Source: Duganella fentianensis
Lineage (GTDB): Bacteria > Pseudomonadota > Gammaproteobacteria > Burkholderiales > Burkholderiaceae_D
Direction of reading: 5' to 3'
Assembly (NCBI RefSeq): GCF_964031615.1
Contig: NZ_CAXIQN010000022.1
Location: forward strand, 19,090-83,089
DNA length: 64,000 bases
Shown here: in pieces, positions 1 to 64,000 of the stretch
Layout: every line of letters begins with the position of its first letter
How positions within the stretch are numbered: the stretch's first letter is position 1
Notes under the pieces: generated by a model
What the model was told of the DNA's origin: nothing
Seen by the model: only the letters and a program-made list of their open reading frames with translations
Databases searched by the model: none
Made by a program: the position numbers and the translations under genes

Positions 1-604
1 CCGCGAATTCATCGAGCGCGATGGCTGGCGTCAGGCCATGCTGATCATCGCTTTCGTGCTGCTGTATAAAATCGGCGACAGCATGTCGACCGCGCTGTCC
101 ACCAAGTTCTTCCTCGATATCGGTTTTACTACCAAGCAGATCGGGCTGGCCGCCAACGCCACGGGCTGGTGGGCTGCGCTGGCCGGTGGTGCCGTGGGCG
201 GCATCTGGATGATTAAGCTGGGCATTAACCGTGCCCTGTGGGTGTTCGGCGTGCTGCAGGCGCTGGCCATCCTCGGCTTTGCCTGGCTGGCCAAGGTGGG
301 GCCGGATATGTGGCTGCTCAGTGCTGCTTTCGGCTTCGAGGCGTTTGCCAGTCTGGGACTGGGCGCGGCTGCACTGGTGGCCTTTATGTCGCGTGCTACC
401 GATCCGCGTTACACTGCCACCCAGTACGCATTATTTTCCAGTCTGGCTGCTGTGCCGCGTACGTTTATCAACTCTTCGGTAGGCTATATCGTGGCGCAGA
501 CGGGCTGGTTCTGGTTCTTTATTGTGTGCTTTATCATGGCCTTTCCTGCCATGATGATGTTGCCCAAAATCGCTCCATGGAACACTCGTGATGAAAAAGT
601 CTAA
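1..604 (+). CDS. ampG: AmpG-like muropeptide MFS transporter (5'-truncated by window edge)
   Basis: Frame open from position 2; multi-TM protein with LYKIGD..S and ATQYALFSSL motifs typical of AmpG. Confidence 0.85.
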   Translation, partial: REFIERDGWRQAMLIIAFVLLYKIGDSMSTALSTKFFLDIGFTTKQIGLAANATGWWAALAGGAVGGIWMIKLGINRALWVFGVLQALAILGFAWLAKVGPDMWLLSAAFGFEAFASLGLGAAALVAFMSRATDPRYTATQYALFSSLAAVPRTFINSSVGYIVAQTGWFWFFIVCFIMAFPAMMMLPKIAPWNTRDEKV

Positions 605-1484
605 ATCTCTGACAGCCACGCTGGCGCTGGCCAGCTTGTGCGCCAGCCTGTGCGTCGGCCTGCCGGCGGCGGCGCAGGATGATGGCATCCCCGTTACCCG
701 TATGTCGCGCCTGCGCGGCCTCGGTGGCGATGCGCGCCAGTTCGATCAGCAATCCAAGCTGCAGTACGACCAGATGCTGGCACAGGCGCACCAGAAGGAT
801 GCCGTGGCCACCGAGCGCAATCCGCAACTGATCCGCCTGCGCGCCATTGCCCAGCGCCTGATTCCGTTCACCACGCGCTGGAATCCCGATTCCGCCAACT
901 GGAAGTGGGAAGTCAATCTGCTCAATTCGCCCACCGTGAATGCGTTCTGCATGCCCGGTGGTCGTATCGCTTTCTACAACGGCATTCTGACCAAGCTGAA
1001 TCTGACCGATGATGAAGTGGCGATGGTGATGGGACATGAGATCGCCCATGCGCTGCGCGAACATGCGCGCGAACAGGCGGGCAAGAATGCCATCACGTCG
1101 GTTGGTGCGCGCATATTCGGTGCCATCGGTTCGGCCTATTTCGGGGTCGATCCGCGCTTGGGTGATGCGGCTGCTGGTGCCGTGGCCCAGGGCGCGGCGC
1201 TGAGCTTCTCGCGCGATGATGAAAGCGAAGCCGATCTGGTCGGCCTCGATCTGGCCGCCCGTGCCGGCTTCGATCCCCGTGCCGGTATCGCCCTGTGGCA
1301 GAAGATGGGTGCCGTGAACAAGAGCCAGCCTTTGCCTTTCCTGTCGACCCACCCAAGTGGCAGCAAGCGTATCGACGACATGGACAAGAATATGTATCTG
1401 GTGCTGCCGGTGTTCGCTCGTGCACGTGGTCTGGATCCGAATAATCTGCCGCCTTACCGCTCGCTGGCGCTGCCTAAATCCTGA
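591..1484 (+). CDS. M48 family zinc metallopeptidase, exported
   Basis: Signal peptide; VNAFCMPGG, GHEIAH (HExxH), E.EAD and FLSTHP motifs. Confidence 0.9.
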   Translation: MKKSKSLTATLALASLCASLCVGLPAAAQDDGIPVTRMSRLRGLGGDARQFDQQSKLQYDQMLAQAHQKDAVATERNPQLIRLRAIAQRLIPFTTRWNPDSANWKWEVNLLNSPTVNAFCMPGGRIAFYNGILTKLNLTDDEVAMVMGHEIAHALREHAREQAGKNAITSVGARIFGAIGSAYFGVDPRLGDAAAGAVAQGAALSFSRDDESEADLVGLDLAARAGFDPRAGIALWQKMGAVNKSQPLPFLSTHPSGSKRIDDMDKNMYLVLPVFARARGLDPNNLPPYRSLALPKS

Positions 1485-2371
1485 TGGCTGCAGCCCCACT
1501 GCCCATGCGCGACGGCGTCGCGCCCAGCTATCTATGGCTGCCGGAAGGGCAGTGGCCAGACTTGCTGACCTTTCTGCTGGCGCGTTTTCCCGATGTGGCC
1601 GAAGCCAGCTGGCGCGACCGCATGGCGCGTGGTGAAGTGGTCGATGGCGAAGGCAGGGTACTGGCGCCGGACAGCGCGTTCCGGCGTGGCATGCGGATTT
1701 TCTACTACCGCGAGCTGGCAGCGGAAACGCCGATACCGTTCAAGGAAGAAGTGCTGTTCATGGACCCGCATCTGCTGGTGGTGGACAAGCCGCACTTCCT
1801 GCCCATGATACCGTCCGGCCGCTTTCTGCACGAGACGCTGCTGGTGCGGCTGAAAAAGCAGTTCAATGAAGAGGAACTCACGCCTATCCACCGGCTCGAC
1901 CGCGAAACAGCCGGGGTGGTGATCTTCTCGCGCCGGCAGGAAAGCCGTGGCGCCTATCAGTCGCTATTCCAGCAGCGCGTGATCGAGAAGGAGTACGAGG
2001 CGCTGGCAGCCCATCTGCATGGGCGCAGCTTCCCCTTTACCTACCGCAGCCGCATGGTGGAAGGCGATAAATTCTTCACGATGAAACAAGTCGAGGGTGA
2101 GCCAAATTCGGAGACGGTGATCGATGTGATCGAACAGCGTGCCGACTGCACGCTGTATCGTTTGCTGCCGCACACGGGGCGCCAGCACCAGTTGCGCGTG
2201 CATCTGGCGGCGCTGGGCATCCCGATTATCAATGATGCGTTCTATCCCGTTGCGCTCCCGTGCAAGCAGGACGATGTGTCGGCGCCCCTGAAACTGCTGG
2301 CGCGCCGCATCGCTTTCGATGATCCGCTGACGGGCCAGCGGCGCGAGTTTTTCAGCCGCCGCGCCTTGTGA
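1484..2371 (+). CDS. RluA family pseudouridine synthase
   Basis: VVDKPHFLP, HRLDRETAG, TGRQHQLRVH motifs; TGATG overlap with upstream gene. Confidence 0.9.
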   Translation: MAAAPLPMRDGVAPSYLWLPEGQWPDLLTFLLARFPDVAEASWRDRMARGEVVDGEGRVLAPDSAFRRGMRIFYYRELAAETPIPFKEEVLFMDPHLLVVDKPHFLPMIPSGRFLHETLLVRLKKQFNEEELTPIHRLDRETAGVVIFSRRQESRGAYQSLFQQRVIEKEYEALAAHLHGRSFPFTYRSRMVEGDKFFTMKQVEGEPNSETVIDVIEQRADCTLYRLLPHTGRQHQLRVHLAALGIPIINDAFYPVALPCKQDDVSAPLKLLARRIAFDDPLTGQRREFFSRRAL

Positions 2372-2405
2372 GGCGGCACGGCGGTGCGGCGACCAAGCCG
2401 GGCCT

Positions 2406-3173
2406 TCAGGCGTAGGTGATGGTCAGCGGCGCGTGGTCGGAGAAGCGCTGCTCTTTGTAGATGGCGACCGTGGTGGCGGTAGCGGCGATGCCGGGCGTGG
2501 CCACCTGATAGTCGATACGCCAGCCTACGTTTTTGGCCCAGGCCTGACCGCGGTTACTCCACCACGTGTACTGTTCTTCGCGCGGGTCCAGACCGCGGTG
2601 CACGTCGACAAAGCCCACCTCGTCGAAGATGCGCGTCATCCAGGCACGTTCCTCCGGCAGGAAGCCGGAATTCTTCTTGTTGCCCTTCCAGTTCTTCAGG
2701 TCGATCTCTTTGTGGGCGATGTTCCAGTCGCCGCAGATCACCACTTCGCGGCCTTCTGCGTGCAGCGTTTGCAGGTGGGGCAGGAACAGATCCATGAAGC
2801 GGAACTTGGCTTCCTGCCGCTCCGGACCCGAGGAGCCGGATGGGCAGTAGACCGAGATCACCGTCAGATTGCCGAAATCGCAACGCACGTAGCGGCCTTC
2901 GGCATCGAACTCCGGTGCGCCGAAACCGATCACCACGCGGTCCGGTGCTACCTTGCTGTACACGCCCGTACCGGAATAGCCTTTTTTCTCGGCATAGTGG
3001 AAGTGGCCGTGATAGCCCTGCGGATTGAGGAACTCCGGCTGCATGTCAGGCGCTTGCGCCTTGAGTTCCTGTACGCAGACGAAATCGGCGTCCTGTTCGG
3101 CCATCCAGGTGAAAAAGCCTTTGCTGGCGGCGGAGCGGATGCCATTCAGATTGGCAGAGATAATTTTCGGCAT
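2406..3173 (-). CDS. xth: Exodeoxyribonuclease III / AP endonuclease
   Basis: SANLNGIR, VQELK, GDWNIAH, GWRIDY, FSDHAP; catalytic residues intact; start placed at MPKIIS. Confidence 0.9.
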   Translation of the reverse strand: MPKIISANLNGIRSAASKGFFTWMAEQDADFVCVQELKAQAPDMQPEFLNPQGYHGHFHYAEKKGYSGTGVYSKVAPDRVVIGFGAPEFDAEGRYVRCDFGNLTVISVYCPSGSSGPERQEAKFRFMDLFLPHLQTLHAEGREVVICGDWNIAHKEIDLKNWKGNKKNSGFLPEERAWMTRIFDEVGFVDVHRGLDPREEQYTWWSNRGQAWAKNVGWRIDYQVATPGIAATATTVAIYKEQRFSDHAPLTITYA

Positions 3174-3280
3174 AGTCAGTTCAGTGCAGTGAGACGCGCA
3201 TAAATGCGACATTTTTTCGGAATGCGATAGTGTAGCGTTAAAATACGGGCATCATCACAATTAGGCAGAAATGAGGCAGC

Positions 3281-3946
3281 ATGAATAACTTACGTCAGGA
3301 CTTTATCGCGTTCTCCGTCAAAACCGGCGTTCTGCGCTTCGGCGAATTCACCACCAAGGCCGGCCGCCAGTCGCCTTACTTCTTCAACGCGGGCCTGTTC
3401 CATGACGGCGCCACGCTGGCCCAGCTGGCGCAGTTCTACGCCCAGACGCTGCTCGATTCGGGCGTGGAATTCGATATGCTGTTCGGCCCTGCCTACAAAG
3501 GCATTACGCTGGCTTCGGCCACCGCTGTGGCGCTGGCAGGCAAAGGCCGTAATACTTCCTTCGCGTTTAACCGCAAGGAAGCCAAGGACCACGGCGAAGG
3601 CGGTACCATCGTCGGCGCTAAGCTGCAGGGTAAAGTGGTGATCATCGACGACGTGATTTCGGCCGGTACTTCGGTGCGCGAGTCGGTCGACATGATCCGC
3701 GCTGCCGGCGCCGAACCATGCGCCGTACTGATTGCGCTGGACCGTATGGAACGTTCGGGCAAGGATGGCGAGCTGTCGCCTAATTCGGCAGTGCAGGAAG
3801 TGGCCAATACCTACAACATTCCCGTGATTTCGATCGGTAATCTGGATGACCTGTTCAGCTATCTGAATGGCGCTGGCGCTGATCCGCAACTGCTGCAATA
3901 CAAGGATGCGGTGGCAGCCTACCGTACCCGCTACGGCGTCGCCTGA
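3281..3946 (+). CDS. pyrE: Orotate phosphoribosyltransferase
   Basis: FGEFTTKAGRQSPYFFN, FNRKEAKDHGEGG, IIDDVISAGTS. Confidence 0.97.
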   Translation: MNNLRQDFIAFSVKTGVLRFGEFTTKAGRQSPYFFNAGLFHDGATLAQLAQFYAQTLLDSGVEFDMLFGPAYKGITLASATAVALAGKGRNTSFAFNRKEAKDHGEGGTIVGAKLQGKVVIIDDVISAGTSVRESVDMIRAAGAEPCAVLIALDRMERSGKDGELSPNSAVQEVANTYNIPVISIGNLDDLFSYLNGAGADPQLLQYKDAVAAYRTRYGVA

Positions 3947-3958
3947 GCCGCGCCCGCC

Positions 3959-4816
3959 ATGATGCGTTTTTCCGAAGACCGGCTAGCCAGTTTCCGTTGC
4001 GCGCAGGGTGAGCGCCGTATCCATATCTGGGAGCCGGAAGATTCGGCGCCGCGCGCGGTGATACTGGCCATACACGGCGGCATGGCGCATGGCGGTGACT
4101 ATGTCACGCCAGCGCTGTACTTCCGCCAGCATGGCATTGCTACCGTGGCCTATGATTTGTGCGGCCATCAGGATGCGCGCCGCGTGGATATCCCCGGCTT
4201 TCACGTCTTCCTCGACGATAGTGTGCAGTTCCTGCAGTGGGTGAAGCAGAGCTATCCCGCTGTGCCGATCTATGTGATGGGCCATTCGATGGGGGCGCTG
4301 ATTGCGACCCATCTGGGGCTGGGCCACTTCGCTGGCGATGCTGCTATCAAGGGCTTTATTCTGTCGTCGCCGTACTACGTGAATGCCATCAAGGTGTCGC
4401 CGGTGCTGCTGGCGCTGTCCGGTGTGCTGGGCGCGCTGGTACCACGCATGAAAGTGCCGCTGGCATCGCTGACCGATATGCTCACGCATGACAGCACGAT
4501 CACGGCACGCCATCATGCCGATGAACGCGATGGCATCCGCGCGACGGAAATCACGGTGCGCTTCGGGAATGCGCTGACCCACGCCCAGCAAGGGCTGGCA
4601 GCACGGATGCCGGCATGGTCGCACCGGCTGTTTGCCGTTGTCGCTGGCGCTGATCAACTGGCCGATGCCGACGCGGGCGAGGCCATGCTGAAGCTGGTGC
4701 CGCCAGCGCTGCTGACCTATCAGCGCTATCCCGAGAATTTCCACGAGAACTTCAACGAACTCAATCGCGAGCAGATCTTCGCCGATATTCTGCAGTGGAT
4801 GGCGCTGCCTGCCTGA
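3959..4816 (+). CDS. Alpha/beta hydrolase (lysophospholipase/monoglyceride lipase-like)
   Basis: IHGG, YDLCGH, GHSMG nucleophile elbow, C-terminal FHENFNE. Confidence 0.85.
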   Translation: MMRFSEDRLASFRCAQGERRIHIWEPEDSAPRAVILAIHGGMAHGGDYVTPALYFRQHGIATVAYDLCGHQDARRVDIPGFHVFLDDSVQFLQWVKQSYPAVPIYVMGHSMGALIATHLGLGHFAGDAAIKGFILSSPYYVNAIKVSPVLLALSGVLGALVPRMKVPLASLTDMLTHDSTITARHHADERDGIRATEITVRFGNALTHAQQGLAARMPAWSHRLFAVVAGADQLADADAGEAMLKLVPPALLTYQRYPENFHENFNELNREQIFADILQWMALPA

Positions 4817-4965
4817 TTTAAAGCGTCAGGTGACACATGCATGCTGAGCGAGCAAGAACAGCAAGCAGATCAGACTGGTAGGCAGGCACGCATGCAGACG
4901 AGTCAGTCAGTAGGCGAGTTGGAGGGCAGTGGTAGGCGGGGCGGGTATTCTCTTTCTTTAATTTT

Positions 4966-5101
4966 GTCTATTTCGGTCTAAAACGGGCGGTTCCGGTCTA
5001 AATCAGTCCAGAAGTAGTAGAGTTTCCGAGATTTGAGACTAAAATCGCGCTTTATTACATTTCTTTAGACCTTTTTAGACTCTTCTCGGAAATTTTTAGA
5101 C
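4966..5101. repeat. Phased GTCTA/TAGAC array, left cluster
   Basis: GTCTA at 4966, 4976, 4996 (variants GTCCA 5006, GACTA 5037); inverted TAGAC at 5066, 5076, 5097; spacings 10/20/21/31. Confidence 0.9.
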
Positions 5102-5575
5102 TGTTCCCGCTAGCGCCTCCTTAGTCATCAAGCGCTGTTGCTGGTTTAGTTCGAGGCGTGAGCGGTATTGATCGGCGCGGACCCAGTAGTCATCGCCAGG
5201 CAGTCGCAGCCATACAAAGCGCCATGCATTGCGTGCGCTGGCTTGCCGGTTGGTGAACTGGGATGGCGTCAGCGATTGTCCATCTTCGGCAATGATTTGC
5301 TCGCCGACTACGATGGCAAATTCCACCTTATTGCGATGGCTAGTACGCAGCTGGGTGCCGGCAGGCAGAAAGACATTTTTCCACTGAAATCCATGCAGCG
5401 CTTGCCCGTTCTTACGGGCAACAAGCCGTTCCTTATCCAGTGTCAGCCAGCGATGCAGCAGTTCCTGAATAAAAGCCTCCGGCTGGATGTCAGGCCGCGT
5501 TACCAGCAGATGCAGTTCGAGATCGAGATAGATATCGTAAGGCAGATAGATAGCCTGTTTCGCCACATAAGTCAT
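5096..5575 (-). CDS. Hypothetical protein, putative RHH-like N-terminus plus RAMA/DUF4357-like C-terminus
   Basis: GGAGG 8 nt before ATG; 159 aa; GFQWKNVFLPAGTQLR and TPSQF...RNAW motifs; domain call is inference. Confidence 0.75.
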   Translation of the reverse strand: MTYVAKQAIYLPYDIYLDLELHLLVTRPDIQPEAFIQELLHRWLTLDKERLVARKNGQALHGFQWKNVFLPAGTQLRTSHRNKVEFAIVVGEQIIAEDGQSLTPSQFTNRQASARNAWRFVWLRLPGDDYWVRADQYRSRLELNQQQRLMTKEALAGTV

Positions 5576-5596
5576 ATCCCTGTCCTCCCGGTAAGT

Positions 5597-5733
5597 GTCT
5601 AAAAGTTGGACAGACGAATCAAAAACTAGTTCGTTTTAGACTTTTTGAGGAAATTTCTAGACCGATTTAGACCGCAACTTCCCAGTTCTAGATCGGATTA
5701 GACTCAAACAGACCTAATTAGACTGAATTAGAC
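5597..5733. repeat. Phased TAGAC array, right cluster (upstream of the 159-aa gene)
   Basis: GTCTA 5597; TAGAC 5637, 5658, 5668, 5699, 5719, 5729; variants CAGAC 5611 and 5709, TAGAT 5689; spacings 10 or 21 from 5637 on. Confidence 0.92.
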
Positions 5734-5789
5734 TGTAGTTTTGTTTGGCAATCCCGGCACAGGTGGTCTTGCCTCATGCGGCTAGCGTA

Positions 5790-5909
5790 TCAGGTGCTGA
5801 TGGCGCTGGTGAAGGTAAGCCGGTTGCCGAACGGATCATGTACCGTCATATCGCGTGTACCCCACGGCATATCCTGCAATTCTGACTGGACGTGCGGGTA
5901 GTATGGACG
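5790..5909 (-). pseudogene. C-terminal remnant of a glyoxalase/bleomycin-resistance (VOC) gene
   Basis: Translates RPYYPHVQSELQDMPWGTRDMTVHDPFGNRLTFTSAIST*; PWG..DPFGNRL is the VOC C-terminal motif; no start codon, runs into gatB terminator. Confidence 0.75.
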
Positions 5910-5946
5910 AAAAAAAGGGACGCCATATGTGCGGCGTCCCTGATTT
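5910..5946 (-). terminator. Intrinsic terminator of gatCAB
   Basis: GGGACGCC/GGCGTCCC stem (5917-5940) followed by U7 on minus strand. Confidence 0.85.
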
Positions 5947-5981
5947 TGCCCTATCGGGTCTGGCGCTTGCTGTGTACCAGC

Positions 5982-7442
5982 TTAGCCGGCCAGCTTGGCT
6001 TTCAGCAGTTCCGTTAGCTGGGCCGGATTGGCTTTGCCGCGCGAAGCTTTCATGGCCTGACCGATCAGCGCATTGATGGCCGCTTCCTTGCCGGCGCGGT
6101 ACTGCTCGACCGATTTCGCATTGTTGGCGATCACCTCGTTGACGATGGCTTCCAGCGCGCCCGTGTCGGAGATCTGTTTCAGACCTTTCGACTCGATCAG
6201 CTCATCGACCAGATTGTCGTTGGCCGATTTGGCCGCCCACATATCGCCGAACAGTTCCTTGGCGGTCTTGTTGTTGATGGTGCCGTCAGCGATACGCTTG
6301 ATCATCAGAGCCAGCTGGGCTGGCGAGACGGGTGCGTCCGCGATATCCACGCCTTCGCGGTTCAGGGTGGACGACACATCGCCCATCAGCCAGTTAGCGG
6401 CAGCTTTAGCGTTTTCCTTGCCGGCGCTTTCCACTACGGCGACGAAGTAGGTCGCCATGGCTTTGGAGGCCGTCAGGATCAGCGCATCGTATTCCGGCAG
6501 CGCGTATTCGCTGATGAAGCGGGCGCGCATAGCCGCTGGCAGTTCCGGCATCGAAGCTTTGACTTGCTCGATCCACGCATCGGAAATAATCAGCGGTGGC
6601 AGGTCCGGGTCAGGGAAGTAGCGGTAATCCTGCGCGTCTTCCTTGCTGCGCATTTCGCGGGTTTCCTTGCGATCCGGATCGTACAGACGGGTCGCCTGCA
6701 CCACCTTGCCGCCGTCTTCGATCAGCTCGATCTGGCGCCGCACTTCCACGTGCACGGCTTCCTCGATGAAGCGGAACGAGTTCAGGTTCTTGATCTCGCA
6801 GCGGGTGCCGAATTCCTTCTGGCCCTTCGGACGCACGGACACGTTGACGTCGCAGCGGAACGAACCTTCCTGCATATTGCCGTCGCAAACGCCCAGCCAC
6901 ATCACCAGCGAGTGCAGTGCCTTGGCGTAGGCCACGGCTTCCGCTGCGCTGCGGATTTCCGGTTCCGAGACGATTTCCAGCAGCGGCGTACCGGCGCGGT
7001 TCAGGTCGATGCCGCTCATGCCGGCGTAGTCTTCATGCAGCGATTTGCCGGCGTCTTCTTCCAGGTGGGCGCGGGTCAGGTTGACGGTCTTGGTGACGAA
7101 TTCGCCATCCTTCTCGTAGCCGAAGGTCAGCGCGCCGCCGATCACCACAGGGTCTTCGAACTGGCTGATCTGGTAGCCCTTAGGCAGGTCCGGATAGAAG
7201 TAGTTCTTACGGGCGAACACCGATTGCGGCGCCACCTTGGCGCCCACGGCCAGACCGAAGCGGATCGCACGATCCACCGCCTGCTTGTTCATCACCGGCA
7301 GAACGCCGGGCAGAGCCAGATCCACCGGGCTGGCCTGGGTGTTGGCTTCGGCGCCGAACTTGATCGGCGAACCGCTGAAAATTTTAGATTCGGTCGTGAG
7401 CTGCACGTGGTTCTCAAGACCGATGACGACTTCCCATTCCAT
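5982..7442 (-). CDS. gatB: Asp/Glu-tRNA amidotransferase subunit B
   Basis: [37 protein letters not shown]. Confidence 0.98.
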
Positions 7443-7475
7443 ATTCTTCTCGCTGTATTGTGTGTCGTTGTTTGC

Positions 7476-8960
7476 TTAGATGCCGGCTGGCGCGCGCTTG
7501 TGCCAGTCAGTCGCCAGCTGGTACTGGTGGGCGACGTTGAGCAGCTTGGCTTCGCCAAAGTGTTTGCCGATGATCTGCAGACCCACGGGACGGTTGGCGT
7601 TTTTCTCGCCCTGACCGAAACCGCAAGGGATGGACATGCCGGGCAGACCGGCCAGACTGGTCGACAGGGTGAAGATGTCGGCCAGATAGGCGGCCACCGG
7701 ATCATCCGATTTGTCGCCCAGATCCCATGCCACGGTCGGTGCCACTGGTCCCATGATGACGTCGCACACGGCGTTCGGGCCATTCAGCACGGCTTCGAAA
7801 TCCTGCGCGATCAGGCGGCGGATTTTCTGTGCTTTCAGGTAGTAGGCATCGTAGTAGCCGTGGCACAGCACATAGGTGCCCACCATGATGCGGCGCTTGA
7901 CTTCGGCACCGAAACCTTCGGCGCGGGTCTTGCGGTACATATCGGCCAGATCCTTGTAGTCGGCTGCGCGGTGGCCGTAGCGCACACCGTCGAAACGCGA
8001 CAGATTGGACGACGCTTCGGCCGGTGCAATCATGTAGTAGGCCGGAATCGACAGCGCCGTATTCGGCAGCGAAATGTCGACCAGCGTGGCGCCCAGCTTT
8101 TCGTACTGTGCCAGTGCGGCGCGCACGGCCTGTTCCACGTCAGCAGCCAGACCTGCGCCGAAGTATTCTTTCGGTACGCCGATGCGCAGGCCCGTCAGCG
8201 GCTGGCCCAGTTCACGCGTAAAGTCTTCGTCCACGCCGCCCAGTTCCGGCGCCAGCGAAGTCGAATCACGTTCGTCGAAGCCGGCCATGGCGTTCAGCAG
8301 CAGCGCACAGTCTTCTGCCGTCTGTGCCATCGGGCCGCCCTGATCGAGCGAGGAAGCAAACGCGATCATGCCGAAGCGCGATACGCGGCCATAGGTCGGC
8401 TTGATACCGGTGATGCCGCAGAACGCAGCCGGCTGGCGGATCGAACCGCCCGTGTCGGTGCCCGTCACGGCCGGTGCCAGACGGGCTGCCACGGCCGCGG
8501 CCGAACCGCCCGAGGAGCCGCCCGGTACGGCGTTCTTGTCCCACGGGTTTTTTACGGCGCCGAAGGCCGAGTTTTCATTGGCCGAGCCCATGGCGAATTC
8601 GTCGCAATTGAGCTTGCCCAGCGTGACCATGCCGGCCGCGCGGAATTTTTCCACCACGGTGGCGTCGAACGGGCTCACATAGTTGGCCAGCATCTTCGAG
8701 CCGGCCGTGGAGCGCCAGTCGCGCGTGACGAAAATATCCTTGTGGGCGATCGGCACACCGGTCAGCGGGGTGGCGGTGCCGTTGGCGATGCGGGCATCGG
8801 CTTCGGCGGCCTGCGCCAGCGTCAGGGCGCGGTCCACGTGCAGGAAGGCGTTCAGATCGCTCTGTTCGATACGGTCTAAGAACTGGGTGGCCAGTTCGGT
8901 GGCGGTGATGGCTTTGCTTTGCAGCAGAGCGGATAACTCTTTAACGGTTTTGGTATGCAT
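7476..8960 (-). CDS. gatA: Asp/Glu-tRNA amidotransferase subunit A
   Basis: Amidase signature [22 protein letters not shown]; start placed at MHTKTV. Confidence 0.97.
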
Positions 8961-9029
8961 GTCGATTTCTAACGTTGATCGGTGTGTACAGAGTGGCGAG
9001 TAGCGCGCGGCCAAGGTGGCCGCACCCAC

Positions 9030-9332
9030 TTACTCGATCACTTTCGGCACCAGATACAGGCCATCCTGGGTTTTCGGTGCCACCACCTGATAGTCGTCGC
9101 GGCGATTCGGCTCGCTGGCCACGTCTTCGCGCAGGCGCAGGGCGATGTTATTCATGTGCGCGGCCAGCGGGTGGCTGAGCGGTGCGACGCCGTCGGTGTC
9201 GACCGCCTGCATCTGCTCGGCCAGCGCGAAAATGCCATTGAGTTGTTCCAGCGCGGTGGCGGATTGCGCCTCGTTCATTTCAAGCTGGGCCAGTTTGGCA
9301 ATGCGGGTTACGTCGGATAAGGTCAGAGACAT
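9030..9332 (-). CDS. gatC: Asp/Glu-tRNA amidotransferase subunit C
   Basis: IAKLAQL..., LRED, LVPKVIE; position before gatA. Confidence 0.95.
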
Positions 9333-9358
9333 GGCAAATGGCGCGGTCTAGCCGCGCA
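9333..9358 (-). promoter_or_regulatory. Putative cis-regulatory leader element shared with argS
   Basis: mRNA UGCGCGGCUAGACCGC-GCCAUUUGCC-AUG; 16-mer identical to 25417-25432, same 10-nt spacing. Confidence 0.6.
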
Positions 9359-9598
9359 GGTTGTGTTATTTTAATGATAAAAATCCGCGGCCCTGGTCCG
9401 CAGGTGGATAAATTACGGACAAAAGCACGGAACAGCCGCCCAAACAGCGGCTTTCACCGATACACTTTAGGGTGGATATTCGGCAAATCGCAGTCAAATT
9501 ATAAGGTAGAATGGCGGGTTGATGCGTTGTCGGCGCTGAATCATTGCTGCCGCCGCTACAAGACAGGATTTCTTTCTAACGGATTACGCGCACATTAG

Positions 9599-10660
<1,062 letters not shown>

Positions 10661-10670
10661 TCCGACAAGA

Positions 10671-10699
10671 CGGGGCCGCAGTGAGCGGCCCCGGTTTTT
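10671..10699 (+). terminator. Terminator-like hairpin between mreB and mreC
   Basis: CGGGGCCGC-AGTGA-GCGGCCCCG followed by GTTTTT. Confidence 0.7.
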
Positions 10700-10751
10700 G
10701 GTGCTGAGTTGTTAGTCTCGTAGGCGCGCGAGCGCCGGATTACTGGAAGTC

Positions 10752-12113
10752 ATGGAATACAGTCCTCCGCCACTTTTCAAGCAAGGTGCTCCGGCCCGGG
10801 TGAAGATGATGGTGTTTGCGTGCATCTCGATTGCACTGCTGCTGGCCGACTCGCGCGTGCGTACCCTGCAGACCGTGCGCAAGGTTGCCGGCACCATGCT
10901 GTACCCATTGCAGATGGCGGCCCTGATGCCGCGCGACGCTATCTATGGCGTCGGTGATTATTTCTCCTCGCTGTCCGCGCTGGAAAAACAGGTGCGCGAA
11001 CTGAAACGCCAGCAGATTGCCAGCGCCTTGCTGCTGCAGCAGGCGCAGCAGCGCGTAGCGGAAAACAACCAGCTGCGCCGCCTGATCGACGCGCGCGAAC
11101 ATCTGCCCATCAAATCCATGCTGGCAGAAATCCTGTACGACGCGCGCGACGTCAACAGCCGCAAAATCATCCTCGACCGTGGTAGCCAGCAAGGGCTGGT
11201 ACTGGGCCTGCCCGTGATCGACCATCAGGGCGTGGTAGGGCAGGTGACGCGGGTATTTCCCTTCACCTCCGAAGTCACCCTGCTGACCGACAAGGAACAG
11301 GCGATCCCCGTCCAGCTGCTGCGCAACGGCTTGCGCAGCGTAGCCTACGGACGTGGCAAAGCGGGTACGCTGGAACTGCGTTTCACGGCGCCTAACGCGG
11401 ATATCCAGGTGGGCGACATCGTCGTCACCTCGGGTCTGGACGGGGTATATCCGGCCGGTCTGGCAGTGGCGCGCGTGACCCAGGTGGAAAACAGCGCAGC
11501 CGGCTCCTTCGGCGGCGTGATCTGCCAGCCGCTGGGCGGGATTTCGAATAACACCCAGCTGCTGGTGCTGCTGTCGCTGCCGGACATGCCACCCCGTCCG
11601 CCTGACGAAGAACAACGCCAGCTGCGCAAACACAATAACAAGATGGCGCCGATCAAGGATGCGCCCAAGGAGCCCGATGCTGCAGCTGCTGCGGCTGCCG
11701 CCGCCGCGCCAGTCGCTGCCGCTGGTGCTGCCGCCGCGCCAGCCGCAGCCGCTCCCGCTGGCGGCGCCGCCACTCCCACAGCCGCCGGCACGCCGCCAGC
11801 CGCTGCGGCGGGCAATGCTGCTACGCCTGTTGCCAACAATGCTGCCCCCGGCCTCATGCCGGTGATGCCGGCGGCACGTCCGGCAGCGGTCCCCACCGGC
11901 GTGACGGAAACCGCCACTCCGGCCGCTGGCGCCGCGCTGACAGGCGCGCCACCGGGAGCACGACCTGCCGCCGCTGGCGCAGCGACCGCGCCGCACGCCA
12001 CACCGGCTGCGCCCCATGCTGCAGCGGCCGCGCCGCGCGCCGCTGCACCTGCACCTGCACCTGCACCTGCACCTGCACCTGAACGCGCCAAAGCCAAGGA
12101 GCCAGTACGATGA
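10752..12113 (+). CDS. mreC: MreC with long Ala/Pro-rich C-terminal tail
   Basis: TM, coiled coil, IILDRGS..G, GDIVVTSGLDGVYPAGL; operon position. Confidence 0.95.
   Translation: MEYSPPPLFKQGAPARVKMMVFACISIALLLADSRVRTLQTVRKVAGTMLYPLQMAALMPRDAIYGVGDYFSSLSALEKQVRELKRQQIASALLLQQAQQRVAENNQLRRLIDAREHLPIKSMLAEILYDARDVNSRKIILDRGSQQGLVLGLPVIDHQGVVGQVTRVFPFTSEVTLLTDKEQAIPVQLLRNGLRSVAYGRGKAGTLELRFTAPNADIQVGDIVVTSGLDGVYPAGLAVARVTQVENSAAGSFGGVICQPLGGISNNTQLLVLLSLPDMPPRPPDEEQRQLRKHNNKMAPIKDAPKEPDAAAAAAAAAAPVAAAGAAAAPAAAAPAGGAATPTAAGTPPAAAAGNAATPVANNAAPGLMPVMPAARPAAVPTGVTETATPAAGAALTGAPPGARPAAAGAATAPHATPAAPHAAAAAPRAAAPAPAPAPAPAPERAKAKEPVR
12045..12080 (+). repeat. (GCACCT)x6 in-frame tandem repeat encoding (AP)6
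   Basis: Six perfect hexamer copies read directly. Confidence 0.95.
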
Positions 12114-12622
12114 ACCGTCCTTACTACATCCTGCTGCCGGTGAGCCCCATGTTCATCGCCTTCAGCCTGTTCTGCGCCTTTCTGCTTAACCTCCTGCCGT
12201 GGGGGAATTTCATCGGCGTGCCCGACTTCGTCGCGCTGGTGCTGGTGTTCTGGGGTATCCACCAGCCGCGCCGGGTCGGCATCGGCACCGCCTTCTGTCT
12301 GGGCCTGCTGATGGACGTGCATGATTCCACCCTGCTGGGCGAGAATGCGCTGGCCTACACCCTGCTGTCCTACTTCGCCATCATGCTGCACCGCCGGGTA
12401 CTGTGGTTCCCGCTGGTGACCCAGGCCATGCATGTGTTCCCGCTGCTGCTGATGGCGCAGTCGGTGCAGCTGCTGGTGCGTTTCATCGTGTCGGGCAAAT
12501 TCCCCGGCTGGTTCTATTTTGTCGAAAGTGCCGTCTCGGTGGTGCTGTGGCCACTGGCGACCTGGATACTGCTGGCGCCGCAGCGGCGTGCAGTGGACCG
12601 CGACCATACCCGTCCGATCTGA
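12110..12622 (+). CDS. mreD: MreD
   Basis: Hydrophobic, PDFVALVLVFW, GLLMDV; ATGA overlap with mreC. Confidence 0.95.
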   Translation: MNRPYYILLPVSPMFIAFSLFCAFLLNLLPWGNFIGVPDFVALVLVFWGIHQPRRVGIGTAFCLGLLMDVHDSTLLGENALAYTLLSYFAIMLHRRVLWFPLVTQAMHVFPLLLMAQSVQLLVRFIVSGKFPGWFYFVESAVSVVLWPLATWILLAPQRRAVDRDHTRPI

Positions 12623-12637
12623 TCCCGCACCGGCAGT

Positions 12638-14620
12638 ATGACTGAGCTCAAGGACAATCAGCGCGAACTCTACCAGTTCCGCCTGCGCCTGACGGTGCTG
12701 GGCGGGCTGGTGTTCATCTGTTTCGGCCTGCTGCTGGCCCGCTTCATCTGGCTGCAAGTCTACAAGCACAGCGACTATGTGGCGCAGGCGGAAGAGAACC
12801 GCATCGCCATCGTCCCGATCGAACCGAATCGCGGCCTGATCCTCGACCGCAACGGCGTCATCCTGGCGCGCAACTACTCGGCCTTCACGCTGGAGATCAC
12901 CCCGTCCAAGCTGAATGCCACGCTGGACGAAACCATCGACGAGCTGTCCAAGCTGATCACCATCGAAACCAAGGATCGCAAGCACTTCAAGAAGCTGCTG
13001 GAAGAATCGCGCGGCTTCGAGAGCGTGCCGCTGCGTAACCGCCTGACGGACGAAGAAGTGGCCCGCTTTACGGCGCAGCGCTTCCGCTTCCCCGGCGTAG
13101 AAGTGCAGGCGCGTCTGTTCCGCCAGTATCCGCTCGGTGAAATCGCTTCCCACGTGATCGGCTTCATTGGCCGCATCAACCAGTCCGAAGCCAAACTGAT
13201 CGCCCAGATGGACGATGCCGCCAACTACAACGGCACCGACCATATCGGCAAGGAAGGGCTGGAAAAAAGCTACGAGAAGCAGCTGCACGGCATCACCGGC
13301 TACGAGGAAGTGGAAAAATCGGCCGGCGGGCGCGCCATCCGCACCCTGTCGCGTACCCCCGCCACGCCGGGCAGCAATCTGATCCTGTCGATCGATATCG
13401 AATTGCAGAAAGTGATCGAAGAAGCCTTTGGCGAATGGCGCGGCGCGCTGGTGGCGATCGAACCGGCCACGGGCGACATCCTGGCCTATGTTTCGCGCCC
13501 CGGCTACGACCCCAATCTGTTCGTCGACGGCATCGACAGCCAGAGCTGGAACGAACTGAATAATTCGCTCGACCGTCCCATGGTGAACCGCCCCCTGTCC
13601 GGCGCCTATCCGCCCGGTTCCACCTTCAAGCCCTTCATGGCACTGGCGGCGCTGGAGCTGCACAAGCGCACCCCCAGTCAGGCCATCTACGACCCCGGCT
13701 CGTTCACGCTGGGCGGCCACAAATTCCGCGACGATAAACCGGGTGGCCATGGCACGGTGGATATGTACAAAGCCATCGTCGAATCCTGCGATACCTATTT
13801 CTACATTCTCGGCAACGAGATGGGCATAGACGCCATCCACGATTTCATGAAGCCGTTCGGCTTCGGCCAGATCACCGGCATCGATCTCGAACACGAGAAG
13901 CAGGGCGTGCTGCCGTCCAAAGAATGGAAGGCTAACCGCTTCAAGAAAAATCCGGCGGCGCAGAAATGGGTGGGCGGCGACACGATTTCCATCGCCATCG
14001 GTAACGGCTATAACAACTACACGCCGCTGCAGCTGGCGCACGCGGTCGCCAATCTGGCCAACAACGGCGTGGTGATGAAGCCCCATCTGGTGAAGATTAT
14101 CGAAGACAGCGCTACCCGTACGCGCAAGCTGACGGTGCCCAAGGAAAGCTACCGTATTCCGCTCAAGCAGGAAAATATCGACATCATTAAAAATGCCATG
14201 GTGGGCGTGACCCTGAGCGGCACGGCGGCGCGCGCATTTGCCGGCGCCGGCTATACTTCGGGCGGCAAGACCGGTACGGCGCAGCTGATCGCCATCAAAA
14301 AGAACGAGAAGTACAACGCCAATCTGATCGCCGAACGGCTGCGCGACAATGCGCTCTACACGGCGTTCGCACCGGCCGACAATCCCCGCATCGCGATTGC
14401 CGTGGTGGTGGAGAATGGCGGCTTCGGTGCTGGCGTGGCGGCACCCATCGTGCGCAAGGCGCTCGATTACTACCTGCTGGGCAAACGCCCGCATGAAAAA
14501 GAAACCACTGCCGTACCGCGCGAGGACGCCGAGCTGCGTTCCGTGCAGGACGTGCAGGCCGAGCAAGGCCTGAGCGACGAAAAACGTCCCGGCGCCGAGA
14601 CCCCCGGCAACAAGGAATAA
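12638..14620 (+). CDS. mrdA: Penicillin-binding protein 2, copy 1
   Basis: STFK, SCD, KTG motifs; PNRGLILDRNG. Confidence 0.95.
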   Translation: MTELKDNQRELYQFRLRLTVLGGLVFICFGLLLARFIWLQVYKHSDYVAQAEENRIAIVPIEPNRGLILDRNGVILARNYSAFTLEITPSKLNATLDETIDELSKLITIETKDRKHFKKLLEESRGFESVPLRNRLTDEEVARFTAQRFRFPGVEVQARLFRQYPLGEIASHVIGFIGRINQSEAKLIAQMDDAANYNGTDHIGKEGLEKSYEKQLHGITGYEEVEKSAGGRAIRTLSRTPATPGSNLILSIDIELQKVIEEAFGEWRGALVAIEPATGDILAYVSRPGYDPNLFVDGIDSQSWNELNNSLDRPMVNRPLSGAYPPGSTFKPFMALAALELHKRTPSQAIYDPGSFTLGGHKFRDDKPGGHGTVDMYKAIVESCDTYFYILGNEMGIDAIHDFMKPFGFGQITGIDLEHEKQGVLPSKEWKANRFKKNPAAQKWVGGDTISIAIGNGYNNYTPLQLAHAVANLANNGVVMKPHLVKIIEDSATRTRKLTVPKESYRIPLKQENIDIIKNAMVGVTLSGTAARAFAGAGYTSGGKTGTAQLIAIKKNEKYNANLIAERLRDNALYTAFAPADNPRIAIAVVVENGGFGAGVAAPIVRKALDYYLLGKRPHEKETTAVPREDAELRSVQDVQAEQGLSDEKRPGAETPGNKE

Positions 14621-14628
14621 GGTATCCC

Positions 14629-15741
14629 ATGCAAATCAACGAAAGGCGCTCGCTGTGGCGCCGCCTGCGTCCGTATCTGACGGTATTCGATGTACCGCTA
14701 GCCCTGATCATTACCGCGCTGCTGTCGGTCGGGCTGGTAACGCTGTACTCGGCCGGCATCGGCATACCCGGCAAGGTGGAAGACCAGCTGCGTAACATCT
14801 TCCTGGCCTTTATGGTGATGTGGATCGTGGCGAATATCTCGCCGCAGATGATGATGCGCATCGCCGTTCCCGCCTATCTGCTGGCGGTGGCGCTGCTGGT
14901 GGGCGTAGCCCTGTTCGGTACCATCAAACTGGGCGCGCGGCGCTGGCTGCATGTGGGGGTCGATATCCAGCCGTCCGAATTCATGAAGATCGCCATGCCG
15001 CTGATGCTGGCGTGGTTTTTCCAGCAGCGCGCCGGCCAGCTGCAATGGGTGCATTATGCGATTGCCGCCGTGCTGCTGGCGATCCCCGTCGGCCTGATCG
15101 TCAAACAGCCCGATCTGGGCACCGCGCTGCTGGTGGTGGCCAGCGGCTTTGCCGTGATCTTCCTGGCCGGGCTGGCGTGGAAGGCCTTGCTGGCGCTGCT
15201 GGTGGCCGGTGCCGCCAGCCTGCCCGTGATCTGGTCGGTGCTGCACGACTACCAGCGCGAGCGCGTGATGACGCTGATCGATCCCACTTCCGACCCGCTG
15301 GGCAAAGGCTTCCACATCATCCAGTCCACCATTGCCGTCGGCTCGGGCGGCATCACGGGCAAGGGCTGGACCCATGGCACCCAGGCCCACCTCGAGTTCA
15401 TCCCCGAGCGCACCACCGACTTCATTTTCGCCGTGTTCTCGGAAGAATTCGGCCTGACCGGCAATCTGGTGCTGATGGTGCTGTATCTGCTGCTGATCGG
15501 CCGCGGGCTGGTGATCGCCGGCAATGCGCCGACCTTCTTCACCCGTCTGCTGGCCGGCGCCATCACCATGATTTATTTCACCTATGCCTTCGTCAACATG
15601 GGTATGGTCAGCGGCATCCTGCCGGTAGTGGGCGTGCCGCTGCCGTTCATGAGCTATGGCGGTACTGCGCTGCTGACGCTGGGGCTGGGCGCCGGCATCC
15701 TGATGAGCATACAGCGCCACCGCAAGCTGGTGCAGACTTGA
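14629..15741 (+). CDS. rodA: Rod shape-determining protein RodA (SEDS)
   Basis: GARRW, QPSEFMK, QPDLGT, PERTTDFIF, PFMSYGG. Confidence 0.96.
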   Translation: MQINERRSLWRRLRPYLTVFDVPLALIITALLSVGLVTLYSAGIGIPGKVEDQLRNIFLAFMVMWIVANISPQMMMRIAVPAYLLAVALLVGVALFGTIKLGARRWLHVGVDIQPSEFMKIAMPLMLAWFFQQRAGQLQWVHYAIAAVLLAIPVGLIVKQPDLGTALLVVASGFAVIFLAGLAWKALLALLVAGAASLPVIWSVLHDYQRERVMTLIDPTSDPLGKGFHIIQSTIAVGSGGITGKGWTHGTQAHLEFIPERTTDFIFAVFSEEFGLTGNLVLMVLYLLLIGRGLVIAGNAPTFFTRLLAGAITMIYFTYAFVNMGMVSGILPVVGVPLPFMSYGGTALLTLGLGAGILMSIQRHRKLVQT

Positions 15742-15763
15742 GGCCTAGCGGGAGCGCAGCAGC

Positions 15764-17812
15764 ATGATAGAGATGAAGGACACCGAGCGCGAGCTCGCGC
15801 AGTTCCGCGTCCGCATTACCGTGCTGGGCGCGCTGGTGCTACTGTGTTTCGGCCTGCTGCTGTTACGCTTGTTGTGGCTGCAGGTGATCAAGCACGACGA
15901 ATTTGCCACCAAGGCCGATGAAAACCGTATCGCCCTGGTGCCCATCGTGCCTAGCCGCGGCCTGATCCTGGACCGCAACGGCGTGGTTTTAGCGCGTAAC
16001 TATTCGGCCTTCACGCTGGAGATCACCCCGTCCAAACTGGCCGCGCCGCTGGATGAAGTGATCGACCAGCTGGCCCAGCTGGTGACGGTAGAACTCAAAG
16101 ACCGCAAGCGCTTCCGCAAGCTGCTGGAAGAGTCCAAGAATTTCGAAAGCGTGCCGCTGCGCAACCGCCTGTCCGACGAAGAAGTGGCGCGCTTCACGGC
16201 ACAGCGTTTCCGCTTCCCCGGGGTGGAAGTGCAAGCCCGCTTGTTCCGCCAGTACCCGCTGGGAGAAACGGCTTCGCACGTGATCGGCTACATCGGCCGC
16301 ATCAACCGGGCCGAAGCCAAAGCGCTGGAAGAGGGCGAGGACAGTGCCAACTACAACGGCTCCGACTACATCGGCAAGGAAGGGCTGGAGAAAAGCTACG
16401 AAAAACATCTGCACGGGATGACCGGCTACGAGGAAGTGGAAGTGACTTCGCGCGGACGCGCCATCCGCACGCTGTCGCGCAAGCCGGCCGTGGCGGGCAG
16501 TAATCTGATCCTGTCGATCGATATCGAACTGCAGAAAGTGGTGGAAGAAGCGTTTGGCGAACGGCGTGGCGCGCTGGTGGCGATCGAACCATCGACCGGC
16601 GACATTCTGGCCTATGTCTCGCGGCCCGGCTACGACCCCAATCTATTCGTCGACGGCATCGACACGGCCAGCTGGAACGAATTGAATAACTCGCTCGACC
16701 GGCCCATGGTGAACCGCCCCCTGTCCGGCACCTATGCGCCCGGCTCCACCTTCAAACCTTTCATGGCGCTGGCCGCGCTGGAACTGGGTAAGCGCACGCC
16801 GACGCAGACCACGCCCGATCCCGGCTTCTACTACCTCGGTGGCCACAAGTTCAACGACGATCTGGTGGGCGGCCACGGCGCGGTAGATATGCGCAAGTCC
16901 ATCATCGTCTCGTGCAATACCTATTACTACGTGCTGGGGCATGACATGGGCATAGACATGATCCATGACTTCATGAAACCGTTCGGCTTCGGCCAGCTGA
17001 CCGGCATCGATCTGGAAAACGAAAAGACCGGCGTGCTGCCATCGCAGGAATGGAAGCGCAAGCGCTTCAAAGGTGCAGCCGGCAAGTGGGTGGGCGGCGA
17101 CACCATCTCGGTCAGCAACGGTTCCGGCTACAACGCCTATACCCCGCTGCAGATCGCTCACGCCGTGGCCAACCTGTCCAACGATGGTGTGGTGATGAAG
17201 CCCCATCTGGTCAAGATTATCGAGCACGGCGCCACCCGCACCCGCTCGCTGACGGTGCCCAAGGAGAGTTATCGCATCCCGCTCAAGCAGGAGAATATCG
17301 ACTTCATCAAGAGCGCCATGGTGGGCGTCACCAGCGAAGCGGGCGGCACCGGCTTCCGCGCCTTTAGCGGTGCCGGCTACACGGTGGGCGGCAAGACCGG
17401 CACGGCGCAGGTGATCACGATTAAATCGGGCGACAAATACAATGCCGCCAAGCTGGCCGAACGCCTGCGCGATAATGCGCTGTTCACGGCCTTCGCGCCG
17501 GCCGACAAACCCCGTATCGCACTGGCACTGGTGGTTGAAAATGCCGGTAAAGGCGGGCTGGAAGCGGCACCGATTGCGCGTAAAGCGATAGACTATTATT
17601 TGCTGGGCAAACGTCCGGCAGAAAAAGATACCACCAAAGTGGCGCGTGAAGATGCCGTGGCAGTGGTGCCGGTGGAAGGCGAGCTGCTGGAACAGCAGGC
17701 CGCAGCGGCCGAGCAGGAGCGCCAGTCGGCGCAGCCTGTCGCATCGCCGGCACCAGCGTCGCCTGCGCCCGCAGCGGCAGCAGGCGCGGCGCCGGCCCGA
17801 AAAAAACCGTAA
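15764..17812 (+). CDS. mrdA: Penicillin-binding protein 2, copy 2
   Basis: Colinear paralogue of 12638-14620; STFK, SCN, KTG motifs. Confidence 0.93.
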   Translation: MIEMKDTERELAQFRVRITVLGALVLLCFGLLLLRLLWLQVIKHDEFATKADENRIALVPIVPSRGLILDRNGVVLARNYSAFTLEITPSKLAAPLDEVIDQLAQLVTVELKDRKRFRKLLEESKNFESVPLRNRLSDEEVARFTAQRFRFPGVEVQARLFRQYPLGETASHVIGYIGRINRAEAKALEEGEDSANYNGSDYIGKEGLEKSYEKHLHGMTGYEEVEVTSRGRAIRTLSRKPAVAGSNLILSIDIELQKVVEEAFGERRGALVAIEPSTGDILAYVSRPGYDPNLFVDGIDTASWNELNNSLDRPMVNRPLSGTYAPGSTFKPFMALAALELGKRTPTQTTPDPGFYYLGGHKFNDDLVGGHGAVDMRKSIIVSCNTYYYVLGHDMGIDMIHDFMKPFGFGQLTGIDLENEKTGVLPSQEWKRKRFKGAAGKWVGGDTISVSNGSGYNAYTPLQIAHAVANLSNDGVVMKPHLVKIIEHGATRTRSLTVPKESYRIPLKQENIDFIKSAMVGVTSEAGGTGFRAFSGAGYTVGGKTGTAQVITIKSGDKYNAAKLAERLRDNALFTAFAPADKPRIALALVVENAGKGGLEAAPIARKAIDYYLLGKRPAEKDTTKVAREDAVAVVPVEGELLEQQAAAAEQERQSAQPVASPAPASPAPAAAAGAAPARKKP

Positions 17813-17822
17813 GGAGACAGAC

Positions 17823-18947
17823 ATGCGTGACAACCGGAGTCGTATCCTCACATGGCTGGCCGCGCTGGCCCTGCTGGCGCTGGCCGGCTGTAACACGGCG
17901 CCGCTGGTGAGCGAGAGCGCCCGCACGCCACGTCCACCAGCCGCTAGCGCGCCCGTGCTGCGCGCTCCTGCGGCCAGCAAGCCGGCCACGGGCCTGCCGG
18001 ATCTGCCACCGGCCAATTCCGGCCGTGGCGGCTATTATCAGGATGATGGCCCCGGCGACTCGCCGCCAGCGGATCTGGAAAACGTGCCCGATGCCGAAGT
18101 GCGCAACGACCCGCTGCTGCCGTTTTCCAACCGTCCCTACACCGTATTCGGCAAGACCTATACGCCGATCACCGATAACAAGCCTTACACCCAGATTGGC
18201 GTAGGCAGCTGGTACGGCAAAAAATTCCACGGCCAGCGCACTTCGTCCGGCGAACTGTACGACATGTACAAGATGACGGCCGCGCATCCCATCCTGCCGA
18301 TCCCATCCTATGCCCGCCTGACCAATCTGGTCAGCGGTGCCGTGGTGATCGTGCGCATCAACGACCGCGGCCCGTTCCATGCCAACCGCGCCATCGACGT
18401 GTCCTACACGGCGGCGCTGAAACTGGGCCTGCTCGGCAAAGGCAGCCACGAACTGCAGATCGAACGCATCCTGCCGGACGAAGTGGACCGCATGCTGGCA
18501 ACCCGTGGCGGCGTATCCACCACCGTGCCGCCCCGACTGGCGACGCAGGCGGCGCGCAACAGCGCCGGTGCCGGCCTGCTGGGGCGGGGCGATGCTGGCC
18601 CGCCGCTGCTGCTGACGGCGGCCACCACGCTGGGGACATCGGCGCCGGCCAATACCAGCGAGATCGAAGCGCTGATGCGTGACGACCGCGCTCCTGCCGA
18701 AGGTGAAGCCGCAGCGCCGGTCGCGGCCAATTTCTATCTGCAGCTAGGCGCTTATGCGCGTGCCGAGAATGCCGAAGCAGTGCGCAGCAAACTGCAAGGC
18801 ACAGGTCTGAGCGGGCTGGAAGTGGTAAAGAATGGCGCCGTGCACCGGCTCTACACGGGACCGTTCGCAAGTCGTCAGGAGGCCCTGCAGGCGGCGCGCA
18901 GTCTGCCTGCTACGCTGAACTTGAAACCGATCGTGATCCAGCGCTAG
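17823..18947 (+). CDS. rlpA: RlpA septal lytic transglycosylase lipoprotein (DPBB + SPOR)
   Basis: AGGAG RBS; LAGC lipobox; GSWYGKKFHG, TAAHP.LP, RINDRGPF; C-terminal SPOR LQLGAY. Confidence 0.92.
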   Translation: MRDNRSRILTWLAALALLALAGCNTAPLVSESARTPRPPAASAPVLRAPAASKPATGLPDLPPANSGRGGYYQDDGPGDSPPADLENVPDAEVRNDPLLPFSNRPYTVFGKTYTPITDNKPYTQIGVGSWYGKKFHGQRTSSGELYDMYKMTAAHPILPIPSYARLTNLVSGAVVIVRINDRGPFHANRAIDVSYTAALKLGLLGKGSHELQIERILPDEVDRMLATRGGVSTTVPPRLATQAARNSAGAGLLGRGDAGPPLLLTAATTLGTSAPANTSEIEALMRDDRAPAEGEAAAPVAANFYLQLGAYARAENAEAVRSKLQGTGLSGLEVVKNGAVHRLYTGPFASRQEALQAARSLPATLNLKPIVIQR

Positions 18948-18989
18948 CCTAGCCACGCGCAGAGCCAGCCGGGTCGCGCTGCCGATGGG

Positions 18990-19709
18990 TTATTTGCAGC
19001 TGCGCATTTCGGTGCCGGGGAAGCTGCTGCGCAGCTGTTCGAGGCGTACCTTCAGATCGGGATCGACTTCGCGGAACTGGAACGACAGCAGCTTGCTACC
19101 GCTCATGCGCGGTGCAATCTTGGCCGTACGTACGCCCTGTTTGCTCAGCGCCGCCAGCTGGTTCTGTGCCGCCGTTTCGGTTTTGAATACGCCCAGCGAA
19201 ATAGCCCAGCGCATAGGCGTGTTATCGCTCATGATGAAGTAGTTACGCACGCCCAGCGCGCGCAGTTCGGCCGCCTTCTTCTCGGCGCCTTCCTTGCTGC
19301 CCTGTGGCGGCATGTACACCACATAGCTGGAAACTTCGCTGCCGGGCAGGTTGTGGCGCAGCTGGCGGTCGCCCAGTTTGAGCGGTGCCAGTACGGTTTC
19401 GAAGCGGCGCGCATCGGCCAGCACAAAGCTGGCGATCTCCACGCAGGCCAGAATTTCCGGTGCCGCTTTGGCGCCGGCCGCCGTACTGGCCGCAGCGCCC
19501 GCAGCAGCGCTGGCGCTGCTGGCACTATTGGCATTATTGGCGCTATTAGCCTTCTCTTCCGAAATGATCACCAGCTTATCGGCATTGAGCTGGTTGCTCA
19601 GTCGCTGCGGCTCGCGTTCGTTGCCGCTGAAATGGCCCAGATAACCTTGGCCATAGGCGTACAGCCCGGCATTGACTGCTAACAGCGACCAGAAAATAAA
19701 TTTCAGCAC
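18990..19709 (-). CDS. SPOR domain protein
   Basis: N-terminal TM, ISLGVFK...A SPOR motif; usual position after coaX. Confidence 0.8.
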   Translation of the reverse strand: MLKFIFWSLLAVNAGLYAYGQGYLGHFSGNEREPQRLSNQLNADKLVIISEEKANSANNANSASSASAAAGAAASTAAGAKAAPEILACVEIASFVLADARRFETVLAPLKLGDRQLRHNLPGSEVSSYVVYMPPQGSKEGAEKKAAELRALGVRNYFIMSDNTPMRWAISLGVFKTETAAQNQLAALSKQGVRTAKIAPRMSGSKLLSFQFREVDPDLKVRLEQLRSSFPGTEMRSCK

Positions 19710-19733
19710 GACGCTTTCCTCGAGAATGACATC

Positions 19734-20501
19734 TTAAGCGGCGCTGCCACTGGCAGCGTGCAGGCCGATCAGAACGATGTTGTCTACCGAGCGATATGGC
19801 ACGGTGAGCATGGGCGCGATGAACTGGGCCGCGCCACCCGAGAGTATGCATTCGACTGCCTGATGGCGCTGGAACGCATGCTCGATGGCGCCGCTCTGCG
19901 CCGCCAGACAGCCACTCAGAATGGCATCGTCGGTGTTGTCGGCAAATCCATCCGGCAGCTTACCGTCTTGCGCGATCTGCGGCAACTGCGCGGTGTTGCG
20001 CGCCAGCGAACTGGCCATCAGACCCAGACCCGGCAAGATCATCCCGCCCAGGAAGCGGCCATCGGCCGTGACGGCATCGATGGTGGTGGCCGTGCCGCAG
20101 TTCGCCACGATCACGGCGCGCCCGCGCGCCAGCACATGGCCGGCGATGGCGGCAGCAAAGCGGTCGCAGCCCAGCTGGGCGGGATTGCGGTAGCCGTTGT
20201 GCAGGCCGGCCAGCTCGGCCACCGAAGCGAACCAGCTAATGGTCTGTTCGGGCAGCAGCATGGCGGGGAAGGTCCGCTGCAGCACGTATTCCAGCTGCAC
20301 GCGCAAGGCATTGCCGGCCACGTTGGCGATGATGATGCGATCGACCCCATGTTCGGCCACGGCATCGTGCAGATGCAGTTCCAGTTGCGGCAGATCGGCA
20401 TGGCTGACCGCACCATGGGCGAACCATGTGCCCAGCGCGGCGCCGTTTTCGACCAGCGCCCATTTGACCCGCGTATTCCCTGCGTCTATCAGTAATATCA
20501 T
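19734..20501 (-). CDS. coaX: Type III pantothenate kinase
   Basis: LIDAGNTRVK, LGCDR, CGTATTID, GGMILPG. Confidence 0.95.
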   Translation of the reverse strand: MILLIDAGNTRVKWALVENGAALGTWFAHGAVSHADLPQLELHLHDAVAEHGVDRIIIANVAGNALRVQLEYVLQRTFPAMLLPEQTISWFASVAELAGLHNGYRNPAQLGCDRFAAAIAGHVLARGRAVIVANCGTATTIDAVTADGRFLGGMILPGLGLMASSLARNTAQLPQIAQDGKLPDGFADNTDDAILSGCLAAQSGAIEHAFQRHQAVECILSGGAAQFIAPMLTVPYRSVDNIVLIGLHAASGSAA

Positions 20502-20502
20502 A

Positions 20503-21369
20503 TTATTCCGGATGGTTGGCGTTGGGTGTTGTCGCGCCCGCGCTGGCAGGGTGTAGCCGTAGCGAGACATCACCGGACAGGACTTCCACCCGTCCGGCCG
20601 GCGTATCGAGCAACAGGCGGCCGATGGCATCCACCCCCGCTGCGCGTCCTTGCTGCAGCACTTGATCATGGTCGAGTATCACCACCTCGCGCCCATGCCA
20701 CGCATGCAGCGCATTCCAGCGCTCGCAAAATGGTGCAAAGCCGGTATCGTCGAATTCGGCCAGCACGGCGGCCAGCCGGCTGAGCAAGGCTGCCACCAGC
20801 TGCTGGCGCGGCATCTGCGCCAGCCATGGCGCTGCTGCCACGCTGCGGCCGATCTGCGCTTCCAGCTGGTCCGGCATCAGCAGATTCAGGCCCACGCCGA
20901 TCACGGCCCAGATGGCGCCGTCCGTAGCGCGTTTCGCTGCCTGGCTTTCTACCAGTATGCCGGCCAGTTTGGCGCCGTCGCGTAGCAGATCGTTGGGCCA
21001 CTTGATCTGCACCGGCACGCCGAGACTGCCTAGCGTTTCGGCCAGTGCCACACCGACCGCCATGGGCAGACCGGACATGCGATGCAGCGGGCCTTGGAAG
21101 CGCCACGCCAGCGAGAACATCAGCGCGGCACCGGGCGCTGACAGCCAGCTACGGCCGGCGCGGCCCCGTCCCGCAGTCTGCTGGTGCGCGATCAGCAGGG
21201 TAGGGCCGGCCAGCGTATCGATGCGGGCCAGCAGATCGGCATTGGTGGAGCCGGTCTGCTCGACGATTTCGATGGTGACATGGCTGGCACTGCTGGCGCA
21301 GGCGGCGCTGATGGCTGCCGCATCGCCCTGCTGCAGCGCTGTAGCTACTGCCGTATGCGCTGGCGTCAT
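20503..21369 (-). CDS. birA: Biotin--[acetyl-CoA carboxylase] ligase, no N-terminal HTH
   Basis: TGSTN, QTAGRGRAGR.W, IKWPND, KLAGILVE; ATGA overlap with SDR stop. Confidence 0.95.
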   Translation of the reverse strand: MTPAHTAVATALQQGDAAAISAACASSASHVTIEIVEQTGSTNADLLARIDTLAGPTLLIAHQQTAGRGRAGRSWLSAPGAALMFSLAWRFQGPLHRMSGLPMAVGVALAETLGSLGVPVQIKWPNDLLRDGAKLAGILVESQAAKRATDGAIWAVIGVGLNLLMPDQLEAQIGRSVAAAPWLAQMPRQQLVAALLSRLAAVLAEFDDTGFAPFCERWNALHAWHGREVVILDHDQVLQQGRAAGVDAIGRLLLDTPAGRVEVLSGDVSLRLHPASAGATTPNANHPE

Positions 21370-22223
21370 GCTGCACCCTTGTGCGGCGTATTTGGCGTAT
21401 GTTGCGTATGTTGCGTATGTTGCGTATGTTGCGTATGCGGCTTGCGTGGCTTGTGCGGTGCGTTGCCGAAAGCCAGATCGTACAGCCAGTTGGGCAGCAT
21501 GCGCAGCAGCTTGGCGACGATGCCCATCTGCCATGGGATCACCCGATAGCTGCTGCCACGCGCTATGGTCTGCACGGCCTTGCGGGCGAACTGCTGGACC
21601 GGCATCAGGAAGGGCATGGGATAGGGATTAATCTGCGTCATCGGCGTATCGATGTAGCCGGGACAGATGGTGACCACGCGGATCGCGTGCCGTTTGAGTT
21701 CCAGCCGCAGCGATTCGCAATAGCTGATCACGGCCGCCTTGGAGGCGCTATACGCTTCTGCGCCGGGCAGGCCGCGTATGCCGGCCACGCTGCCTATGCC
21801 CACCAGCCGCGCCGGCGTCCCCTGCGCCTTCATGGCAGGGATGAAGGGCGCAAAGGTGGCGGCCGTGGCCACCACATTGGTGGCGATCACGGCTTCGAAT
21901 ACGGGGATATCCTCGGAAAATTCCGTCAGCGTGCCGACCGAGATGCCGGCATTGGCCACCACCACATCGATGCCGCCCGCATGGTTGAGGAAATCCTGCG
22001 CGGCGGCCGCAATCGCCGCATGGTCGCGCACATCGACCGCATAGGCGCGGTGCCGCTCGGGGTTAGGCAGGCTGGCGATCAGCTGGTCCAGCACGGCGCT
22101 GCGGCGGGCCAGCAGGCCTAAGGTTGCACCCTGCGCAGCATATTCAGCGGCCAGTGCCGCGCCTATGCCGCTGGAAGCGCCGGTGATGAAAACCCGATCC
22201 GGCGCGGCGCCCCGTATGGTCAT
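21366..22223 (-). CDS. SDR family oxidoreductase
   Basis: TGASSGIG, NAG, YSASK. Confidence 0.92.
   Translation of the reverse strand: MTIRGAAPDRVFITGASSGIGAALAAEYAAQGATLGLLARRSAVLDQLIASLPNPERHRAYAVDVRDHAAIAAAAQDFLNHAGGIDVVVANAGISVGTLTEFSEDIPVFEAVIATNVVATAATFAPFIPAMKAQGTPARLVGIGSVAGIRGLPGAEAYSASKAAVISYCESLRLELKRHAIRVVTICPGYIDTPMTQINPYPMPFLMPVQQFARKAVQTIARGSSYRVIPWQMGIVAKLLRMLPNWLYDLAFGNAPHKPRKPHTQHTQHTQHTQHTPNTPHKGAA
21386..21437. repeat. 9-bp VNTR (GCGTATGTT) in SDR 3' end, encodes (HTQ)n
   Basis: Four perfect copies 21395-21430 plus flanking partial/variant copies. Confidence 0.93.
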
Positions 22224-22225
22224 GC

Positions 22226-22897
22226 TTATTTCTTTTCCGCTTTGGCCTTGGCGACCAGCAGATCCATCACCTGCAGCGCCTGCGCGTGCAGCTGGGCTTC
22301 CGAACTGGCGCTCTTGCTGCCTTCGTTGGCCATGGTGGGCGAAGTGATGTATTTGCCGTCGATGGCGATCAGCGGCCACGAATCGACCGTGTAGGCATCC
22401 ATCATGGAAATCGAGCGGCGCACGCTGCCCGCCACGCCGAAGCCGCGGTAGGTATCGATGAATTTCTGCTTGTCGATGCCCTGCCTGGCGATGAAGTCAA
22501 ACACCAGCTCATCGCGGTTCATGCGGTTGCGATTGACGTGCATCTCCTGAAAGATCTTGCTGTGCATGGCGTCATTCATCAGCCCCATGGCGATCAGCGT
22601 GAAGTACATTTTTTCCTGCGGCAGGTCGGTGCCCTGACGGGAAATGTGCATGCGCTTGAAGACGATGTTATCGCCCTGTTTTTTCACCCATGCGCTCAGG
22701 TCGGGATCAAACGCGTGGCAGTGCGGGCAGGCGTAATCGAAGAACTCCAGCACTTCGATTTTCTTGCCCGCTTCCACCGGCTGCTGCTGCGCCAGCGTGC
22801 GGTATTCCACGCCATTTTTCGGGTCTGCCGGCGAGGCACTCGCCATCGCCACGGCACCCAGCATCACAGCACCTGCCAGCCATTTCATCAAACGCAT
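22226..22897 (-). CDS. dsbA: Thiol:disulfide interchange protein DsbA
   Basis: Signal peptide; EFFDYACPHC; IDGKY. Confidence 0.9.
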   Translation of the reverse strand: MRLMKWLAGAVMLGAVAMASASPADPKNGVEYRTLAQQQPVEAGKKIEVLEFFDYACPHCHAFDPDLSAWVKKQGDNIVFKRMHISRQGTDLPQEKMYFTLIAMGLMNDAMHSKIFQEMHVNRNRMNRDELVFDFIARQGIDKQKFIDTYRGFGVAGSVRRSISMMDAYTVDSWPLIAIDGKYITSPTMANEGSKSASSEAQLHAQALQVMDLLVAKAKAEKK

Positions 22898-22961
22898 AGA
22901 ACTACTCCTGATACAAGAAGGTTAAATTCCGACGAATTGCTACGAGCTTATTGTTACGAGC

Positions 22962-23675
22962 TTATTTCTGGTTGCGCACCACGGCCACATCGATGCCGTT
23001 TTCCGACAGCTTGCTGCGCACCTTGTTCATGGCTTCCACCTGATTGAAGGGGCCCATGCGCACGCGGTGCAGCACACCGTTATCGGTGGCCCGGTCCGAG
23101 ACATTGGCCTCGAAGCCCAGCAGCGCCAGTTTGGCGCGCGCGCTCTCGGCGTCGCTCACTTCGCGGAAGGCGCCGATCTGCAGATAGTAGATGTATTTTT
23201 CGTCGCCGCTATCGGCCGCCACCTTAGCCGCCGGTGCCGGCGCCACATTGGCTGCCGCTGGCGTGGTGGCTGGCTTGCTCTTATCAATTACGGGAGCTTG
23301 CGCGGTTGCTGGCGCCGTCGGAGCGGTTGGCGCTGTCGGCGTCGTTGGCGTTACCGCGCCCTGTATCTTGTCCACCACCGATTGCAGCGTATCGCTGGCA
23401 GGTGCTTTCGGCGCGTCCTTGGCAAAGTCGCGCGCCGCTTCGCGTGCCGCATCCTTGTTGCCATACATCGGCTTGTTCGGATCGGCCGTCTGTCCCGCCG
23501 TCGGCTCCGCCGTCTTGCTGCTGCGCCCCTTGTCAGTGAACGGGGTAGCACCCTTGTTGATGACGAGTGCCACCACCACGGCGATCGACAGGCCGATGAC
23601 CAGCCCGATGACGATGCCGATGATGGTGTTGCCGCGCTGGCGTGCGCGGGCAGGAAGACGGGATGGGAAACTCAT
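22962..23675 (-). CDS. SPOR domain cell-division protein (FtsN-like)
   Basis: TM, Pro/Thr-rich linker, YLQIGAF...RVRMGPF; argS-SPOR-dsbA synteny; start uncertain (23675 or 23687). Confidence 0.85.
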   Translation of the reverse strand: MSFPSRLPARARQRGNTIIGIVIGLVIGLSIAVVVALVINKGATPFTDKGRSSKTAEPTAGQTADPNKPMYGNKDAAREAARDFAKDAPKAPASDTLQSVVDKIQGAVTPTTPTAPTAPTAPATAQAPVIDKSKPATTPAAANVAPAPAAKVAADSGDEKYIYYLQIGAFREVSDAESARAKLALLGFEANVSDRATDNGVLHRVRMGPFNQVEAMNKVRSKLSENGIDVAVVRNQK

Positions 23676-23696
23676 GGTGCGGGACATCCTCCGTAA

Positions 23697-25406
23697 TTAC
23701 ATCTTGTTCGGGGCCGAAACACCGATCAGTGCCAGACCGTTGCGCAGTACCTGACGAGTGGCCACCATCAGCGCGATACGGGCCGCTTTCAGCGCTTCGT
23801 CGTCCACCAGCACGCGCTCGGCGAAGTAGAAGCTATGCAGGTTGGCGGCCAGATCGCGCAGGTAGAAGGCGATCTGGTGCGGGCCCAGTTCGGCCTGGGC
23901 ACGGGCCAGCGTTTCCGGATAGGCGGCCAGCGTGGCCAGCAGGGCTGCTTCGGTCGGCGCCGTCAGTGGCGACAGATCGACATTGGCCAGTTCCGCTTCG
24001 TTGCCGGTCCATTGTTCCAGCATGCGGCAGATACGGGCGTGGGCGTACTGCACGTAGTACACGGGATTTTCGTCCGACGTTTTCAGCGCTACGTCGACGT
24101 CGAAGACGAACTCGGTATCGGCTTTACGCGAGATCAGGAAGAAGCGCACGGCATCGCGGCCTTTGGCGATATCGCCGCCACCCGACCATTCGATCAGATC
24201 GCGCACGGTGACGTAGGAACCGGCGCGCTTGGAAATCTTGACTTCCTCGCCGCCCTTCATCACGGTGACCATCTTGTGCAGCACGTAGTCAGGGAAGCCT
24301 TGCGGAATGCCCACGTTGACGGCCTGCAGACCGGCGCGCACACGGGCGATGGTGCCGTGGTGGTCGGAACCCTGCACGTTGATGGCCTGAGTAAAGCCGC
24401 GCTGGAATTTGACGATGTGGTAGGCCACGTCCGGCACGAAGTAGGTGTAGGTGCCATCCTTCTTGCGCATCACGCGGTTCTTGTCGTCGCCGTAGTCTTC
24501 CGTTTTCAGCCACAGCGCGCCTTCTTCTTCGTAGGTCTTGCCGGACTTGTTGAGCATGTCCACAGCCGCATCGACCTTGCCATCCGAGTACAGCGAGGAT
24601 TCGAGGTAGTAGTTATCGAACTTCACGCCGAAAGCCTGCAGGTCGATATCCTGCTCGTTACGCAGATAGGTCACGGCGAACTGGCGGATCGAATCGATGT
24701 CTTCCACCTCGCCGGACGCCGTGGCCGGTGCGCCGTCGGAAGCGGAGACGGTTTTCTTCTGCATGAAGTCAGCCGCGATATCGGCGATGTAGTCGCCGTT
24801 ATAGGCCGATTCCGGCCATGCTGCGTCGCCCGGTTTCAGGCCGCGCAGACGCGCCTGCACCGAGTTGGCCAGCGTCTGGATCTGCACGCCCGCGTCGTTG
24901 TAGTAGAACTCGCGGGTCACATCATAGCCTTGCGACTGGAACAGCGACGACAGCGCATCGCCCAGTGCAGCCTGACGGCCGTGGCCCACGTGCAGCGGGC
25001 CGGTCGGGTTGGCCGAAACGAATTCGATGATGACTTTTTTACCGGCACCGGCCGCTGCGCTGCCGAAAGTGGCGCCTTGTGCCAGCACGGCCTTGACCAC
25101 GGCCTGCTTGGCCGCTGCACTGACGCGCAGATTGATGAAGCCGGGGCCGGCGATATCGGCCGATTCCACCAGACCCTGGGCAGCCGGATTGGCCAGCAGC
25201 GCGTCTACCACCTTGGTGGCTAGCTCGCGCGGGTTCATTTTCAGCTGTTTAGCCAGCTGCATGGCGATATTGCAGGCGACGTCGCCGTGCGAAGGGTCGC
25301 GCGGGCGTTCCAGCACCACATTGGCAACCACTTCGGTGCCGGCCAGCAGAGGGGCCAGAGCGGACTGGAACAGGGCGGAGATATCTTGTTTTTGTTGGGC
25401 GAGCAT
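23697..25406 (-). CDS. argS: Arginine--tRNA ligase
   Basis: [35 protein letters not shown]; ATG at 25406. Confidence 0.98.
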
Positions 25407-25432
25407 GGGCAATAGGGCGGTCTAGCCGCGCA
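25407..25432 (-). promoter_or_regulatory. Putative cis-regulatory leader element shared with gatC
   Basis: mRNA UGCGCGGCUAGACCGC-CCUAUUGCCC-AUG; upstream TATAAT on minus strand near 25498-25503. Confidence 0.6.
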
Positions 25433-25692
25433 ATAGGTCGGGTTGGTCTATCCAGAAGCGAAAACGGCCGGTACGCTGGCACCGGCCAAACAGCGGTAAT
25501 TATACTGGTTTGCCGACGGTGGGTCACCGCAGCGAACCCGGCGCGGCGCCGCGCTGCCGCCCCGTTGGCACTGCAACAGCATCGCCACGGCAGAGTCACT
25601 ACTGTATACTGCGCGATTACTTGGTGATTTGTGTGTTTCCGCTGCCCCAGACCTGCAGCCACACTCGCGCCGGCCCACTCTGGAATTAGCAT

Positions 25693-27156
25693 ATGAACAA
25701 GCGTCCGACGCTCTCTCTGAAGACCCCCGCCAAGGCGGCAGCCAAGCCGGCAGCCAAGCCGGCCGGCAAGCCGGCGGGCAAGCCTGCAGCCAAGCCGCAC
25801 GCGCCTGCGCTGCGTGCCAGCCATGCGCGCGAGCTGAAACCGGCCTTGCAGACCAGCTTCCAGACGGCGCTGAAAGGGGATTCGCTGGCCTACAGCCTGC
25901 TGGGCGCGGCACAGGCGGTGGCGCTGGTGCGCACCGGCACCAATCTGCCGCAGGCGCTGGCGCAGTTGTGGGCCCGTAGCGAGACCAGCCCGCAGGCGCG
26001 CGGCGCCATGCAGGACATTGCCTACCGCTGCATGCGCCAGCTCGGCCAGAGCGAAGCCCTGATTGCGCAGATGGCGCCGAAAGCCCCCGATCCGCTGGTG
26101 GCGGCCCTGCTGGCCTGCGCGCTGGCGCTGATGACGGCGCCCGATGCGGTCGCGCCGTACGAAGAATTCACCGTAGTCAACCAGACCGTGACGGCGGCTG
26201 AAGCCCACCCCGACACGGCGCGCGCCAAAGCCATGGTCAATGCCGTGCTACGCCGCTTCCAGCGCGAACGTGCAGCGCTGCTGGAAACTGCGCTGCTGCA
26301 ACCGGTAGCGCAGTGGAATTACCCGCAATGGTGGATCGATGCGGCGCGCACGGCCTGGCCACGTGAATGGCAGGCCATCCTGACGGCCGGTAATGGCGCG
26401 CCGCCGCTGACCTTGCGCATCAATGCCCGTAAAACCAGCATGGAACAGTATCTGCAACGCCTGCAGCAGGCCGGCATGGCGGCCAGCGCCATCGGCCCGT
26501 ATGCCGTGCGGCTGGAAAAACCCGTGGGCGTGCACCTGATTCCCGGTTTTGCCGAGGGCGTAGTATCGGTGCAGGATGCTGGCGCCCAGCTGGCCGCGCC
26601 GCTGCTCGATGTGCAGGACGGCATGCGTGTGCTCGATGCCTGCGCGGCACCGGGCGGCAAAACTTGCCACATACTGGAACTGGCCGATGCCAAAGTGACC
26701 GCACTCGATGCCGATCCCAAGCGGCTGGCGCGGGTGGGCGAGAATCTTGAGCGGCTGCAGCTGCGCGCCACGTTGCGCACCGCCGACGCGCAGAGCGCAG
26801 CATGGTGGGATGGCCAGCAGTTTGACCGCATCCTGGCCGATGTGCCGTGCACGGCCTCCGGCATCGTGCGGCGCCACCCCGATATCCGCTGGCTGCGCCG
26901 CAAGGGCGACACGCTCCAACTAGCAACACTTTCCGCCAAAATCCTCGACAATCTTTGGCAGATGCTCGCACCGGGTGGTAAATTGCTATTCGTGACCTGT
27001 TCGCTCTGGCCACAGGAATCCGAGGCGCAGGCCGCGGCATTCGCAGTACGGCATCAGGCTGTGCGGCTCGATGCCCCCGGTCAGTTGCTGCCCGGTGGCG
27101 TAGCGGGACAGGATCAAGACGGCTTGTTCTACGCCCTGTTCCAGAAAAATGCGTAG
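25693..27156 (+). CDS. rsmB: 16S rRNA m5C967 methyltransferase
   Basis: NusB-like N-terminus (MVNAVLRRF), VQDAGAQ, DACAAPGGKT, DVPCTASG, TCS. Confidence 0.95.
   Translation: MNKRPTLSLKTPAKAAAKPAAKPAGKPAGKPAAKPHAPALRASHARELKPALQTSFQTALKGDSLAYSLLGAAQAVALVRTGTNLPQALAQLWARSETSPQARGAMQDIAYRCMRQLGQSEALIAQMAPKAPDPLVAALLACALALMTAPDAVAPYEEFTVVNQTVTAAEAHPDTARAKAMVNAVLRRFQRERAALLETALLQPVAQWNYPQWWIDAARTAWPREWQAILTAGNGAPPLTLRINARKTSMEQYLQRLQQAGMAASAIGPYAVRLEKPVGVHLIPGFAEGVVSVQDAGAQLAAPLLDVQDGMRVLDACAAPGGKTCHILELADAKVTALDADPKRLARVGENLERLQLRATLRTADAQSAAWWDGQQFDRILADVPCTASGIVRRHPDIRWLRRKGDTLQLATLSAKILDNLWQMLAPGGKLLFVTCSLWPQESEAQAAAFAVRHQAVRLDAPGQLLPGGVAGQDQDGLFYALFQKNA
25729..25797 (+). repeat. Degenerate 12-bp repeat encoding A(A/G)KP x5-6 at RsmB N-terminus
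   Basis: KAAAKPAAKPAGKPAGKPAAKP read from ORF. Confidence 0.85.
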
Positions 27157-27199
27157 TTCCAGCTCCCTTTGCCCGCACCAACCAAGTACCGGCCCTGAC

Positions 27200-27772
27200 G
27201 TGACACGACGAGTTCTTCGCCTGCTGATCGCCCAAATTCTGCTGATACTGGCGTGCCTATGGCCGCAGGTGGCGCGTGCCGACGGCGTGGAAATCCGCCG
27301 CGCCAGCATCGAGGCGAGCGAAGAGGGTTATCGTCTGAACGCACGCTACGGTTTCGAACTGAGCAGCGACATGGAAGATACGCTGCAACATGGCGTGTCG
27401 CTGTACTTCACCACGGAAGTAGAATTCACCCGCCCGCGCTGGTACTGGTTCGATGAAAAGGCGATTGTTGCGCGCCAGACCATTGTGCTCGGCTATAACG
27501 TGCTGACCCGCAAATACAGCGTCAACGTGAACGGCAGCCTGAAGCAGAACTATTCGTCCTCGCTGGAGGAAGCGCTGCTGTCGATCCGCAATCCCAACCG
27601 CTGGGTGGTGGCGCCCCGTTCGGCCCTCAAAGTGGGCGAGAACTACAACGTCAAGCTAAGCATGGGACTGGACACCAACTACATCTCCAAGCCGCTCAAG
27701 GTCAGCGCGCTGAATAACAGCGAATGGCGCTTGACCTCGGACAAGAAAATTTTCCAGTACAAGGCGGAGTAA
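27200..27772 (+). CDS. DUF4390 family exported protein
   Basis: GV.LYF...RPRWYW motif; rsmB-DUF4390-kinase synteny; GTG start inferred. Confidence 0.85.
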   Translation: MTRRVLRLLIAQILLILACLWPQVARADGVEIRRASIEASEEGYRLNARYGFELSSDMEDTLQHGVSLYFTTEVEFTRPRWYWFDEKAIVARQTIVLGYNVLTRKYSVNVNGSLKQNYSSSLEEALLSIRNPNRWVVAPRSALKVGENYNVKLSMGLDTNYISKPLKVSALNNSEWRLTSDKKIFQYKAE

Positions 27773-30067
27773 GTGAATACAGCATTACGGTATGCATCCG
27801 TCGTTGGCGGCGTGGTTGTCAGCATACTGCTGTTCCTGCTGGCTTCCGCATCCGACAACTCCGGCTTCTTCGACCGTTACTATGGCTGGCTGCTGGGCCT
27901 GAATGCTGCCGTGGCCGTGGCCTTGCTGCTGCTGGTCGCGGTATCGCTGTTCCGGCTGTATGTACGCTTCCGGACGGGCGCCTTCGGTTCGCGCCTGATG
28001 ACGCGGCTGGTGCTGCTGTTCGCTGCCATCGGCGTGCTGCCGGGGCTGGTGATTTTCTTCGTCTCCATCCAGTTCGTGTCCCATTCGATCGATTCGTGGT
28101 TTAACGTGCCGGTGGAAGAGGCACTGCAGTCTGGCATCAATCTGGGCCGCGCGGGGCTGGATACGGCGCTCAACGAATTGCAGGGCACAGCGCGGCGCAC
28201 CGCCGATCAGCTGTCGGAACAGCCGTTCGGCACGGAGCGGGCCACGCTGGCCTATCTGGTCAAGCAGCAGTACGGCATGCAGAACGCCATCATCGTCGAT
28301 GCCGAAGGAGGGCTGATCATCAGCGCCCGCGCCAGCCGGGGCGGCAACCTGAGTGCCGACCTGCCGACCAGCGAAATGATGGCCAAGGCCAAGAGCGATG
28401 GCCTGTATGGTGCGCCCGAAGGCGGCAACGAGTTGCGCAGCAATCTGATCAACGCGCCCGGCGGCTCGCGCGATGTGGTGCACCAGCTGCGCCTGCGCGT
28501 GGTGCTGCCCATCCCCGAACGGCCGCAGCCGAATGGCGTGCATCTGGCGCCCCGTTATCTGCAGCTGATCCAGCTGGCACCGGAACAGCTGGCGGCCGAC
28601 GGTGAAACGATCCGCAGTGCCTATTCCGACTACAAGGAACGTTTCGTTGCCCGCGTCGGACTGCGCAAGATGTACATCGTCACGCTGACCCTGACCCTGT
28701 TGCTGGCCGTGTTTGGCGCCATCGCCAGCGCCTTCCTGATCGCCAGCGATCTGGCCCAGCCACTGCTGCTGCTGGCCGAAGGTACGCGCGCCGTGGCCGA
28801 GGGCGACCTGTCGCCGCGCCCCATCATGACTACCTCCGACGAACTGGGCACGCTGACCCAGTCGTTCAACATCATGACGCGCCAGCTGTTCGATGCGCGC
28901 ACGGCGGTGGAGCTCAACCGCACCGCGCTGCAGAACGCCAAAGCCCACCTGGAATCCGTGCTGGCGAATATGTCGGCCGGGGTGATGGTGCTGGATCCCG
29001 AGTTCCATCTGGTCAGCTGCAATGATTCGGTCGAACGCATCCTGCAGCAGCCCGGCAGCGCGCTGCTGGGGCAGAAGCTGGACCAGATCGAAGGCTTGCA
29101 GGAGTTCGGCGGCGCCATCGTGGCCGCGTTTGCCGCCCAGAGTGCCCAGTCGGCCTCGGACCGCACCTTGCAGCGGCTGCACTGGCAGCGCCAGATCGAA
29201 GTGCCGCGCCGCACCGCCAGTCTGGATGATAATGACCAGACCTTGCTGGCACGGGGTTCGCGCCTGCCTATCGAAGGGGGCGAGAGCGGCTATCTGGTGG
29301 TGTTCGACGATATTTCCGACGTGATTTCGGCGCAGCGCTCGATTGCCTGGGGCGAAGTGGCGCGCCGTCTCGCGCACGAGATCAAGAATCCCCTCACGCC
29401 TATCCAGCTGTCGGCCGAGCGTATGCAGATGAAGCTTGACGGCAAGCTGGCACCGGCCGATAACGAACTGCTCAACAAGGGTACGGCCACCATCGTCAAT
29501 CAGGTGGCGGCCATGAAGCGCATGGTGGACGACTTCCGCGACTATGCCAAGACGCCGCCGGCCCAGCTGGAACCGCTGGACCTGAATGCCCTGATCGAAG
29601 AAATTCTGCACCTGTATCTGGCCGGTGAAGACGATATCATCTTCCCGCAACTGGCGTCCGGTCTGCCGCTGGTGATGGGCGATGCGACGCAACTACGTCA
29701 AGTGATCCACAACCTGCTGCAGAATTCGCAGGACGCCATGGCCGAGCGCCCAGAGGGCGCGCCGCCCGCGCACATTGACGTGATCAGCGAAGCGATTCAT
29801 TATCAGGGCGCCGACGGCAGCACGCGCACGGCAGTGCGGCTGGCGATCAGCGATAATGGCCCCGGATTTGCGCCGAAAATTCTGGCGCGGGCGTTTGAAC
29901 CGTATGTCACCTCCAAGGCCAAAGGCACGGGTCTGGGCTTGCCGATGGTGAAAAAGATTATCGAAGAACATGGTGGACGGATCGATATTCAGAACCATGT
30001 CGATAGAAGTGGTGCGTCGGTAGTGATTTTGCTGTTAAAGTTAGCGCCGACGACGCACAATACCTAA
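27773..30067 (+). CDS. NtrY-like sensor histidine kinase (PlrS/EsaS type)
   Basis: TMs, HAMP, PAS, RRLAHEIKNPLTPIQ H-box, DNGPG, GTGLGL. Confidence 0.92.
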   Translation: MNTALRYASVVGGVVVSILLFLLASASDNSGFFDRYYGWLLGLNAAVAVALLLLVAVSLFRLYVRFRTGAFGSRLMTRLVLLFAAIGVLPGLVIFFVSIQFVSHSIDSWFNVPVEEALQSGINLGRAGLDTALNELQGTARRTADQLSEQPFGTERATLAYLVKQQYGMQNAIIVDAEGGLIISARASRGGNLSADLPTSEMMAKAKSDGLYGAPEGGNELRSNLINAPGGSRDVVHQLRLRVVLPIPERPQPNGVHLAPRYLQLIQLAPEQLAADGETIRSAYSDYKERFVARVGLRKMYIVTLTLTLLLAVFGAIASAFLIASDLAQPLLLLAEGTRAVAEGDLSPRPIMTTSDELGTLTQSFNIMTRQLFDARTAVELNRTALQNAKAHLESVLANMSAGVMVLDPEFHLVSCNDSVERILQQPGSALLGQKLDQIEGLQEFGGAIVAAFAAQSAQSASDRTLQRLHWQRQIEVPRRTASLDDNDQTLLARGSRLPIEGGESGYLVVFDDISDVISAQRSIAWGEVARRLAHEIKNPLTPIQLSAERMQMKLDGKLAPADNELLNKGTATIVNQVAAMKRMVDDFRDYAKTPPAQLEPLDLNALIEEILHLYLAGEDDIIFPQLASGLPLVMGDATQLRQVIHNLLQNSQDAMAERPEGAPPAHIDVISEAIHYQGADGSTRTAVRLAISDNGPGFAPKILARAFEPYVTSKAKGTGLGLPMVKKIIEEHGGRIDIQNHVDRSGASVVILLLKLAPTTHNT

Positions 30068-30095
30068 GTTAGTACCTAAGTTAGTACCTGAGTTG
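30061..30095 (+). repeat. 12-bp tandem repeat TACCTAAGTTAG x~3 across kinase stop
   Basis: TACCTAAGTTAG TACCTAAGTTAG TACCTGAGTTG. Confidence 0.9.
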
Positions 30096-30154
30096 CACGG
30101 ATTAGAAAAATCATTGCCGGCTACAAGCTGGCGAAATGAGGAAGGCAAGGGAAG

Positions 30155-30868
30155 ATGGCAAATATTCTGGTAGTGGACGATGAAATGGGTATCCGCGAGT
30201 TGCTCTCGGAGATACTGAGCGACGAAGGACATGCAATAACTCTGGCCGAGAACGCCCAGCAGGCGCGCGAAGCCCGTGCCGCCGGGGCACCCGATCTGGT
30301 GCTGCTCGATATCTGGATGCCGGATACGGATGGCGTGACACTGCTCAAGGAATGGCAGCGCGATGGCTTGCTGACTATGCCGGTGATCATGATGTCGGGC
30401 CACGCCACCATCGATACGGCAGTGGAAGCGACGCGCATCGGTGCGCTCAACTTCCTCGAAAAGCCAATTGCTTTACAGAAACTTCTGAAGGCGGTGCAGC
30501 AGGGCCTGACCCGTGCGCAGGAAACCGTACGGGCGCCGGCGCTGGCCAGCCGTCCGGTGGTGGCCAGTCCGGTGGAAGAAAGCAGCACCAGCAGCTTTGG
30601 TCAGCCTAGTCCGGCAGCAGCGATAGCCGTGCGTGGCGGCGCCACCATCGCCGGTGCCGACAACCACATGTTTAACCTGTCGTTCGATCTGCCTCTGCGC
30701 GAAGCCCGTGATGCCTTCGAGCGCATGTACTTCGAGCACCATCTGGGTCGCGAAGGGGGCAGCATGACCCGTGTGGCCGAGAAGACGGGGCTGGAACGTA
30801 CCCACCTGTATCGCAAGCTCAAGCAGCTGGGCGTAGAGCCGGGCAAACTGGCCAAGAAAGGCGTGTAA
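30155..30868 (+). CDS. NtrX-like response regulator (REC + Fis-type HTH, no AAA+)
   Basis: LVVDDE, LDIWMP, FLEKP, TGLERTHLYRKLK. Confidence 0.92.
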   Translation: MANILVVDDEMGIRELLSEILSDEGHAITLAENAQQAREARAAGAPDLVLLDIWMPDTDGVTLLKEWQRDGLLTMPVIMMSGHATIDTAVEATRIGALNFLEKPIALQKLLKAVQQGLTRAQETVRAPALASRPVVASPVEESSTSSFGQPSPAAAIAVRGGATIAGADNHMFNLSFDLPLREARDAFERMYFEHHLGREGGSMTRVAEKTGLERTHLYRKLKQLGVEPGKLAKKGV

Positions 30869-30872
30869 GCCG

Positions 30873-31271
30873 GTGACCGGCGCAGCAGCACGCGCGCCGG
30901 TGCCCACCTGGCTGGCGACGGGCGCAGGGCGCGAAGCGGCGATTGCCGCCCGCCTTGGCGCGCCCGCTGCGCCGTCACCAGACGCTGGTTCCAGCGTCGT
31001 CATCCTCGAAGGCATGCCCACCGGGCTATCGCCGCTGGCCGATCTGGCCGATACCTCTCCTAGTGTGCAAGTGTTGCGAATTGCTCCCGGTTGCCTGCAT
31101 TGCAGCGGCAATCTGGTTTTGCGAGTAACATTGAACCGTGTTCTGCGTCATCCGCCCGAGCAGCTATATATCGGGCTGGCCAGCGCCGAGCACCTTGAGC
31201 TGTTGCGTGACTTTTTACAGGCGGCCCCGTATGCCGCCTTGCTGGACCTGCAAGCTGATCTGGCGGCCTGA
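30873..31271 (+). CDS. Small protein resembling a degenerate CobW/YeiR-type GTPase N-terminus
   Basis: APGCLHCSGNLVLRVTLNRVLR..PEQLYIG; family call is inference. Confidence 0.6.
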   Translation: MTGAAARAPVPTWLATGAGREAAIAARLGAPAAPSPDAGSSVVILEGMPTGLSPLADLADTSPSVQVLRIAPGCLHCSGNLVLRVTLNRVLRHPPEQLYIGLASAEHLELLRDFLQAAPYAALLDLQADLAA

Positions 31272-31276
31272 ACCCT

Positions 31277-31328
31277 GCCGCCGGAGCGCCGGCCGCCGGA
31301 TCGCCGGCCGCCGGATCGCCGGCCGCCG
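31277..31328. repeat. 15-bp tandem repeat GCCGCCGGATCGCCG x3.5
   Basis: Copies start at 31277 (one mismatch), 31292, 31307; partial at 31322. Confidence 0.9.
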
Positions 31329-31330
31329 TA

Positions 31331-31359
31331 CTTGTAAAAGGGCGTCACCAGCCCCACTT
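31331..31359 (+). promoter_or_regulatory. Candidate sigma-32 (RpoH) promoter
   Basis: CTTGTAA-N14-CCCCACTT vs consensus CTTGAAA-N13-14-CCCCAT. Confidence 0.4.
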
Positions 31360-31412
31360 CGGTGGGGACGACGCAACCGACCAGTGTTACGTCCCTAGTG
31401 AAAGGAAGCAGC

Positions 31413-31670
31413 ATGAACCTCATCTATAACAGCGAACAGTTCAGCGTCCTCGAGTTTGGTGTCGACCGCAGCCATGAAGCCTTGCGCTTTGGCGGCTATG
31501 AAATTGTCGACAAAGGGGGCAAACGTGAAATCTTCATCAACGGCATACTGGCGCAGAATTTCCGCCGCGACGTTAGCGAACTGATCGCGAGCGAACCGAC
31601 GATGGCCGAGATCGACGAATTCCTCGGCAGCTACAACGAAGTCATGAGCTATCCCGCGACGCTGCACTGA
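31413..31670 (+). CDS. DUF3567 / BTH_I0359 family protein
   Basis: AAGGAAG RBS; MNLIYNSEQF, GGYEIVDK...REIFI, EIDEFLGSY. Confidence 0.8.
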   Translation: MNLIYNSEQFSVLEFGVDRSHEALRFGGYEIVDKGGKREIFINGILAQNFRRDVSELIASEPTMAEIDEFLGSYNEVMSYPATLH

Positions 31671-31725
31671 GTTGTGGCCAGCGTCGTCAGGCCTAGTGGG
31701 CTTGGCGCTTTTATTTGCTATCAGT

Positions 31726-31760
31726 AAGCCCCTCGCTGCACATTACGAGGGGCTTATTTC
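31726..31760 (+). terminator. Intrinsic terminator after DUF3567
   Basis: AAGCCCCTCG-loop-CGAGGGGCTT then ATTTCTTT. Confidence 0.75.
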
Positions 31761-31848
31761 TTTGCGCTGCATCGCAGAATGCCGTTTGTTTGGCATTTCA
31801 TTAAACTTTACTTGCTCGTTACTACCAGGGTGTGCCTGCACGCAATCT

Positions 31849-32188
31849 CCTCGTATTTATCGGGGCAGGGAGATCAGGCAGTATCTGCGAGCAAAAAACG
31901 CCTTGGGTTGTTGTCTGGCAAAGGACACGATTTTGTGCATCCGTTTTCCAGCCAAAGCGACCTTGATCGAAGAATCCTTGCATGCACTACAGTTTTCGAC
32001 GGGGCTTTACAATTGTGTCGTCGATCGCACAGGCAATCTGCGGGCGAATCTGGCGATGGAATATCAGGCGGCCAGCATGCTGGTTGCTCATCAGCACAGG
32101 TGGAAATTGCCAACGCGCGAAACAGGGGAGAATTGTCGGCGCCTGCGGCTGTATTCCCGTACCATATCTGCGAGTGGAGGAGCGCTAA
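31849..32188 (+). pseudogene. Start-less remnant of a putative zincin-like (EExxH) polymorphic-toxin domain
   Basis: Frame of ORF 31672-32280 reads EIRQYLRAKNALG...DTIL...ATLIEESLHALQ...LAMEYQAASML...WKLP..E...RLRLY; no plausible start; family call from memory. Confidence 0.5.
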
Positions 32189-32189
32189 C

Positions 32190-32459
32190 ATGGCATTTAC
32201 GTTTGAAATTACGCAGATCAGCAGACTCGCTCAAGCCCATGTTGGAATTCTTGATGGGAAGCTGCTTGAAGGGGCGATAGTTACGGGAACCATCGTCCAT
32301 CTGGTGCATGGCGACCAGCGCTTGCCGTTACGGGTGAAAGGCGTGGTACTGGATGCAGCAGGGCGGAGCGATGGTGCGCTGAGCGTTACGGTTGACTTGC
32401 GCGAGCAAGCGATGCAACTAGCCCGCGTTGGCGATAGGCTGACTGCAATGGAGCATTGA
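32190..32459 (+). CDS. 89-aa beta-barrel-like protein (EF-Tu domain II-like), candidate immunity protein
   Basis: GGAGG RBS at 32176-32180; FTFEITQIS...ILDGKLLEGAIVTG pattern resembles translation-factor domain II. Confidence 0.7.
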   Translation: MAFTFEITQISRLAQAHVGILDGKLLEGAIVTGTIVHLVHGDQRLPLRVKGVVLDAAGRSDGALSVTVDLREQAMQLARVGDRLTAMEH

Positions 32460-32497
32460 ATTGCCGCGTGACAGCGGCCAGTGGTTATAATCGGGTG

Positions 32498-33271
32498 ATG
32501 TGCCAATTACTCGCAATGAATTGCAATGTGCCCACCGACATTGTGTTCAGTTTTACCGGCTTCGCCATGCGTGGCGGCCAGACCGATACCCACCATGATG
32601 GCTGGGGCATCGCCTTTTTCGAAGGCGCCGGTGTGCGCCATTTCGTTGACCATCAGGCGGCCGTCAGTTCGCCTATCGCCGAACTGATCAAGCGCTATCC
32701 CATCAAGTCCAAGAACGTCATCGCCCATATCCGCAAGGCTACGCAGGGGCAGGTGGCGCTGGAAAACTGCCATCCTTTCGTGCGCGAGCTGTGGGGCCAG
32801 TACTGGGTGTTTGCCCATAATGGCGATCTGAAAGCCTTCGCGCCCGTGCTCGATGGCCCGTACCGTCCCGTCGGCAGTACCGATAGCGAGCTGGCGTTCT
32901 GCTACATCATGCAGCAATTGCGCAACCGTTTCGGCACCGAACGTCCCGCCCGTGCTGCCCTGCGTGCTGCGCTGGCCGAGCTGACGCAGGAAATTGCCGC
33001 CTATGGCACTTTCAATATGCTGCTGTCCTCGGGGGCCGAACTGTTTGCCCATTGCTCCACCAATCTCGTATATCTGGTGCGCCAGTATCCGTTTGACACG
33101 GCGCAGCTGTCGGATGAAGATGTGCAGGTGGACTTCTCGCAGGTGACGACTCCGAACGACAGGGTTGCCATCATTGTGACGCAGCCGCTGACGACCAATG
33201 AACAATGGACGGCGTTTCAGCCCGGTGAATTGAAAGTGTTCGTGGACGGCATGCCGGAAACGCAACTGTGA
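32498..33271 (+). CDS. Class II glutamine amidotransferase (YafJ-like)
   Basis: MCQLL N-terminal Cys, DGWGIAF, AHIRKAT, NCHPF, FAHNG, GSTDSE. Confidence 0.93.
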   Translation: MCQLLAMNCNVPTDIVFSFTGFAMRGGQTDTHHDGWGIAFFEGAGVRHFVDHQAAVSSPIAELIKRYPIKSKNVIAHIRKATQGQVALENCHPFVRELWGQYWVFAHNGDLKAFAPVLDGPYRPVGSTDSELAFCYIMQQLRNRFGTERPARAALRAALAELTQEIAAYGTFNMLLSSGAELFAHCSTNLVYLVRQYPFDTAQLSDEDVQVDFSQVTTPNDRVAIIVTQPLTTNEQWTAFQPGELKVFVDGMPETQL

Positions 33272-33356
33272 TGTAAATATTTCAAGACATGGTCGCGTTT
33301 TAATGTCAAAATAACAGCATGGCGGACTATCGCCGCTTTTTTTACTGGCAAACGCG

Positions 33357-34637
33357 ATGATCGAACTATCTCCCCGTGGCCCCGAAGCCGACAATTTGCG
33401 CGTGCGCGAATTCTATCTGGGACGGCAACCGATACTGGACCGTAACCAGTCGCTGTTTGCCTACGAATTGCTATTCCGCAATGCGCCGGTGGGGCCGGCC
33501 CGCGTCAGCAACGCGCTGACTGCCACCGCGGCCGTGATTGCCCATGCTTCGCAGCTGGGCATGGAGCGCACGGTGGGCGATGCGATGGGCTTCGTCAATG
33601 TCGATGCCGAAGTGCTCATGACGGACATCTTTTCCTTCCTGCCGCGCGAACGGCTGGTGCTGGAAGTGAGCGAGCAGACGCCGGTTACGCCCGTGCTGAT
33701 CAGCCGCATGGCCGAACTGCATGCCCAGGGGTTCCGCTTTGCGCTGGACGAAGTGCAGGGCACGGCGCCGGGCCTGCACCGTCTGCTGCCGCTGGTCGAT
33801 TATGTGAAGCTGGACGTACAGCAGGTAGATCTGTCCAGTCTGATGAAGCTGGCTCCCCGTTTCCGCGAAAGCCGCAAAACCCTGATCGCGGAAAAAGTGG
33901 AAACCCGCGAAGAATTCAAGAACTGTCTGGATCTGGGCTTCGACTACTTCCAGGGCTATTACTTTGCCAAGCCCGTCATCATGAGCGGCAAGAAGCTGTC
34001 GCCGTCGCAGCTGGCCGTGATGGAGCTGATGACGCTGGTCACCTCCGACGCTGACAATACCGAAATCGAACGTGCCATCAAACGTGACGTGTCGCTGGCG
34101 CTGAACCTGCTGCGGCTGGTCAACACGCCCGCCGTGGGGCTGCGCCACCGCGTCGACTCGCTCAGTCAGGCTGTGATGATCCTGGGGCGGCGCCAGTTGC
34201 AGCGCTGGCTGCAGATCATGCTGTATGCGGAGCCCAGCAAACGGGGCCATAGCATGACCCCGCTGCTGATGCTGGCCACTACCCGTGGCCGTCTGCTGGA
34301 GCTGCTGGCCGGTAAGCTGCGACCATCCCATCGCCAGTCGGCTGAAATCGCCTTCACGGTAGGCATCATGTCGCTGATGGATACCCTGTTCGGTCTGCCG
34401 ATGGCCGACATTCTCGCGCAAATCCCCGTCAGTGCCGAAGTCACCAGCGCGCTGCTCGAGCGCGAAGGCTTCTTCGGCGATCTGCTACGGTTGGCCGAAT
34501 GCATAGAACGCATCGAGGACCTCGATCATCAGCTGATGCCGACGCTGCGCGATCTGGCCGTTTCCACCGACGATCTGCTGGAACTGGAAATGGCGGCCTT
34601 CGAGTGGAGCGATAACGTGGTGCGTTACGCACTCTGA
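33357..34637 (+). CDS. EAL + HDOD domain signalling protein
   Basis: RQPILD...AYELL, FALD, IAEKVET, FQGYYF; HDOD LLRLVN, FTVGIMSLMD. Confidence 0.9.
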   Translation: MIELSPRGPEADNLRVREFYLGRQPILDRNQSLFAYELLFRNAPVGPARVSNALTATAAVIAHASQLGMERTVGDAMGFVNVDAEVLMTDIFSFLPRERLVLEVSEQTPVTPVLISRMAELHAQGFRFALDEVQGTAPGLHRLLPLVDYVKLDVQQVDLSSLMKLAPRFRESRKTLIAEKVETREEFKNCLDLGFDYFQGYYFAKPVIMSGKKLSPSQLAVMELMTLVTSDADNTEIERAIKRDVSLALNLLRLVNTPAVGLRHRVDSLSQAVMILGRRQLQRWLQIMLYAEPSKRGHSMTPLLMLATTRGRLLELLAGKLRPSHRQSAEIAFTVGIMSLMDTLFGLPMADILAQIPVSAEVTSALLEREGFFGDLLRLAECIERIEDLDHQLMPTLRDLAVSTDDLLELEMAAFEWSDNVVRYAL

Positions 34638-34667
34638 TGTCGCCGGCCGCGCCGGTTTGTGTCGGCA

Positions 34668-35057
34668 TCAGGTAGCATGTCCCGCGCCCGGCCAGTGCTT
34701 GTGCAGTTCCGGATCGGTACGCATTTCCCATAGCGCCAGTACCACCACCGCAATGCCGACGAGCAGCGAATTCCACATCAGTTCGCGGTTGTCGGCGATT
34801 TTCATCAGCCACGGTGACAGTGCCACCCACAGGCCGACGAGCAGATTCAGCAGCACTGCCCAGAAATAGGTTTTGTACAGGTCAAACGTGGCCAGCACGG
34901 CCATCACGGCGCCCGAGATCATGGCCGTTCCTGCCTGTATCGACGGGATGGGATAAGAGAAGACCCACGGCGAAACAAAGAACCACAAGCCCAGCAGCAG
35001 AATCAGCTGATCCTGCCAGCGCTTCAGGGATGGTTGGTTTTCCGGATGAGTTGCCAT
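34668..35057 (-). CDS. SPW repeat membrane protein
   Basis: Two GLW...SPW repeats; strong AAGGAGG RBS. Confidence 0.85.
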   Translation of the reverse strand: MATHPENQPSLKRWQDQLILLLGLWFFVSPWVFSYPIPSIQAGTAMISGAVMAVLATFDLYKTYFWAVLLNLLVGLWVALSPWLMKIADNRELMWNSLLVGIAVVVLALWEMRTDPELHKHWPGAGHAT

Positions 35058-35217
35058 ATACACCTCCTTGAGAGAGCCGCCGGATGGCGACGTTCCCGTT
35101 TAGGTTCGCTGTTGCGCGAAAAGTTCATATTTTTGTATTTCCCTTTAGCTATCTTGCCTAATTGGCATGCCCTCGCTATGCTGGCCGCTTATCGAAACAC
35201 CAGCGACGGGAAAGCTT

Positions 35218-36159
35218 ATGGCAGCGGTTCTACTTAGCGTCAATCAGCTCAGCAAATCCTACGGTGCGCGCAAGGCCGTGGATGGGGTGAGTTTTCAGGT
35301 ACAGCAGGGCCAGACGGTGGGGCTGATCGGCCCTAACGGCGCTGGCAAGTCCACCACGGTGAGCATGATCTGCGGCCTGCTGCGCAGCGATAGCGGCAGC
35401 ATTCTGCTGAACGGCGAGCCAGTCACGCAGGGCGCCAGTGCGGCCAAGCGGCTGATCGGCTATGTGCCGCAGGATCTGGCGCTGTACGAAGACCTGTCCT
35501 CGCTGGAAAATCTGAAACTGTTCGGCGCGCTGTATGGCCTCAAGGGCGCGCAACTCAAGCAGCGCTGCGAACAGGTGCTGGCGCTGGTCAACCTGAGCGA
35601 CCGCGCGGGCGACAATCCTTCTACCTTCTCGGGCGGCATGAAGCGCCGGCTGAATATCGCTGCTGCGCTGCTGCATGAGCCGCAACTGCTGATCCTCGAC
35701 GAGCCTACCGTGGGGGTGGATCCGCAAAGCCGCAATGCCATCTTCGATACGCTGGAAGCGCTGCAGGCGCAAGGCTGCGCGCTGATCTACACCAGCCACT
35801 ACATGGAAGAAGTGGAGCGGCTGGCCGACCATCTGGTCATCATCGACCACGGCAAGGTGCTGGCCGATGAAACGCCCGCAGCGCTGTACCAGCGCCTGCC
35901 CGCGCAGGCCGCGCTGCAGGTGGAACTGGCGGCGCCAGCCGGTGCAGCGCTGCTGGCTGCGCTGTCCGGGCTGGACGGCGTGAGCAGCGTGCAGGCCAGC
36001 GGCCAGCGGCTCGACATCGGGCTGGCCGATGCGGCGCAGGCGGCGGCCGTGCTGGGCTGGCTGGCCGGTCAGGGCGTGACCCTGCTGCATTTCGCCACGG
36101 CGAAAACTTCGCTGGAAAACATCTTCCTCAACCTCACTGGCCGTTCGCTGCGCGACTGA
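35218..36159 (+). CDS. ABC transporter ATP-binding protein (ABC-2 exporter)
   Basis: GPNGAGKST, FSGGMKRR, LILDEPT, TSHYMEE. Confidence 0.95.
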   Translation: MAAVLLSVNQLSKSYGARKAVDGVSFQVQQGQTVGLIGPNGAGKSTTVSMICGLLRSDSGSILLNGEPVTQGASAAKRLIGYVPQDLALYEDLSSLENLKLFGALYGLKGAQLKQRCEQVLALVNLSDRAGDNPSTFSGGMKRRLNIAAALLHEPQLLILDEPTVGVDPQSRNAIFDTLEALQAQGCALIYTSHYMEEVERLADHLVIIDHGKVLADETPAALYQRLPAQAALQVELAAPAGAALLAALSGLDGVSSVQASGQRLDIGLADAAQAAAVLGWLAGQGVTLLHFATAKTSLENIFLNLTGRSLRD

Positions 36160-36164
36160 TCACC

Positions 36165-37478
36165 ATGACTGCTCTGATAGCTCTGATCCGCAAGGACTTG
36201 AAACTGTATCTGCGCGACAAACGCGCACTGATGATGCACCTGCTGATGCCGGTAGTACTGGCCGCCTTCTTCGGTTCGCTGTTCGGCGGCGGGCCGGAAG
36301 CCAGTACCAGCAAGGTCGAAGTGGGCGTGGTACTGCTCGACCAGTCGGAGGTGGGCAAGCAGATTGCTGCCGGCCTGCAGGCTGATAGCGCACTCAAGGT
36401 CAGCCTGCTGGATGAAGGGGCGGCGCAGCAGCTGGTGCGCAAAGGCAAGCTGCCGGTAGCGGTGGTGATTCCGGCCGGCTTCGGCCAGAGCGCCGCCGAC
36501 GCGCTGTTCAGCGGCATCGACAAGCCCAGCCTGACGGTCTACTACGATCCTTCCCAGTCGACCATGCTGGCCATGGTCAAAGGTCTGCTGACCCAGCAGG
36601 TGATGCAGGCCAGCAGCGCCGCCGCCTTCAGCTTCAAAGACAGCAGCCTCACCAGCAAACAATTGGAAAAAGTGGCCAGCAGCGATCTGGCTGCCAGCGA
36701 CAAGGCGCAACTGAGCGACTTCCTCGGCAGTCTGAAAAAATATCAGGATCAGCGCGCTGCCAGTGCGCAGCAGGAACAGGCGGCAGGCAAGGCTGATCCC
36801 GCTCAGGCAGACAAGCCGGCGGGCGGCATGAGCGTGCCGTTCAGCACCAAGGATGAAGCACTGAGCAGCGGTCCCCGTTACAACGGCTATGCCCACTCGT
36901 TTGCCGGCATGGGCGTACAGTTCATTCTGTTCATGGGCATCGATATGGGCATCAGCATCTTGCTGGCGCGTCGTACCGGCATCTGGAACCGCCTGATGGC
37001 GGCGCCCGTCACGCTGACGACTGTGCTGCTGGGACGGGGCCTGTCCGGCGCGCTGATTGCGCTGGGGCTGATGTGCGCGCTGTTCGCCTGCGCCATGCTG
37101 ATCTTTAAAGTCACCATCAGCACGCTGGCCGGCTTCCTGATACTAGCCACTAGTTTTGCCCTGATGACGGCGGCCTTCGGCCTGCTGATCGCTGCTTTCG
37201 GCAAGACGCCGGAAGCGGCCCGCGGCATGGCCGTGTTTGCCACCATGATCATGGTCATGCTGGGCGGCGCATGGGTGCCATCGTTTATCTTCCCCGAGTG
37301 GATGCAGCAGGTCACGCTGGCCATTCCTACCCGCTGGGCAGTAGATGGCTTCGATGCCGTGACGTGGCGCGGACTGGGGCTGGACGCGGCGTTGCCGCCG
37401 GTAGCCGTGCTGCTGGGCTTTGCGCTGGTTTTTGCCGGTCTTGCGATCTGGAAATTCCGCCGCGAGGCGCAGCAGTAG
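36165..37478 (+). CDS. ABC-2 family permease
   Basis: N-terminal TM, large periplasmic loop, 5-6 C-terminal TMs, LGGAWVP. Confidence 0.9.
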   Translation: MTALIALIRKDLKLYLRDKRALMMHLLMPVVLAAFFGSLFGGGPEASTSKVEVGVVLLDQSEVGKQIAAGLQADSALKVSLLDEGAAQQLVRKGKLPVAVVIPAGFGQSAADALFSGIDKPSLTVYYDPSQSTMLAMVKGLLTQQVMQASSAAAFSFKDSSLTSKQLEKVASSDLAASDKAQLSDFLGSLKKYQDQRAASAQQEQAAGKADPAQADKPAGGMSVPFSTKDEALSSGPRYNGYAHSFAGMGVQFILFMGIDMGISILLARRTGIWNRLMAAPVTLTTVLLGRGLSGALIALGLMCALFACAMLIFKVTISTLAGFLILATSFALMTAAFGLLIAAFGKTPEAARGMAVFATMIMVMLGGAWVPSFIFPEWMQQVTLAIPTRWAVDGFDAVTWRGLGLDAALPPVAVLLGFALVFAGLAIWKFRREAQQ

Positions 37479-37504
37479 CGCAAATCAGCAGCTTCATCCG
37501 GTAA

Positions 37505-37586
37505 CACGTAACGGGATGGCCGTCCGGCGCACGGGCTAAAGTTTCCTTGAATCAACCCGATATTTAAGGAAACATTCTGTTACGTG
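37505..37586. promoter_or_regulatory. Nested inverted repeats, candidate operator
   Basis: CACGTAAC (37505-12)/GTTACGTG (37579-86); GTTTCCTTgAAT (37541-52)/ATTtAAGGAAAC (37562-73). Confidence 0.5.
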
Positions 37587-37594
37587 AGTAAACG

Positions 37595-38233
37595 ATGGCT
37601 TTACCCATCCGGACGCTGATCGCGCATTGCGTGAATCAGGTCATACGCCAGTACTACCCCAGACAATACAGTTCGCTGTGTCATGTGTATGCCATCGTCG
37701 GTTCCAACCTGATCAGCATCGTGCTGGACCGCGTCTACCGCCCCGTGGCGGGGCTGGCCGCGGTCGACTGCGGTGCTGGCCAGTTGATGACCATGCTCGA
37801 CAATGCCGCGTTTGCCCAGCCCGAAGGCGGCGCCTATCACTGCTGGATCGAGTCGGCCGATGATCTGGTCAGCGAGCGCGAAGTGGTCGATCTGACCTTC
37901 CGCCACAACCACACCTACGCCGAGCAGAACGGCTTCCGCTGGCAGCGTGCCTTGCCGCCGGATTTTTTGTGGGGTAAGCAGAGCAGCATCGTGGTGCAGG
38001 CACCGCTGCACGCGATACCGCGCGCCTTCCCTGAGGGCATGGTGTGGCTGCAGGAAACCGATGAAGGCTGGCAGTGGATGATGCGCCAGCTACAGCAGCA
38101 CGAGAACGCGTTCGTGAAACTGACAGCGGAAGCGCTGAAGCTGTTTCAGGCCCATCTGGCGCCCGATTCGGCGCTGCTGGCCCGTGCGCCCGCCACGCAG
38201 ACGCCCGCCACCTTGCTGATGGCGGCGGTTTAG
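37595..38233 (+). CDS. Hypothetical protein with putative Cys-His-Asp triad
   Basis: SLC29HVYA, YH82CW, VVD99LT; host-like codon use. Confidence 0.75.
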   Translation: MALPIRTLIAHCVNQVIRQYYPRQYSSLCHVYAIVGSNLISIVLDRVYRPVAGLAAVDCGAGQLMTMLDNAAFAQPEGGAYHCWIESADDLVSEREVVDLTFRHNHTYAEQNGFRWQRALPPDFLWGKQSSIVVQAPLHAIPRAFPEGMVWLQETDEGWQWMMRQLQQHENAFVKLTAEALKLFQAHLAPDSALLARAPATQTPATLLMAAV

Positions 38234-38292
38234 CGCTAGCCCTGCGCCAGAGGCGGCAGGGCTGGCGAGCCGCGCTTGCGGCCCACGCGCGA

Positions 38293-42093
<3,801 letters not shown>

Positions 42094-42334
42094 TTGTTAC
42101 TCTCTGAGATCGTGGACAGGCAGGGTCCAGAAGTTGACGGCGGTCTAAGATTATACGGCATTGCAAAATTTGCTTCAGAAAAGCGCGGCGACTCAGCAAC
42201 AAAATGCCAGTTTGGGCGTGTCGCCCACGCTAAGTTGTGAAACAATAGTGATGCCGTAGGGCAATGCGGCAACCCGTATAGTCGATGAGTGAAATATCCG
42301 CGTGGTGGATATTGCAACGCAAAGGAAGTTGACG

Positions 42335-43999
42335 ATGGAACCATGGCATCACTTCCGCCGCACGCTGATCTGGCTGGCACTGGCGGCCTCGCTGCTGGCC
42401 TGCTCGTCAGGCAGCGAGGCACCGCCAGCCGCTTCGGCCGGACAGGTCAAGCCCGTGGCCGGCGCGCAGATGAGTTTCTACGCCGCCTCGCGCGCGGCCG
42501 AGCAGGTCAGCTTCGGACCGACCCCGGCACTGGTGGCTGAACTGCAGCAGAAAGGGCTGGCCGCATGGATCGATGCCCAGTTCGCGCTGCCACCTACCAC
42601 TACGGCGGCGCCGCAGTGGGTGCGCTATTTCGATGGCAGTAATGATCTGGCCAGTAGCCGCGCCAATAATTATCCGGCCGAACAGTTCTGGTTGCGCGCG
42701 CTGACGGCGCCGGACCAGTTGCGCCAGCGGGTCGCCTGGGCGGTGTTCGAGTACATCCCCGTTGCGCCCGGGCAGCCGAATGGCGTGCTGCAGTACTACA
42801 ACATGCTGCTCAATAATACCTTCGGCACCTACAGCCAGTTGCTGCGCGAAGTGACGCTGCAGCCCATGATGGGCTTCTATCTGAACAACGAGCTGAATCG
42901 TCCGCCTTCGCCCCAGTGTCTGGGCTGCACGCCGAATGAAAACTATGCGCGCGAGCTGATGCAGCTGTTCACCATCGGCGTGGTGCAACTCAATAGCGAC
43001 GGCAGCGTGATCCGCGATGCGAGCGGCAAGCCGCGCGAGACCTATACCCAGAAAGACGTGGAAGCGCTGGCACGCGCGCTGACGGGCTGGCGCAATCCGT
43101 GGGATACCGAGCCGGACGGCAAGATGGCGAATTTCGACCAGCACATGACGCCCGAGCCGGAGTCCTTCCTGCATGATAGCAGTGCCAAAGTGGTGATGGG
43201 GCGCAGCATCGCGGCCGGTCTGAGTGCCGACGCCGAAGTCGATGCCGTGATCGCGCTGCTGATGCAGCATCCGAATATCGCCCCGTTTGTCAGCCTGCGG
43301 CTAATCCAGCATCTGGTGGCCAGCAATCCGTCGCCAGCCTATCTGGCCCGTGTCAGCGCCGTGTTCCGCGATAATGGCAAGGGCGTGGCAGGCGATATGA
43401 AGGCGGTCGTAAAAGCCATCCTGCTCGACCCGGAAGCGCGCGCCGGTGATGTGCCGGGCCAACAGACCCGTCAGTTCGGCAAGTTCCGCGAACCCGTGCA
43501 GTGGTTCAGTGCCATGCTGCGCGGTCTGGGCTGCCGTGCACCGCTGTATGGTAGCGGCGACCTGAGCGGCGGCGTAGTGAACACGCCGGGGCAGTCGCCT
43601 ACCAATCCGCCGAATATCTTCTCGTTCTATCAGGCCACCGATCGTGTACCGGGTAGCAATCTGCTGGCGCCCGAACAGAAAATCGTCGGCACCATGGAAT
43701 TGAATAGCCGTTTCGGCATCCTGAACTGGAATCTGCTTGACCCCAACAATCTGGCCAGTGCCAGCAACCGTGCCAATAGCGGCTGCGATGTGACGACCCC
43801 GGGCAAGCTGCTGCAGAGCGATCCCGCCGCGTTTCTGGACTGGGTCAGCCAGCGCTGGTTCCGCGGCGCCATGCCGCCCACCTTGCGCAGCAAAATGGCC
43901 AGTCTGCAGCAGTCGTCCACTTATGGCACTAGCGAAGAGCTGGCGCTGACCATGATCCAGTTTGCGCTGGCCAGTCCCTATTACGGAGCGATGCGATGA
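42335..43999 (+). CDS. DUF1800 family lipoprotein
   Basis: LLAC lipobox; DQLRQRVAWA, NENYARELMQLFTIG, HPNIAPF, KFREP; AAGGA RBS favours ATG 42335. Confidence 0.9.
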   Translation: MEPWHHFRRTLIWLALAASLLACSSGSEAPPAASAGQVKPVAGAQMSFYAASRAAEQVSFGPTPALVAELQQKGLAAWIDAQFALPPTTTAAPQWVRYFDGSNDLASSRANNYPAEQFWLRALTAPDQLRQRVAWAVFEYIPVAPGQPNGVLQYYNMLLNNTFGTYSQLLREVTLQPMMGFYLNNELNRPPSPQCLGCTPNENYARELMQLFTIGVVQLNSDGSVIRDASGKPRETYTQKDVEALARALTGWRNPWDTEPDGKMANFDQHMTPEPESFLHDSSAKVVMGRSIAAGLSADAEVDAVIALLMQHPNIAPFVSLRLIQHLVASNPSPAYLARVSAVFRDNGKGVAGDMKAVVKAILLDPEARAGDVPGQQTRQFGKFREPVQWFSAMLRGLGCRAPLYGSGDLSGGVVNTPGQSPTNPPNIFSFYQATDRVPGSNLLAPEQKIVGTMELNSRFGILNWNLLDPNNLASASNRANSGCDVTTPGKLLQSDPAAFLDWVSQRWFRGAMPPTLRSKMASLQQSSTYGTSEELALTMIQFALASPYYGAMR

Positions 44000-45339
44000 A
44001 ACGACGCGATTTTCTGCGGGCCGGTGCGGCACTCGGTGGTGGCGGCCTGCTGGGGGCGCTAGGGCTGGGCCATGCAGCCGGCAGCGGCGACTACAAGGCG
44101 CTGGTGTATCTGTATCTGGGCGGCGGCAACGATGGCAATAACACCCTGATTCCCACTGACGCCGCCTATGACGATTATGCCGCTGCGCGGCCGATACTGG
44201 CGCTGCCGAAAGAATCGCTGGCGCCACTGAGCGGCAGCAGCGCCGGCCACACTTTCGGCCTGCATCCGGCACTGGCGCCGCTGGCGGAACTGTACAACCA
44301 GAAACGGCTGGCATGGATTGCCAACGCCGGCCCGCTGATCGTGCCCAGCACGGCCGAGCAGGTGATCAATAACGCCGTGCCGCTGCCGCCATTCCTGATG
44401 TCGCATAGCGATCAGACCGCCATGCAGCAGGGCTGGGGCGGCGACGCCGATGTCAGCGGCTGGGGCGGCCGGGCGCTGGAGCAGTTGCCGGCCAGTCTGC
44501 TGAATCCGCTGCGCGCCATGACTATGAGTGGCGATCGTACGCTGGTACTGGGTCGTAATTCGCCGGTCTCGCTGATGACGTCGGGCGGCATGCAGTACTG
44601 GGGCCGTGCCGATCTGGCCCAGCCGCAGTCGGAATGGACGCAGGCGCTGAACAGCATGGCGCACTGGCAGTTCGCCAATGATTACGAAACTGGCTTCGCC
44701 CGCAACTTCGGCACCAGCGTCGATGATGCGACCTTGCTGGTGAAAGTGCTGGCCAGTGCGCAGGCGCCCAAAGCCGATTTCGGCACCGGCTATCTGGCAG
44801 ACAATCTGCGTTCGCTGGCTTCGGTGCTGCCGGTCTTCAAAGCCATGGGTTACCGGCGCCAGATCTTTCTGGTCAGCTGGGGCAGTTTCGATACCCACTA
44901 TGGCCAGCGCGGTAGCGCGGCCCGCACGCAGGATGCCCAGCTGGCGCTGGTCGGCAAGGCGGTGGCGGCGTTCGATCAGGCCAATCGCGCCGCCGGTCTG
45001 GATAGCGATGTAACCACCCTGATGATGAGCGACTTTGGCCGTACCTTGCGGCCCGCTTCCGGTGCCGGTTCCGACCATGCCTGGGGCAATCACTGGTTTG
45101 CACTGGGCGGCGCGGTGGCCGGTGGTCAGGTGTTCGGCCAGTTCCCTAGTCTGGTACTGGGCGGGCGCGACGATGCTGACCCCGGTGGCGGTGGCCGTAT
45201 GGTGCCCACCACCAGCACCGAGCAGGTGGCTTCCACCGTAATGCAGTGGATGGGGCTGCCCGCATCCTCGCTGCCTGCGGTATTCCCCAATCTGGCGAAT
45301 TTCAGTTCATCCCAGCTGGGATTCCTTCGTGCTAGCTAA
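43996..45339 (+). CDS. DUF1501 family protein with Tat signal
   Basis: KRRDFL; LYLGGGND, GLHP, SHSDQ, FDTH, SDFGRT, DHAWG; ATGA overlap. Confidence 0.9.
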   Translation: MKRRDFLRAGAALGGGGLLGALGLGHAAGSGDYKALVYLYLGGGNDGNNTLIPTDAAYDDYAAARPILALPKESLAPLSGSSAGHTFGLHPALAPLAELYNQKRLAWIANAGPLIVPSTAEQVINNAVPLPPFLMSHSDQTAMQQGWGGDADVSGWGGRALEQLPASLLNPLRAMTMSGDRTLVLGRNSPVSLMTSGGMQYWGRADLAQPQSEWTQALNSMAHWQFANDYETGFARNFGTSVDDATLLVKVLASAQAPKADFGTGYLADNLRSLASVLPVFKAMGYRRQIFLVSWGSFDTHYGQRGSAARTQDAQLALVGKAVAAFDQANRAAGLDSDVTTLMMSDFGRTLRPASGAGSDHAWGNHWFALGGAVAGGQVFGQFPSLVLGGRDDADPGGGGRMVPTTSTEQVASTVMQWMGLPASSLPAVFPNLANFSSSQLGFLRAS

Positions 45340-45359
45340 CCTGCGGTAGAGAGAACATC

Positions 45360-47414
45360 ATGCAAGTCAAAGGCACGGCAGGCGCAGACCTGTACGATCA
45401 GCAGAAACTGGGGATTAACGACTGGGTCGATTACGACGCGCTGGCGGGTGATGACATCATCCGTATGTACAACGGTAATGTAATTCCCGGCGCTGGCAAC
45501 GACACCATAGAGAAATTTGCCGGCAATAGTGGCCAGAAACTGGGGGTGCACTACTGGGATGCACCGGCCGGCGTGGTGGTCGATCTGGCCGCCGGTACAG
45601 CGCAGGATGGCTGGGGCGGCACCGATAAACTGATCAATGTCGACGATGTGTCGGGCGGTGGTTATGCCGACCGCCTGTACGGTTCTGCCGGCGATAACCA
45701 GTTCTCGCCCGGTGGCGGGCACGACATCGTGGACGGACGGGGCGGCACCGACACGGTGATACTGCCGTGGGTGGCCGGCCATGTGGCGACGCTGGCCGAT
45801 CTGCAGATCAGCGTTTCGCTCGATGGGACCCATGCCATGATTACGGCGCCTGCCGATAGCGGGTTTTCGCTCGAACTGAGCAACGTGGAGAAAATCGCCC
45901 TCAACTGGGATCAGCCACGTTTGCTGCTGACGGATTTCATCACGCCCCAGCAGATTGCCCAGCAGGCCATTGCGGCTGGTACGGCGCTGCGCTGGAATGC
46001 TGCGGCGGTACTGGGCAGCAGCGTCACGGTCAGCTACAGCTTTGTAACGACCGCACCGGCCAGCGGAGTCGGTGCCAGCGGTTTCCGCGCCTTCACGGCC
46101 GCCGAGCAGCAGGTGGTACGCAAGCTGCTGGCCGATACCAGCGCACTGTGCGGCATTACCTTTAGCGAAGTGAGCGACAGCAGCACCAGCCATGGCCAGA
46201 TCCGCTTCGGCGTCAGCCAGCAGGCCAGCACAGAAGGGGTGGCATGGCTGCCCAACCAGAGCGGTGCCGGTGATCTGGCCGGTGACGTGTGGATGGACGT
46301 GGAATCGATGGCTAACCTGACGGCCGGTAGCGAAGGCTATGCGGCACTGCTGCACGAGCTGGGCCATGCGCTGGGCTTGCGCCATCCCACCAACAGCGAT
46401 GCCGCGGATGCGTGGAGCAATGTGGTGGCGGCCGGTTTTAATAGCAAGCAGTTGTCGGTGATGGCATCGACGGCGTCTGGCGACGGTCTGTTCCGCAGCG
46501 ACTGGGGACAGTACGATGTGCTGGCGTTGCGCTACCTGTACGGCAGCACGCTGCACGGGGGCGGCGATGACAATTACCAGCTGGGCGCGGCCAGCAGCAC
46601 CACCGTGACGCTGACCGACGATGGCGGCACTGATAGCATCGATGCGTCGGCCGCCACGCTGGGCGTGCAGATCAGTCTGGTACCGGGCAGTCTGTCCAGC
46701 ATCGGACTCACGCCGCAGGGCGTGGCCGCTGTCAACAATGTGGCGATAGTCGCGACTAGCTGGATCGAGCAGGCCATCGGTTCGCGCTATGACGATGTGA
46801 TCACGGGGAACGAGCGCGACAATCTGTTGCAGGGCAATGGCGGCAACGATGTGATCGACGGCGGTGCGGGGCGCGATACCGTGCGCTTTGCCGGCAAGCT
46901 GGCCGACTACACGCTGGCCACCAGCTTTGGCAATTTGCAGGTGACGGCCAAAGACGGCATCTCCGGCTTCGCCACGCTGAGCAATGTGGAGCGCGTACAG
47001 TTTGCCGACCAGAGCATGGCGTTCGATATCAGCGGCACGGCGGGCAAAGCTTACCGCATCTATCAGGCAGCGTTTGACCGCACGCCCGATGCGAGCGGTC
47101 TGGGCTTCTGGATCAGCGTGATGGACAAGGGCTATGCACTGGTGGACGTGGCCGATGCTTTCATCAAGTCAGACGAGTTCGTCGCCCTGTATGGCGCCCA
47201 GCCCAGCAACGCTGATCTGCTCACCCACATCTACCAGAACGTGCTGCACCGTACGCCGGATGCGGGTGGCTATGCCTTCTGGCTGGGGGTGCTCGACCGC
47301 AATGCCGTCAGCCGTGCGCAGGTGCTGGCCGAGTTCAGTGAAAGTCCCGAAAATCAGGCGGCGCTGATCGGCGTGATCGGCAATGGTTTCAGCTATCAGC
47401 CTTTCGGCGGCTGA
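45360..47414 (+). CDS. Serralysin-like M10 metalloprotease with RTX repeats and C-terminal DUF4214
   Basis: HELGHALGLRH, SVMA Met-turn, GGxGxD repeats, RIYQAAFDRTPD..GL.FW. Confidence 0.88.
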   Translation: MQVKGTAGADLYDQQKLGINDWVDYDALAGDDIIRMYNGNVIPGAGNDTIEKFAGNSGQKLGVHYWDAPAGVVVDLAAGTAQDGWGGTDKLINVDDVSGGGYADRLYGSAGDNQFSPGGGHDIVDGRGGTDTVILPWVAGHVATLADLQISVSLDGTHAMITAPADSGFSLELSNVEKIALNWDQPRLLLTDFITPQQIAQQAIAAGTALRWNAAAVLGSSVTVSYSFVTTAPASGVGASGFRAFTAAEQQVVRKLLADTSALCGITFSEVSDSSTSHGQIRFGVSQQASTEGVAWLPNQSGAGDLAGDVWMDVESMANLTAGSEGYAALLHELGHALGLRHPTNSDAADAWSNVVAAGFNSKQLSVMASTASGDGLFRSDWGQYDVLALRYLYGSTLHGGGDDNYQLGAASSTTVTLTDDGGTDSIDASAATLGVQISLVPGSLSSIGLTPQGVAAVNNVAIVATSWIEQAIGSRYDDVITGNERDNLLQGNGGNDVIDGGAGRDTVRFAGKLADYTLATSFGNLQVTAKDGISGFATLSNVERVQFADQSMAFDISGTAGKAYRIYQAAFDRTPDASGLGFWISVMDKGYALVDVADAFIKSDEFVALYGAQPSNADLLTHIYQNVLHRTPDAGGYAFWLGVLDRNAVSRAQVLAEFSESPENQAALIGVIGNGFSYQPFGG

Positions 47415-47452
47415 GGCTATACTGATGTCCTTGCATAATCTTGGACGTCGTC

Positions 47453-47905
47453 ATGAATTTCCTGCCTTTGTGGCGCAGTGCCGTGCTGGCCTGCGCGCTA
47501 GTTTCCGTTTCGGCCAGTGCCGATAGTCTGGCCTCGTCGGCCTCCGGTGCCAGCTCCGCTTCCAGCGGCAGCGTATCCGATTCGCTGAGCAGCTCCAGCA
47601 ACAGTTCGGGTGGCAACCAGCGCAAAGTGGCTGACGGTCATTACCGCATCATCGATATCGCTGCCACGCCCGGCCAGATCGGCCGTACCCGATTGACGCT
47701 GCAGGGAGAGCAGGCGCAGCAGGTGGTGCTGGATCTGCCGCACAGCACTTTCGCCGCCCAGCAGCTGGCACAGGGCGATAGCATGTATGCGCAGAATCGC
47801 GTGTACGGCATTGAGTTCGGTCGTGCCGACAACCGCCAGCCGTTCTATCTGGTGCTGGCCGATGCATGGTACGGCGAACTGGCCAGCCGCCCAGTCACGC
47901 TCTGA
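47453..47905 (+). CDS. Small exported protein, Ser-rich linker plus beta domain
   Basis: Signal peptide ending ASA-D; stop overlaps next start. Confidence 0.75.
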   Translation: MNFLPLWRSAVLACALVSVSASADSLASSASGASSASSGSVSDSLSSSSNSSGGNQRKVADGHYRIIDIAATPGQIGRTRLTLQGEQAQQVVLDLPHSTFAAQQLAQGDSMYAQNRVYGIEFGRADNRQPFYLVLADAWYGELASRPVTL

Positions 47906-48822
47906 TGCAGTTACGCGCGGCGGCGCTGGCATTGCTGCTGGCGACGGTGAACGCCACGGCTTCGGCTGCAGGCGCTGACTCAGGCTCCGGCTCCGGCCGT
48001 TTCTGCGACCGCACGCTGGCGCTGACGGCGCAGCAGCAGGATCGATTGCTACGCTTTGCTGCCGTGCTGCACGAAGAACTGGCGCTCGACGACGGTATCG
48101 TGCTGCTCAGCCGCTCGGGGCTGGATCTGTCGCGCTTTGCCATCCGCTATTCCCATGCCGCGCTAGGCTGGCGCTCGGAGCAGGGCGTGTGGTCGGCGCG
48201 CCAGCTGTACTACGCCTGCGATGAAGGCCGCCCGCGCATTTTCGATCAGGGTCTGGCCGGCTTTGTGCTCGGCACGGATGATGCTGCACTCGGCTACGTA
48301 TCGCTGGTACGTCTGCCGGCCGATGCCAGTGCCGCACTGCGTGCGGCGCTGCTGGATGCCGAGCGCGTGCAGCAATTGCTGGCACCGCGCTACAGCGCCA
48401 ATGCGTATGCCTACAGCCTGCGCTATCAGAACTGCAATCAGTGGGTGATGGAAATGCTGGCCGCGGGCTGGGGCGCGCTGGCCGCAGGCGATGATCTGCG
48501 CGCACGCGCGCAAGCATGGCTGGCACAGGCGGCGTATGTGCCGCAACCGGTGGAAGTGGGTTCGCGCTGGCTGATGCTGGCGGGACTGTTCGTGCCGCTC
48601 GTGCATCTGGATGATCATCCGGACGAAGCGCGCGCTGCCATGCGCTTGCAGGTCAGCCTGCCGGCCACGGTAGAGCAGTTTGTGCAGCAGCGTTTTCCTG
48701 CCAGTAGCCGAGTGGAACTGTGCCACGATGAACACCAGATCGTGGTGCATCGTGGCTGGTCGCCCATTGCTGCCGCTTGTGTGGCAGGGCCGGACGACCG
48801 TGTGATACCGCTAGCCGATTAG
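47905..48822 (+). CDS. DUF2145 family protein (permuted papain/NlpC-P60-like)
   Basis: LSRSG.DLS, YSHAAL, YQNCNQW; signal peptide. Confidence 0.8.
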   Translation: MQLRAAALALLLATVNATASAAGADSGSGSGRFCDRTLALTAQQQDRLLRFAAVLHEELALDDGIVLLSRSGLDLSRFAIRYSHAALGWRSEQGVWSARQLYYACDEGRPRIFDQGLAGFVLGTDDAALGYVSLVRLPADASAALRAALLDAERVQQLLAPRYSANAYAYSLRYQNCNQWVMEMLAAGWGALAAGDDLRARAQAWLAQAAYVPQPVEVGSRWLMLAGLFVPLVHLDDHPDEARAAMRLQVSLPATVEQFVQQRFPASSRVELCHDEHQIVVHRGWSPIAAACVAGPDDRVIPLAD

Positions 48823-48838
48823 ACTAGCGGCCTCGCAC

Positions 48839-49474
48839 TTAAGCGATTTCGGAAACCAGATGCTCGCGCGAGCGGCGCACTTTTTTCAGGTTGACCAGCC
48901 AGTCGCCATCGTTGGCGCGATAGCCGAGTGGCAGGATCACGACGGAGCGCAGACCGCGCTCTTTCAGACCCAGAATCTCATCCACGGCAGCGGGATCGAA
49001 GCCTTCCATCGGGGTGGCATCGACCTGTTCTTCGGCCGCGGCCACCAGTGCCACGCCCAGTGCGATATAGGCCTGACGGGCGGCCGCGTCGAAGTTGGCC
49101 GCGTCACCGCGGGCGGCAACGATGCCTTTCAGCTGTTTGCGGTAGGCTTCCCAGCCTTCGTTGATGAAGCCGCGCTGTTCGTTGGTCAGGTCGAACATCA
49201 TGTCGATGCGCGCTTCCGTGATATTGTCCCAAGCGGCGAACACCAGCAGGTGCGAAGCTTCCGTCACCTGTGCCTGATTCCATGCCACGGCCTGCATCTG
49301 GGCGCGTTTTTCCGGATTGGAGACCAGCAGCACTTCGAAGGGCTGCAGACCGCTCGAGGTAGGGGCCAGACGGATGGCTTCGAGGATGCGCTCGACCTTG
49401 TCGGCAGCAAGCTTTTTCGAGGCGTCGTATTTTTTGGTGGCGTAGCGCCAGTTCAGTTTGTCAATCAGCGTCAT
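48839..49474 (-). CDS. Nitroreductase family protein
   Basis: WRYATKKYD, LAPTSSGLQP, ATPMEGFD, LPLGYR. Confidence 0.92.
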   Translation of the reverse strand: MTLIDKLNWRYATKKYDASKKLAADKVERILEAIRLAPTSSGLQPFEVLLVSNPEKRAQMQAVAWNQAQVTEASHLLVFAAWDNITEARIDMMFDLTNEQRGFINEGWEAYRKQLKGIVAARGDAANFDAAARQAYIALGVALVAAAEEQVDATPMEGFDPAAVDEILGLKERGLRSVVILPLGYRANDGDWLVNLKKVRRSREHLVSEIA

Positions 49475-49612
49475 GGGTGGTGTTCCTGTGAATGTGTTGT
49501 CAGTCAAAGCAGAACCCGCGCTTTAGCGGGCTCTAGCATAAGACGTTAACATAAATTTTCAGGATGCGCTGAGCAGCCCCGCTTTTTACCGTGGGGCGCA
49601 GGCTGAACTACA

Positions 49613-50569
49613 TCAGGCCAGCGTCTGGCCTTCGAGCGGGAAGCCTTTGATGAACTCGGCAGCAGGCAGGCGCTTGCCGCCCGGTTTCTGCAGCGAAGTC
49701 AGACGCAGTGTGCCCTGACCGCAGGCCACGATGATGCCGTGCTGGGCATCGGCGGCGAGGATCTGGCCCGGCGTGGCCCGACTGTCGGCCGACAGCACTT
49801 CGGCGCCCCACAGCTTGATGTGGACGCCGTTGACGCTGGCATGGGCGCCGGGGAAGGGATTGAAGGCGCGGATCTTGCGATCGAGTTCCACCGCGGACAG
49901 GCTGAAGTCCAGCGCCGCCTCTTCCTTGCTGATCTTGGCGGCGTAATTGACGCCTGCTTCCGGCTGCGGCACGGCTTCCAGTTGGCCATGCTGGAGCTGG
50001 CGCAAGGCCTGTACGATCATCTGGCCGCCCATGGCTGCCAGCTTGTCGTGCAGCGTACCGGTGCTGTCCTGCGCCGTGATGGGCAGGCTTTCCACCAGCA
50101 GCATGGGGCCCGTATCCAGTCCTTCTTCCATCTGCATGATGGTGATGCCGGTTTCCGTATCGCCCGCTTCGATGGCGCGGTGGATGGGCGCGGCGCCGCG
50201 CCAGCGCGGCAGCAGCGAACCGTGGATGTTCAGGCAGGGCTTGATGTCCAGTGTGCTGCGCGGCAGGATCAGGCCGTAGGCCGCCACCACCATCACATCA
50301 TAAGGCGTGGCCAGCAGGCGCTCGTGTGCGGCCTTGGCCTGTTCGGCGCGCACCGGATCAGGGCTATCCATGCGAAGCGACAGCGGCTGCAGCACTTCCA
50401 TGCCATGCGCCACGGCGTACTGCTTGACGGCGGATGGCTGCAGATGCATGCCGCGTCCGGCCGGACGGTCGGGCTGGGTCAGCACCAGCGGAATTTCAAA
50501 ACCGGCCTCGTGCAAAGCTTGCAGGGCCACGGCGGCAAATTCCGGCGTGCCGGCGAAAATCACTTTCAT
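49613..50569 (-). CDS. fmt: Methionyl-tRNA formyltransferase
   Basis: [37 protein letters not shown]. Confidence 0.98.
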
Positions 50570-50620
50570 GCGGGATTCCTGATCGATAACGTATCGGTAG
50601 CGTAAGTCGCGAGCACCCGC

Positions 50621-51163
50621 TTAGAAGCGGCGGCCTTGGGCGCGCAGCTGGGCCGCACGCTCCATGCCGCGCTCTTCCTTCAGCAGCTTGGTCTTGATGC
50701 GGTTGCGCTTGAGTGGCGACAGGTATTCGACAAAGACTTTACCTTTCAGGTGATCCATTTCGTGCTGGATGCACACGGCCAGCAGGCCATCGGCTTCCAG
50801 TTCGAACGACTGGCCCTTGGCATCCTGTGCGCGCACTTTGACGCGGGCAGGGCGCTCGACGCCGTCGTAAATGCCGGGCACGGACAGGCAGCCTTCGTCA
50901 TACACTTCGCGCTCTTCGCTGGCCCAGATGATTTCCGGATTGATGAACACTTGCAGTGCATCTTTGGTTTCGGTGGTATCGATCACCACCACCTGCTCGT
51001 GCACGTCTACCTGCGACGCGGCCAGACCTACGCCCGGTGCGTCGTACATGGTCTCGGCCATGTCGGCCACCAGTTGTTCCAGACGCGCGTCGAACACGGT
51101 CACAGGCTGGGCCACCTTGTGCAGGCGGGGATCGGGGTAACGCAGAATATTCAGGATAGCCAT
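50621..51163 (-). CDS. def: Peptide deformylase
   Basis: [19 protein letters not shown]. Confidence 0.97.
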
Positions 51164-51188
51164 AAAGGGTCGGTAACTCTCGAGGTAA

Positions 51189-51204
51189 TACGACAGCTGT
51201 CGTA
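51189..51204. promoter_or_regulatory. Perfect 16-bp palindrome upstream of def
   Basis: TACGACAGCTGTCGTA, 26-41 nt before the def ATG. Confidence 0.45.
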
Positions 51205-51462
51205 GTTGATAACTATGTGGTTGCCTTGATAACGCGGGCGGCAGTAACGGCACATCGCACTATGTTTATTGACCCGAAATGCAACACAGAGACACGGTGG
51301 TTTCGCTTGCTAGTTCAGGGTTTTGTGGGCAGAATTTGATTCAATTTGGCAACTTCAGCGACCTGTCTGGTGTAACGGCAGGAAGCTGTTTGCGGTGTGT
51401 GCCTGAGGCAGGTCGCGCAGCTAGTCGCGCAGGTCGAGCGGGCACACTTACTGGATCTCACT

Positions 51463-52626
51463 ATGAAAAATTTTAGCACAGTCGGCCCCCGCTTAGCACG
51501 GACCGCGCGTCGCACGAGCCGCTGGACGTTCAACTCTCGCGCGCTGCTGGCCACGCTGGCGCTAGCCGGCAGCAGCTTGCAGGCTCCCGTCCATGCAGCG
51601 CCGGCAGCGTGCAGTTTCCGTGCCGATGCGCCGGACCAGCACAAAGTCGTGCGTGGCGATACGCTGTGGGATATCGCTGGCCGCTTCCTCGACCAGCCGT
51701 GGTGCTGGCCTACCGTATGGGGCATGAACCGCGACGAGATTGCCAACCCGCACTGGATCTATCCGGGTCAGATCATCTGGTTCGATCGCGCCGCTGGCCG
51801 TCTGCGGCTGGGCCAGCCGGTAGCTGTCAGCACCGATGATGGCAGCGGACTGGCCAGCGTGCGTCTGCAGCCGCAGGCGCGCGTGCTGGGCGTGGGAAAG
51901 GATGCCATCAGCAGCATCCCCGCCCATGTGATCGAACCGTTCCTGACCCAGCCGCTGATCATCGAAAACGAGGAGCTGACGGGCGCACCGCGCATCGTCG
52001 CCACGCCCGATAACCATGTGTTCATCGGCAAGGACGATAAAGCCTATGTGCGTGGCGCACTGAATGGCGCCACCGCGTTTCAGGCTTTCCGCCCCGGCAA
52101 GCCGCTGAAAGATCCGCAGACGGGACAGGTAATCGCCTATGAAGCCTTCTATCTGGGCACGCTGAGTCTGCAGGCTGAAGCGGCGTCCGGCAGCGATGTG
52201 CATACTTTCATCGTCCAGCATGCCAAGGAAGAAATGGGCAAGGGCGACCAGTTGCGTCCGCTGCCGCCCATGCCCATGCAGAACTTCGTGCCCCATGCAC
52301 CGGCGCAGCCGGTGGCGGCGCGCGTGCTGGCCATTTACGGTGGCGTGAGCCATGCAGGACAGAATCAGGTGGTCAGCATTAATCGCGGCCAGCTTGACGG
52401 AGTCGATATCGGCGCCGTGCTGCAGCTTTACCATACAGGGAAGACTGTGAGCGACGAGACGGCGCCGAAAAGCTGGCTCGGTTTGCGTACACAGCAGGTC
52501 AAGTTGCCGGATGAAAAGGTGGGCAACCTGTTTATTTTCCGCGTGTTCAAGCATGTGTCGTATGGCCTGATCATGCAGGTGTCGGCGCCAGTGGAGGTGG
52601 GCGACTACGCCAGATCACCCGAGTGA
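51463..52626 (+). CDS. LysM domain protein (def-divergent, upstream of dprA)
   Basis: VVRGDTLWDIA...W..NPHWIYPGQ. Confidence 0.9.
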   Translation: MKNFSTVGPRLARTARRTSRWTFNSRALLATLALAGSSLQAPVHAAPAACSFRADAPDQHKVVRGDTLWDIAGRFLDQPWCWPTVWGMNRDEIANPHWIYPGQIIWFDRAAGRLRLGQPVAVSTDDGSGLASVRLQPQARVLGVGKDAISSIPAHVIEPFLTQPLIIENEELTGAPRIVATPDNHVFIGKDDKAYVRGALNGATAFQAFRPGKPLKDPQTGQVIAYEAFYLGTLSLQAEAASGSDVHTFIVQHAKEEMGKGDQLRPLPPMPMQNFVPHAPAQPVAARVLAIYGGVSHAGQNQVVSINRGQLDGVDIGAVLQLYHTGKTVSDETAPKSWLGLRTQQVKLPDEKVGNLFIFRVFKHVSYGLIMQVSAPVEVGDYARSPE

Positions 52627-53771
52627 GGTGTGCCGTGCCAGCCACGGATATCCAGCCTGAAGTAATACAGCCGGTCAGTGCGCAAGCGCTGGCCGGCTGT
52701 TTGCGTTTACAGCAGGTGGACGGCGTCGGCCTGCTGACGGCGCACCGTCTGTTGCGCCGCTTCGGCAGCTATGCGGCGCTGTTTGCCGCCGATTACGCCG
52801 CGCTGCTGGAGTGTGTGCGGCCGGCGCAGGCCAATGCCTTGCTGGCCGCACCGGCCGCCGCAGCACAGAACGCGCTGCTGGAGGCTACGCTGCGCTGGCA
52901 GGAACAGCCCGGCCATGCTTTGCTGGCCTATGGCGCGCCGGGCTATCCGCCCCTGCTGGCGCATCTGCCGGCGCCGCCGCTCCTGTTATATGTGCAGGGG
53001 CGGCGTGAGCTGCTGACGCGCACGGCACTGGCCATGGTGGGGTCGCGCAACGCCAGCCAGCAGGGCCGGCTGACGGCACAGCGCATGGCGCAGGCGCTGT
53101 CCGAAGCGGGGCTGACCATCGTTTCCGGGCTGGCGCTGGGCATCGATGGCGCGGCCCACACGGGCGGGCTGGCGGGGCCGGGCAGTACGGTGGCCTGCAT
53201 CGCCACGGGCGCCAACCGCATCTATCCGGCTGCCCATGGGGCGCTGGCAAGGCGCATTGCGGCCGAAGGCTGCATCGTCAGCGAGTTTGGGCTGGGTACG
53301 CCACCGCTGCGCGATAATTTTCCACGCCGCAACCGCCTGATCAGCGGGCTGGCGGCTGGCGTACTGGTGGTAGAAGCGGCCGCCAAATCCGGCTCGCTGA
53401 TTACGGCGCGGCTGGCCGTGCATCAGGGTAAGGAGCTGTATGCCATGCCGGGCTCCGTGCACGCTACATTGGCCAAAGGCTGCCACCAGCTGATCCGGCG
53501 CGATGGCGCCAAGCTGGTCGAAAGTGCCGACGACATACTGGTCGATCTGGGGCTGCTGCAACAAGCCGGTGCCGGCTATACCCAGCCGGACGACAGTTTT
53601 GTCGATCCGTTGTTGCAGGCACTGGGCCAGCAGAGCGCCACGGCCGATATGCTAGCGGCGCAACTGGGCCAGCCCGTGGCCGACCTGCAGGGGCAGTTGC
53701 TGGCGCTGGAACTGGCGGGGCTGATCGAGCGGCTGGCCGGTGGCCAGTTTCAACGCGTGTGGCACGAATAG
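52623..53771 (+). CDS. dprA: DNA-processing protein DprA
   Basis: PPLLY, VGSRNAS, VSGLALGIDGAAH, FPRRNRLISGL, SGSLITA. Confidence 0.95.
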   Translation: MRCAVPATDIQPEVIQPVSAQALAGCLRLQQVDGVGLLTAHRLLRRFGSYAALFAADYAALLECVRPAQANALLAAPAAAAQNALLEATLRWQEQPGHALLAYGAPGYPPLLAHLPAPPLLLYVQGRRELLTRTALAMVGSRNASQQGRLTAQRMAQALSEAGLTIVSGLALGIDGAAHTGGLAGPGSTVACIATGANRIYPAAHGALARRIAAEGCIVSEFGLGTPPLRDNFPRRNRLISGLAAGVLVVEAAAKSGSLITARLAVHQGKELYAMPGSVHATLAKGCHQLIRRDGAKLVESADDILVDLGLLQQAGAGYTQPDDSFVDPLLQALGQQSATADMLAAQLGQPVADLQGQLLALELAGLIERLAGGQFQRVWHE

Positions 53772-53860
53772 ACACGAGTGGGAACTATTGGGGGCTGCTG
53801 TGCAGGACAAAGCCGTGCATTGACTTGTCGGCGCGCGGCCATAGCTGATAGAGTAGAGCC

Positions 53861-54325
53861 ATGTTCGATATCCTTGTCTACCTCTACGAAACCTATTACC
53901 GTCCGGATGCCTGTCCGGAACCGGTGGCGCTGGCCAAGAAACTCTCGGCCATCGGCTTCGATGACGTGGAAATATCCGAAGCGCTCGTATGGCTCGGTGA
54001 TCTGACCGCCATGGCCGGCGTGGAACATTCGCTGACGGCGGCTTCCACCGGTACGCGTTTCTATGTGGACGAGGAGCATGATGCGCTGGGGACTCAGGCC
54101 ATCGGCTTCATCCAGTTCCTCGAGTCGGCCAAAGTGCTGTCGCCGCTGCAGCGCGAAATCGTGATCGAACGCGCACTGTCGCTGGACGAAACGCCGATTA
54201 CCTTGGCCAAACTCAAGGTGATCGTGCTGATGTTGCTCTGGAGTCAAGGTAAAGAGCCAGATGCCCTGATGTTCGACGACCTGTTCGGCTCGGACGAAGA
54301 TCAAGCCCCGCGCTTGCTGCACTAA
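53861..54325 (+). CDS. smg: Smg / DUF494 protein
   Basis: [11 protein letters not shown]-terminal LLH; dprA-smg-top synteny. Confidence 0.9.
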
Positions 54326-54544
54326 ACTTGCAGTTTTGAAAACATTGCGCGCCACAGTGGTGCGTAAGCCGCTTGCAGTGCTGCCCGCAAGGCGCTTATT
54401 ATTGGCGCTTTGAAGTAGTCACTTTGACAATTTCCGTCGTGTCCTTCTTGCCTTCAGGCGCGCAAACGTGCAGACTGCGCGGCGAGCCATGTATGATGCG
54501 CATGCTGCACCGACCCCAAAAGTGTTAAAAACGAGATACAGAAT

Positions 54545-57208
54545 ATGACAAAAACCCTCATCATCGCCGAGAAGCCTTCTGTCGCGAACGACATCGCGAA
54601 GACGCTGGGCGGCTTTACCAAGCACGATGAGTACTTTGAATCCGACGAGTTCGTGCTGTCCTCCGCCGTCGGTCACCTGCTGGAAATCGCTGTTCCGGAA
54701 GAACATGATGTCAAGCGTGGCAAATGGAGCTTCGCCCACCTGCCCATGATTCCGCCGTATTTCGCGCTCAACCCGATCGCCAAGACGGAAGCGCGGCTCA
54801 AGGTGTTGAACAAGCTGATCAAGCGTAAAGATGTCACCACCCTCATTAACGCATGTGACGCGGGCCGCGAAGGGGAACTGATTTTCCGTCTGATCGCCCA
54901 GAACGCCAAGGCCAAGCAGCCGGTCAAGCGGCTGTGGCTGCAGTCGATGACGCCGGGCGCGATCCGCGAAGGCTTCGCCCATCTGCGCAGCGATGAAGAC
55001 ATGATGCCGCTGGCCGATGCCGCGCGCTGCCGCTCGGAAGCGGACTGGCTGATCGGGATTAACGGCACCCGCGCCATGACGGCGTTCAACTCGAAAGAGG
55101 GCGGTTTCTACCTGACCACGGTCGGTCGGGTACAGACCCCGACGCTGTCCATCGTGGTCGAGCGCGAAGAGAAGATCAAGAAATTCGTGCCGCGCGACTT
55201 CTGGGAAGTGCGCGCCGAGTTCGTCTGCGCTGCCGGCGTGTACGAAGGTCGCTGGCTGGACACCAAATTCAAGAAGGACGAGAACGATCCGGAGAAGCGT
55301 GCCGAGCGCCTGTGGAGCAAGACGGCGGCCGATACCATTGCGCTGGCCGTGCGCGGCAAGCAGGGCAAGGTCACGGAAGAAGCCAAGCCGACCACCTCGA
55401 TGGCGCCGGCCCTGTTCGATCTGACCAGCCTGCAGCGCGAAGCCAACTCGCGCTTCGGCTTCTCGGCCAAGAACACGCTGGGTCTGGCACAGGCCCTGTA
55501 TGAAAAGCACAAAGTGCTGACCTACCCCCGTACCGATTCGCGCCACCTGCCGGAAGACTATATGCCGACGGTGAATCAGGCGCTGGAAGTGGTCAAGGAA
55601 AATCCTAACTACCACCAGTTCGCCAAGCAGATTCTGGACAAGGGCTGGGTCAAGCCGAACAAACGGATCTTCGATAACACCAAGATTTCCGATCACTTTG
55701 CGATCATTCCTACCACCATCGCACCGAAGAATCTGTCCGAGCCGGAACAGAAGCTGTACGACCTCGTCGTGCGCCGCTTCATGGCCGTGTTCTTCCCTGC
55801 GGCCGAGTTCCAGGTCACCACGCGCTACACGGAAGTGGCCGGCCACCAGTTCAAGACTGAAGGCAAGGTGATGACCAATCCGGGCTGGCTGGCCATCTAC
55901 GGCAAAGAGGCCGACGCCAAAGACCCGAACAGTGCCGATGGCGATGCTAAAGGCAATCTGGTCCCCGTCGCCAAAGGCGAATCGGTCCTGACTGATCAGG
56001 TACATGCCAACGGTCTGGTCACCAAACCGCCAGCACGCTATACGGAAGCGACGCTGCTGTCGGCCATGGAAGGCGCGGGCAAACTGGTGGAAGACGATGA
56101 ACTGCGTGACGCCATGGCCGGTAAAGGTCTGGGCACGCCAGCGACCCGTGCGGCCACCATCGAAGGCTTGCTGACGGAACGCTATCTGCTGCGCGAAGGG
56201 CGCGAGCTGATGCCGACCGCCAAAGCGTTCCAGCTGATGACCCTGCTGCGCGGTCTGGGCGTGAACGAACTGACCGCACCGGAACTGACGGGCGAATGGG
56301 AATACAAGCTGTCGCAGATGGAAAAGGGCAAGATCTCGCGCGATGAATTCATGCGCGAAATCGCCCAGATGGCGCAAGTCATCGTCAAGCGTGCCAAGGA
56401 GTACGACAACGACACCATCCCCGGCGACTACCATACGCTGCACACGCCGTGTCCGAACTGCGGCAGCGTGGTGAAAGAAAACTATCGCCGCTTTGCCTGC
56501 ACCAAGTGCGAATTCTCGATGAGTAAAACGCCGGGCAGCCGCCAGTTTGAAATCGAGGAAGTGGAACAGCTGCTGAAAGACCGTACCATCGGTCCGCTGC
56601 AGGGCTTCCGCTCCAAGATGGGCCGTCCGTTTGCCGCCATCCTGCGCATCGTGCGTGACGAAGACATCAGCAACTTCAAGCTGGAGTTCGACTTCGGCCA
56701 GAACGATGATGCCGAGGATAGCGAGCCAGTTGATTTCAGCGGCCAGACGCCGCTGGGCGCCTGCCCGAAATGTCAGGGTGGCGTGTACGACATGGGGCTG
56801 GCCTATGTGTGCGAAAACACCGTCGCTAAGCCGAAAACTTGCGACTTCCGCAGTGGCCGCATCATTCTGCAGCAGGAAATCCTGCCCGAGCAGATGGCCA
56901 AGCTGCTCAACGACGGCAAGACTGATCTGCTGCCGGGCTTTGTCTCGCAGCGCACCCGCCGTCCGTTCAAGGCTTTCCTGACGCGCGGTAAGGACGGCAA
57001 GATCAGCTTCGAGTTCGAGGAGCGCAAAGCCAAGGCGCCGGCCAAAGGCAAAGCCGCTGCGGCGGCAGAAGTGGCCGATGGCGCCGACGAGGCAGCAGCC
57101 GCACCGGCCAAGAAAACGGCCGCCAAGAAAGCTGCGCCAGCCAAGGCCGCTGCAGCGAAAAAGCCAGCAGCCAAAAAAGCTCCCGCCAAGAAAGCCGCCG
57201 CCAAATAA
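54545..57208 (+). CDS. topB: Type IA topoisomerase III with Lys/Ala-rich tail
   Basis: IAEKPSVA, DAGREGE, GRVQTP, TYPRTD, GLGTPATRA; Cys-rich C-terminal repeats. Confidence 0.93.
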   Translation: MTKTLIIAEKPSVANDIAKTLGGFTKHDEYFESDEFVLSSAVGHLLEIAVPEEHDVKRGKWSFAHLPMIPPYFALNPIAKTEARLKVLNKLIKRKDVTTLINACDAGREGELIFRLIAQNAKAKQPVKRLWLQSMTPGAIREGFAHLRSDEDMMPLADAARCRSEADWLIGINGTRAMTAFNSKEGGFYLTTVGRVQTPTLSIVVEREEKIKKFVPRDFWEVRAEFVCAAGVYEGRWLDTKFKKDENDPEKRAERLWSKTAADTIALAVRGKQGKVTEEAKPTTSMAPALFDLTSLQREANSRFGFSAKNTLGLAQALYEKHKVLTYPRTDSRHLPEDYMPTVNQALEVVKENPNYHQFAKQILDKGWVKPNKRIFDNTKISDHFAIIPTTIAPKNLSEPEQKLYDLVVRRFMAVFFPAAEFQVTTRYTEVAGHQFKTEGKVMTNPGWLAIYGKEADAKDPNSADGDAKGNLVPVAKGESVLTDQVHANGLVTKPPARYTEATLLSAMEGAGKLVEDDELRDAMAGKGLGTPATRAATIEGLLTERYLLREGRELMPTAKAFQLMTLLRGLGVNELTAPELTGEWEYKLSQMEKGKISRDEFMREIAQMAQVIVKRAKEYDNDTIPGDYHTLHTPCPNCGSVVKENYRRFACTKCEFSMSKTPGSRQFEIEEVEQLLKDRTIGPLQGFRSKMGRPFAAILRIVRDEDISNFKLEFDFGQNDDAEDSEPVDFSGQTPLGACPKCQGGVYDMGLAYVCENTVAKPKTCDFRSGRIILQQEILPEQMAKLLNDGKTDLLPGFVSQRTRRPFKAFLTRGKDGKISFEFEERKAKAPAKGKAAAAAEVADGADEAAAAPAKKTAAKKAAPAKAAAAKKPAAKKAPAKKAAAK

Positions 57209-57214
57209 AACCCC

Positions 57215-57310
57215 GGGGTCAGGTCGGGCAAAGTGTCGGTGTCAGGTCGGGCAAAGTGACAGGCTCGACCATACGACTGCCGAGTCTGTCACTTTGCCCG
57301 ACCTGACCCC
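57215..57310. repeat. REP/REPIN-like element, three units (two direct, one inverted)
   Basis: GGGGTCAGGTCGGGCAAAGTG (57215-35), GTCAGGTCGGGCAAAGTGACAG (57241-62), CTGTCACTTTGCCCGACCTGACCCC (57286-310); between convergent genes. Confidence 0.8.
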
Positions 57311-57315
57311 GACTT

Positions 57316-60300
57316 TTATAACGGTAGCAGTTCGACGCCGGTCATGTTGTCGCGCGGCTTGCGGTCGATCAGCTTGTTGTCGGGATCGATACCCGCCTTG
57401 GCCGGCCGGCCGTTGACGATCACCGTGTACAGATTGTCCTTGTGGGTCATCAGTTTGCGCTCGCGGTACAGGCTGTTGCCATCCTTGTCGTCGATACCGA
57501 CTTCTATCCAGTCGCGCAGCAGCATGTCCATTTCGGCGCCCTGTTCGTCGGCGCGCACTTTGGCTGCGCTGACGCTGAACGCCACTTCGTAGCGCCCATC
57601 CGGCAGGCGGCGCGCACTGGCGGCAACAGCATGGTTCTCGTACAGCACGATCTGGTTGAAGACATCGTCGATCAGGTAGGCGTAGTCGGCCGGGGTGATC
57701 TTGCGCAGCGCTTCGATCAGCACTGTCACCGATGGGTAGGGGCCGGCACGGTGGTGGTACTCGGCCAGCATTTCCTTCAGCGCGGCATTGATACGCGCCT
57801 CGCCTATGGCTTCCTGCAACTGGTACATGGCCAGACTGCCTTTGCGGTACTGGATGTAGTTCTGGTTTTCATTGTCAGCCAGCGGCAATTCCTTCTTGCG
57901 TTCGATGGCGCGTCCCATCAGGTATTGGTCGAGGTCGTAGCGCAGGAAGCGCCGCATGCGCTCCGGCCCCACGTTCTTTTTCATTACCATCAGCGCCGAG
58001 TATTCGGCCAGCGTTTCGCTCAGCACGGTAGCGCCGCGCGTGTTGCCGCCCACTAGCTGATGGCCCCACCACTGGTGCGCCACTTCGTGTGCGGTGACGT
58101 AGAACGGGTAGTCGATGTCCTTGGGATTGCGGTCGTTGACCTTGGCAATGAAGCCCAGCGATTCCGAATAGGCGATGGTGGTGGGCAACGATTGGGCATA
58201 GCTGGCGTAGCGGGGGAACTCGACGATGCGCACCAGCTTGTTCTGGTAGGGACCGAAGTTGCGCGTGTAATAGTCCAGCGCTTCCTTGATGCCCTTGCTC
58301 ATGCGATCAAGGTTGTAGCTATGGCTGGGGTGGTAGTACAGCTCGATGCTGACATCCTGCCACCAGTCGCGTTTGACCTGATAGCGCGCCGACTGGAAGG
58401 CGTACAGATTGAGGATGGGCTGCTCCATCCGGTAGTGGTAATAGTGGCGGTCCTTGCTGCTCCATTGCTTGACCAGCGTGCCCGGCGCGATGGCGATCTG
58501 GTCGGCACTGGTGCTGACGGTGGCATCGAAACTGATCCAGTCGGCATCGTTGCTGATATTGTTGTTGGCCAGGCCGGCCACATCGTCGCGCGCAGGCAGC
58601 AGGTCGCGTGCCGGCAGGCCGTGCTTCTTGCGGTCGTTGGCATCCTGCAGTTCCAGTGCACTCTGGTAGCCGATATGGGGCAGTACGGCGTTGCTGAAGA
58701 AGGTGCCGTTGGCCACCACGGGGGTATCTTCGCCCAGCCCCAGTATGCCTTGCGGCCGGAAGCTCAGATCGAAATCCATCGCCAGCTTGTCGCCCGGTGC
58801 CAGCGGCGTCACCAGCTTGTAGCTGTAGAAACCCAGCAGGCTGTCGCGCAGGCCGGCGCGCGTGGCCTGACTGAAACGCACATTCAGGCTGGACGCCTTC
58901 GGGTCCTGATACAGGATCACATCGGTGACGGGCTGGCTGCCCTTGTTCTGCAGCAGGTAGCGCCCTTTGACTGTCAGCGCACGCTGGGCCGGTTCGATCG
59001 CTACGTCCAGCTTGACGTCGGTGACGCGCGCCTGCGGCAGCGCCAGATACTGGCGGTACTGGCGTTCGTAATCGGCCAGTCCGGCGTCCTTCTGGTAGGC
59101 CGACTGGTAGCGGTTGAGCACGTGGGTGCTGTAGTACAGCACGCTGCCAGCCGAGGCGAACACCAGCAGACCGATTGCGAAGCCCCCCAGCACGGGCGCC
59201 GTCAGCCCCTGTCGCGCCAGTTGCAGCCGCTGGGCCCAGTTATGCGGCGTGCCACGCGACCAGAACAGCAGCGACAGCAGCACCAGTATCAGCGACGGGC
59301 CGCTCCAGTACAGCAGATACCAGTGCTCGCGCGTCAGGTAGTGGCCGTAGCCATTCATGGCCGAGTAGACGAACGTGGGGGTATTGCCGAAGTTGAGCAT
59401 GGGGTCCTGCAGCCCCAGCGAACTGGCGACGATGCTGAGGATGTAGTACACGATCATGGCGAAATACGCCAGATAGCGCTGGTTTAGTAGCACCTGCAGC
59501 GCAATCGCCAGCACCGCATGCAGCGCATACTCGGGCAGCAGCACGAGGAACAGATGGTGCGCATACAGGCCCGGTTCGAGCAGGAAATAGCCCTGCGCAA
59601 TCTGGATGCTCATACCGCACAGCATCACCACCAGCATCAGCAGCGCCTGCAGGCCGATCAGGGCCAGCAGCTTGGCCAGCAGTGGCAGCCAGTTGGGAAT
59701 GGGGAGGGCGTCGAACATCTGGCTGATGCGGGCTTCCCGTTCACGCCACACCAGTTCGCCCGCATACAGGGTGGTGACGATGAACATGAACAGGGCAAAG
59801 GTTTCGCTGATCGATTCCAGTACCAGATAGGTGACGGGGTAGGTGGGGGTACCGTACAGCGAGCCCAGTTCCAGTGCACTGGCATACATCATCAGCACGC
59901 CGGCCAATACGATGGCGAGGAAGTAGATGTTCTTCGTGCTTTCGCGTACGTTCATCCAGCTCATTTTGGCCAGCAGCAGGGGCAGGCTGCGGCCGGCAAA
60001 GTCGGGCGCCTGACGGGTCTGCTCGGCCGTGCTGCTCAGTGCAATGGCGGCTTCGCCTTCAGTGCGGGCACGGCCCGTGTCGATGCTGGCGATGAAGTGG
60101 AAGCGCCAGTAGCCGATCAGCAGGCCGATGATGGCGAACGAAGCCCACATCAGGCGATTGACCAGATACACGCCTTCCGGCCAGAACATGCGGGTATTGC
60201 GCTCGATGATGGGCCAGTATTCCGTCACACGGCCTACCGCCATGGTGCCGAACGGATCGATCAGGGCGGCCAGCGTTTTGTAGTCGAGGTCGCGCGCCAG

Positions 60301-60888
60301 ACCGGGCGCCACCAGATAGGCCACCAGCATCACCACGCTGGAGATATACACGGGCAGCATGCGCCGGCTCAGTGCCGCCAGCATGAAGAACACGGCGCCG
60401 AAGATCAGGATATTCGGCAGCACCACCAGCAGATACGGCAGCAGATAGGCCAGCAGCTGAGGCTGGGCCAGCTTGTCGGGATCGATGCCGGGCAGGTAGC
60501 GCCCCGCCCACGCGCCCAGCATGATGCTGGTGAAAATGATGGCCAGCGTCAGATAGGCGCCGAGGAAGCGGCCGAACATGTACTGGGCTTTGCTGATGGG
60601 CGCACTGAAGAAGAAGTGCTGCATGTCGTATTCGAAATCCTGCTGCACCGAGCGGCCCATCATGGCGGCAATCACCACCACGCCGAACGAGCCCAGATAG
60701 CTGGCGGTCAGCATCAGCGAGCGGGGCGAATCGATCATCACGCCGCCGAAGCTGACATTGGCCTGCTTCAGGGCGCCGCCGGCAGCCGCCATCCACAGCA
60801 GGGCCAGCGCGAAGAAACCGGCGAAATACACCCAGGTGGAGAGCAGCTTGAGGCGCTGGCGCGCTTCAAAGGAGGCGATGGCAAACAT
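57316..60888 (-). CDS. ABC-2 permease fused to M1 aminopeptidase domain
   Basis: ~13 TMs then [25 protein letters not shown] (HExxH-18x-E). Confidence 0.9.
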
Positions 60889-60897
60889 GGCTAGTCC

Positions 60898-61791
<894 letters not shown>

Positions 61792-62026
61792 ACTGACTCC
61801 TGTGGCGGGCATGGCCCTGTTTCTGCGTAGCTATACACTTTACACAGATGGCATTGTATTGAACTTGTGCAGGACATGGGTGCGGATTGCGATAGTCGGC
61901 AAAAAGATTGCGCCAAGCTGCAAAAAAGCCCACCTGGATTGCAGCCGATTTCTTGTGCTTGGAGAAATACCCACACTCTAGCGCGGTTCTGTATCCGCAC
62001 AGCATCGAATATGGGAAAATGGCTGC

Positions 62027-62515
62027 ATGAATCCTGAGTTGCAAGAAAAGATACTGGCCGTCACCCGCTGTGGCGTGGACCGGCATGAATCCACCGGCTT
62101 TTTCCGCGTGGCGCTGGGGCTGTATTACCTGTCCGGCCTGATGACCAAGGAAACCCTGGATTTCAAGCGGCTGGACCGGCAGTTCAACCGTTTCATCTAT
62201 CACACCATCGGCAAGGGCCACAGCATCACCAGCATCCTGCAGTACATGAGCGGGGAAAAAGTGGTGCCCGTGCTGGAATCCAAGCGCTTTCTGCGCGCCT
62301 TCGGCGAATACTGTACCGAGGTGCCACTGGAGAACATTCCCTTCCTGCTGGGGCTGAATCTGAGCGTGGCAAAAGACATCTCCAAGATCGATGTACGGGG
62401 CCCTGTGGCCGACTACATCGAACGCCAGCGCCAGTTGCGCGAGGCGGCCGAAGAGGCTGCGCAGGCTGCAGCCGATGCCGGTGCCGAAGGTGCTCCGGCG
62501 CGTGCCAGCGAGTAA
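62027..62515 (+). CDS. Hypothetical helical protein
   Basis: 162-aa ORF with host-like codons; no recognised motif. Confidence 0.7.
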   Translation: MNPELQEKILAVTRCGVDRHESTGFFRVALGLYYLSGLMTKETLDFKRLDRQFNRFIYHTIGKGHSITSILQYMSGEKVVPVLESKRFLRAFGEYCTEVPLENIPFLLGLNLSVAKDISKIDVRGPVADYIERQRQLREAAEEAAQAAADAGAEGAPARASE

Positions 62516-62566
62516 AAATCAGCGGCAGCGCCGTATAATATGCGCTCCCATATTCTCGAGTTCGTC

Positions 62567-63205
62567 ATGGCTTACAAGCACACCCCGATCGACCGTTTTA
62601 TCTCTGGCGCCGACAAGGCTTTGCGTGTGATCACAGGCGTAGCTTCGGCATCGCGGCCGACGCCGGCGCAGCACATCCCCGACGCGGAAATGAGCGACGC
62701 CGAGCGCCGTCATAGCGCCGGTCTGATGCGCGTTAATCACGTGGGCGAAGTGTGCGCGCAGGCGCTGTACAACTCGCAGGGGCGTTTCGCCAAGACCGAT
62801 GAAATCCGCGCCCAGTTCGAGCAGGCCGGACGCGAGGAAGAAGACCATCTGGCGTGGACGGCCCAGCGGCTGGACGAGCTGGGTTCGCATATCAGCGTGC
62901 TTAACCCGCTGTTCTATGCGGGTGCGTATGCACTGGGTACGGTGGCGGCCGTGATCGGCGACAGCACCAGTCTGGGCTTTGTGGTGGAAACGGAACGGCA
63001 GGTGGAGGCTCATTTGCAGAGCCATCTGGACAAGCTGCCCGAGCAGGATGCCAAGTCGCGCGCGATTGTCGACCAGATGCGTATCGATGAAATCGAGCAT
63101 GGCGCAGCTGCGCAGGCACTGGGGGCGAGCAACACGCCCGCGCCCGTGCAGGCAGTGATGGCGGTGATGGGCAAAGTGATGACCAGCACCGCGTATTACA
63201 TCTAA
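62567..63205 (+). CDS. coq7: Demethoxyubiquinone hydroxylase (di-iron)
   Basis: [35 protein letters not shown]; TATAAT at 62533-38 favours ATG 62567. Confidence 0.93.
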
Positions 63206-63255
63206 GCTTACATCTAGGGTGACAACTTAGCGCAGCGTTTAAAACTGCATCCAGA

Positions 63256-63678
63256 TCAAGCTTCGATAATTTCGAAGGAGTGGGTGATGTTGGCAGTTTT
63301 CGCAAGCATGATGGAAGCCGAGCAGTATTTCTCGTGCGACAGTTTGACGGCGCGCTCCACCGCTTCCGGTTTCAGGTCTTTGCCCGTGACGGTGAAGTGG
63401 AAGTGGATGTTGGTGAAGACCTTAGGCTCCGTCTCGGCCCGTTCGGCTTTCAGCGTGCACTCGCAGCCACGTACATCGGCGCGGCCTTTTTTCAGGATCA
63501 GCACCACGTCATAGGCCGAGCAGCCGCCCGTGCCGAGCAACACCATTTCCATCGGGCGAGGGGCCAGATTATGGCCGCCGCCCTCCGGTGCGCCATCCAT
63601 GTTGACCAGATGGCCGGAACCCGTCTGTGCCAAAAAACTCATGCCCGAAGGGCCATTCCAGCTAACTTTGCATTCCAT
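63256..63678 (-). CDS. OsmC/YhfA family protein
   Basis: RPMEMVLLGTGGCS, EKYCSAS. Confidence 0.9.
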   Translation of the reverse strand: MECKVSWNGPSGMSFLAQTGSGHLVNMDGAPEGGGHNLAPRPMEMVLLGTGGCSAYDVVLILKKGRADVRGCECTLKAERAETEPKVFTNIHFHFTVTGKDLKPEAVERAVKLSHEKYCSASIMLAKTANITHSFEIIEA

Positions 63679-63785
63679 CGTGCTCTCCGCGTGTAAAGGT
63701 TGGCCGTATTGTAATGGACTGGCGCGGGGCTGGCAGGCGAGCGCCACTGCAGCATGGCGAATCGGGCGGGAAAGCGCATCCAGCC

Positions 63786-63815
63786 TTGACTCGGGACGGA
63801 TTTGGCGTTTATACT
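63786..63815 (+). promoter_or_regulatory. Sigma-70 promoter of rplM operon
   Basis: TTGACT-N18-TATACT. Confidence 0.75.
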
Positions 63816-63918
63816 TGTCGGCTTTCCATTCGCTCAGGAAAGTAAATAAGAAGGCCGAGTCCGCTGAAGCTGTGGCGGAACCACCATTTGAGCGTGTTTT
63901 ACTTATTAGGAAGTCAAC

Positions 63919-64000
63919 ATGAAAACTTTTTCCGCCAAGGGCCATGAAGTCCAGCGCGATTGGTTCGTGATTGACGCGACGGACAAAGTCCTCGGACGTG
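63919..64000 (+). CDS. rplM: 50S ribosomal protein L13 (3'-truncated by window edge)
   Basis: [27 protein letters not shown]. Confidence 0.95.

Follow-up and report, generated by a model that had tools for sequence, protein, structure and literature searches.

The window analysed here, a 64-kb stretch of DNA from Duganella fentianensis, contains a cassette of about 0.8 kb (4943-5755) that is made up of one gene, two arrays of short phased boxes and a pair of termini. This cassette is most likely a self-regulating, once-mobile module that unites a protein with its binding sites, and is of a kind not yet described. Our reading as a whole, to which we give an even chance, is that the encoded protein cooperatively covers the arrays beside its gene, acts as a repressor of its own promoter and may connect one array with the other, and that the unit is an old insertion cassette which has become resident.

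Layout of the cassette and its box arrays

The cassette runs from a GGGTATTC terminus through about 22 nt, a phased array, the gene, a second phased array and again about 22 nt to an inverted terminus (Table 1), the terminus on the gene's 5' side being, on the minus strand, a diverged version of GGGTATTCC. The arrays start at the stop codon and finish 22 nt before the ATG. In many loci both cassette ends show, reading inward, GGGTATTC, about 22 nt and GTCTA, and in all the fetched loci GGGTATTC at this terminus distance was restricted to cassette ends, except for one stray match in locus L017. Terminal inverted repeats are thus found at the ends of a discrete element: together with the conserved GGGTATTC termini, the outer arrays constitute the long, imperfect inverted terminal repeats (TIRs) of a multi-copy cassette. 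In some cassettes (L021, L029 and L030) the 3' flank repeats the 5' flank over its full length in inverted orientation.

Table 1. Features of the cassette and their coordinates in the window.
Feature	Position	Strand	Basis or remark
Cassette terminus, gene's 3' side	4943..4950	+	GGGTATTC, 23 nt outward from the first GTCTA box
3'-flank array of phased boxes	4966..5101		Same '<<< >>>' layout 3' of homologues
Gene, 159-aa protein	5096..5575	-	ORF, homologues and purifying selection
Shine-Dalgarno sequence GGGAGGA	5584..5590	-	8 nt upstream of the ATG, read from the sequence
Sigma-E/ECF-type promoter-like element GAACTA-N16-GTCCAA	5606..5632	-	-35 at 5627-5632, -10 at 5606-5611
5'-flank array	5597..5733		Box positions kept across loci
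Cassette terminus, gene's 5' side	5747..5755	-	Reads GGGATTGCC on the - strand, 22 nt outward from the last box

The first-pass annotation of this DNA had described 13 exact TAGAC/GTCTA pentamers, together with one-mismatch variants, around a 159-aa ORF, and this description was confirmed in every detail. On the + strand, the outer half of the 3' array carries GTCTA (exact at 4966, 4976 and 4996, with a one-mismatch box at 5006) and the inner half TAGAC (a one-mismatch box at 5036/37, then exact boxes at 5066, 5076 and 5097). The last of these boxes, 5097-5101, coincides, as had been pointed out, with the last codon and the stop codon (GTC TAA) of the minus-strand ORF. The 5' array contains an exact GTCTA at 5597 and exact TAGAC at 5637, 5658, 5668, 5699, 5719 and 5729, all given for the + strand, as well as one-mismatch boxes at 5689 and 5709. 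Read on the gene's own strand, this array is a run of GTCTAA boxes and then one inverted box; box 5597 lies just downstream of the promoter -10. The spacings given in the first pass (10,20,10,31 and 10,21 on one side of the gene and 21,10,21,10,10,10,10 on the other) were reproduced, with the mismatch boxes filling them.

Over the whole window the number of pentamers is close to that expected by chance (36 observed vs. 39.4 expected), and 13 of these 36 fall within 4966-5733. The 345 bp of non-coding flank hold 12 boxes, against 0.9 expected under a first-order Markov model of the same AT-rich flanks, in which the maximum reached in 20,000 simulations was 7. The claimed rarity of the motif elsewhere also held, as sampling windows clear of the cassette region, taken every 50 bp, contained at most three boxes each, and the claimed location of the boxes on the same face of the helix is matched by a Rayleigh R of 0.97 at a period of 10-10.25 bp. 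GTCTA-N5-GTCYA pairs (with at most one mismatch) occur eight times in the window, always inside the cassette; shuffled sequences contained 1.9 on average, and 0 of 100 shuffles reached eight. Clustering and phasing are far beyond chance.

In the loci of close homologues every distance between boxes on the same strand is a multiple of about 10.3 bp, and the distances peak at 31, 62 and 92, which places all boxes on one face of the helix. The 31-bp super-period comprises two boxes 10 bp apart and then an 11-bp spacer. Each array spans about 168 bp in most loci and offers up to approximately 16 helical-turn slots, the 5' array of the window being one 31-bp unit short of this usual length. An RNA hairpin or terminator was considered as a general role for the '<<< >>>' palindrome of the 3' array and was rejected, because type-B cassettes lack that palindrome.

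The gene, its product and its promoter

The 159-aa ORF is a real gene: it is preceded by a Shine-Dalgarno sequence, it has at least 129 homologues, and its dN/dS of 0.16-0.30 reveals purifying selection. A GAAAGGA block at the Shine-Dalgarno position is conserved in the family, which is large, with at least 636 clusters (50% identity) that match its profile. The product appears to be a small two-domain, putative DNA-binding protein, with an RHH-like N-terminus (approximately residues 6-56), a conserved, RAMA/DUF2924-like C-domain (approximately residues 60-135, GFQWK...RNAWRFVW) and a variable tail. In the alignment of homologues the C-domain is better conserved than the N-terminus, most invariant positions are occupied by Arg, Lys, Asn, Gln and Trp, and no acidic triad or nucleophile is conserved; DDE, DEDD, HUH, Ser and Tyr catalytic signatures were likewise absent from the ORF. 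Comparison of the window protein with Pfam, NCBIfam, PHROGs, PADLOC and the PDB sequences gave nothing above threshold, and a match to PADLOC PDC-S57 (E 0.008) was too weak for annotation.

The assignment of the protein to the RHH class, suggested in the first pass, is weakly supported. It agrees with a two-helix N-terminus and with sub-threshold matches, namely one to RHH_1 (E 0.0085) and one to RHH_5 (E 0.02) among 104 diverse relatives, and a ParD-type CopG/Arc/MetJ antitoxin as the best PDB match of the family profile (E 0.17), with the strand-helix-helix in register. One relative also gave a RelB-like match (E 0.023). The AF2 monomer model contains helices at residues 13-26 and 32-56, leaves residues 1-12 unstructured (pLDDT of about 51 for residues 1-10) and lacks an N-terminal beta-strand. 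Since the residues of the putative RHH strand (6-11) vary among homologues that have an identical box, the C-domain may be the box reader instead.

With respect to the C-domain, the commonest sub-threshold Pfam matches in the 104 relatives were to DUF2924 (six relatives) and RAMA (three relatives), and they recur over the conserved core of the protein. The best E-values were 0.002 (DUF2924, PF11149) and 0.019 (RAMA, PF18755), and all scores lay below the gathering cut-off, e.g., 17.4 bits vs. 31.2. As both of these related families recur as top matches, a remote homology is plausible, by which the C-domain would be weakly related to the RAMA/DUF2924 DNA-binding domains. Foldseek found no credible match in the PDB for the full model (pLDDT 72), and none in the PDB or the viral BFVD for the C-domain model (pLDDT 85). 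RAMA has been described as a DNA-binding domain that partly matches DUF2924 and is often encoded by mobile elements (PMC11342252), and it has been proposed to be a sensor of N6-methyladenine (PMC4738411, PMC6591016). If the C-domain is indeed linked to these proposed 6mA readers, the cassette would serve as a tractable bacterial model of the domain. What sets the cassette protein apart is its RHH-like N-terminal fusion and the flanking arrays, neither of which we found described in the literature for the RAMA and DUF2924 families.

Published sigma-E motifs consist of a -35 GGAACTT and a -10 (G)GTCAAA or TCTAA about 16 nt apart (PMC1312014, PMC2893595), and the element at 5606-5632, the single match to GAACYW-N16-TCYAA in the 64-kb window, conforms to this consensus. 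In 42 of the 61 family loci GAAC-N18-TCYAA stands at a fixed distance from the ATG, the background being 0.006 per 130 nt. The -35 has boxes directly upstream of it, and the -10 directly downstream. Judged from these motifs, the putative promoter within the 5' array resembles those of sigma-E/ECF factors and not those of sigma-70, and we infer that the gene is sigma-E dependent. The earlier alternative that the arrays are islands of sigma-70 promoters, with TAGACT as a -10-like hexamer, was not sustained, as a sigma-70 scan found nothing for the gene and the boxes have no partner -35 elements. The public RNA runs in which this sequence was found were metagenomic and contained little of it.

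Distribution and insertion history

The cassette is conserved in many Oxalobacteraceae of the Massilia/Duganella type, from soil and water, with one to four copies in each genome, located in contexts that bear no relation to one another. The genes of about 45 close homologues are flanked on either side by box arrays in one shared layout, and this common architecture bears out the proposal, already made from the window, of a self-contained protein-plus-array module. Homologues without flanking arrays, and arrays devoid of the gene, had been named as observations that would speak against such a module; in about 1.8 Mb from related loci, and in the window outside the cassette, neither gene-less arrays nor solo ends were found. 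Distant paralogues keep the succession of repeats, promoter and inverted repeats but have other motifs (TACTGAATT, AATTAG and AAATAG), and despite these differences they have the junction GTCTAATTCAG in common. They do with a 5' array only, and they resemble ordinary autoregulated genes with short operators. In these paralogues the repeat motif changes together with the protein, which suggests that the boxes are bound by the protein that the cassette itself encodes.

The neighbouring genes are unrelated housekeeping genes. In 80 loci no neighbour was conserved and no linked transposase, recombinase, ParA/ParM or toxin recurred. A partition NTPase, in the form of an adjacent ParA or ParM, was present at no locus, and the partner toxin gene of a type II toxin-antitoxin system was absent, the cassette having a single gene. 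Plasmid and phage collections yielded one weak match on a Rhizobium plasmid and no phage match.

To examine the insertion site in relatives, pyrE was looked up by exact protein match and metagenomes were scanned. In relatives the hydrolase is directly followed by BlaR or gatB and the cassette is absent, and one metagenome contig (L092) represents a candidate empty site, where the left and right flanks are joined exactly at the termini, the right flank matching at 12 of 15 positions. Multiple copies at unrelated sites and presence/absence polymorphism are therefore both features of the cassette. Copies within one genome are 68-95% identical, and their similarity mostly stops near the cassette ends; in the clearest pairs (L009/L011 and L007/L044) about 870-890 bp are shared, and in two groups the similarity extends further. 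The dS of the ORF is 3-5 times as high as in the genes next to it (L002 vs. L003), and some copies are decayed or interrupted. Different species retain orthologous cassettes, each identical protein occurs in a single genomic context across samples, and no recent movement was seen. The low copy number and the age of the copies imply that mobility is historical at best, and the cassette today behaves as a stable, selected chromosomal resident.

No target-site duplication was detected beside the termini of six cassettes with clean ends, and old insertions could have lost it. The fetched DNA contained no other element with the same ends and no transposase attributable to one. An IS630-like duplication of TA within a GGG-TA-CCC target was considered for the ends and dropped, because GGG/CCC is conserved at all copies and the right end in the lineage of the window lacks the TA. 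The resemblance to Tn3-family ends (GGGG...TAAG) is superficial.

Autoregulation, mobility and related systems

In the mechanism that we favor, dimers or tetramers of the protein would bind pairs of boxes cooperatively and build a continuous protein coat along each array, in the manner of Arc, MetJ, omega, ParR and ParG on their repeats. Since the 5' array brackets and overlaps the sigma-E/ECF-type promoter, its occupancy would shut off the protein's own synthesis, and the outcome would be negative autoregulation of a gene driven by a stress sigma factor. The 5' array recurs in inverted form, in part or in full, as the 3' array, and for this reason we conjecture that the two coated arrays could pair and loop out the gene of about 0.5 kb; the distant paralogues, with their 5' array only, speak against such looping. 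The unit probably arose and spread as an insertion cassette, with discrete ends and several unrelated sites per genome, and without a recognizable catalytic function.

The cassette provides a handle on a large uncharacterised family whose C-domain fold has no solved relative, and because it pairs a protein with its probable target sequence, its function is directly testable by simple binding assays. Should our reading be true, it would show how a repressor-operator pair becomes a self-contained, transposon-shaped cassette, and it would give the ECF sigma-E stress regulon of the Oxalobacteraceae an additional member that is autoregulated. It would also offer a natural, compact and highly cooperative protein-array system, with approximately 16 phased sites per array, as an insulator, a switch or a DNA-looping tool.

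A more far-reaching proposal, which we consider tentative and rather doubtful, is that the cassette is a selfish or mobile module of an undescribed class, in which the protein of the sole gene binds some 30 phased sites that make up long inverted ends. A single RHH-RAMA protein would then carry out end synapsis, self-repression and perhaps methylation sensing, with its expression tied to the envelope-stress sigma factor and movement supplied by an enzyme of the host or of an element. Somewhat less likely still is a non-autonomous transposable element whose termini and subterminal boxes are bound by a transposase or recombinase encoded elsewhere, and whose ORF is a passenger, a regulator or an end-binding accessory, to be likened to TnpA of En/Spm or to the subterminal hexamers of Ac. 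Such an element would explain why the unit is discrete, with conserved inverted termini and long imperfect TIRs composed of repeats, why it occupies several unrelated sites per genome and is absent from this one in relatives, with one candidate exact empty site, and why decayed or interrupted copies exist; the excess of the ORF's dS over that of its neighbours suggests turnover, and RAMA/DUF2924 domains have been reported as transposon-encoded and, in phage WO, as recombinase-adjacent. However, neither a target-site duplication nor a recurrent transposase or recombinase neighbour accompanies the cassette, gene-less MITE-like derivatives are missing from about 1.8 Mb, and the one to four copies per genome are of old divergence, with identical proteins in single contexts. 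Purifying selection, the persistence of orthologous cassettes across species and the co-variation of the repeat motif with the cassette's own protein also argue against it.

The remaining explanations are far less probable. An accessory role in site-specific recombination or DNA architecture would make the protein an RDF or Xis-type bender that builds a phased filament for a serine or tyrosine recombinase of the host or of a prophage. Phased direct repeats are typical of Xis/RDF filaments, and the cassette has such repeats along with inverted termini; moreover, DUF2924 proteins of phage WO are encoded immediately upstream of recombinases. A recombinase gene, however, is linked to the cassette in 0 of about 45 close loci, the cassettes are stable across samples, and no inversion or excision variants were seen. 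We attach just as little weight to a centromere-like or chromosome-organizing site, formed by an orphan ParR/ParG/omega-like binder and parC-like arrays that would cluster the cassettes or anchor them to an NTPase encoded elsewhere. Phased direct repeats of about 10 bp that flank the promoter of the binder gene, as in parC of R1 and pSK41, the RHH-like N-terminus and the possession of one common, and hence bridgeable, box by all cassettes of a genome are what such a site should display; it accords badly with chromosomal, arbitrary intergenic positions that have no adjacent ParA/ParM at any locus, with a single weak match among plasmids and none among phages, and with distant paralogues that look like ordinary autoregulated genes with short operators. 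Least probable of all are promoter or sigma-factor decoy islands, in which GGTCTAA boxes would act as sigma-E-type -10 elements and recruit or titrate the RNA polymerase holoenzyme. GGTCTAA is one base away from GGTCAAA, the -10 core of E. coli sigma-E, and contains the meningococcal TCTAA, and the -10 of the true promoter (GTCCAA or GTCTAA) is itself a variant of the box. Nevertheless, no GAAC -35 accompanies the array boxes at 16-nt spacing, each cassette having the complete motif once, the sigma-70 scan detected no promoter of the gene within the arrays, and the repeat motifs of the distant paralogues are unrelated to any -10; phasing on one face with a 31-bp pair period typifies the cooperative binding of repressors or centromere-binding proteins.

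Among the known systems closest to the autoregulating, once-mobile module that we prefer are the type II and type Ib partition centromeres (ParR-parC of R1 and pSK41, ParG-parH of TP228, ParB of pCXC100 and parC1/parC2 of pB171 par2), in which, as in the cassette, short direct repeats at helical-turn spacing bracket the promoter of the binder's operon; the binder proposed here would be, like theirs, of the RHH type. In pB171 par2 the arrays lie on both sides of the operon, an arrangement comparable to the location of the cassette arrays on either side of the coding region. The centromere-binding proteins of partition systems coat their arrays and autoregulate (PMC3074162, PMC3130281, PMC9426499). 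The cassette differs from these plasmid systems in that it has no ParA/ParM gene, is chromosomal and multi-copy, encodes a protein with an extra RAMA/DUF2924-like domain under an ECF-type promoter, and has a transposon-like outline, with mutually inverted outer arrays and conserved termini. The operators of Arc/Mnt, MetJ, CopG and omega (pSM19035) are alike in their adjacent short boxes and in the autoregulation by promoter occlusion that would be expected, with cooperative binding presumed for the cassette. Arc boxes contain TAGA and MetJ boxes AGAC, both close to the TAGAC box. These repressor operators have 2-10 boxes, whereas the cassette has up to about 16 slots per array, a 31-bp super-period and a 3' array; the contiguous 7-bp heptads of omega (WATCACW) have no equivalent in it, its boxes being 10, 21 and 31 bp apart and never 7.

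Mobile insertion cassettes (MICs) and MITEs are TIR-bounded, transposase-less elements that carry passengers, e.g., those derived from IS231, the Tn3-like ones of Xanthomonas and those with qnrD (PMC4337579, PMC3913671). The cassette is similar to them because it is short, has inverted termini, no transposase and one gene of passenger size, and is found at several sites with presence/absence in relatives. It departs from them in having neither a target-site duplication nor an identifiable parent IS with the same ends, in TIRs that are phased-box arrays of about 170-190 bp with a motif co-varying with its own protein, and in copies that are few, old, selected and stable. The selfish module considered above would, if true, be the bacterial equivalent of an architecture known from the eukaryotic hAT and CACTA elements, whose subterminal repeats resemble the TIRs of the cassette more than the ends of bacterial IS do.

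Phased box arrays around the gene

The window contained 36 exact TAGAC/GTCTA pentamers (hereafter boxes) against 39.4 ± 5.8 expected by chance, and 13 of them fell within 4966-5733, in two AT-rich stretches flanking the minus-strand ORF, whose terminal GTC TAA is a box in itself. The flanks (345 bp) held 12 boxes, compared with 0.9 under a first-order Markov model of the same flanks and a maximum of 7 in 20,000 such simulations, while windows sampled every 50 bp that started outside the region had three or fewer. Box phasing gave a Rayleigh R of 0.97 at a period of 10-10.25 bp, and all eight window matches of the pair motif GTCTA-N5-GTCYA (at most one mismatch) were at this locus, where shuffled sequences averaged 1.9 matches and none of 100 reached eight. 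The phased arrays that the first-pass annotation had described around the ORF were borne out in every detail, from counts and spacings to the box at the stop codon. We refer to the gene, its two arrays and their inverted termini as the cassette.

Coordinates of the cassette, its surroundings and related loci (window positions unless a locus, L, is named)
Feature	Position	Strand	Remark
Cassette	4943-5755		from GGGTATTC to GGCAATCCC, a diverged terminus
ORF	5096-5575	minus	159 aa
One-mismatch boxes	5006, 5036, 5689, 5709		fill the spacings given in the first-pass annotation
ECF-type promoter-like motif GAACTA-N16-GTCCAA	5606-5632	minus	only match in 64 kb
Spacer, hydrolase stop to cassette	4817-4940		low-complexity GCAAGCAGG/GGTAGGC-type tract
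3'-end remnant of VOC/glyoxalase-family gene (..PWGTRDMTVHDPFGNRL..)	5790-5878	minus
Strong hairpin, A-runs and T-runs at its sides	5916-5941		just past the gatB stop
blaI-adjacent GTCTAGAC palindromes, 54 bp apart	L002 1571-1642; L081 9673-9744; L085 5177-5248
blaI-adjacent GTCTAGAC palindromes	L094-L095, L098 about 6050-6130; L096 2683-2755
3' array starting about 31 nt inside the ORF	L005, L006, L010, L012, L017, L024, L042 and others, 4444-4480
Enlarged spacer tract	L090 about 4350-4560
Seemingly frameshifted orthologous cassette	L090 4724-5112
Split cassette	L043 1216-1383 and 3947-4369
P. flava repeat unit	L035, L036, L038, L039, about 3200-4760		four copies
Inverted repeats of the P. 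flava unit	e.g. L035 3290-3360 and 4614-4684

Among the 80 related genome loci fetched, the ORF of most close homologues was flanked on either side by box clusters in a fixed layout. Upstream, a run of coding-strand GTCTA boxes began about 190 nt before the ATG, and a single inverted TAGAC box lay about 30 nt before it. The downstream array started at the stop codon or within the ORF, and consisted either of GTCTA followed by TAGAC boxes or, past the stop-codon box, nearly all of TAGAC. Each array spanned about 168 bp, equivalent to 16 helical turns; same-strand distances, with peaks at 31, 62 and 92 bp, were all multiples of about 10.3 bp, none of about 340 pairs being off-phase. The basic unit comprised two boxes 10 bp apart and an 11-bp spacer, with the consensus RGTCTAAWnCGG. 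Where the array starts inside the ORF, its boxes therefore encode the variable C-terminal tail, which is rich in Lys, Ser and Gln (AGTCTAAAA giving ..SLK..). Away from the gene, about 1.8 Mb of fetched DNA contained no such arrays besides two exceptions: a cassette interrupted by IS66, and a GTCTAGAC palindrome pair adjoining blaI. This pair, the only other TAGAC cluster in the fetched DNA, is probably a BlaI/BlaR1 operator unrelated to the cassette.

The encoded protein, its promoter and the change of motif

A good Shine-Dalgarno sequence precedes the gene, and its start is conserved. The ORF had been regarded as an orphan, but we found at least 129 close homologues, strongly conserved over their C-terminal two-thirds; all those with an organism name belong to the Oxalobacteraceae (Massilia, Duganella, Pseudoduganella), and the related loci added Rugamonas. 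A family profile search of 1.84 billion representatives retrieved 636 clusters (E ≤ 1e-3) having in common an N-terminal strand-helix-helix-like segment, a linker and the core GYQWKxLFLPxGTxLR...RNAWxxxW, frequently with a low-complexity tail. The window protein had no match in Pfam, NCBIfam, PHROGs or PDB sequences. Its AlphaFold model showed helices at 13-26 and 32-56 and then a mainly beta domain; the C-domain modelled alone was confident (pLDDT 85, pTM 0.75). Neither the full-length nor the C-domain model matched the PDB, nor did the latter match BFVD.

Sub-threshold Pfam matches among 104 diverse relatives were most frequently to DUF2924 (6/104, best 0.002) and RAMA (3/104, best 0.019), with one each to RHH_1 and RHH_5; the best PDB match of the family profile, a weak one (E 0.17), was to an antitoxin of the ParD type (CopG/Arc/MetJ), the alignment covering the RHH. 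RAMA is described as a DNA-binding domain, partially matching DUF2924 and often transposon-encoded (PMC11342252), for which a role in reading 6mA has been proposed too (PMC4738411, PMC6591016). The residues that never vary are Arg, Lys, Asn, Gln, Trp, Thr, Gly and Pro, and there is neither an acidic triad nor a conserved nucleophilic Ser or Tyr. In view of this and of the weak matches, we interpret the product as a DNA-binding protein of two modules rather than an enzyme, both domain assignments being leads. The putative RHH strand (residues 6-11) varied among homologues with a common GTCTA box, so we leave undecided which domain reads the box. PDC-S57, a candidate defence family of PADLOC, matched residues 53-135 of the window protein and also the protein P0143 (E about 0.008-0.01); these C-domain matches are too weak to interpret but agree with the connection of RAMA/DUF2924 to restriction-related settings.

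The best-conserved non-coding block was AAAGTCTAAAACGAACyA-N16-GGTCCAAyTTTTAGAC. The motif GAAC-N17-19-TC[TC]AA was present in 42 of 61 loci (background 0.006 per 130 nt); relative to the ATG it lay at -57 in the close subfamily and at -60 to -78 in distant paralogues. As judged from its sequence, it fits the sigma-E/ECF consensus of E. coli (-35 GGAACTT, -10 (T/C)GGTCAAAA; PMC1312014) and of the meningococcus (-10 TCTAA; PMC2893595), and a sigma-70 scan found no promoter for the ORF. Its family-wide retention, as GAACYW-N16-(G)TCYAA, suggests that this RHH/RAMA-like family belongs to an envelope-stress regulon. As boxes adjoin the -35 and come after the -10, a protein sitting on them would occlude the promoter. 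The array box GGTCTAA itself departs in a single base from the -10 core of E. coli sigma-E.

Distant paralogues (30-45% identical) retained the order direct repeats, ECF-like promoter, inverted repeats, SD and ATG. Their repeat motif was TACTGAATT in one orthologous group (L052, L055, L060, L064, L066, L078), AATTAG in L067 and L071, and AAATAG in L077, and all distant paralogues with other motifs lacked the 3' array. Of the in-silico evidence, this joint change of motif and protein argues most strongly that the boxes would be bound by the product of the cassette itself. Since the -10/operator junction of L055 (GTCTAATTCAGTA) resembles the unit from which TAGAC-subfamily arrays are built (GTCTAATTCAGTCTA), the arrays look like an amplified operator.

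Ends, history and proposed mode of working

Similarity between within-genome copies mostly stopped near the cassette ends: the clearest same-genome pairs (L009/L011 and L007/L044) shared about 870-890 bp, and in L006/L010 the common sequence reached about 130 bp further upstream. Read inward, either end gives GGGTATTC(C), about 14 nt and GTCTAATTC(A/G)GTCTA, so that 22-23 nt separate the terminus from the first box; because both ends read alike, the outer array parts are long, imperfect terminal inverted repeats. In L021, L029 and L030 the entire 3' flank repeated the 5' flank in inverted orientation, promoter block included. The window 5' array was short of one 31-bp unit.

Compared with three other species, the flank on the hydrolase-pyrE-xth side was about 92% identical and the cassette 72-75%. 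The ORF had a dS of 0.65-0.75 and a dN/dS of 0.16-0.30, the corresponding values being 0.20-0.50 and 0.016-0.032 for the hydrolase and 0.15-0.29 and 0-0.008 for pyrE. The lower identity and higher dS imply that the cassette has either turned over or evolved much faster than its surroundings, under purifying selection throughout.

Presence of the cassette at this site was polymorphic. It occurred in all contigs with an identical pyrE protein, in the order hydrolase, cassette, VOC/glyoxalase, BlaR1, BlaI, gatB. In relatives, an intact VOC gene separates the cassette from BlaR1 (peptidase M56) and BlaI, which precede gatB; a deletion of about 2 kb has removed BlaR1, BlaI and the 5' portion of VOC from the window lineage. 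More distant relatives lack the cassette, and BlaR1 or gatB comes straight after the hydrolase. Contig L092 reads ...CCGGTGGGTGTGGTGGG|AATCCCGATACCGGG..., its left and right flanks joined at the cassette termini (compare, in L002, CCGGTAGGCGGAGGGTGGG|TATTC... on the left and ...TTGGC|AACCCCGATACTCGG on the right, the latter 12/15 identical); this one contig is a candidate exact empty site. Identical proteins kept one genomic context each across samples, a comparison that gave no sign of recent cassette movement.

The chances seem to us about even that the coated arrays repress the cassette's own promoter, and may bridge, in an old insertion cassette that is now a stable resident. The protein would bind box pairs cooperatively on one face of each array, and occupancy would repress its ECF-type promoter; as the two arrays are mutually inverted, they could be bridged when coated, looping out the 0.5-kb gene. 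The unit would have originated by insertion and be maintained today by selection. The sequence comparisons themselves show the anatomy, its conservation, the joint change of motif and protein, the insertion polymorphism and the selection, whereas box binding, autorepression, looping, dependence on sigma-E and the way the unit once moved are inferred. In outline it resembles mobile insertion cassettes, but its ends are about 170-bp phased-box arrays matched to its own protein, and no target-site duplication was detectable at its termini and no transposase identifiable. A non-autonomous transposon mobilised in trans is accordingly an unlikely account, since the fetched DNA also held no parent IS and no gene-less copies, and no recent jumps were seen.

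In its proposed mode of working the cassette comes closest to the arrays of RHH repressors and centromere-binding proteins (ParR-parC, ParG-parH, omega, Arc/MetJ). However, it has no NTPase, unlike partition systems, and its box spacing is not that of omega heptads; given also its chromosomal location, an orphan centromere-like site is quite improbable. We hold a recombination-accessory (RDF-like) module to be equally improbable, as no recombinase is linked to the gene across about 45 close loci. Least probable of all is a sigma-factor decoy or promoter island, since the boxes lack -35 partners and other paralogues carry other motifs. The preferred reading joins own-protein phased-box arrays to an insertion-cassette outline, a combination that we did not find described in the literature searched.

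Decayed copies and flanking tracts

Decayed cassettes comprised partial copies, an apparently frameshifted one in the lake metagenome contig L090 and one with an IS66 insertion (L043). The L090 cassette gave two overlapping tblastn segments, and its ORF is probably a pseudogene. In L043 the ORF is truncated and stands 2.6 kb apart from its 5' array; the insert codes for accessory ORFs and a 526-aa transposase of the IS66 family. Pseudoduganella flava carried its copies in a common 1.58-kb unit with GC-rich inverted repeats of about 70 bp, two of the copies being 9 kb apart and convergent, with boxes decayed or altered to ATCTA/TAGAT; here the cassette may be nested within another repeat element.

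The spacer tract next to the hydrolase was enlarged to a long tandem repeat in L090. It looks like a hypervariable microsatellite, because two contigs (L089 and L091) end inside it. On the other side, the hairpin past gatB was kept in the cassette-less L092 and is likely a bidirectional intrinsic terminator.

What the first reader, a model, noticed from the sequence alone, without database searches (positions are those of the whole stretch)
9330..9358. Identical 16-mer exactly 10 nt before the AUG of gatC and argS
Seen: GCGGTCTAGCCGCGCA occurs at 9343-9358 and 25417-25432. The mRNAs read UGCGCGGCUAGACCGC-GCCAUUUGCC-AUG (gatC) and UGCGCGGCUAGACCGC-CCUAUUGCCC-AUG (argS). Spacing is the same, the spacers match at 6/10, and neither has a clear SD. 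It can fold as a GCGG/CCGC stem (6 bp in gatC) with a CUAGA loop. Both genes encode tRNA-charging enzymes 16 kb apart and are not homologous. Inference: a shared translation-initiation element or a regulon operator for aminoacylation genes. I do not recognise it as a named Rfam family. Its core also contains TAGAC, so a link to the array protein is possible but speculative.
Basis: partly seen in the sequence, partly recalled or inferred. Interest (0 to 1): 0.75.

Follow-up and report, generated by a model that had tools for sequence, protein, structure and literature searches.

The report
Shared leader hairpin at gatC, argS
Two unrelated tRNA-charging genes of a Duganella-type freshwater bacterium carry the same short GC-rich hairpin just before their start codons; the hairpin is real and inherited, but only its stem is conserved in relatives, so it looks like a small accessory leader element rather than a dedicated shared switch.

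Summary
TGCGCGGCTAGACCGC sits on the minus strand exactly 10 nt before the ATG of gatC (9343-9358) and of argS (25417-25432). Among 1128 pairs of gene-upstream 60-mers in the window it is the clear outlier: 16 nt shared, against 10 for the next-best pair.

The organism is a Duganella/Pseudoduganella (Oxalobacteraceae). Orthologous leaders show a vertically inherited stem-loop, GCGCGG-N5(6)-CCGC(G/C)C, ending 8-10 nt before a start codon without a Shine-Dalgarno sequence.
- At gatC it is present in Duganella, Janthinobacterium and Massilia.
- At argS it is present in a Duganella/Janthinobacterium subset.
- The stem bases never vary. The loop varies freely: CTAGA, CTCGA, CCCGT, CCTGC, CCAGC, CTTTCC, TTCAG, CCCAG, CCCCG.
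- The hairpin was lost independently at argS in several lineages and at gatC in one.

The exact 16/16 identity exists only in the window strain and P. danionis. The closest sister group has 15/16. The argS stem is only 4 bp and is no more stable than shuffled sequence. Rfam gives no match, the window holds no further copies, and nothing supports a link to the TAGAC array.

Most likely this is a cis-acting leader RNA hairpin that tunes translation initiation. That is inferred, not shown. A shared trans-acting factor is not excluded.

The parts
9343..9358 (-). 16-mer copy 1 (TGCGCGGCTAGACCGC), in the gatC leader
9341..9357 (-). gatC leader hairpin: 6-bp stem GCGCGG/CCGCGC, loop CUAGA, -11.1 kcal/mol
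   Evidence: The stem is invariant in Duganella, Janthinobacterium and Massilia gatC leaders.
9333..9340 (-). 8-nt pyrimidine-rich spacer (CAUUUGCC) between the stem and the gatC AUG; no SD
   Evidence: The same 8-nt spacing is seen in four other gatC lineages and 9 nt in M. endophytica.
9030..9332 (-). gatC (100 aa), first gene of gatCAB
25417..25432 (-). 16-mer copy 2, in the argS leader
25417..25429 (-). argS leader hairpin: 4-bp stem GCGG/CCGC, loop CUAGA, -5.6 kcal/mol. A conserved C-C mismatch blocks a fifth pair.
25407..25416 (-). 10-nt spacer (CCUAUUGCCC) before the argS AUG; no SD
23697..25406 (-). argS (569 aa from the ATG at 25406)
25499..25504 (-). argS promoter -10 box TATAAT (GTGACC-17-TATAAT). 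It is conserved in argS leaders across the family, which places the hairpin about 70 nt inside the transcript.
25455..25488 (-). Terminator-like hairpin plus U-run at the 5' end of the argS leader. A compensatory change is seen in relatives (GGCCGG..CCGGCC versus GACCGG..CCGGTC).
25486..25496 (-). Second shared block, CCGCTGTTTGG, argS copy. This block is ancestral at argS.
9440..9450 (-). Second shared block, CCGCTGTTTGG, gatC copy. It forms the 5' arm plus loop of leader hairpin 1 and is present only in the window / P. danionis / D. fentianensis lineage.
9498..9503 (-). TATAAT inside a 35-nt block that is invariant in seven Oxalobacteraceae species. It is the probable gatC -10 box and would place the hairpin about 140 nt inside the transcript.
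   Evidence: The role as a promoter is inferred; the simple promoter scan found no -35 partner.
9375..9403 (-). gatC leader hairpin 2 followed by a T-run (terminator-like). The stem sequence differs in close relatives; the T-run is conserved.

Best explanation
The 16-mer is the core of a short GC-rich stem-loop, GCGCGG-N5-CCGC(G/C)C, in the transcribed leaders of gatCAB and argS. It ends 8-10 nt upstream of start codons that lack a Shine-Dalgarno sequence.

Shown:
- Each hairpin is inherited vertically at its own locus within Oxalobacteraceae.
- The stem bases are under strong constraint and the loop is free to vary.
- The element is dispensable, because it has been lost independently at each gene.
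- The perfect 16/16 identity is specific to the window / P. danionis lineage and sits on top of an older 10-13/16 similarity.

Inferred: the hairpin acts in cis at the RNA level on translation initiation. A compact helix sits where an SD:anti-SD helix would normally lie. It either docks on the 30S platform or holds GC-rich leader sequence away from the open, pyrimidine-rich start region. In this way it would set, rather than switch, the initiation rate of two SD-less genes. I consider the shared sequence to reflect common constraints plus chance, not a proven common regulator.
For: - Position in the transcript: the hairpin lies downstream of conserved -10 boxes. For argS this is TATAAT at 25499-25504; for gatC it is TATAAT at 9498-9503 inside an invariant block.
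- Conservation of the stem: GCGCGG and CCGCGCC are invariant in six independent gatC lineages, while the loop reads CTAGA, CTTTCC, CCCGT, CCTGC or CCAGC and the surrounding leader is about 69% identical. At argS, CGCGG and CCGCC are invariant with loops CTAGA, CTCGA, TTCAG, CCCAG, CCCCG and CTCGCC.
- Loop length is 5 or 6 nt. An RNA loop tolerates this; a dimeric DNA operator does not easily.
- Distance from the stem to the ATG is constant: 8 nt at gatC in five lineages, and 9-10 nt after CCGC[GC] at both genes.
- The gatC hairpin is stable and folds better than shuffles.
- No Rfam family matches.
- No further copies were found in the window or in 391 kb of related loci.
Against: - There is no covariation. 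The four inner pairs never vary and the fifth is a conserved C-C mismatch at argS. Structure is therefore not demonstrated, and the conserved unpaired bases hint at sequence-specific recognition.
- The argS hairpin is only 4 bp and no better than shuffled sequence.
- Transcription start sites are not mapped. The RNA contigs available were uninformative.
- Relatives translate argS from about 30-nt leaders with no hairpin at all. gatC in the CP051684 group also lacks the hairpin. Any effect on initiation must therefore be modest.
- The mechanism rests on general knowledge of structured mRNAs on the 30S platform, not on a test done here.
Confidence: 0.45

Rival explanations
1. Shared operator of a small regulon. 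One trans-acting factor, either an RNA-binding or DNA-binding protein or an sRNA, recognises GCGCGG-N5-CCGC at both genes and coordinates gatCAB and argS expression with the tRNA-charging status of the cell.
For: - The same half-sites sit at the same distance from the ATG at two functionally related, non-homologous genes in at least three genomes from two genera.
- The stem bases are invariant without any G-U or compensatory change, and the conserved bases include unpaired ones at argS. This fits sequence-specific recognition.
- In the window lineage a second block, CCGCTGTTTGG, is also shared by the two leaders.
- Loops at the two genes resemble each other within a genome: CTAGA/CTAGA, CTAGA/CTCGA, CCCGT/CCCCG.
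Against: - Only two genes carry the motif in everything that could be searched.
- The hairpin was lost independently: argS lacks it while gatC keeps it in L238 and M. endophytica, and gatC lacks it in the CP051684 group.
- Loop sequence and length vary.
- The element lies about 70 and 140 nt downstream of the conserved -10 boxes, which is atypical for a transcriptional operator.
- No candidate factor was identified.
- The within-genome loop similarity is affected by ascertainment, because the window was picked for the identity.
Confidence: 0.2
2. The element has no specific function. Two GC-rich mini-palindromes in GC-rich leaders resemble each other by chance and composition. The exact identity arose by one or a few substitutions, or by a short templated exchange between the two leaders 16 kb apart.
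For: - The sister group (D4 MAG, L209) has 15/16, so a single C-to-A change in the argS loop creates the identity.
- Outgroups are only 10-11/16 identical.
- Short exact repeats between unrelated places are common in the window.
- The argS hairpin is energetically unremarkable.
- The element is dispensable in several lineages.
Against: - Thirteen stem positions are invariant at gatC across three genera, while the loop and flanks diverge. Neutral evolution does not predict this.
- The offset to the ATG is the same in both genes and across lineages.
- No shuffle out of 2000 gives a 16-mer, and the pair is the outlier among 1128 upstream pairs.
Confidence: 0.17
3. The 5'-terminal or processing-site variant. 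The hairpin marks the mature 5' end of the mRNA, produced by a proximal promoter or by RNase processing, and protects the transcript from 5'-end-dependent decay.
For: - At gatC, a conserved A/T-rich segment with -10-like hexamers lies 2-10 nt upstream of the hairpin: TAAAAT, TATAAC, TGTAAC, TACAAT, and TATAAT in J. fluminis.
- In L132 the argS hairpin lies about 20 nt after the TATAAT box.
Against: - No matching -35 element was found, and the promoter scan found nothing at gatC.
- At argS in the window the conserved promoter is about 95 nt upstream, and no -10-like hexamer precedes the hairpin.
Confidence: 0.1
4. The element is a dispersed repeat or mobile element (REP/MITE-like), or a binding site for the protein encoded next to the TAGAC arrays.
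For: The loop plus 3' arm, TAGACCGC, also occurs in the TAGAC(C/T) array at 5666-5675.
Against: - The window holds only two copies.
- The copies sit at orthologous positions in several genera, so they were inherited and not recently inserted.
- TAGAC is absent from most orthologous loops.
- The array island is not present at that site in P. danionis, which has both hairpins.
- The 119 exact 16-mer hits across GTDB genomes are single hits in unrelated taxa, apart from three gatC orthologues.
Confidence: 0.04

Closest known systems
E. coli thrS translational operator (threonyl-tRNA synthetase autoregulation)
   Same: A stem-loop directly upstream of the start region of an aminoacyl-tRNA synthetase gene, in a position to act on 30S binding. 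(What is known of thrS is from my own knowledge.)
   Different: The thrS operator mimics the tRNA-Thr anticodon arm with a conserved loop, is a larger multi-domain structure, and works alongside an SD. Here the loop varies freely, the stem is 4-6 bp, there is no SD, and no binding by the gene product has been shown.
Structured 5' leaders that dock on the 30S platform (rpsO pseudoknot; rpsA leader hairpins that replace a strong SD)
   Same: A folded element occupies the region where the SD helix normally sits, at a fixed distance from the AUG, on an mRNA without a canonical SD. (From my own knowledge.)
   Different: Those elements are larger and experimentally characterised. This one is a single mini-hairpin with no functional data, and it is absent from many orthologues.
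T-box leaders of aminoacyl-tRNA synthetase and gatCAB operons in Firmicutes
   Same: A cis-acting leader RNA upstream of tRNA-charging genes, including both aaRS and gatCAB operons. The argS leader also carries a terminator-like hairpin.
   Different: There is no match to the Rfam T-box model or to any other family. There is no specifier loop or T-box sequence, the element is about 16 nt rather than about 200 nt, and the host is a betaproteobacterium.
5' stem-loop mRNA stabilisers (for example the ompA leader hairpin)
   Same: A short GC-rich hairpin in a 5' UTR. At gatC it could lie at the very 5' end if a proximal promoter exists.
   Different: This requires a 5'-terminal position. That has not been shown, and it is unlikely for argS, where the conserved promoter is about 95 nt upstream.
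REP / BIME-type extragenic palindromes
   Same: A short GC-rich imperfect palindrome in an intergenic region.
   Different: REPs are present in tens to hundreds of copies, mostly at 3' ends. Here there are two copies, both at fixed offsets before start codons and both orthologously conserved.

Membership tests
T-box leader (Rfam RF00230) or any other Rfam family | Match to the family covariance model (sequence plus structure) | tested here: not met
   No hit at gathering score over the whole window. E-value scans of both leaders up to E = 10 gave nothing relevant.
thrS-type translational operator (tRNA mimic) | Stem-loop adjacent to the translation start of an aaRS gene | tested here: met
   The hairpin ends 8-10 nt before the ATG of argS and of gatC.
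thrS-type translational operator (tRNA mimic) | Loop sequence that mimics the cognate anticodon loop and is conserved among orthologues | tested here: not met
   argS loops are CTAGA, CTCGA, TTCAG, CCCAG, CCCCG and CTCGCC. gatC loops are CTAGA, CTTTCC, CCCGT, CCTGC and CCAGC.
thrS-type translational operator (tRNA mimic) | Binding and repression by the gene's own product | not testable with these tools
   This needs a biochemical or reporter assay.
Conserved cis-regulatory RNA structure | Base pairs supported by compensatory changes | tested here: inconclusive
   The four inner pairs never vary. One outer pair shows a single U-A. The fifth pair is C-C in all argS copies. 138 of 500 shuffles reach the observed covariation score. 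The consensus fold of 12 gatC leaders keeps the helix without covariation.
Conserved cis-regulatory RNA structure | Presence in orthologous leaders beyond close relatives | tested here: met
   gatC: Duganella groups, J. fluminis and M. endophytica. argS: window, P. danionis, D4 MAG, D. caerulea, L130, L132 and J. fluminis, but absent in L126-L129, L131, L238 and M. endophytica.
Regulon operator shared by aminoacylation genes | The same motif before several functionally linked genes, gained and lost together | tested here: inconclusive
   Only gatC and argS carry it in the 64-kb window plus 391 kb of related loci, and losses at the two genes are independent.
Palindromic operator of a dimeric transcription factor | Fixed spacing between half-sites, and a site that overlaps or abuts the promoter | tested here: not met
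   The spacer is 5 nt in most lineages but 6 nt in the Duganella sp. 3397 group and in L132. The sites lie about 70 nt (argS) and about 140 nt (gatC) downstream of the conserved -10 boxes.
Intrinsic terminator / attenuator | GC-rich hairpin followed by a U-run on the transcribed strand | tested here: not met
   On the mRNA strand the hairpin is followed by CAUUUGCC or CUAUUGCCC and then AUG. The scan flags the gatC palindrome only on the opposite strand, and nothing at argS.
Dispersed repeat (REP/MITE-like) | Many copies per genome at variable positions relative to genes | tested here: not met
   There are two copies in 64 kb, with no near matches above shuffle expectation. Copies in other genera are orthologous. 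The genome-wide count is untested.

The most novel reading that the evidence does not exclude
GCGCGG-N5-CCGC(G/C)C placed 8-10 nt before the AUG could be an unrecognised RNA operator of Oxalobacteraceae. In this reading one trans-acting factor reads it to co-regulate arginyl-tRNA synthetase and the Glu/Asp-tRNA amidotransferase. The loops and a second leader block, CCGCTGTTTGG, would co-evolve between the two leaders within each lineage.
Probability: 0.12. Interest if true: 0.65.

Novelty: new member of a known kind. Interest (0 to 1): 0.35.

Why it matters
If the hairpin has a function, it would be a compact leader element not catalogued in Rfam that sets translation of two SD-less tRNA-charging genes in a betaproteobacterial family. 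Little is known in that group about how aminoacyl-tRNA synthetase and gatCAB expression is controlled, and there are no T-boxes. It also offers a simple natural test case for how a helix at the SD position affects SD-independent initiation, because natural variants with and without the hairpin exist in close relatives. As it stands the element is small, lineage-restricted and dispensable. The striking exact identity that drew attention is not the conserved feature.

Tried and rejected
- Genome-contig scan with the exact 16-mer. Only L018, L046 and L101 were true gatC orthologues.
- Laying isolate and metagenome contigs on a 61-nt stretch around the hairpin, hoping that partial matches would reveal other genomic copies. 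Only the gatC contig was laid, so the method cannot see 16-nt matches.
- Metatranscriptome contigs for transcription start sites. The contigs span the whole divergent intergenic region or are low-depth fragments, so they are uninformative.
- Rfam at gathering score and at E-value thresholds. Nothing was found.
- Codon or anticodon mimicry in the loop. AGA and CGA Arg codons occur in the window and D4 argS loops, but other argS loops read CAG or CCG and gatC shares the same loop. Rejected.
- An upstream ORF or N-terminal extension through the hairpin. The window loop has an in-frame TAG, and the start positions match homologues. Rejected.
- A terminator on the opposite strand. It is flagged only at gatC and not at argS. 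Rejected as a shared function.
- A link to the TAGAC array protein. Rejected.
- Pairing gatC and argS leaders from D. violaceipulchra. The locus ended 114 nt short of the argS start.
- A covariance model of the hairpin. I did not build one: the stems are invariant, so it would have been only a sequence profile, and the pattern scan already covers that.

Full report
**1. The observation**

The + strand carries GCGGTCTAGCCGCGCA at 9343-9358 and at 25417-25432, and nowhere else. The nearest other matches have 3 mismatches, which is what shuffles give. Read on the - strand, both copies are TGCGCGGCTAGACCGC followed by 10 nt and ATG.

The downstream ORFs are GatC (100 aa, first gene of gatCAB, divergent from mreBCD) and arginyl-tRNA synthetase (569 aa).

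Exact 15-17-mers shared by unrelated places are frequent in this 62% GC window, so the repeat alone proves little. Its placement does:
- Among 1128 pairs of 60-nt segments upstream of called genes, this pair shares 16 nt at the same offset. The next best pairs share 10 nt at any offset and 7 nt at the same offset.
- None of 2000 dinucleotide shuffles of the two intergenic regions gave a 16-mer.

**2. What folds**

The gatC copy forms a 6-bp all-GC stem with a CUAGA loop (-11.1 kcal/mol, z = -2.4). The argS copy forms only GCGG/CCGC (-5.6 kcal/mol, z = -0.35) and drops out of the minimum-energy fold in a 60-124 nt context. No Rfam family matches either leader, even at E = 10.

**3. Organism and orthologous leaders**

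ArgS, GatC and PBP2 homologues name the source as Duganella/Pseudoduganella, family Oxalobacteraceae. Identical DNA occurs in lake-water metagenomes.

I collected gatC and argS leaders from relatives in four ways:
- The three true orthologues among the 16-mer hits.
- A metagenome scan with the ArgS N-terminus.
- Look-ups of ArgS and GatC homologues.
- Look-ups of the PBP2 gene that lies between the two loci, with 10-kb flanks. These returned both leaders from one genome.

**4. Result at gatC**

| Lineage | Sequence before the ATG |
|---|---|
| Window, D4 MAG, D. fentianensis, P. danionis | TGCGCGG-CTAGA-CCGCGCC-atttgcc-ATG |
| Duganella sp. 3397 group | GCGCGG-CTTTCC-CCGCGCC-ctacgcc-ATG |
| D. 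violaceipulchra group and J. fluminis | GCGCGG-CCCGT-CCGCGCC-attcgcc-ATG |
| L238 | GCGCGG-CCTGC-CCGCGCC-ttacgcc-ATG |
| M. endophytica | GCGCGG-CCAGC-CCGCGCC-cccaagcc-ATG |
| CP051684 group | Hairpin missing (..ttaaCCGCGCC-ATG) |

The 13 stem positions are invariant. The loop is free, and the rest of the leader is about 69% identical.

**5. Result at argS**

| Lineage | Sequence |
|---|---|
| Window and P. danionis | GCGCGG-CTAGA-CCGCC |
| D4 MAG / L209 (ArgS 96% identical) | CTCGA loop, i.e. 15/16 to the gatC motif |
| D. caerulea | CGCGG-TTCAG-CCGCC |
| L130 | GCGCGG-CCCAG-CCGCC |
| J. fluminis | GCGCGG-CCCCG-CCGCC |
| L132 | CGCGG-CTCGCC-CCGCC |
| L126-L129, L131, L238, M. endophytica | No hairpin |

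In the last group two leaders are only about 30 nt long.

The exact identity therefore exists only in the window / P. danionis lineage. These two share about 92% nucleotide identity overall.

A scan of 391 kb of these loci for CGCGG-N4-6-CCGC[GC] found 10 matches with an ATG 9-10 nt downstream. All 10 are gatC or argS orthologues.

**6. Transcript context**

A TATAAT box about 95 nt upstream of argS is conserved throughout the family. It is followed immediately by a terminator-like hairpin plus U-run that shows a compensatory change.

At gatC, a 35-nt block invariant in seven species carries back-to-back TATAAT (gatC sense) and TAGAAT (mreB sense) boxes about 170 nt upstream of the ATG.

If these are the promoters, both hairpins lie inside the 5' UTRs. 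Start sites could not be mapped with the RNA data available.

**7. Structure or sequence?**

Pair counts show no informative covariation. The four inner pairs never vary, the fifth is C-G in all gatC copies and C-C in all argS copies, and one outer U-A occurs in D. caerulea. The consensus fold of 12 gatC leaders keeps the helix without covariation.

Three features favour an RNA hairpin over a dimeric DNA operator:
- Loop length varies between 5 and 6 nt.
- The sites lie far downstream of the -10 boxes.
- The distance to the ATG is constant.

The invariance of the stem bases, and of unpaired bases at argS, leaves room for sequence-specific recognition.

**8. SD-lessness and the TAGAC idea**

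Twenty-two of 49 crude gene calls in the window have no SD-like 4-mer, and no argS or gatC orthologue shows an evident one. The missing SD is therefore not special to the hairpin.

The TAGAC(C/T) arrays flank an ORF without any family match, in a lower-GC island between a hydrolase gene and gatB. That island is not at this site in P. danionis, which keeps both hairpins. Most orthologous loops lack TAGAC. The proposed link is not supported.

**9. Interpretation**

The best-supported reading is a small accessory leader hairpin, inherited at each locus, that acts in cis on translation initiation of SD-less starts. This is inferred from position, constant spacing and stem conservation.

A shared trans-acting factor remains possible:
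- The two genes carry the same half-sites in two genera.
- In the window lineage a second block, CCGCTGTTTGG, is also shared. It is ancestral at argS but lineage-specific at gatC.

That convergence is unexplained. The window was selected for the identity, so ascertainment limits what the convergence proves. Independent losses at each gene argue against an obligatory common regulon.

**10. Verdict**

- The element is a new, minor member of the class of cis-acting leader hairpins.
- Interest is moderate to low unless a binding factor or a wider regulon is found.

Noticed in passing
window 4950-5110 and 5600-5740, flanking ORF 5096-5575 (-): Arrays of about 6-9 TTAGAC(C/T) units, some inverted as GGTCTAA, lie on both sides of a 159-aa ORF. 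The ORF has no Pfam, PHROGs or NCBIfam match. The arrays sit in a lower-GC (about 55%) island between a hydrolase gene and gatB. The island is not at this site in P. danionis, J. fluminis or M. endophytica. It looks like an iteron- or transposon-end-like arrangement around an unknown DNA-binding protein.
   Followed up: partly
window 25455-25504 (-): The argS leader starts with a conserved TATAAT box. Within about 10 nt comes a 10-bp GC hairpin plus U-run that looks like a terminator. The stem sequence differs between relatives but pairing is kept (GGCCGG..CCGGCC versus GACCGG..CCGGTC in L238). This could be an attenuator or a 5' stabiliser of argS in the Duganella/Janthinobacterium clade. It is absent in L128 and M. 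endophytica.
   Followed up: partly
window about 9495-9530 (mreB-gatC intergenic): A 35-nt block, CAACGCATCAACCCGCCATTCTACCTTATAATTTGA, is invariant in seven Oxalobacteraceae species. It has back-to-back -10-like boxes, TATAAT in the gatC sense and TAGAAT in the mreB sense, and is probably a divergent promoter core. The gatC leader downstream of it is about 170 nt long and contains two more hairpins.
   Followed up: partly
window 9360-9384 (-): The segment TTT(T/G)TCA(T/A)TA..AACA, just upstream of the gatC hairpin, is conserved from Duganella to Massilia and Janthinobacterium. It has no convincing -35/-10 pairing. Its role is unknown.
   Followed up: no
window 12638-14620 and 15764-17812 (+): There are two penicillin-binding protein 2 (mrdA) paralogues in one mreBCD-mrdA-rodA cluster, about 79% identical at the DNA level. 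Relatives (D. violaceipulchra, L238) also have a second rodA, whereas J. fluminis and M. endophytica have a single mrdA-rodA pair.
   Followed up: partly
window 57214-57311: A 23-nt unit, CGGGGTCAGGTCGGGCAAAGTGT, is repeated twice in tandem and once inverted about 30 nt further on. It lies between the topoisomerase gene and the M1-peptidase-domain gene.
   Followed up: no
window 12043-12081 and 11679-11803: A perfect CTGCAC x6.5 tandem repeat and GC-rich 18-36-nt repeats lie at the 3' end of mreC, giving a low-complexity C-terminal tail. Its length differs among relatives: MreC is 355-453 aa.
   Followed up: no
window 9408-9416 (-): TTATCCACC, which differs from the DnaA-box consensus at one position, lies in an 11-nt insertion of the gatC leader. 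The insertion is specific to the window / P. danionis / D. fentianensis lineage.
   Followed up: no

What the first reader, a model, noticed from the sequence alone, without database searches (positions are those of the whole stretch)
31849..32188. Hidden orphan toxin-like metallopeptidase remnant (EExxH)
Seen: in lower-GC DNA behind a terminator, one frame reads EIRQYLRAKNALG..LAKDTIL...ATLIEESLHALQ...LAMEYQAASML..HQHRWKLP..E...RLRLY with no usable start. A TAA in the +1 frame (32186-88) sits 1 nt before the next ATG. From memory, this follows the pattern of zincin-like C-terminal toxin domains on phage MuF and other polymorphic toxins (EA..YL...A.A.TL....IL......A.FEELIH..Q...EI.A...L.....Y.L..E....L..Y). 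Inference: a decayed orphan toxin tip of the kind found in Rhs/CdiA/MuF arrays.
Basis: partly seen in the sequence, partly recalled or inferred. Interest (0 to 1): 0.65.

Follow-up and report, generated by a model that had tools for sequence, protein, structure and literature searches.

The report
Truncated toxin gene beside intact immunity gene
The stretch is the start-less remainder of a small bacterial toxin gene, related to the toxic tips of Rhs and phage MuF proteins, and it sits just before its intact antidote gene; this is an ordinary kind of decay with a few unusual details.

Summary
Frame 31840-32280 (+) is a real protein-coding frame with no ATG.

- **Domain match.** An HMM built only from 130 distant C-terminal domains of MuF, Rhs, PT-TG and other proteins hits this one frame among 1110 window fragments (E 1.7e-23, nt ~31858-32166).
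- **Family.** It is the EExxH branch of Pfam Tox-MPTase4. 55 of 143 homologues match PF15640, whose canonical motif is HExxH.
- **Truncation.** Syntenic relatives carry an intact ~180-aa gene starting MLFRTR. The window has a 137-nt deletion that removed the ribosome site, the ATG and about 41 codons. The whole catalytic domain remains in frame.
- **Selection.** There is no sign of relaxed selection (dN/dS ~0.1), so the loss is recent or the gene still has some function.
- **Partner gene.** The next gene (32190-32459, 89 aa) is intact and folds like EF-Tu domain II. It is homologous to the small genes that follow distant EExxH toxins, so it is the cognate immunity gene.
- **Overlap.** It runs 91 nt into the immunity gene, and that stretch is unusually conserved.
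- **Context.** The pair is a rare, low-GC, ~0.8-kb cassette inserted between DUF3567 and a GATase gene. It is not part of an Rhs, CdiA or MuF array.

Interest is moderate.

The parts
31671..32478 (+). Whole inserted cassette (terminators, toxin remnant, immunity gene) between the DUF3567 stop and the GATase promoter-proximal sequence
   Evidence: In most congeners the DUF3567 stop lies about 35 nt from the GATase ATG. Here there are ~0.8 kb of lower-GC DNA.
31686..31766 (+). Two tandem intrinsic-terminator-like hairpins (31686-31706 and 31723-31758, each with a U-run)
   Evidence: Terminator scan. RNA fold -45 kcal/mol, z -3.0. The second hairpin is kept through compensatory changes in L006 and L013.
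31827..31828 (.). Junction of a 137-nt deletion relative to syntenic intact loci (position uncertain by a few nt)
   Evidence: Alignment with L006 and L013, columns 236-372. The missing DNA holds the SD, the ATG (MLFRTR…) and about 41 codons.
31840..32280 (+). 5'-truncated toxin gene A (146 codons plus TAG), open throughout
   Evidence: hmmsearch matches profile positions 42-185 of 186, whereas all other loci except L017/L018 match 1-185. 83 % aa identity to the intact L006 protein.
31858..32166 (+). Tox-MPTase4-like (EExxH) toxin domain
   Evidence: HMM of 130 distant C-terminal domains, E 1.7e-23, 78.9 bits; the only hit among 1110 fragments.
31969..31992 (+). Motif EESLHALQ (EExxHxxQ), equivalent to HExxHxxQ of canonical Tox-MPTase4
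   Evidence: E, E, H and Q are at least 90 % conserved in 143 homologues. The canonical neighbour P0164 has FHEATHARQ.
32059..32061 (+). Glu130 of the window ORF, in the motif (M/I)E(Y/I); candidate third metal ligand, 26 residues after the His
   Evidence: Invariant in A5 (E108 in that alignment's numbering) and at least 90 % conserved in A8. The ligand role is inferred.
32176..32182 (+). GGAGGAG Shine-Dalgarno for the immunity gene, inside the toxin frame (codes the conserved Gly-Gly)
   Evidence: Read directly from the sequence; 7 nt before the ATG at 32190.
32190..32280 (+). 91-nt dual-coding overlap: last 30 codons of A and first 30 codons of B
   Evidence: The overlap is present in every locus examined that carries the A frame. 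There are 0 changes between window and L006 against 9.6 % in the rest of B. B-frame pS is 0.45 against 0.70.
32190..32459 (+). Immunity gene B, 89 aa, EF-Tu-domain-II-like beta-barrel
   Evidence: AF2 pLDDT 86.6. Foldseek top hits are EF-Tu domain II, TMq 0.74-0.78, prob 1.0. Homologous to genes downstream of distant EExxH toxins. dN/dS 0.06-0.08.

Best explanation
The stretch is what remains of the toxin gene (A) of a two-gene toxin-immunity cassette.

**Intact form.** Intact A proteins (~180 aa) have three parts: a short basic N-terminal segment (MLFRTRxANGRPAP…); a ~100-aa Tox-MPTase4-like zincin-type domain in which the usual HExxH is EExxH, followed by a conserved Glu about 26 residues later; and a 30-aa tail encoded in the same DNA as the start of the next gene.

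**Proposed mechanism.** By homology with the C-terminal tips of MuF, Rhs and PT-TG polymorphic toxins, A is inferred to be a metal-dependent hydrolase, probably a peptidase, that is toxic in the bacterial cytoplasm. B, an 89-aa EF-Tu-domain-II-like beta-barrel with its own strong SD, is inferred to bind and neutralise it.

**State in this genome.** A 137-nt deletion removed A's ribosome-binding site, its ATG and its first ~41 codons, while B stayed intact. The toxin is therefore most likely no longer made, or made only at trace level, and the cell keeps the immunity gene.

**Shown versus inferred.** Shown: the homology, the deletion, the intact partner, the insertion into a housekeeping intergenic site and the purifying selection. 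Inferred: toxicity, peptidase chemistry, neutralisation by B and loss of expression.
For: - Intact homologues with a conserved ATG, each followed by a B homologue, occur in G015, G023 and metagenome loci L006-L013, L015, L019.
- The 137-nt gap lies exactly over the start.
- A profile search of 1.84 billion proteins gave 144 hits, with the domain at the extreme C-terminus.
- Pfam on those hits: Tox-MPTase4 55/143, Phage_min_cap2 16, Phage_Mu_F 15, RHS 3, PT-TG 1. P0036 carries an Rhs_assc_core domain.
- The reciprocal HMM gives E 1.7e-23.
- All nine near-invariant family residues are present in the window copy.
- Immunity homology. B fold.
- A second, independent case has A cut down to its last third with B intact (L017/L018).
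- An empty site exists in congeners.
- The cassette is rare and sits in different contexts: 3/41 relatives and 1/401 of the family sample.
Against: - The remnant shows no decay other than the deletion. It has no stops or frameshifts. dN/dS is 0.14 against L006 and about 0.08 on the window branch, as low as between intact copies. It may therefore still be expressed.
- Neither the window remnant nor its close intact relatives reach any Pfam threshold; among these, Tox-MPTase4 appears only for the G015 protein, at E 0.11.
- The defining HExxH is not met.
- The AF2 model of A is mediocre (pLDDT 69, all-alpha) and has no significant structural neighbour, so the zincin fold is not confirmed.
- No activity data exist for this branch.
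Confidence: 0.78

Rival explanations
1. The shortened gene is still functional. It is translated from an in-frame TTG (31762, preceded by GAGGGG at 9 nt, or 31786) and yields a complete toxin domain lacking only the family-specific N-terminal ~41 aa.
For: - The entire domain seen in distant homologues (profile 47-148) is retained.
- All conserved residues are intact.
- dN/dS is 0.08-0.14 with no stop in 146 codons.
- The frame is open from 31648.
Against: - The conserved ATG and its SD are deleted.
- The GAGGGG before TTG 31762 is the descending arm of a 13-bp terminator stem.
- No sigma-70-like promoter was found.
- All other full-length family members keep the N-terminal segment.
- Low dN/dS is equally explained by a recent deletion.
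Confidence: 0.2
2. The intact cassette is not an interbacterial weapon. It is an intracellular toxin-antitoxin or abortive-infection type module that borrowed a polymorphic-toxin domain. The remnant is then a decayed TA toxin with its antitoxin retained.
For: - A is standalone, without a signal peptide or any known trafficking domain.
- The pair sits alone in four unrelated chromosomal contexts.
- The own genome has no other copy of A or B and no PF15640 match.
- B gives a weak hit to a PADLOC candidate defence protein, PDC-M02B, E 8e-4.
- Zhang et al. 2012 note that some polymorphic-toxin domains also occur in TA systems (PMC3482391).
Against: - There is no match of A to PADLOC or PHROGs.
- The homologous domains are overwhelmingly C-terminal tips of secreted or packaged toxins.
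- No regulator or DNA-binding antitoxin features are seen in B.
Confidence: 0.3
3. The frame is a chance open frame in a long 5' leader of the small gene 32190-32459; the resemblance is accidental.
For: The window sequence on its own has no Pfam or Rfam match.
Against: - E 1.7e-23 to an independent profile.
- 83 % identity to intact syntenic proteins, with a codon-position pattern of purifying selection.
Confidence: 0.01

Closest known systems
Tox-MPTase4 (Pfam PF15640; Zhang et al. 2012, PMC3482391): zincin-like metallopeptidase toxin domain of polymorphic toxins
   Same: - About 100-aa C-terminal domain on RHS, T6SS or T7SS-type toxins.
- The block '…TI(L/Y)LR..P…(F/Y)xExxHxxQ…' aligns with a canonical member (P0164).
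- 55/143 profile homologues hit PF15640 at E<=0.01, best 5.4e-8.
   Different: - The first zinc-binding His of HExxH is Glu (EExxH) in at least 90 % of homologues.
- The window protein and its close relatives score far below the Pfam cut-off of 25 bits; the best is 12.9 bits, for the G015 protein.
- Here the protein is standalone rather than a tip.
- Zhang et al. list no immunity protein for the family, whereas this branch has a conserved one.
MuF polymorphic toxins of temperate phages (Jamet et al. 2017, PMC5576092)
   Same: - 31 of 143 homologues carry Phage_Mu_F or Phage_min_cap2 N-terminal parts with this domain at the C-terminus, followed by a small ORF.
- The paper reports that 20 % of MuF toxins carry a metallopeptidase domain.
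   Different: The window gene has no MuF part and is not in a prophage. There are no phage or plasmid matches to A itself.
Orphan toxin-immunity cassettes of Rhs/CdiA loci
   Same: - A start-less toxin fragment followed by an intact immunity gene.
- A true array of this type with an EExxH toxin was seen in L020: a Tox-MPTase4 gene, an Rhs-core EExxH toxin and a TNT cassette.
   Different: - There is no parent toxin gene nearby and no shared recombination stub.
- The loss is a 137-nt deletion in a formerly self-sufficient gene.
- The flanks are housekeeping genes.
EF-Tu domain II (translation-protein beta-barrel), for the partner gene
   Same: Predicted fold TMq 0.74-0.78 to EF-Tu domain II in many PDB entries. 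These include complexes of EF-Tu with the toxins Tse6 and CdiA-CT (4zv4, 5i4q, 7vmc).
   Different: - 15-18 % identity.
- No Pfam GTP_EFTU_D2 match.
- A stand-alone 89-aa protein with no GTPase domain.

Membership tests
Tox-MPTase4 (PF15640) | Match to the Pfam model above the gathering score (25 bits) | tested here: not met
   Window frame: no hit at E<=1. The G015 homologue scores 12.9 bits, E 0.11. Membership rests on transitive homology: 55/143 profile hits match PF15640 at E<=0.01.
Tox-MPTase4 (PF15640) | HExxH zinc-binding motif (Zhang et al. 2012, Table: 'F[DN], [RK], HExxH') | tested here: not met
   The motif is EExxH (EESLHALQ, 31969-31992). Glu at the first position is at least 90 % conserved in 143 homologues. 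Canonical P0164 has HEATH.
Tox-MPTase4 (PF15640) | Upstream conserved F[DN] and [RK] positions | tested here: inconclusive
   The window has …LAKDTILCIRFP…. Distant homologues have …T(F/Y/L)(N/D)..TILL(R/K)..P…. D and R are present but the F is not conserved.
Tox-MPTase4 (PF15640) | Zincin-like alpha+beta metallopeptidase fold | tested here: inconclusive
   AF2 model pLDDT 68.8, all-alpha. There is no Foldseek hit with E<0.5 in PDB or BFVD and no PDB relative by sequence.
Tox-MPTase4 (PF15640) | Peptidase activity and toxicity | not testable with these tools
   Needs expression and assay.
Polymorphic toxin C-terminal domain with cognate immunity | The domain occupies the extreme C-terminus of proteins with diverse trafficking N-termini | tested here: met
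   True of the homologues: median 2 aa from the end, and 53 have at least 150 aa upstream, with MuF, Rhs or PT-TG parts. The window gene's own family is standalone.
Polymorphic toxin C-terminal domain with cognate immunity | A small gene immediately downstream that co-varies with the toxin domain | tested here: met
   B follows A in all loci. The genes after distant EExxH toxins (L020, L021, L022, L023, L024) are B-like: hhalign prob 80 %, E 1.5e-5. The gene after the canonical HExxH toxin in L020 is not B-like.
Orphan module of an Rhs/CdiA/MuF array | Lies downstream of a full-length toxin gene of the same system | tested here: not met
   Neighbours are DUF3567 and GATase_4. There is a single copy of A and of B in the genome and no PF15640 match.
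Pseudogene | Loss of the start codon relative to intact orthologues | tested here: met
   137-nt deletion over the SD, the ATG and 41 codons.
Pseudogene | Relaxed selection, stops or frameshifts | tested here: not met
   No stop in 146 codons. dN/dS is 0.14 (pairwise) and about 0.08 on the window branch.
EF-Tu domain II-like beta-barrel (partner gene B) | Structural match to the translation-factor domain II barrel | tested here: met
   Foldseek prob 1.00, TMq 0.74-0.78, E 5e-3. The model has pLDDT 86.6. There is no sequence-level match.

The most novel reading that the evidence does not exclude
The conserved immunity protein of the EExxH branch is a free-standing mimic of EF-Tu domain II. On this reading the toxins would act on, or need to dock to, domain II of EF-Tu or another translational GTPase. 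Immunity would work by molecular mimicry of the target or cofactor rather than by plugging the active site. In addition, the His-to-Glu change (EExxH) would shift the metal preference, as HEXXH to EEXXH does in ZIP8/ZIP14 transporters (PMC10457451). The 91-nt dual-coding overlap would tie toxin and immunity synthesis together.
Probability: 0.12. Interest if true: 0.7.

Novelty: new variant of a known kind. Interest (0 to 1): 0.4.

Why it matters
On its own the remnant is a routine example of a toxin being lost while immunity is kept. Following it up brought out four things that are not in the family descriptions at hand:

- **An EExxH branch.** A large, well-conserved EExxH branch of Tox-MPTase4 that the Pfam model mostly misses.
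- **An unannotated immunity family.** A conserved immunity family with an EF-Tu-domain-II fold, where Zhang et al. list none.
- **A standalone form.** A chromosomal form of the pair that inserts between housekeeping genes.
- **A long overlap.** A 91-nt toxin/immunity overlap under double constraint.

These give concrete, cheap experiments on what this class of MuF and Rhs toxins attacks.

Tried and rejected
- **Rfam** on 31000-33000 (both strands, E<=1): only a spurious mir-734 hit in a GC-rich repeat at 31256-31318. There is no RNA family in the finding.
- **Pfam, NCBIfam, PADLOC and PHROGs** on the window frame and on intact A: nothing significant.
- **PDB sequence search** with profiles of A and B: nothing.
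- **Foldseek with the A model** against PDB and BFVD: no significant hit. The top BFVD hit is a 'minor capsid protein 2' at E 0.74, which is not usable.
- **tblastn of A against plasmids:** no match. tblastn of a MuF-EExxH protein against phages matched only the MuF part.
- **Repeat in own genome:** single copy.
- **Promoter scan:** none.
- **Alternative frame:** the long same-frame ORF 31779-32459 upstream of B (226 aa) was considered as a longer B and rejected. B's ATG, SD and N-terminal strand are conserved, and distant immunity proteins start at the same place.
- **Last word-indexed protein search** with a mixed B profile reached only 24 proteins, all 'hypothetical'.

Full report
**What is there**

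The region has lower GC than its flanks (0.51-0.56 against 0.60-0.68; GC3 0.56 against 0.71-0.77). It begins just after two terminator-like hairpins (31686-31706 and 31723-31758) that follow a DUF3567 gene (31413-31670). The frame has no ATG before Met129. Its in-frame TTG/GTG codons (31672, 31696, 31702, 31762, 31786) lie in or next to the terminators. The TAA at 32186-88 is real but lies in another frame. The toxin-like frame runs on to TAG 32278-80, 91 nt into the next gene (32190-32459). Direct Pfam and Rfam searches of the window sequence gave nothing.

**It is a real gene fragment**

Two congeneric genomes (G015 and G023) and several metagenome contigs carry intact 172-199-aa ORFs in this frame. 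All start with a conserved ATG (MLFRTR… or MLLKIR…NGRPAP). Each is followed by a homologue of the 89-aa gene, which overlaps the last ~30 codons.

- Contigs L006-L010 and L013 share the window's synteny: NtrY/NtrX-like genes, a 132-aa ORF, DUF3567, A-B, GATase_4, EAL/HDOD.
- Aligned with L006 and L013, the window lacks 137 nt (junction ~31827/31828). That stretch holds the SD, the ATG and the first ~41 codons.
- hmmsearch confirms that all loci except the window (profile 42-185) and L017/L018 (profile 103-184) have the full-length frame.
- L017/L018 is a second, independent truncation, again with the downstream gene intact.

**What family**

A profile of seven A proteins was searched with HMMER against 1.84 billion representative proteins. 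It found 144 proteins at E<=1e-3.

- Beyond the close ~180-aa relatives, the match (profile 47-148) lies at the very C-terminus of proteins up to 883 aa. The median distance to the end is 2 aa, and 53 proteins have at least 150 aa upstream.
- Scanning all 143 against Pfam gives Tox-MPTase4 in 55 (best 5.4e-8), Phage_min_cap2 in 16, Phage_Mu_F in 15, RHS_repeat in 3, PT-TG in 1 and eCIS_core in 2. P0036 has an Rhs-associated core.
- The near-invariant residues are E-E-x-x-H-x-x-Q, G, E, A, L and E. All are present in the window copy (EESLHALQ at 31969-31992; Glu130 at 32059-61).
- As a reciprocal, independent test, I built an HMM from 130 distant C-terminal domains, excluding the clade of close standalone relatives (Duganella/Pseudoduganella-type). 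I searched it against all 1110 stop-to-stop fragments of the window. The only hit is this frame, at E 1.7e-23, covering nt ~31858-32166.

Zhang et al. (2012) define Tox-MPTase4 by 'F[DN], [RK], HExxH' and list no immunity protein (PMC3482391). A canonical member next to one of my hits (P0164 in L020) indeed has FHEATHARQ and aligns with A over the strand-plus-motif block. The present family is therefore a sister branch in which the first zinc-ligand His is Glu. It fails the strict motif and the Pfam cut-off but is linked by profile searches. The AF2 model of an intact A (pLDDT 69, all helices) found no structural neighbour, so the zincin fold is not confirmed here.

**The partner gene**

B (32190-32459) has a GGAGGAG SD 7 nt upstream. 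It is well conserved and under strong purifying selection (dN/dS 0.06-0.08). It is predicted with pLDDT 86.6 as a small beta-barrel. Its best PDB matches are all domain II of EF-Tu and its relatives (TMq 0.74-0.78, prob 1.0).

The genes immediately after distant EExxH toxins have the same size and pattern. These are the Rhs type in L020 and L022, the MuF type in L021, the PT-TG type in L023, and L024. A profile-profile comparison gives 80 % probability, E 1.5e-5. The gene after the canonical HExxH toxin in L020 is unrelated. B is therefore the cognate immunity protein of this branch. No library names it.

**State of the window copy**

Apart from the deletion, nothing is broken.

- Over the non-overlapping 116 codons, window against L006 gives dN 0.13, dS 0.94, omega 0.14. 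With L013 as third taxon, the window branch has omega of about 0.08. This is no higher than between intact copies, which give 0.13-0.26.
- The deletion is therefore recent, or the fragment retains function. I favour recent silencing, for three reasons. The conserved start and SD are gone. The only SD-like sequence before an in-frame TTG is buried in a 13-bp terminator stem. No promoter-like site was found.

**Context**

In most congeners the DUF3567 stop lies ~35 nt from the GATase ATG. The A-B pair with its terminators is therefore a ~0.8-kb insertion, or ~0.94 kb when intact.

- One congener (G005) has a different 211-aa gene at the same site.
- Elsewhere the pair sits next to a SpoU-type methyltransferase (G015), a histidine kinase and TonB receptor (G023), purM and PFK (L011), or a TonB receptor and DNA polymerase II (L015).
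- It is rare: 3 of 41 relatives and 1 of 401 genomes sampled from the family.
- The own genome has one copy of A and one of B, no PF15640 match, and the neighbouring genes are not Rhs or MuF. It is therefore not an orphan of an array.

**Mechanism**

This part is inferred. Intact A is a cytoplasm-acting, metal-dependent hydrolase, probably a peptidase by descent from zincins. B neutralises it by binding. Here the toxin has been silenced by deletion and immunity kept, which is the usual direction of decay for such pairs.

Two details deserve note.

- First, A's last 30 codons and B's first 30 codons share 91 nt. This stretch has no change between window and L006, against 9.6 % in the rest of B, and B's synonymous divergence there is 0.45 against 0.70 overall. 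That is as expected if both frames, or an RNA signal, are constrained.
- Second, B's EF-Tu-domain-II fold invites the idea of target or cofactor mimicry. Several unrelated toxins bind EF-Tu, and complexes of this kind are among the Foldseek hits. This is unproven.

**Verdict**

It is a variant of a known kind, of moderate interest.

Noticed in passing
window 32190-32280: 91-nt dual-coding overlap between the toxin tail and the immunity N-terminus. It is 100 % identical to L006 while neighbouring DNA is 76-92 % identical. B's third codon positions are almost invariant in codons 1-8 across nine diverged loci.
   Followed up: partly
window 31670-32180 vs L006: Local island of divergence: 61-87 % identity and dS 0.94 in the toxin gene, against 94-98 % identity and dS 0.13-0.31 in all flanking genes. 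This suggests allele exchange by recombination or very weak codon constraint in the foreign, low-GC3 gene.
   Followed up: partly
L027 (G005) 700-1500: The same DUF3567/GATase intergenic site holds a different insert in another congener: a 211-aa gene on the opposite strand. The site appears to be a small hotspot for accessory genes.
   Followed up: no
L017 1949-2394 and L018: Independent second case of toxin decay. Only the last ~82 codons of A remain (no EExxH) directly after an unrelated 225-aa gene, while the immunity gene is intact.
   Followed up: partly
L020 (metagenome contig, 5.7 kb): A classic polymorphic-toxin array. It holds a canonical HExxH Tox-MPTase4 protein with a 72-aa gene, an Rhs-core protein with the EExxH tip and a B-like 85-aa gene, and then a TNT-domain cassette with small ORFs.
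   Followed up: partly
window 32190-32459: B gives a weak match (E 8e-4, 16 bits) to positions 251-326 of PADLOC candidate defence protein PDC-M02B. This is probably a shared barrel domain.
   Followed up: no
window 31256-31318: GC-rich tandem ~15-mers (GCCGGCCGCCGGATC-like) upstream of the DUF3567 gene produce a spurious mir-734 hit (E 0.097). L006 differs here by 16-24 nt of gaps.
   Followed up: no
window 30873-31271: 132-aa ORF starting 4 nt after the NtrX-like regulator. It has no Pfam match and is conserved in the syntenic contigs (dN/dS 0.2 vs L006).
   Followed up: no
window 31671-31766 vs L030: In genomes with the empty site, DUF3567 and the GATase gene are ~35 nt apart with no terminator. 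The cassette brought two terminators between them, so GATase transcription must have been rewired in this lineage.
   Followed up: no

Follow-up and report, generated by a model that had tools for sequence, protein, structure and literature searches.

The window, a 64,000-nucleotide stretch of Duganella fentianensis DNA, contains an intact gene for an 89-aa protein that folds as a stand-alone β-barrel closely resembling domain II of EF-Tu. The gene is the downstream member of a small mobile two-gene cassette. Its upstream neighbor encodes a basic protein of approximately 146 aa whose motif resembles that of zincins, with glutamate where they have the first histidine. In the window, a 137-nt deletion removed the start of this partner and may thereby have left a protective gene as an intact orphan. 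An orphan immunity or antitoxin-like partner of a toxin-like enzyme is the best reading of the miniprotein, and we hold it with about even confidence.

The 89-aa gene and its protein family

32176..32182, + strand: Shine-Dalgarno sequence GGAGGAG, 7 nt before the ATG, which lies 9 nt after the GGAGG core
32190..32459 (stop included), + strand: 89-aa gene encoding the stand-alone EF-Tu-domain-II-like β-barrel protein (P0001), identified from the ORF, its homologues, the fold and purifying selection

The original observation of an intact 89-aa ORF with a strong ribosome-binding site is confirmed by an uninterrupted ATG-to-TGA frame of 89 codons and with the conserved GGAGG, of which GGAG is invariant across five aligned loci and the close relatives. 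Pairwise dN/dS values of 0.09–0.31 demonstrate purifying selection, the lowest of these (0.09) being that of the window gene against its 96% identical relative.

The family of the miniprotein is rare and unannotated and consists of stand-alone proteins of approximately 87 aa. A word-indexed search identified 14 homologues with 48–96% identity, all 87–89 aa in length, and a profile searched exhaustively against 1.84 billion representatives produced 65 clusters, all of short stand-alone proteins (39–189 aa, mostly 80–120 aa) and none a multidomain GTPase. The small gene is present in 4 of 401 genomes of the bacterial family and in none of approximately 390 genomes from the other families of the order. 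When the protein family's patterns were used to scan viral and metagenome contig collections, no relatives were detected; the corresponding scan of a genome collection returned only Duganella rivi. No family match was obtained from Pfam (E up to 1), NCBIfam or PHROGs. A PADLOC analysis gave a weak match of residues 2–77 to positions 251–326 of the 364 in the PDC-M02B profile (E = 8e-4), and this defence candidate may possibly hold another domain-II-like module.

The protein is near neutral in charge and has no HTH, RHH or AbrB-type region, all 89 aa being used to form one barrel. As part of the best reading, it is taken to be cytoplasmic. In one metatranscriptome run, a 201-nt contig covers 32233–32433 with five differences, which is not evidence of expression in the host organism. 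One copy in another genome (G261, L009:1330-1761) has a TGA that interrupts its frame near codon 28 and has probably decayed.

Fold of the miniprotein

A model calculated from 15 sequences was mediocre (pLDDT = 66.6) and one calculated from 72 sequences was confident (pLDDT = 87.6, pTM = 0.78). The structure is a closed β-barrel that superposes over its full length on EF-Tu domain II. The top rows of a Foldseek search were EF-Tu chains with TM scores, normalized by the query, of up to 0.77, and the best structural match was the EF-Tu domain of PDB 5i4q. When 48,161 representative chains were scanned independently, places 1–19 were occupied by domain II of EF-Tu, eRF3, GTPBP1, SelB, Hbs1, aEF1A, CysN and LepA. 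Sequence identity to EF-Tu in the structure matches was 12–20%.

Sequence profiles give a fainter signal in the same direction. The family profile matched EF-Tu domain II weakly in a search of the PDB (E = 0.17), and the family HMM also matched, weakly, the domain II region of SelB (selenocysteine elongation factor) in related genomes. An hhalign comparison of the family alignment with domain II of the genome's seven translational GTPases gave a probability of 88.8% (P = 2.5e-6) over 81 columns. The miniprotein did not reach the gathering threshold of GTP_EFTU_D2 (PF03144), with no match at E up to 1, and 5 of 72 family members matched this domain weakly (best E = 0.0074). From the structure matches and the profile similarity together, the sequence pattern that had been likened to domain II of translational GTPases reflects true homology of fold. 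The miniprotein differs from the EF-Tu-type GTPases in standing alone, with neither a G domain nor a domain III, and in falling below the Pfam threshold.

Where an HMM alignment pairs the miniprotein with EF-Tu E215, D216 and F218, which we take to line the aminoacyl pocket, the miniprotein has T, Q and S. If these residues do line the pocket, the barrel probably does not bind the aminoacyl end in the manner of EF-Tu.

Other stand-alone proteins of this fold exist, among them Atlas clusters with GTP_EFTU_D2 and two solved archaeal barrels, Pbp11 of Pyrococcus abyssi (PDB: 7anu) and PF0907 (PDB: 4pgo), neither of which has a detectable sequence relationship to the miniprotein. Pbp11 binds tRNA and the proteasome activator PAN, and the abstract of its report mentions no comparable cassette or partner (PMC9540759).

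The upstream partner gene and its truncation

In each of the four chromosomal contexts described below, the small gene is preceded by 440–660 nt that contain no called forward-strand gene. The sequence of this stretch is conserved and is read in a different frame, which runs for approximately 146 codons and is open in all lineages. The partner gene is under purifying selection (dN/dS of 0.08–0.2 at saturated synonymous divergence), and its product is very basic, with a pI of 9.8–11. The same partner of approximately 146 aa is kept in six lineages, down to a miniprotein identity of 48%. In all seven partner copies the glutamates and histidine of an EExxH motif are invariant; the extended motif reads EExxHAxQF, and a further conserved glutamate lies 26 residues later.

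The partner frame enters the small gene by about 90 nt or more, and by about 150 nt at L002. Within the overlap, selection acts on the frame of the small gene and variation is found at its third positions. The arrangement was also considered as a single gene expressed by a programmed −1 frameshift. Such a fusion is unlikely since the conserved overlap contains no slippery heptamer, a stop lies in the small-gene frame of L002 at 21 nt before the ATG, and the RBS is conserved.

Searches with the partner were largely unproductive. No match was obtained in domain and family searches or in a sequence-profile search of the PDB, no further copies were found in 400 genomes of the bacterial family, and no longer or fused relatives were found, the last being weak evidence. 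An Atlas feature search returned only phage hypothetical proteins and a lead, at 0.90, to the eCIS_core zincin family.

In the window the partner is represented by a remnant:

31814..32280, + strand: start-less partner remnant in the frame of ORF 31672..32280, with homology recognizable from approximately 31849
31814..31828, no strand assigned: junction of the 137-nt deletion, ambiguous in position by approximately 14 nt, from an alignment with L023, L026 and L027
31969..31983, + strand: EExxH motif of the remnant (E-E-S-L-H), followed by A-x-Q-F, from alignments and hhalign

The last part of the remnant extends into the small gene and shares its first 91 nt, in a different frame. By tblastn, it aligns with residues 35–176 of an intact partner, P0081, at 48% identity, and its HMM match covers profile positions 29–150 of 150. 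Three loci with the same synteny (L023, L026 and L027), whose miniproteins are 96% and 81% identical to that of the window, have an extra 137 nt that include the partner start and N-terminus. The deletion thus took the start codon and roughly the first 40 codons. With 137 nt missing, homology beginning at profile position 29 and no remaining start codon accompanied by a ribosome-binding site, the partner in the window is a 5′-truncated pseudogene. The tblastn and HMM matches and the alignment with intact relatives also confirm the remnant that had been noticed directly upstream of the 89-aa gene.

Divergence between the window and L023, its 96% relative, is uneven. Identity is 92–98% along a backbone of approximately 10 kb and 91–95% over the small gene, and only 61–80% over the upstream-gene part of the cassette (31673–32129). 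The differences in this part are mostly at third codon positions (dN/dS = 0.13, dS = 0.94, against a dS of 0.24 for the small gene). Judged from these substitution patterns, the upstream part looks like a diverged functional allele that was swapped in before the deletion rather than a product of decay.

A cassette present or absent among close relatives

31413..31670, + strand: left flank, DUF3567 / BTH_I0359-family gene (Pfam PF12091, E = 3.9e-30; NCBIfam NF050004)
31671..32473, + strand: two-gene cassette as insertion/deletion unit, flanked by the DUF3567 and GATase_4 genes
31725..31756, + strand: hairpin (inverted repeat) with a perfect 11-bp stem and then a T-rich run, upstream of the remnant
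32498..33271, + strand: right flank, class-II glutamine amidotransferase (GATase_4) gene (Pfam PF13230, E = 1e-120)

The cassette was found in four different chromosomal contexts. In the window it lies between DUF3567 on the left and GATase_4 on the right; at L001, the copy of Duganella rivi FT55W, and at L002, between a TonB-dependent receptor and DNA polymerase II; at L004, between purM and phosphofructokinase; and at L021, between a SpoU methylase and an M1 peptidase. Public contigs covering the locus of the window present three alleles. The deleted allele occurs in the probable source sample. The undeleted allele occurs in one wastewater metagenome, where the contig continues from 31814 into the missing sequence. 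The empty site occurs in contigs of two independent metagenome runs that join 31670 to 32474/32477 with only 92–100 other letters between. From these alleles the cassette is a discrete unit of approximately 0.8–0.95 kb that is polymorphic, present or absent, among close relatives. The locus also offers a clean natural series for cassette gain and decay, in which the site is empty, the cassette is intact or its first gene is truncated.

No convincing terminal repeats were identified at the cassette ends, and no sigma-70-like promoters were found in 31300–32700. The hairpin is likely the terminator of the DUF3567 gene.

Some minor observations were made at this locus. The empty-site contigs are deeper than the cassette-bearing contigs of the same two metagenome runs. 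The gene calls of relatives start the GATase_4 gene at a GTG equivalent to 32468; the ATG at 32498 and the Cys that follows it presumably fit the N-terminal nucleophile of a class-II amidotransferase better than the GTG start. Further upstream, an ORF of 132 aa (30873-31271) lies directly after an NtrX-like regulator; it matches nothing in Pfam or NCBIfam and is conserved in relatives, where the gene calls include it at the same length of 132 aa.

Predicted complex of the partner and the miniprotein

Co-folding with an intact toxin homologue had been suggested as a check of the original prediction. When an intact partner was modeled with its cognate miniprotein, each with its own alignment (six rows only for the partner), a complex was strongly predicted with an ipSAE of 0.75 (0.77, 0.75 and 0.75 in the separate runs) against 0.00 for the best control. 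Among benchmark cases, 58 of 80 solved complexes and 2 of 110 mismatched pairs score this high, figures that apply only roughly here because of the custom alignments. At least 87% of contacts are shared between the runs, and the partner pLDDT is at least 88.

On the partner side, the predicted interface includes H79, E105 and the strand 54–63, which are invariant residues in the partner alignment. On the barrel side, it is composed of residues 11–20, 25–32 and 50–67. By an approximate mapping of the model, this barrel surface would correspond to the domain II face on which the aminoacyl-tRNA end is bound. The model supports a bound state in which the barrel lies over the partner's conserved EExxH/E105 face, and the two proteins may form a tight 1:1 complex in which that motif-bearing face is covered.

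Resemblance of the partner to Tox-MPTase4

A signature of HExxHxxQ...E has been described for a related group of zincin toxins (Zhang et al. 2012, PMC3482391). In seven of seven copies the partner shows this pattern except that the first histidine is a glutamate, so that HExxH itself is absent. The Tox-MPTase4 HMM (PF15640) detected nothing in this genome even at E = 10 and had no match on the intact partner copies.

Two true Tox-MPTase4 genes, one of them Rhs-fused, were used for comparison. The hhalign alignments of the partner with these proteins have 29–30 ungapped columns (P = 0.008–0.015) and a probability of only 3–5%. They place R66 and the E75-E76-x-x-H79-A-x-Q82-F segment of the partner on the R and the H-E-x-x-H-A-x-Q-F of Tox-MPTase4. 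The likeness thus consists of a similar size, an R-containing strand and catalytic helix that align without gaps, and a glutamate approximately 26 residues later. The differences are the substituted histidine, the lack of an HMM match, the low hhalign probability, the lack of an Rhs or secretion-domain fusion, and a downstream gene of another family. Directly downstream of the true Tox-MPTase4 genes are unrelated small ORFs of 79 and 83 aa that are presumably their immunity genes.

From this comparison, a zincin-like fold of the partner is somewhat more likely than not, and a link to Tox-MPTase4 exists at the level of the motif only, the partner being at most a candidate member of that family. 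That the partner is a toxin we infer from the motif and the context.

Proposed neutralization of a toxin-like enzyme

If the barrel covers the motif-bearing face as modeled, it may be the neutralizing partner of the upstream protein, a putative toxic enzyme. This reading is favored by the predicted occlusion of the motif face, the gene overlap, the behavior of the cassette, the contrast in charge between the two proteins and the asymmetry of their decay. With respect to the last point, the upstream gene is truncated and the small gene is intact in the window, and small genes without the approximately 146-aa partner exist elsewhere. Also in its favor are the pairing kept across six lineages, the accessory distribution and the motif-level likeness to Tox-MPTase4. 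Against it, the partner matches no toxin family by HMM and lacks the first zinc-binding histidine of a zincin, the small ORFs behind true Tox-MPTase4 genes are unrelated to the miniprotein, and three distant family members follow HAD_SAK_2 genes.

Of the orphan immunity protein that had originally been proposed, the fold, the remnant, the intact gene beside a truncated partner and the predicted complex all stood. Its expected neighborhood was only partly recovered: six lineages share the approximately 146-aa partner, but no homologue was found behind Rhs, CdiA, T6SS or another trafficked toxin, and no large toxin of this kind (Rhs, CdiA, PAAR, LXG and similar) was present upstream at the loci examined. 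Since a secreted polymorphic toxin is absent and three relatives have HAD_SAK_2 neighbors (see below), the orphan-protective reading is only partly supported.

Among known systems, the pair is comparable to orphan immunity genes beside decayed toxin genes and to type II toxin-antitoxin modules of reverse order. It has in common with them the tight coupling of a small, basic, enzyme-like gene to a small gene behind it, a mobile and sporadic cassette, decay of the first gene as the second is kept, and a complex predicted over the motif. Two small overlapping genes, a predicted complex and a patchy mobile distribution were all found, as in type II systems. In contrast to those systems, trafficking and Rhs/CdiA parts are missing from the first gene, the second encodes no DNA-binding domain, and the family of the partner varies. 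Paper searches turned up no protein of the EF-Tu-domain-II fold that serves as immunity protein or antitoxin. If the pair behaves as proposed, a free-standing translation-factor domain would be a new fold among the neutralizers of small toxin-like enzymes, and two unannotated protein families would gain names and a testable role. If it does not, the miniprotein would be one more rare accessory protein with no assigned role.

The fold would also point to candidate targets for the enzyme: EF-Tu, the aminoacyl-tRNA end or the ribosome. It had been proposed that the miniprotein may mimic the target of a toxin that cleaves translation factors; in full, the barrel would be a decoy of EF-Tu domain II and the toxin would dock on or cleave a translation factor. 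Target mimicry is attractive because the fold match is specifically to domain II, with the EF-Tu/eRF3/SelB/GTPBP1 group at the top, and because the CdiA-CT toxin of E. coli NC101 docks exclusively on EF-Tu domain 2 (PDB: 5i4q; PMC5737660). The approximate correspondence of the modeled contact surface to the aminoacyl-tRNA-end face would also suit a decoy. In the CdiA-CT(NC101)/CdiI/EF-Tu complex, however, the toxin uses real EF-Tu and the immunity protein is helical, and contact between the partner and EF-Tu is hypothetical here. Moreover, identity to EF-Tu is only 12–20%, immunity proteins generally need not resemble targets, and mimicry leaves the HAD_SAK_2 partners unexplained. A decoy is therefore distinctly improbable. 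A specific form of it, in which the miniprotein would occupy the site by which the EExxH enzyme seizes EF-Tu or an EF-Tu-bound tRNA end, and HAD_SAK_2-linked relatives would do likewise for an enzyme acting on RNA ends, is rated just as low. Were mimicry true, the enzymes would represent a new class of translation-factor-directed toxins with immunity by target mimicry.

Relatives with HAD_SAK_2 neighbors or with no recognizable partner

By lineage, six have the approximately 146-aa partner, three have a HAD_SAK_2 gene and four have no recognizable partner (L008, L009, L010 and L017). The three distant members P0017, P0019 and P0022 directly follow genes encoding 174–182 aa. Two of these genes were scanned; both are clear HAD_SAK_2 members, scoring 55–59 bits where the cut-off is 27.5, and their DxD motif is intact. 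The third has the same precomputed Pfam label. The approximately 146-aa partner was considered as a diverged HAD_SAK_2 protein and rejected with an hhalign probability of 0.1%. The barrel is thus found with at least two unrelated small enzymes, a finding compatible both with an inhibitor scaffold that is used repeatedly and with a common accessory or targeting function. In a sample of 23 HAD_SAK_2 loci across the phylum the small gene was present in none, which confines the link to one subgroup. HAD_SAK_2 phosphatases are not, to our knowledge, known toxins, and no mention of PF18143 was found in the literature.

With three members following HAD_SAK_2 genes, the barrel may be a general accessory subunit and not an inhibitor. 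Such a subunit would activate different small enzymes or bring them to a shared substrate such as the tRNA 3′ end or the ribosome, as the analogy to EF-Tu domain II and the tRNA-binding precedent of Pbp11 would allow. The predicted interface covers the conserved motif residues of the partner, as would be expected of occlusion more than of delivery; the small gene outlasts its partner in the window and stands alone in other genomes; and both the T, Q and S at the EF-Tu E215/D216/F218 positions and the lack of the small gene at the sampled HAD_SAK_2 loci argue in the same direction. An accessory, targeting or activating subunit is accordingly unlikely, if still credible.

The four loci with no recognizable partner could instead indicate a housekeeping-like role for the miniprotein, for example in translation or RNA metabolism, with its neighbors being incidental. 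A sparse and patchy distribution, presence or absence among close strains, a partner overlap conserved in six lineages and the strong complex prediction all speak against this role, which is very improbable. Neutralization of the upstream enzyme remains the preferred reading.

One HAD_SAK_2 locus, L015:778-8640, contains two HAD_SAK_2 paralogues, the first of which has no DxD, together with a zinc-ribbon protein having a weak Xre/MbcA/ParS antitoxin match at its C-terminus, a family-less ORF of 1237 aa and a DUF2726 gene. In its composition this region looks like a conflict-system island.
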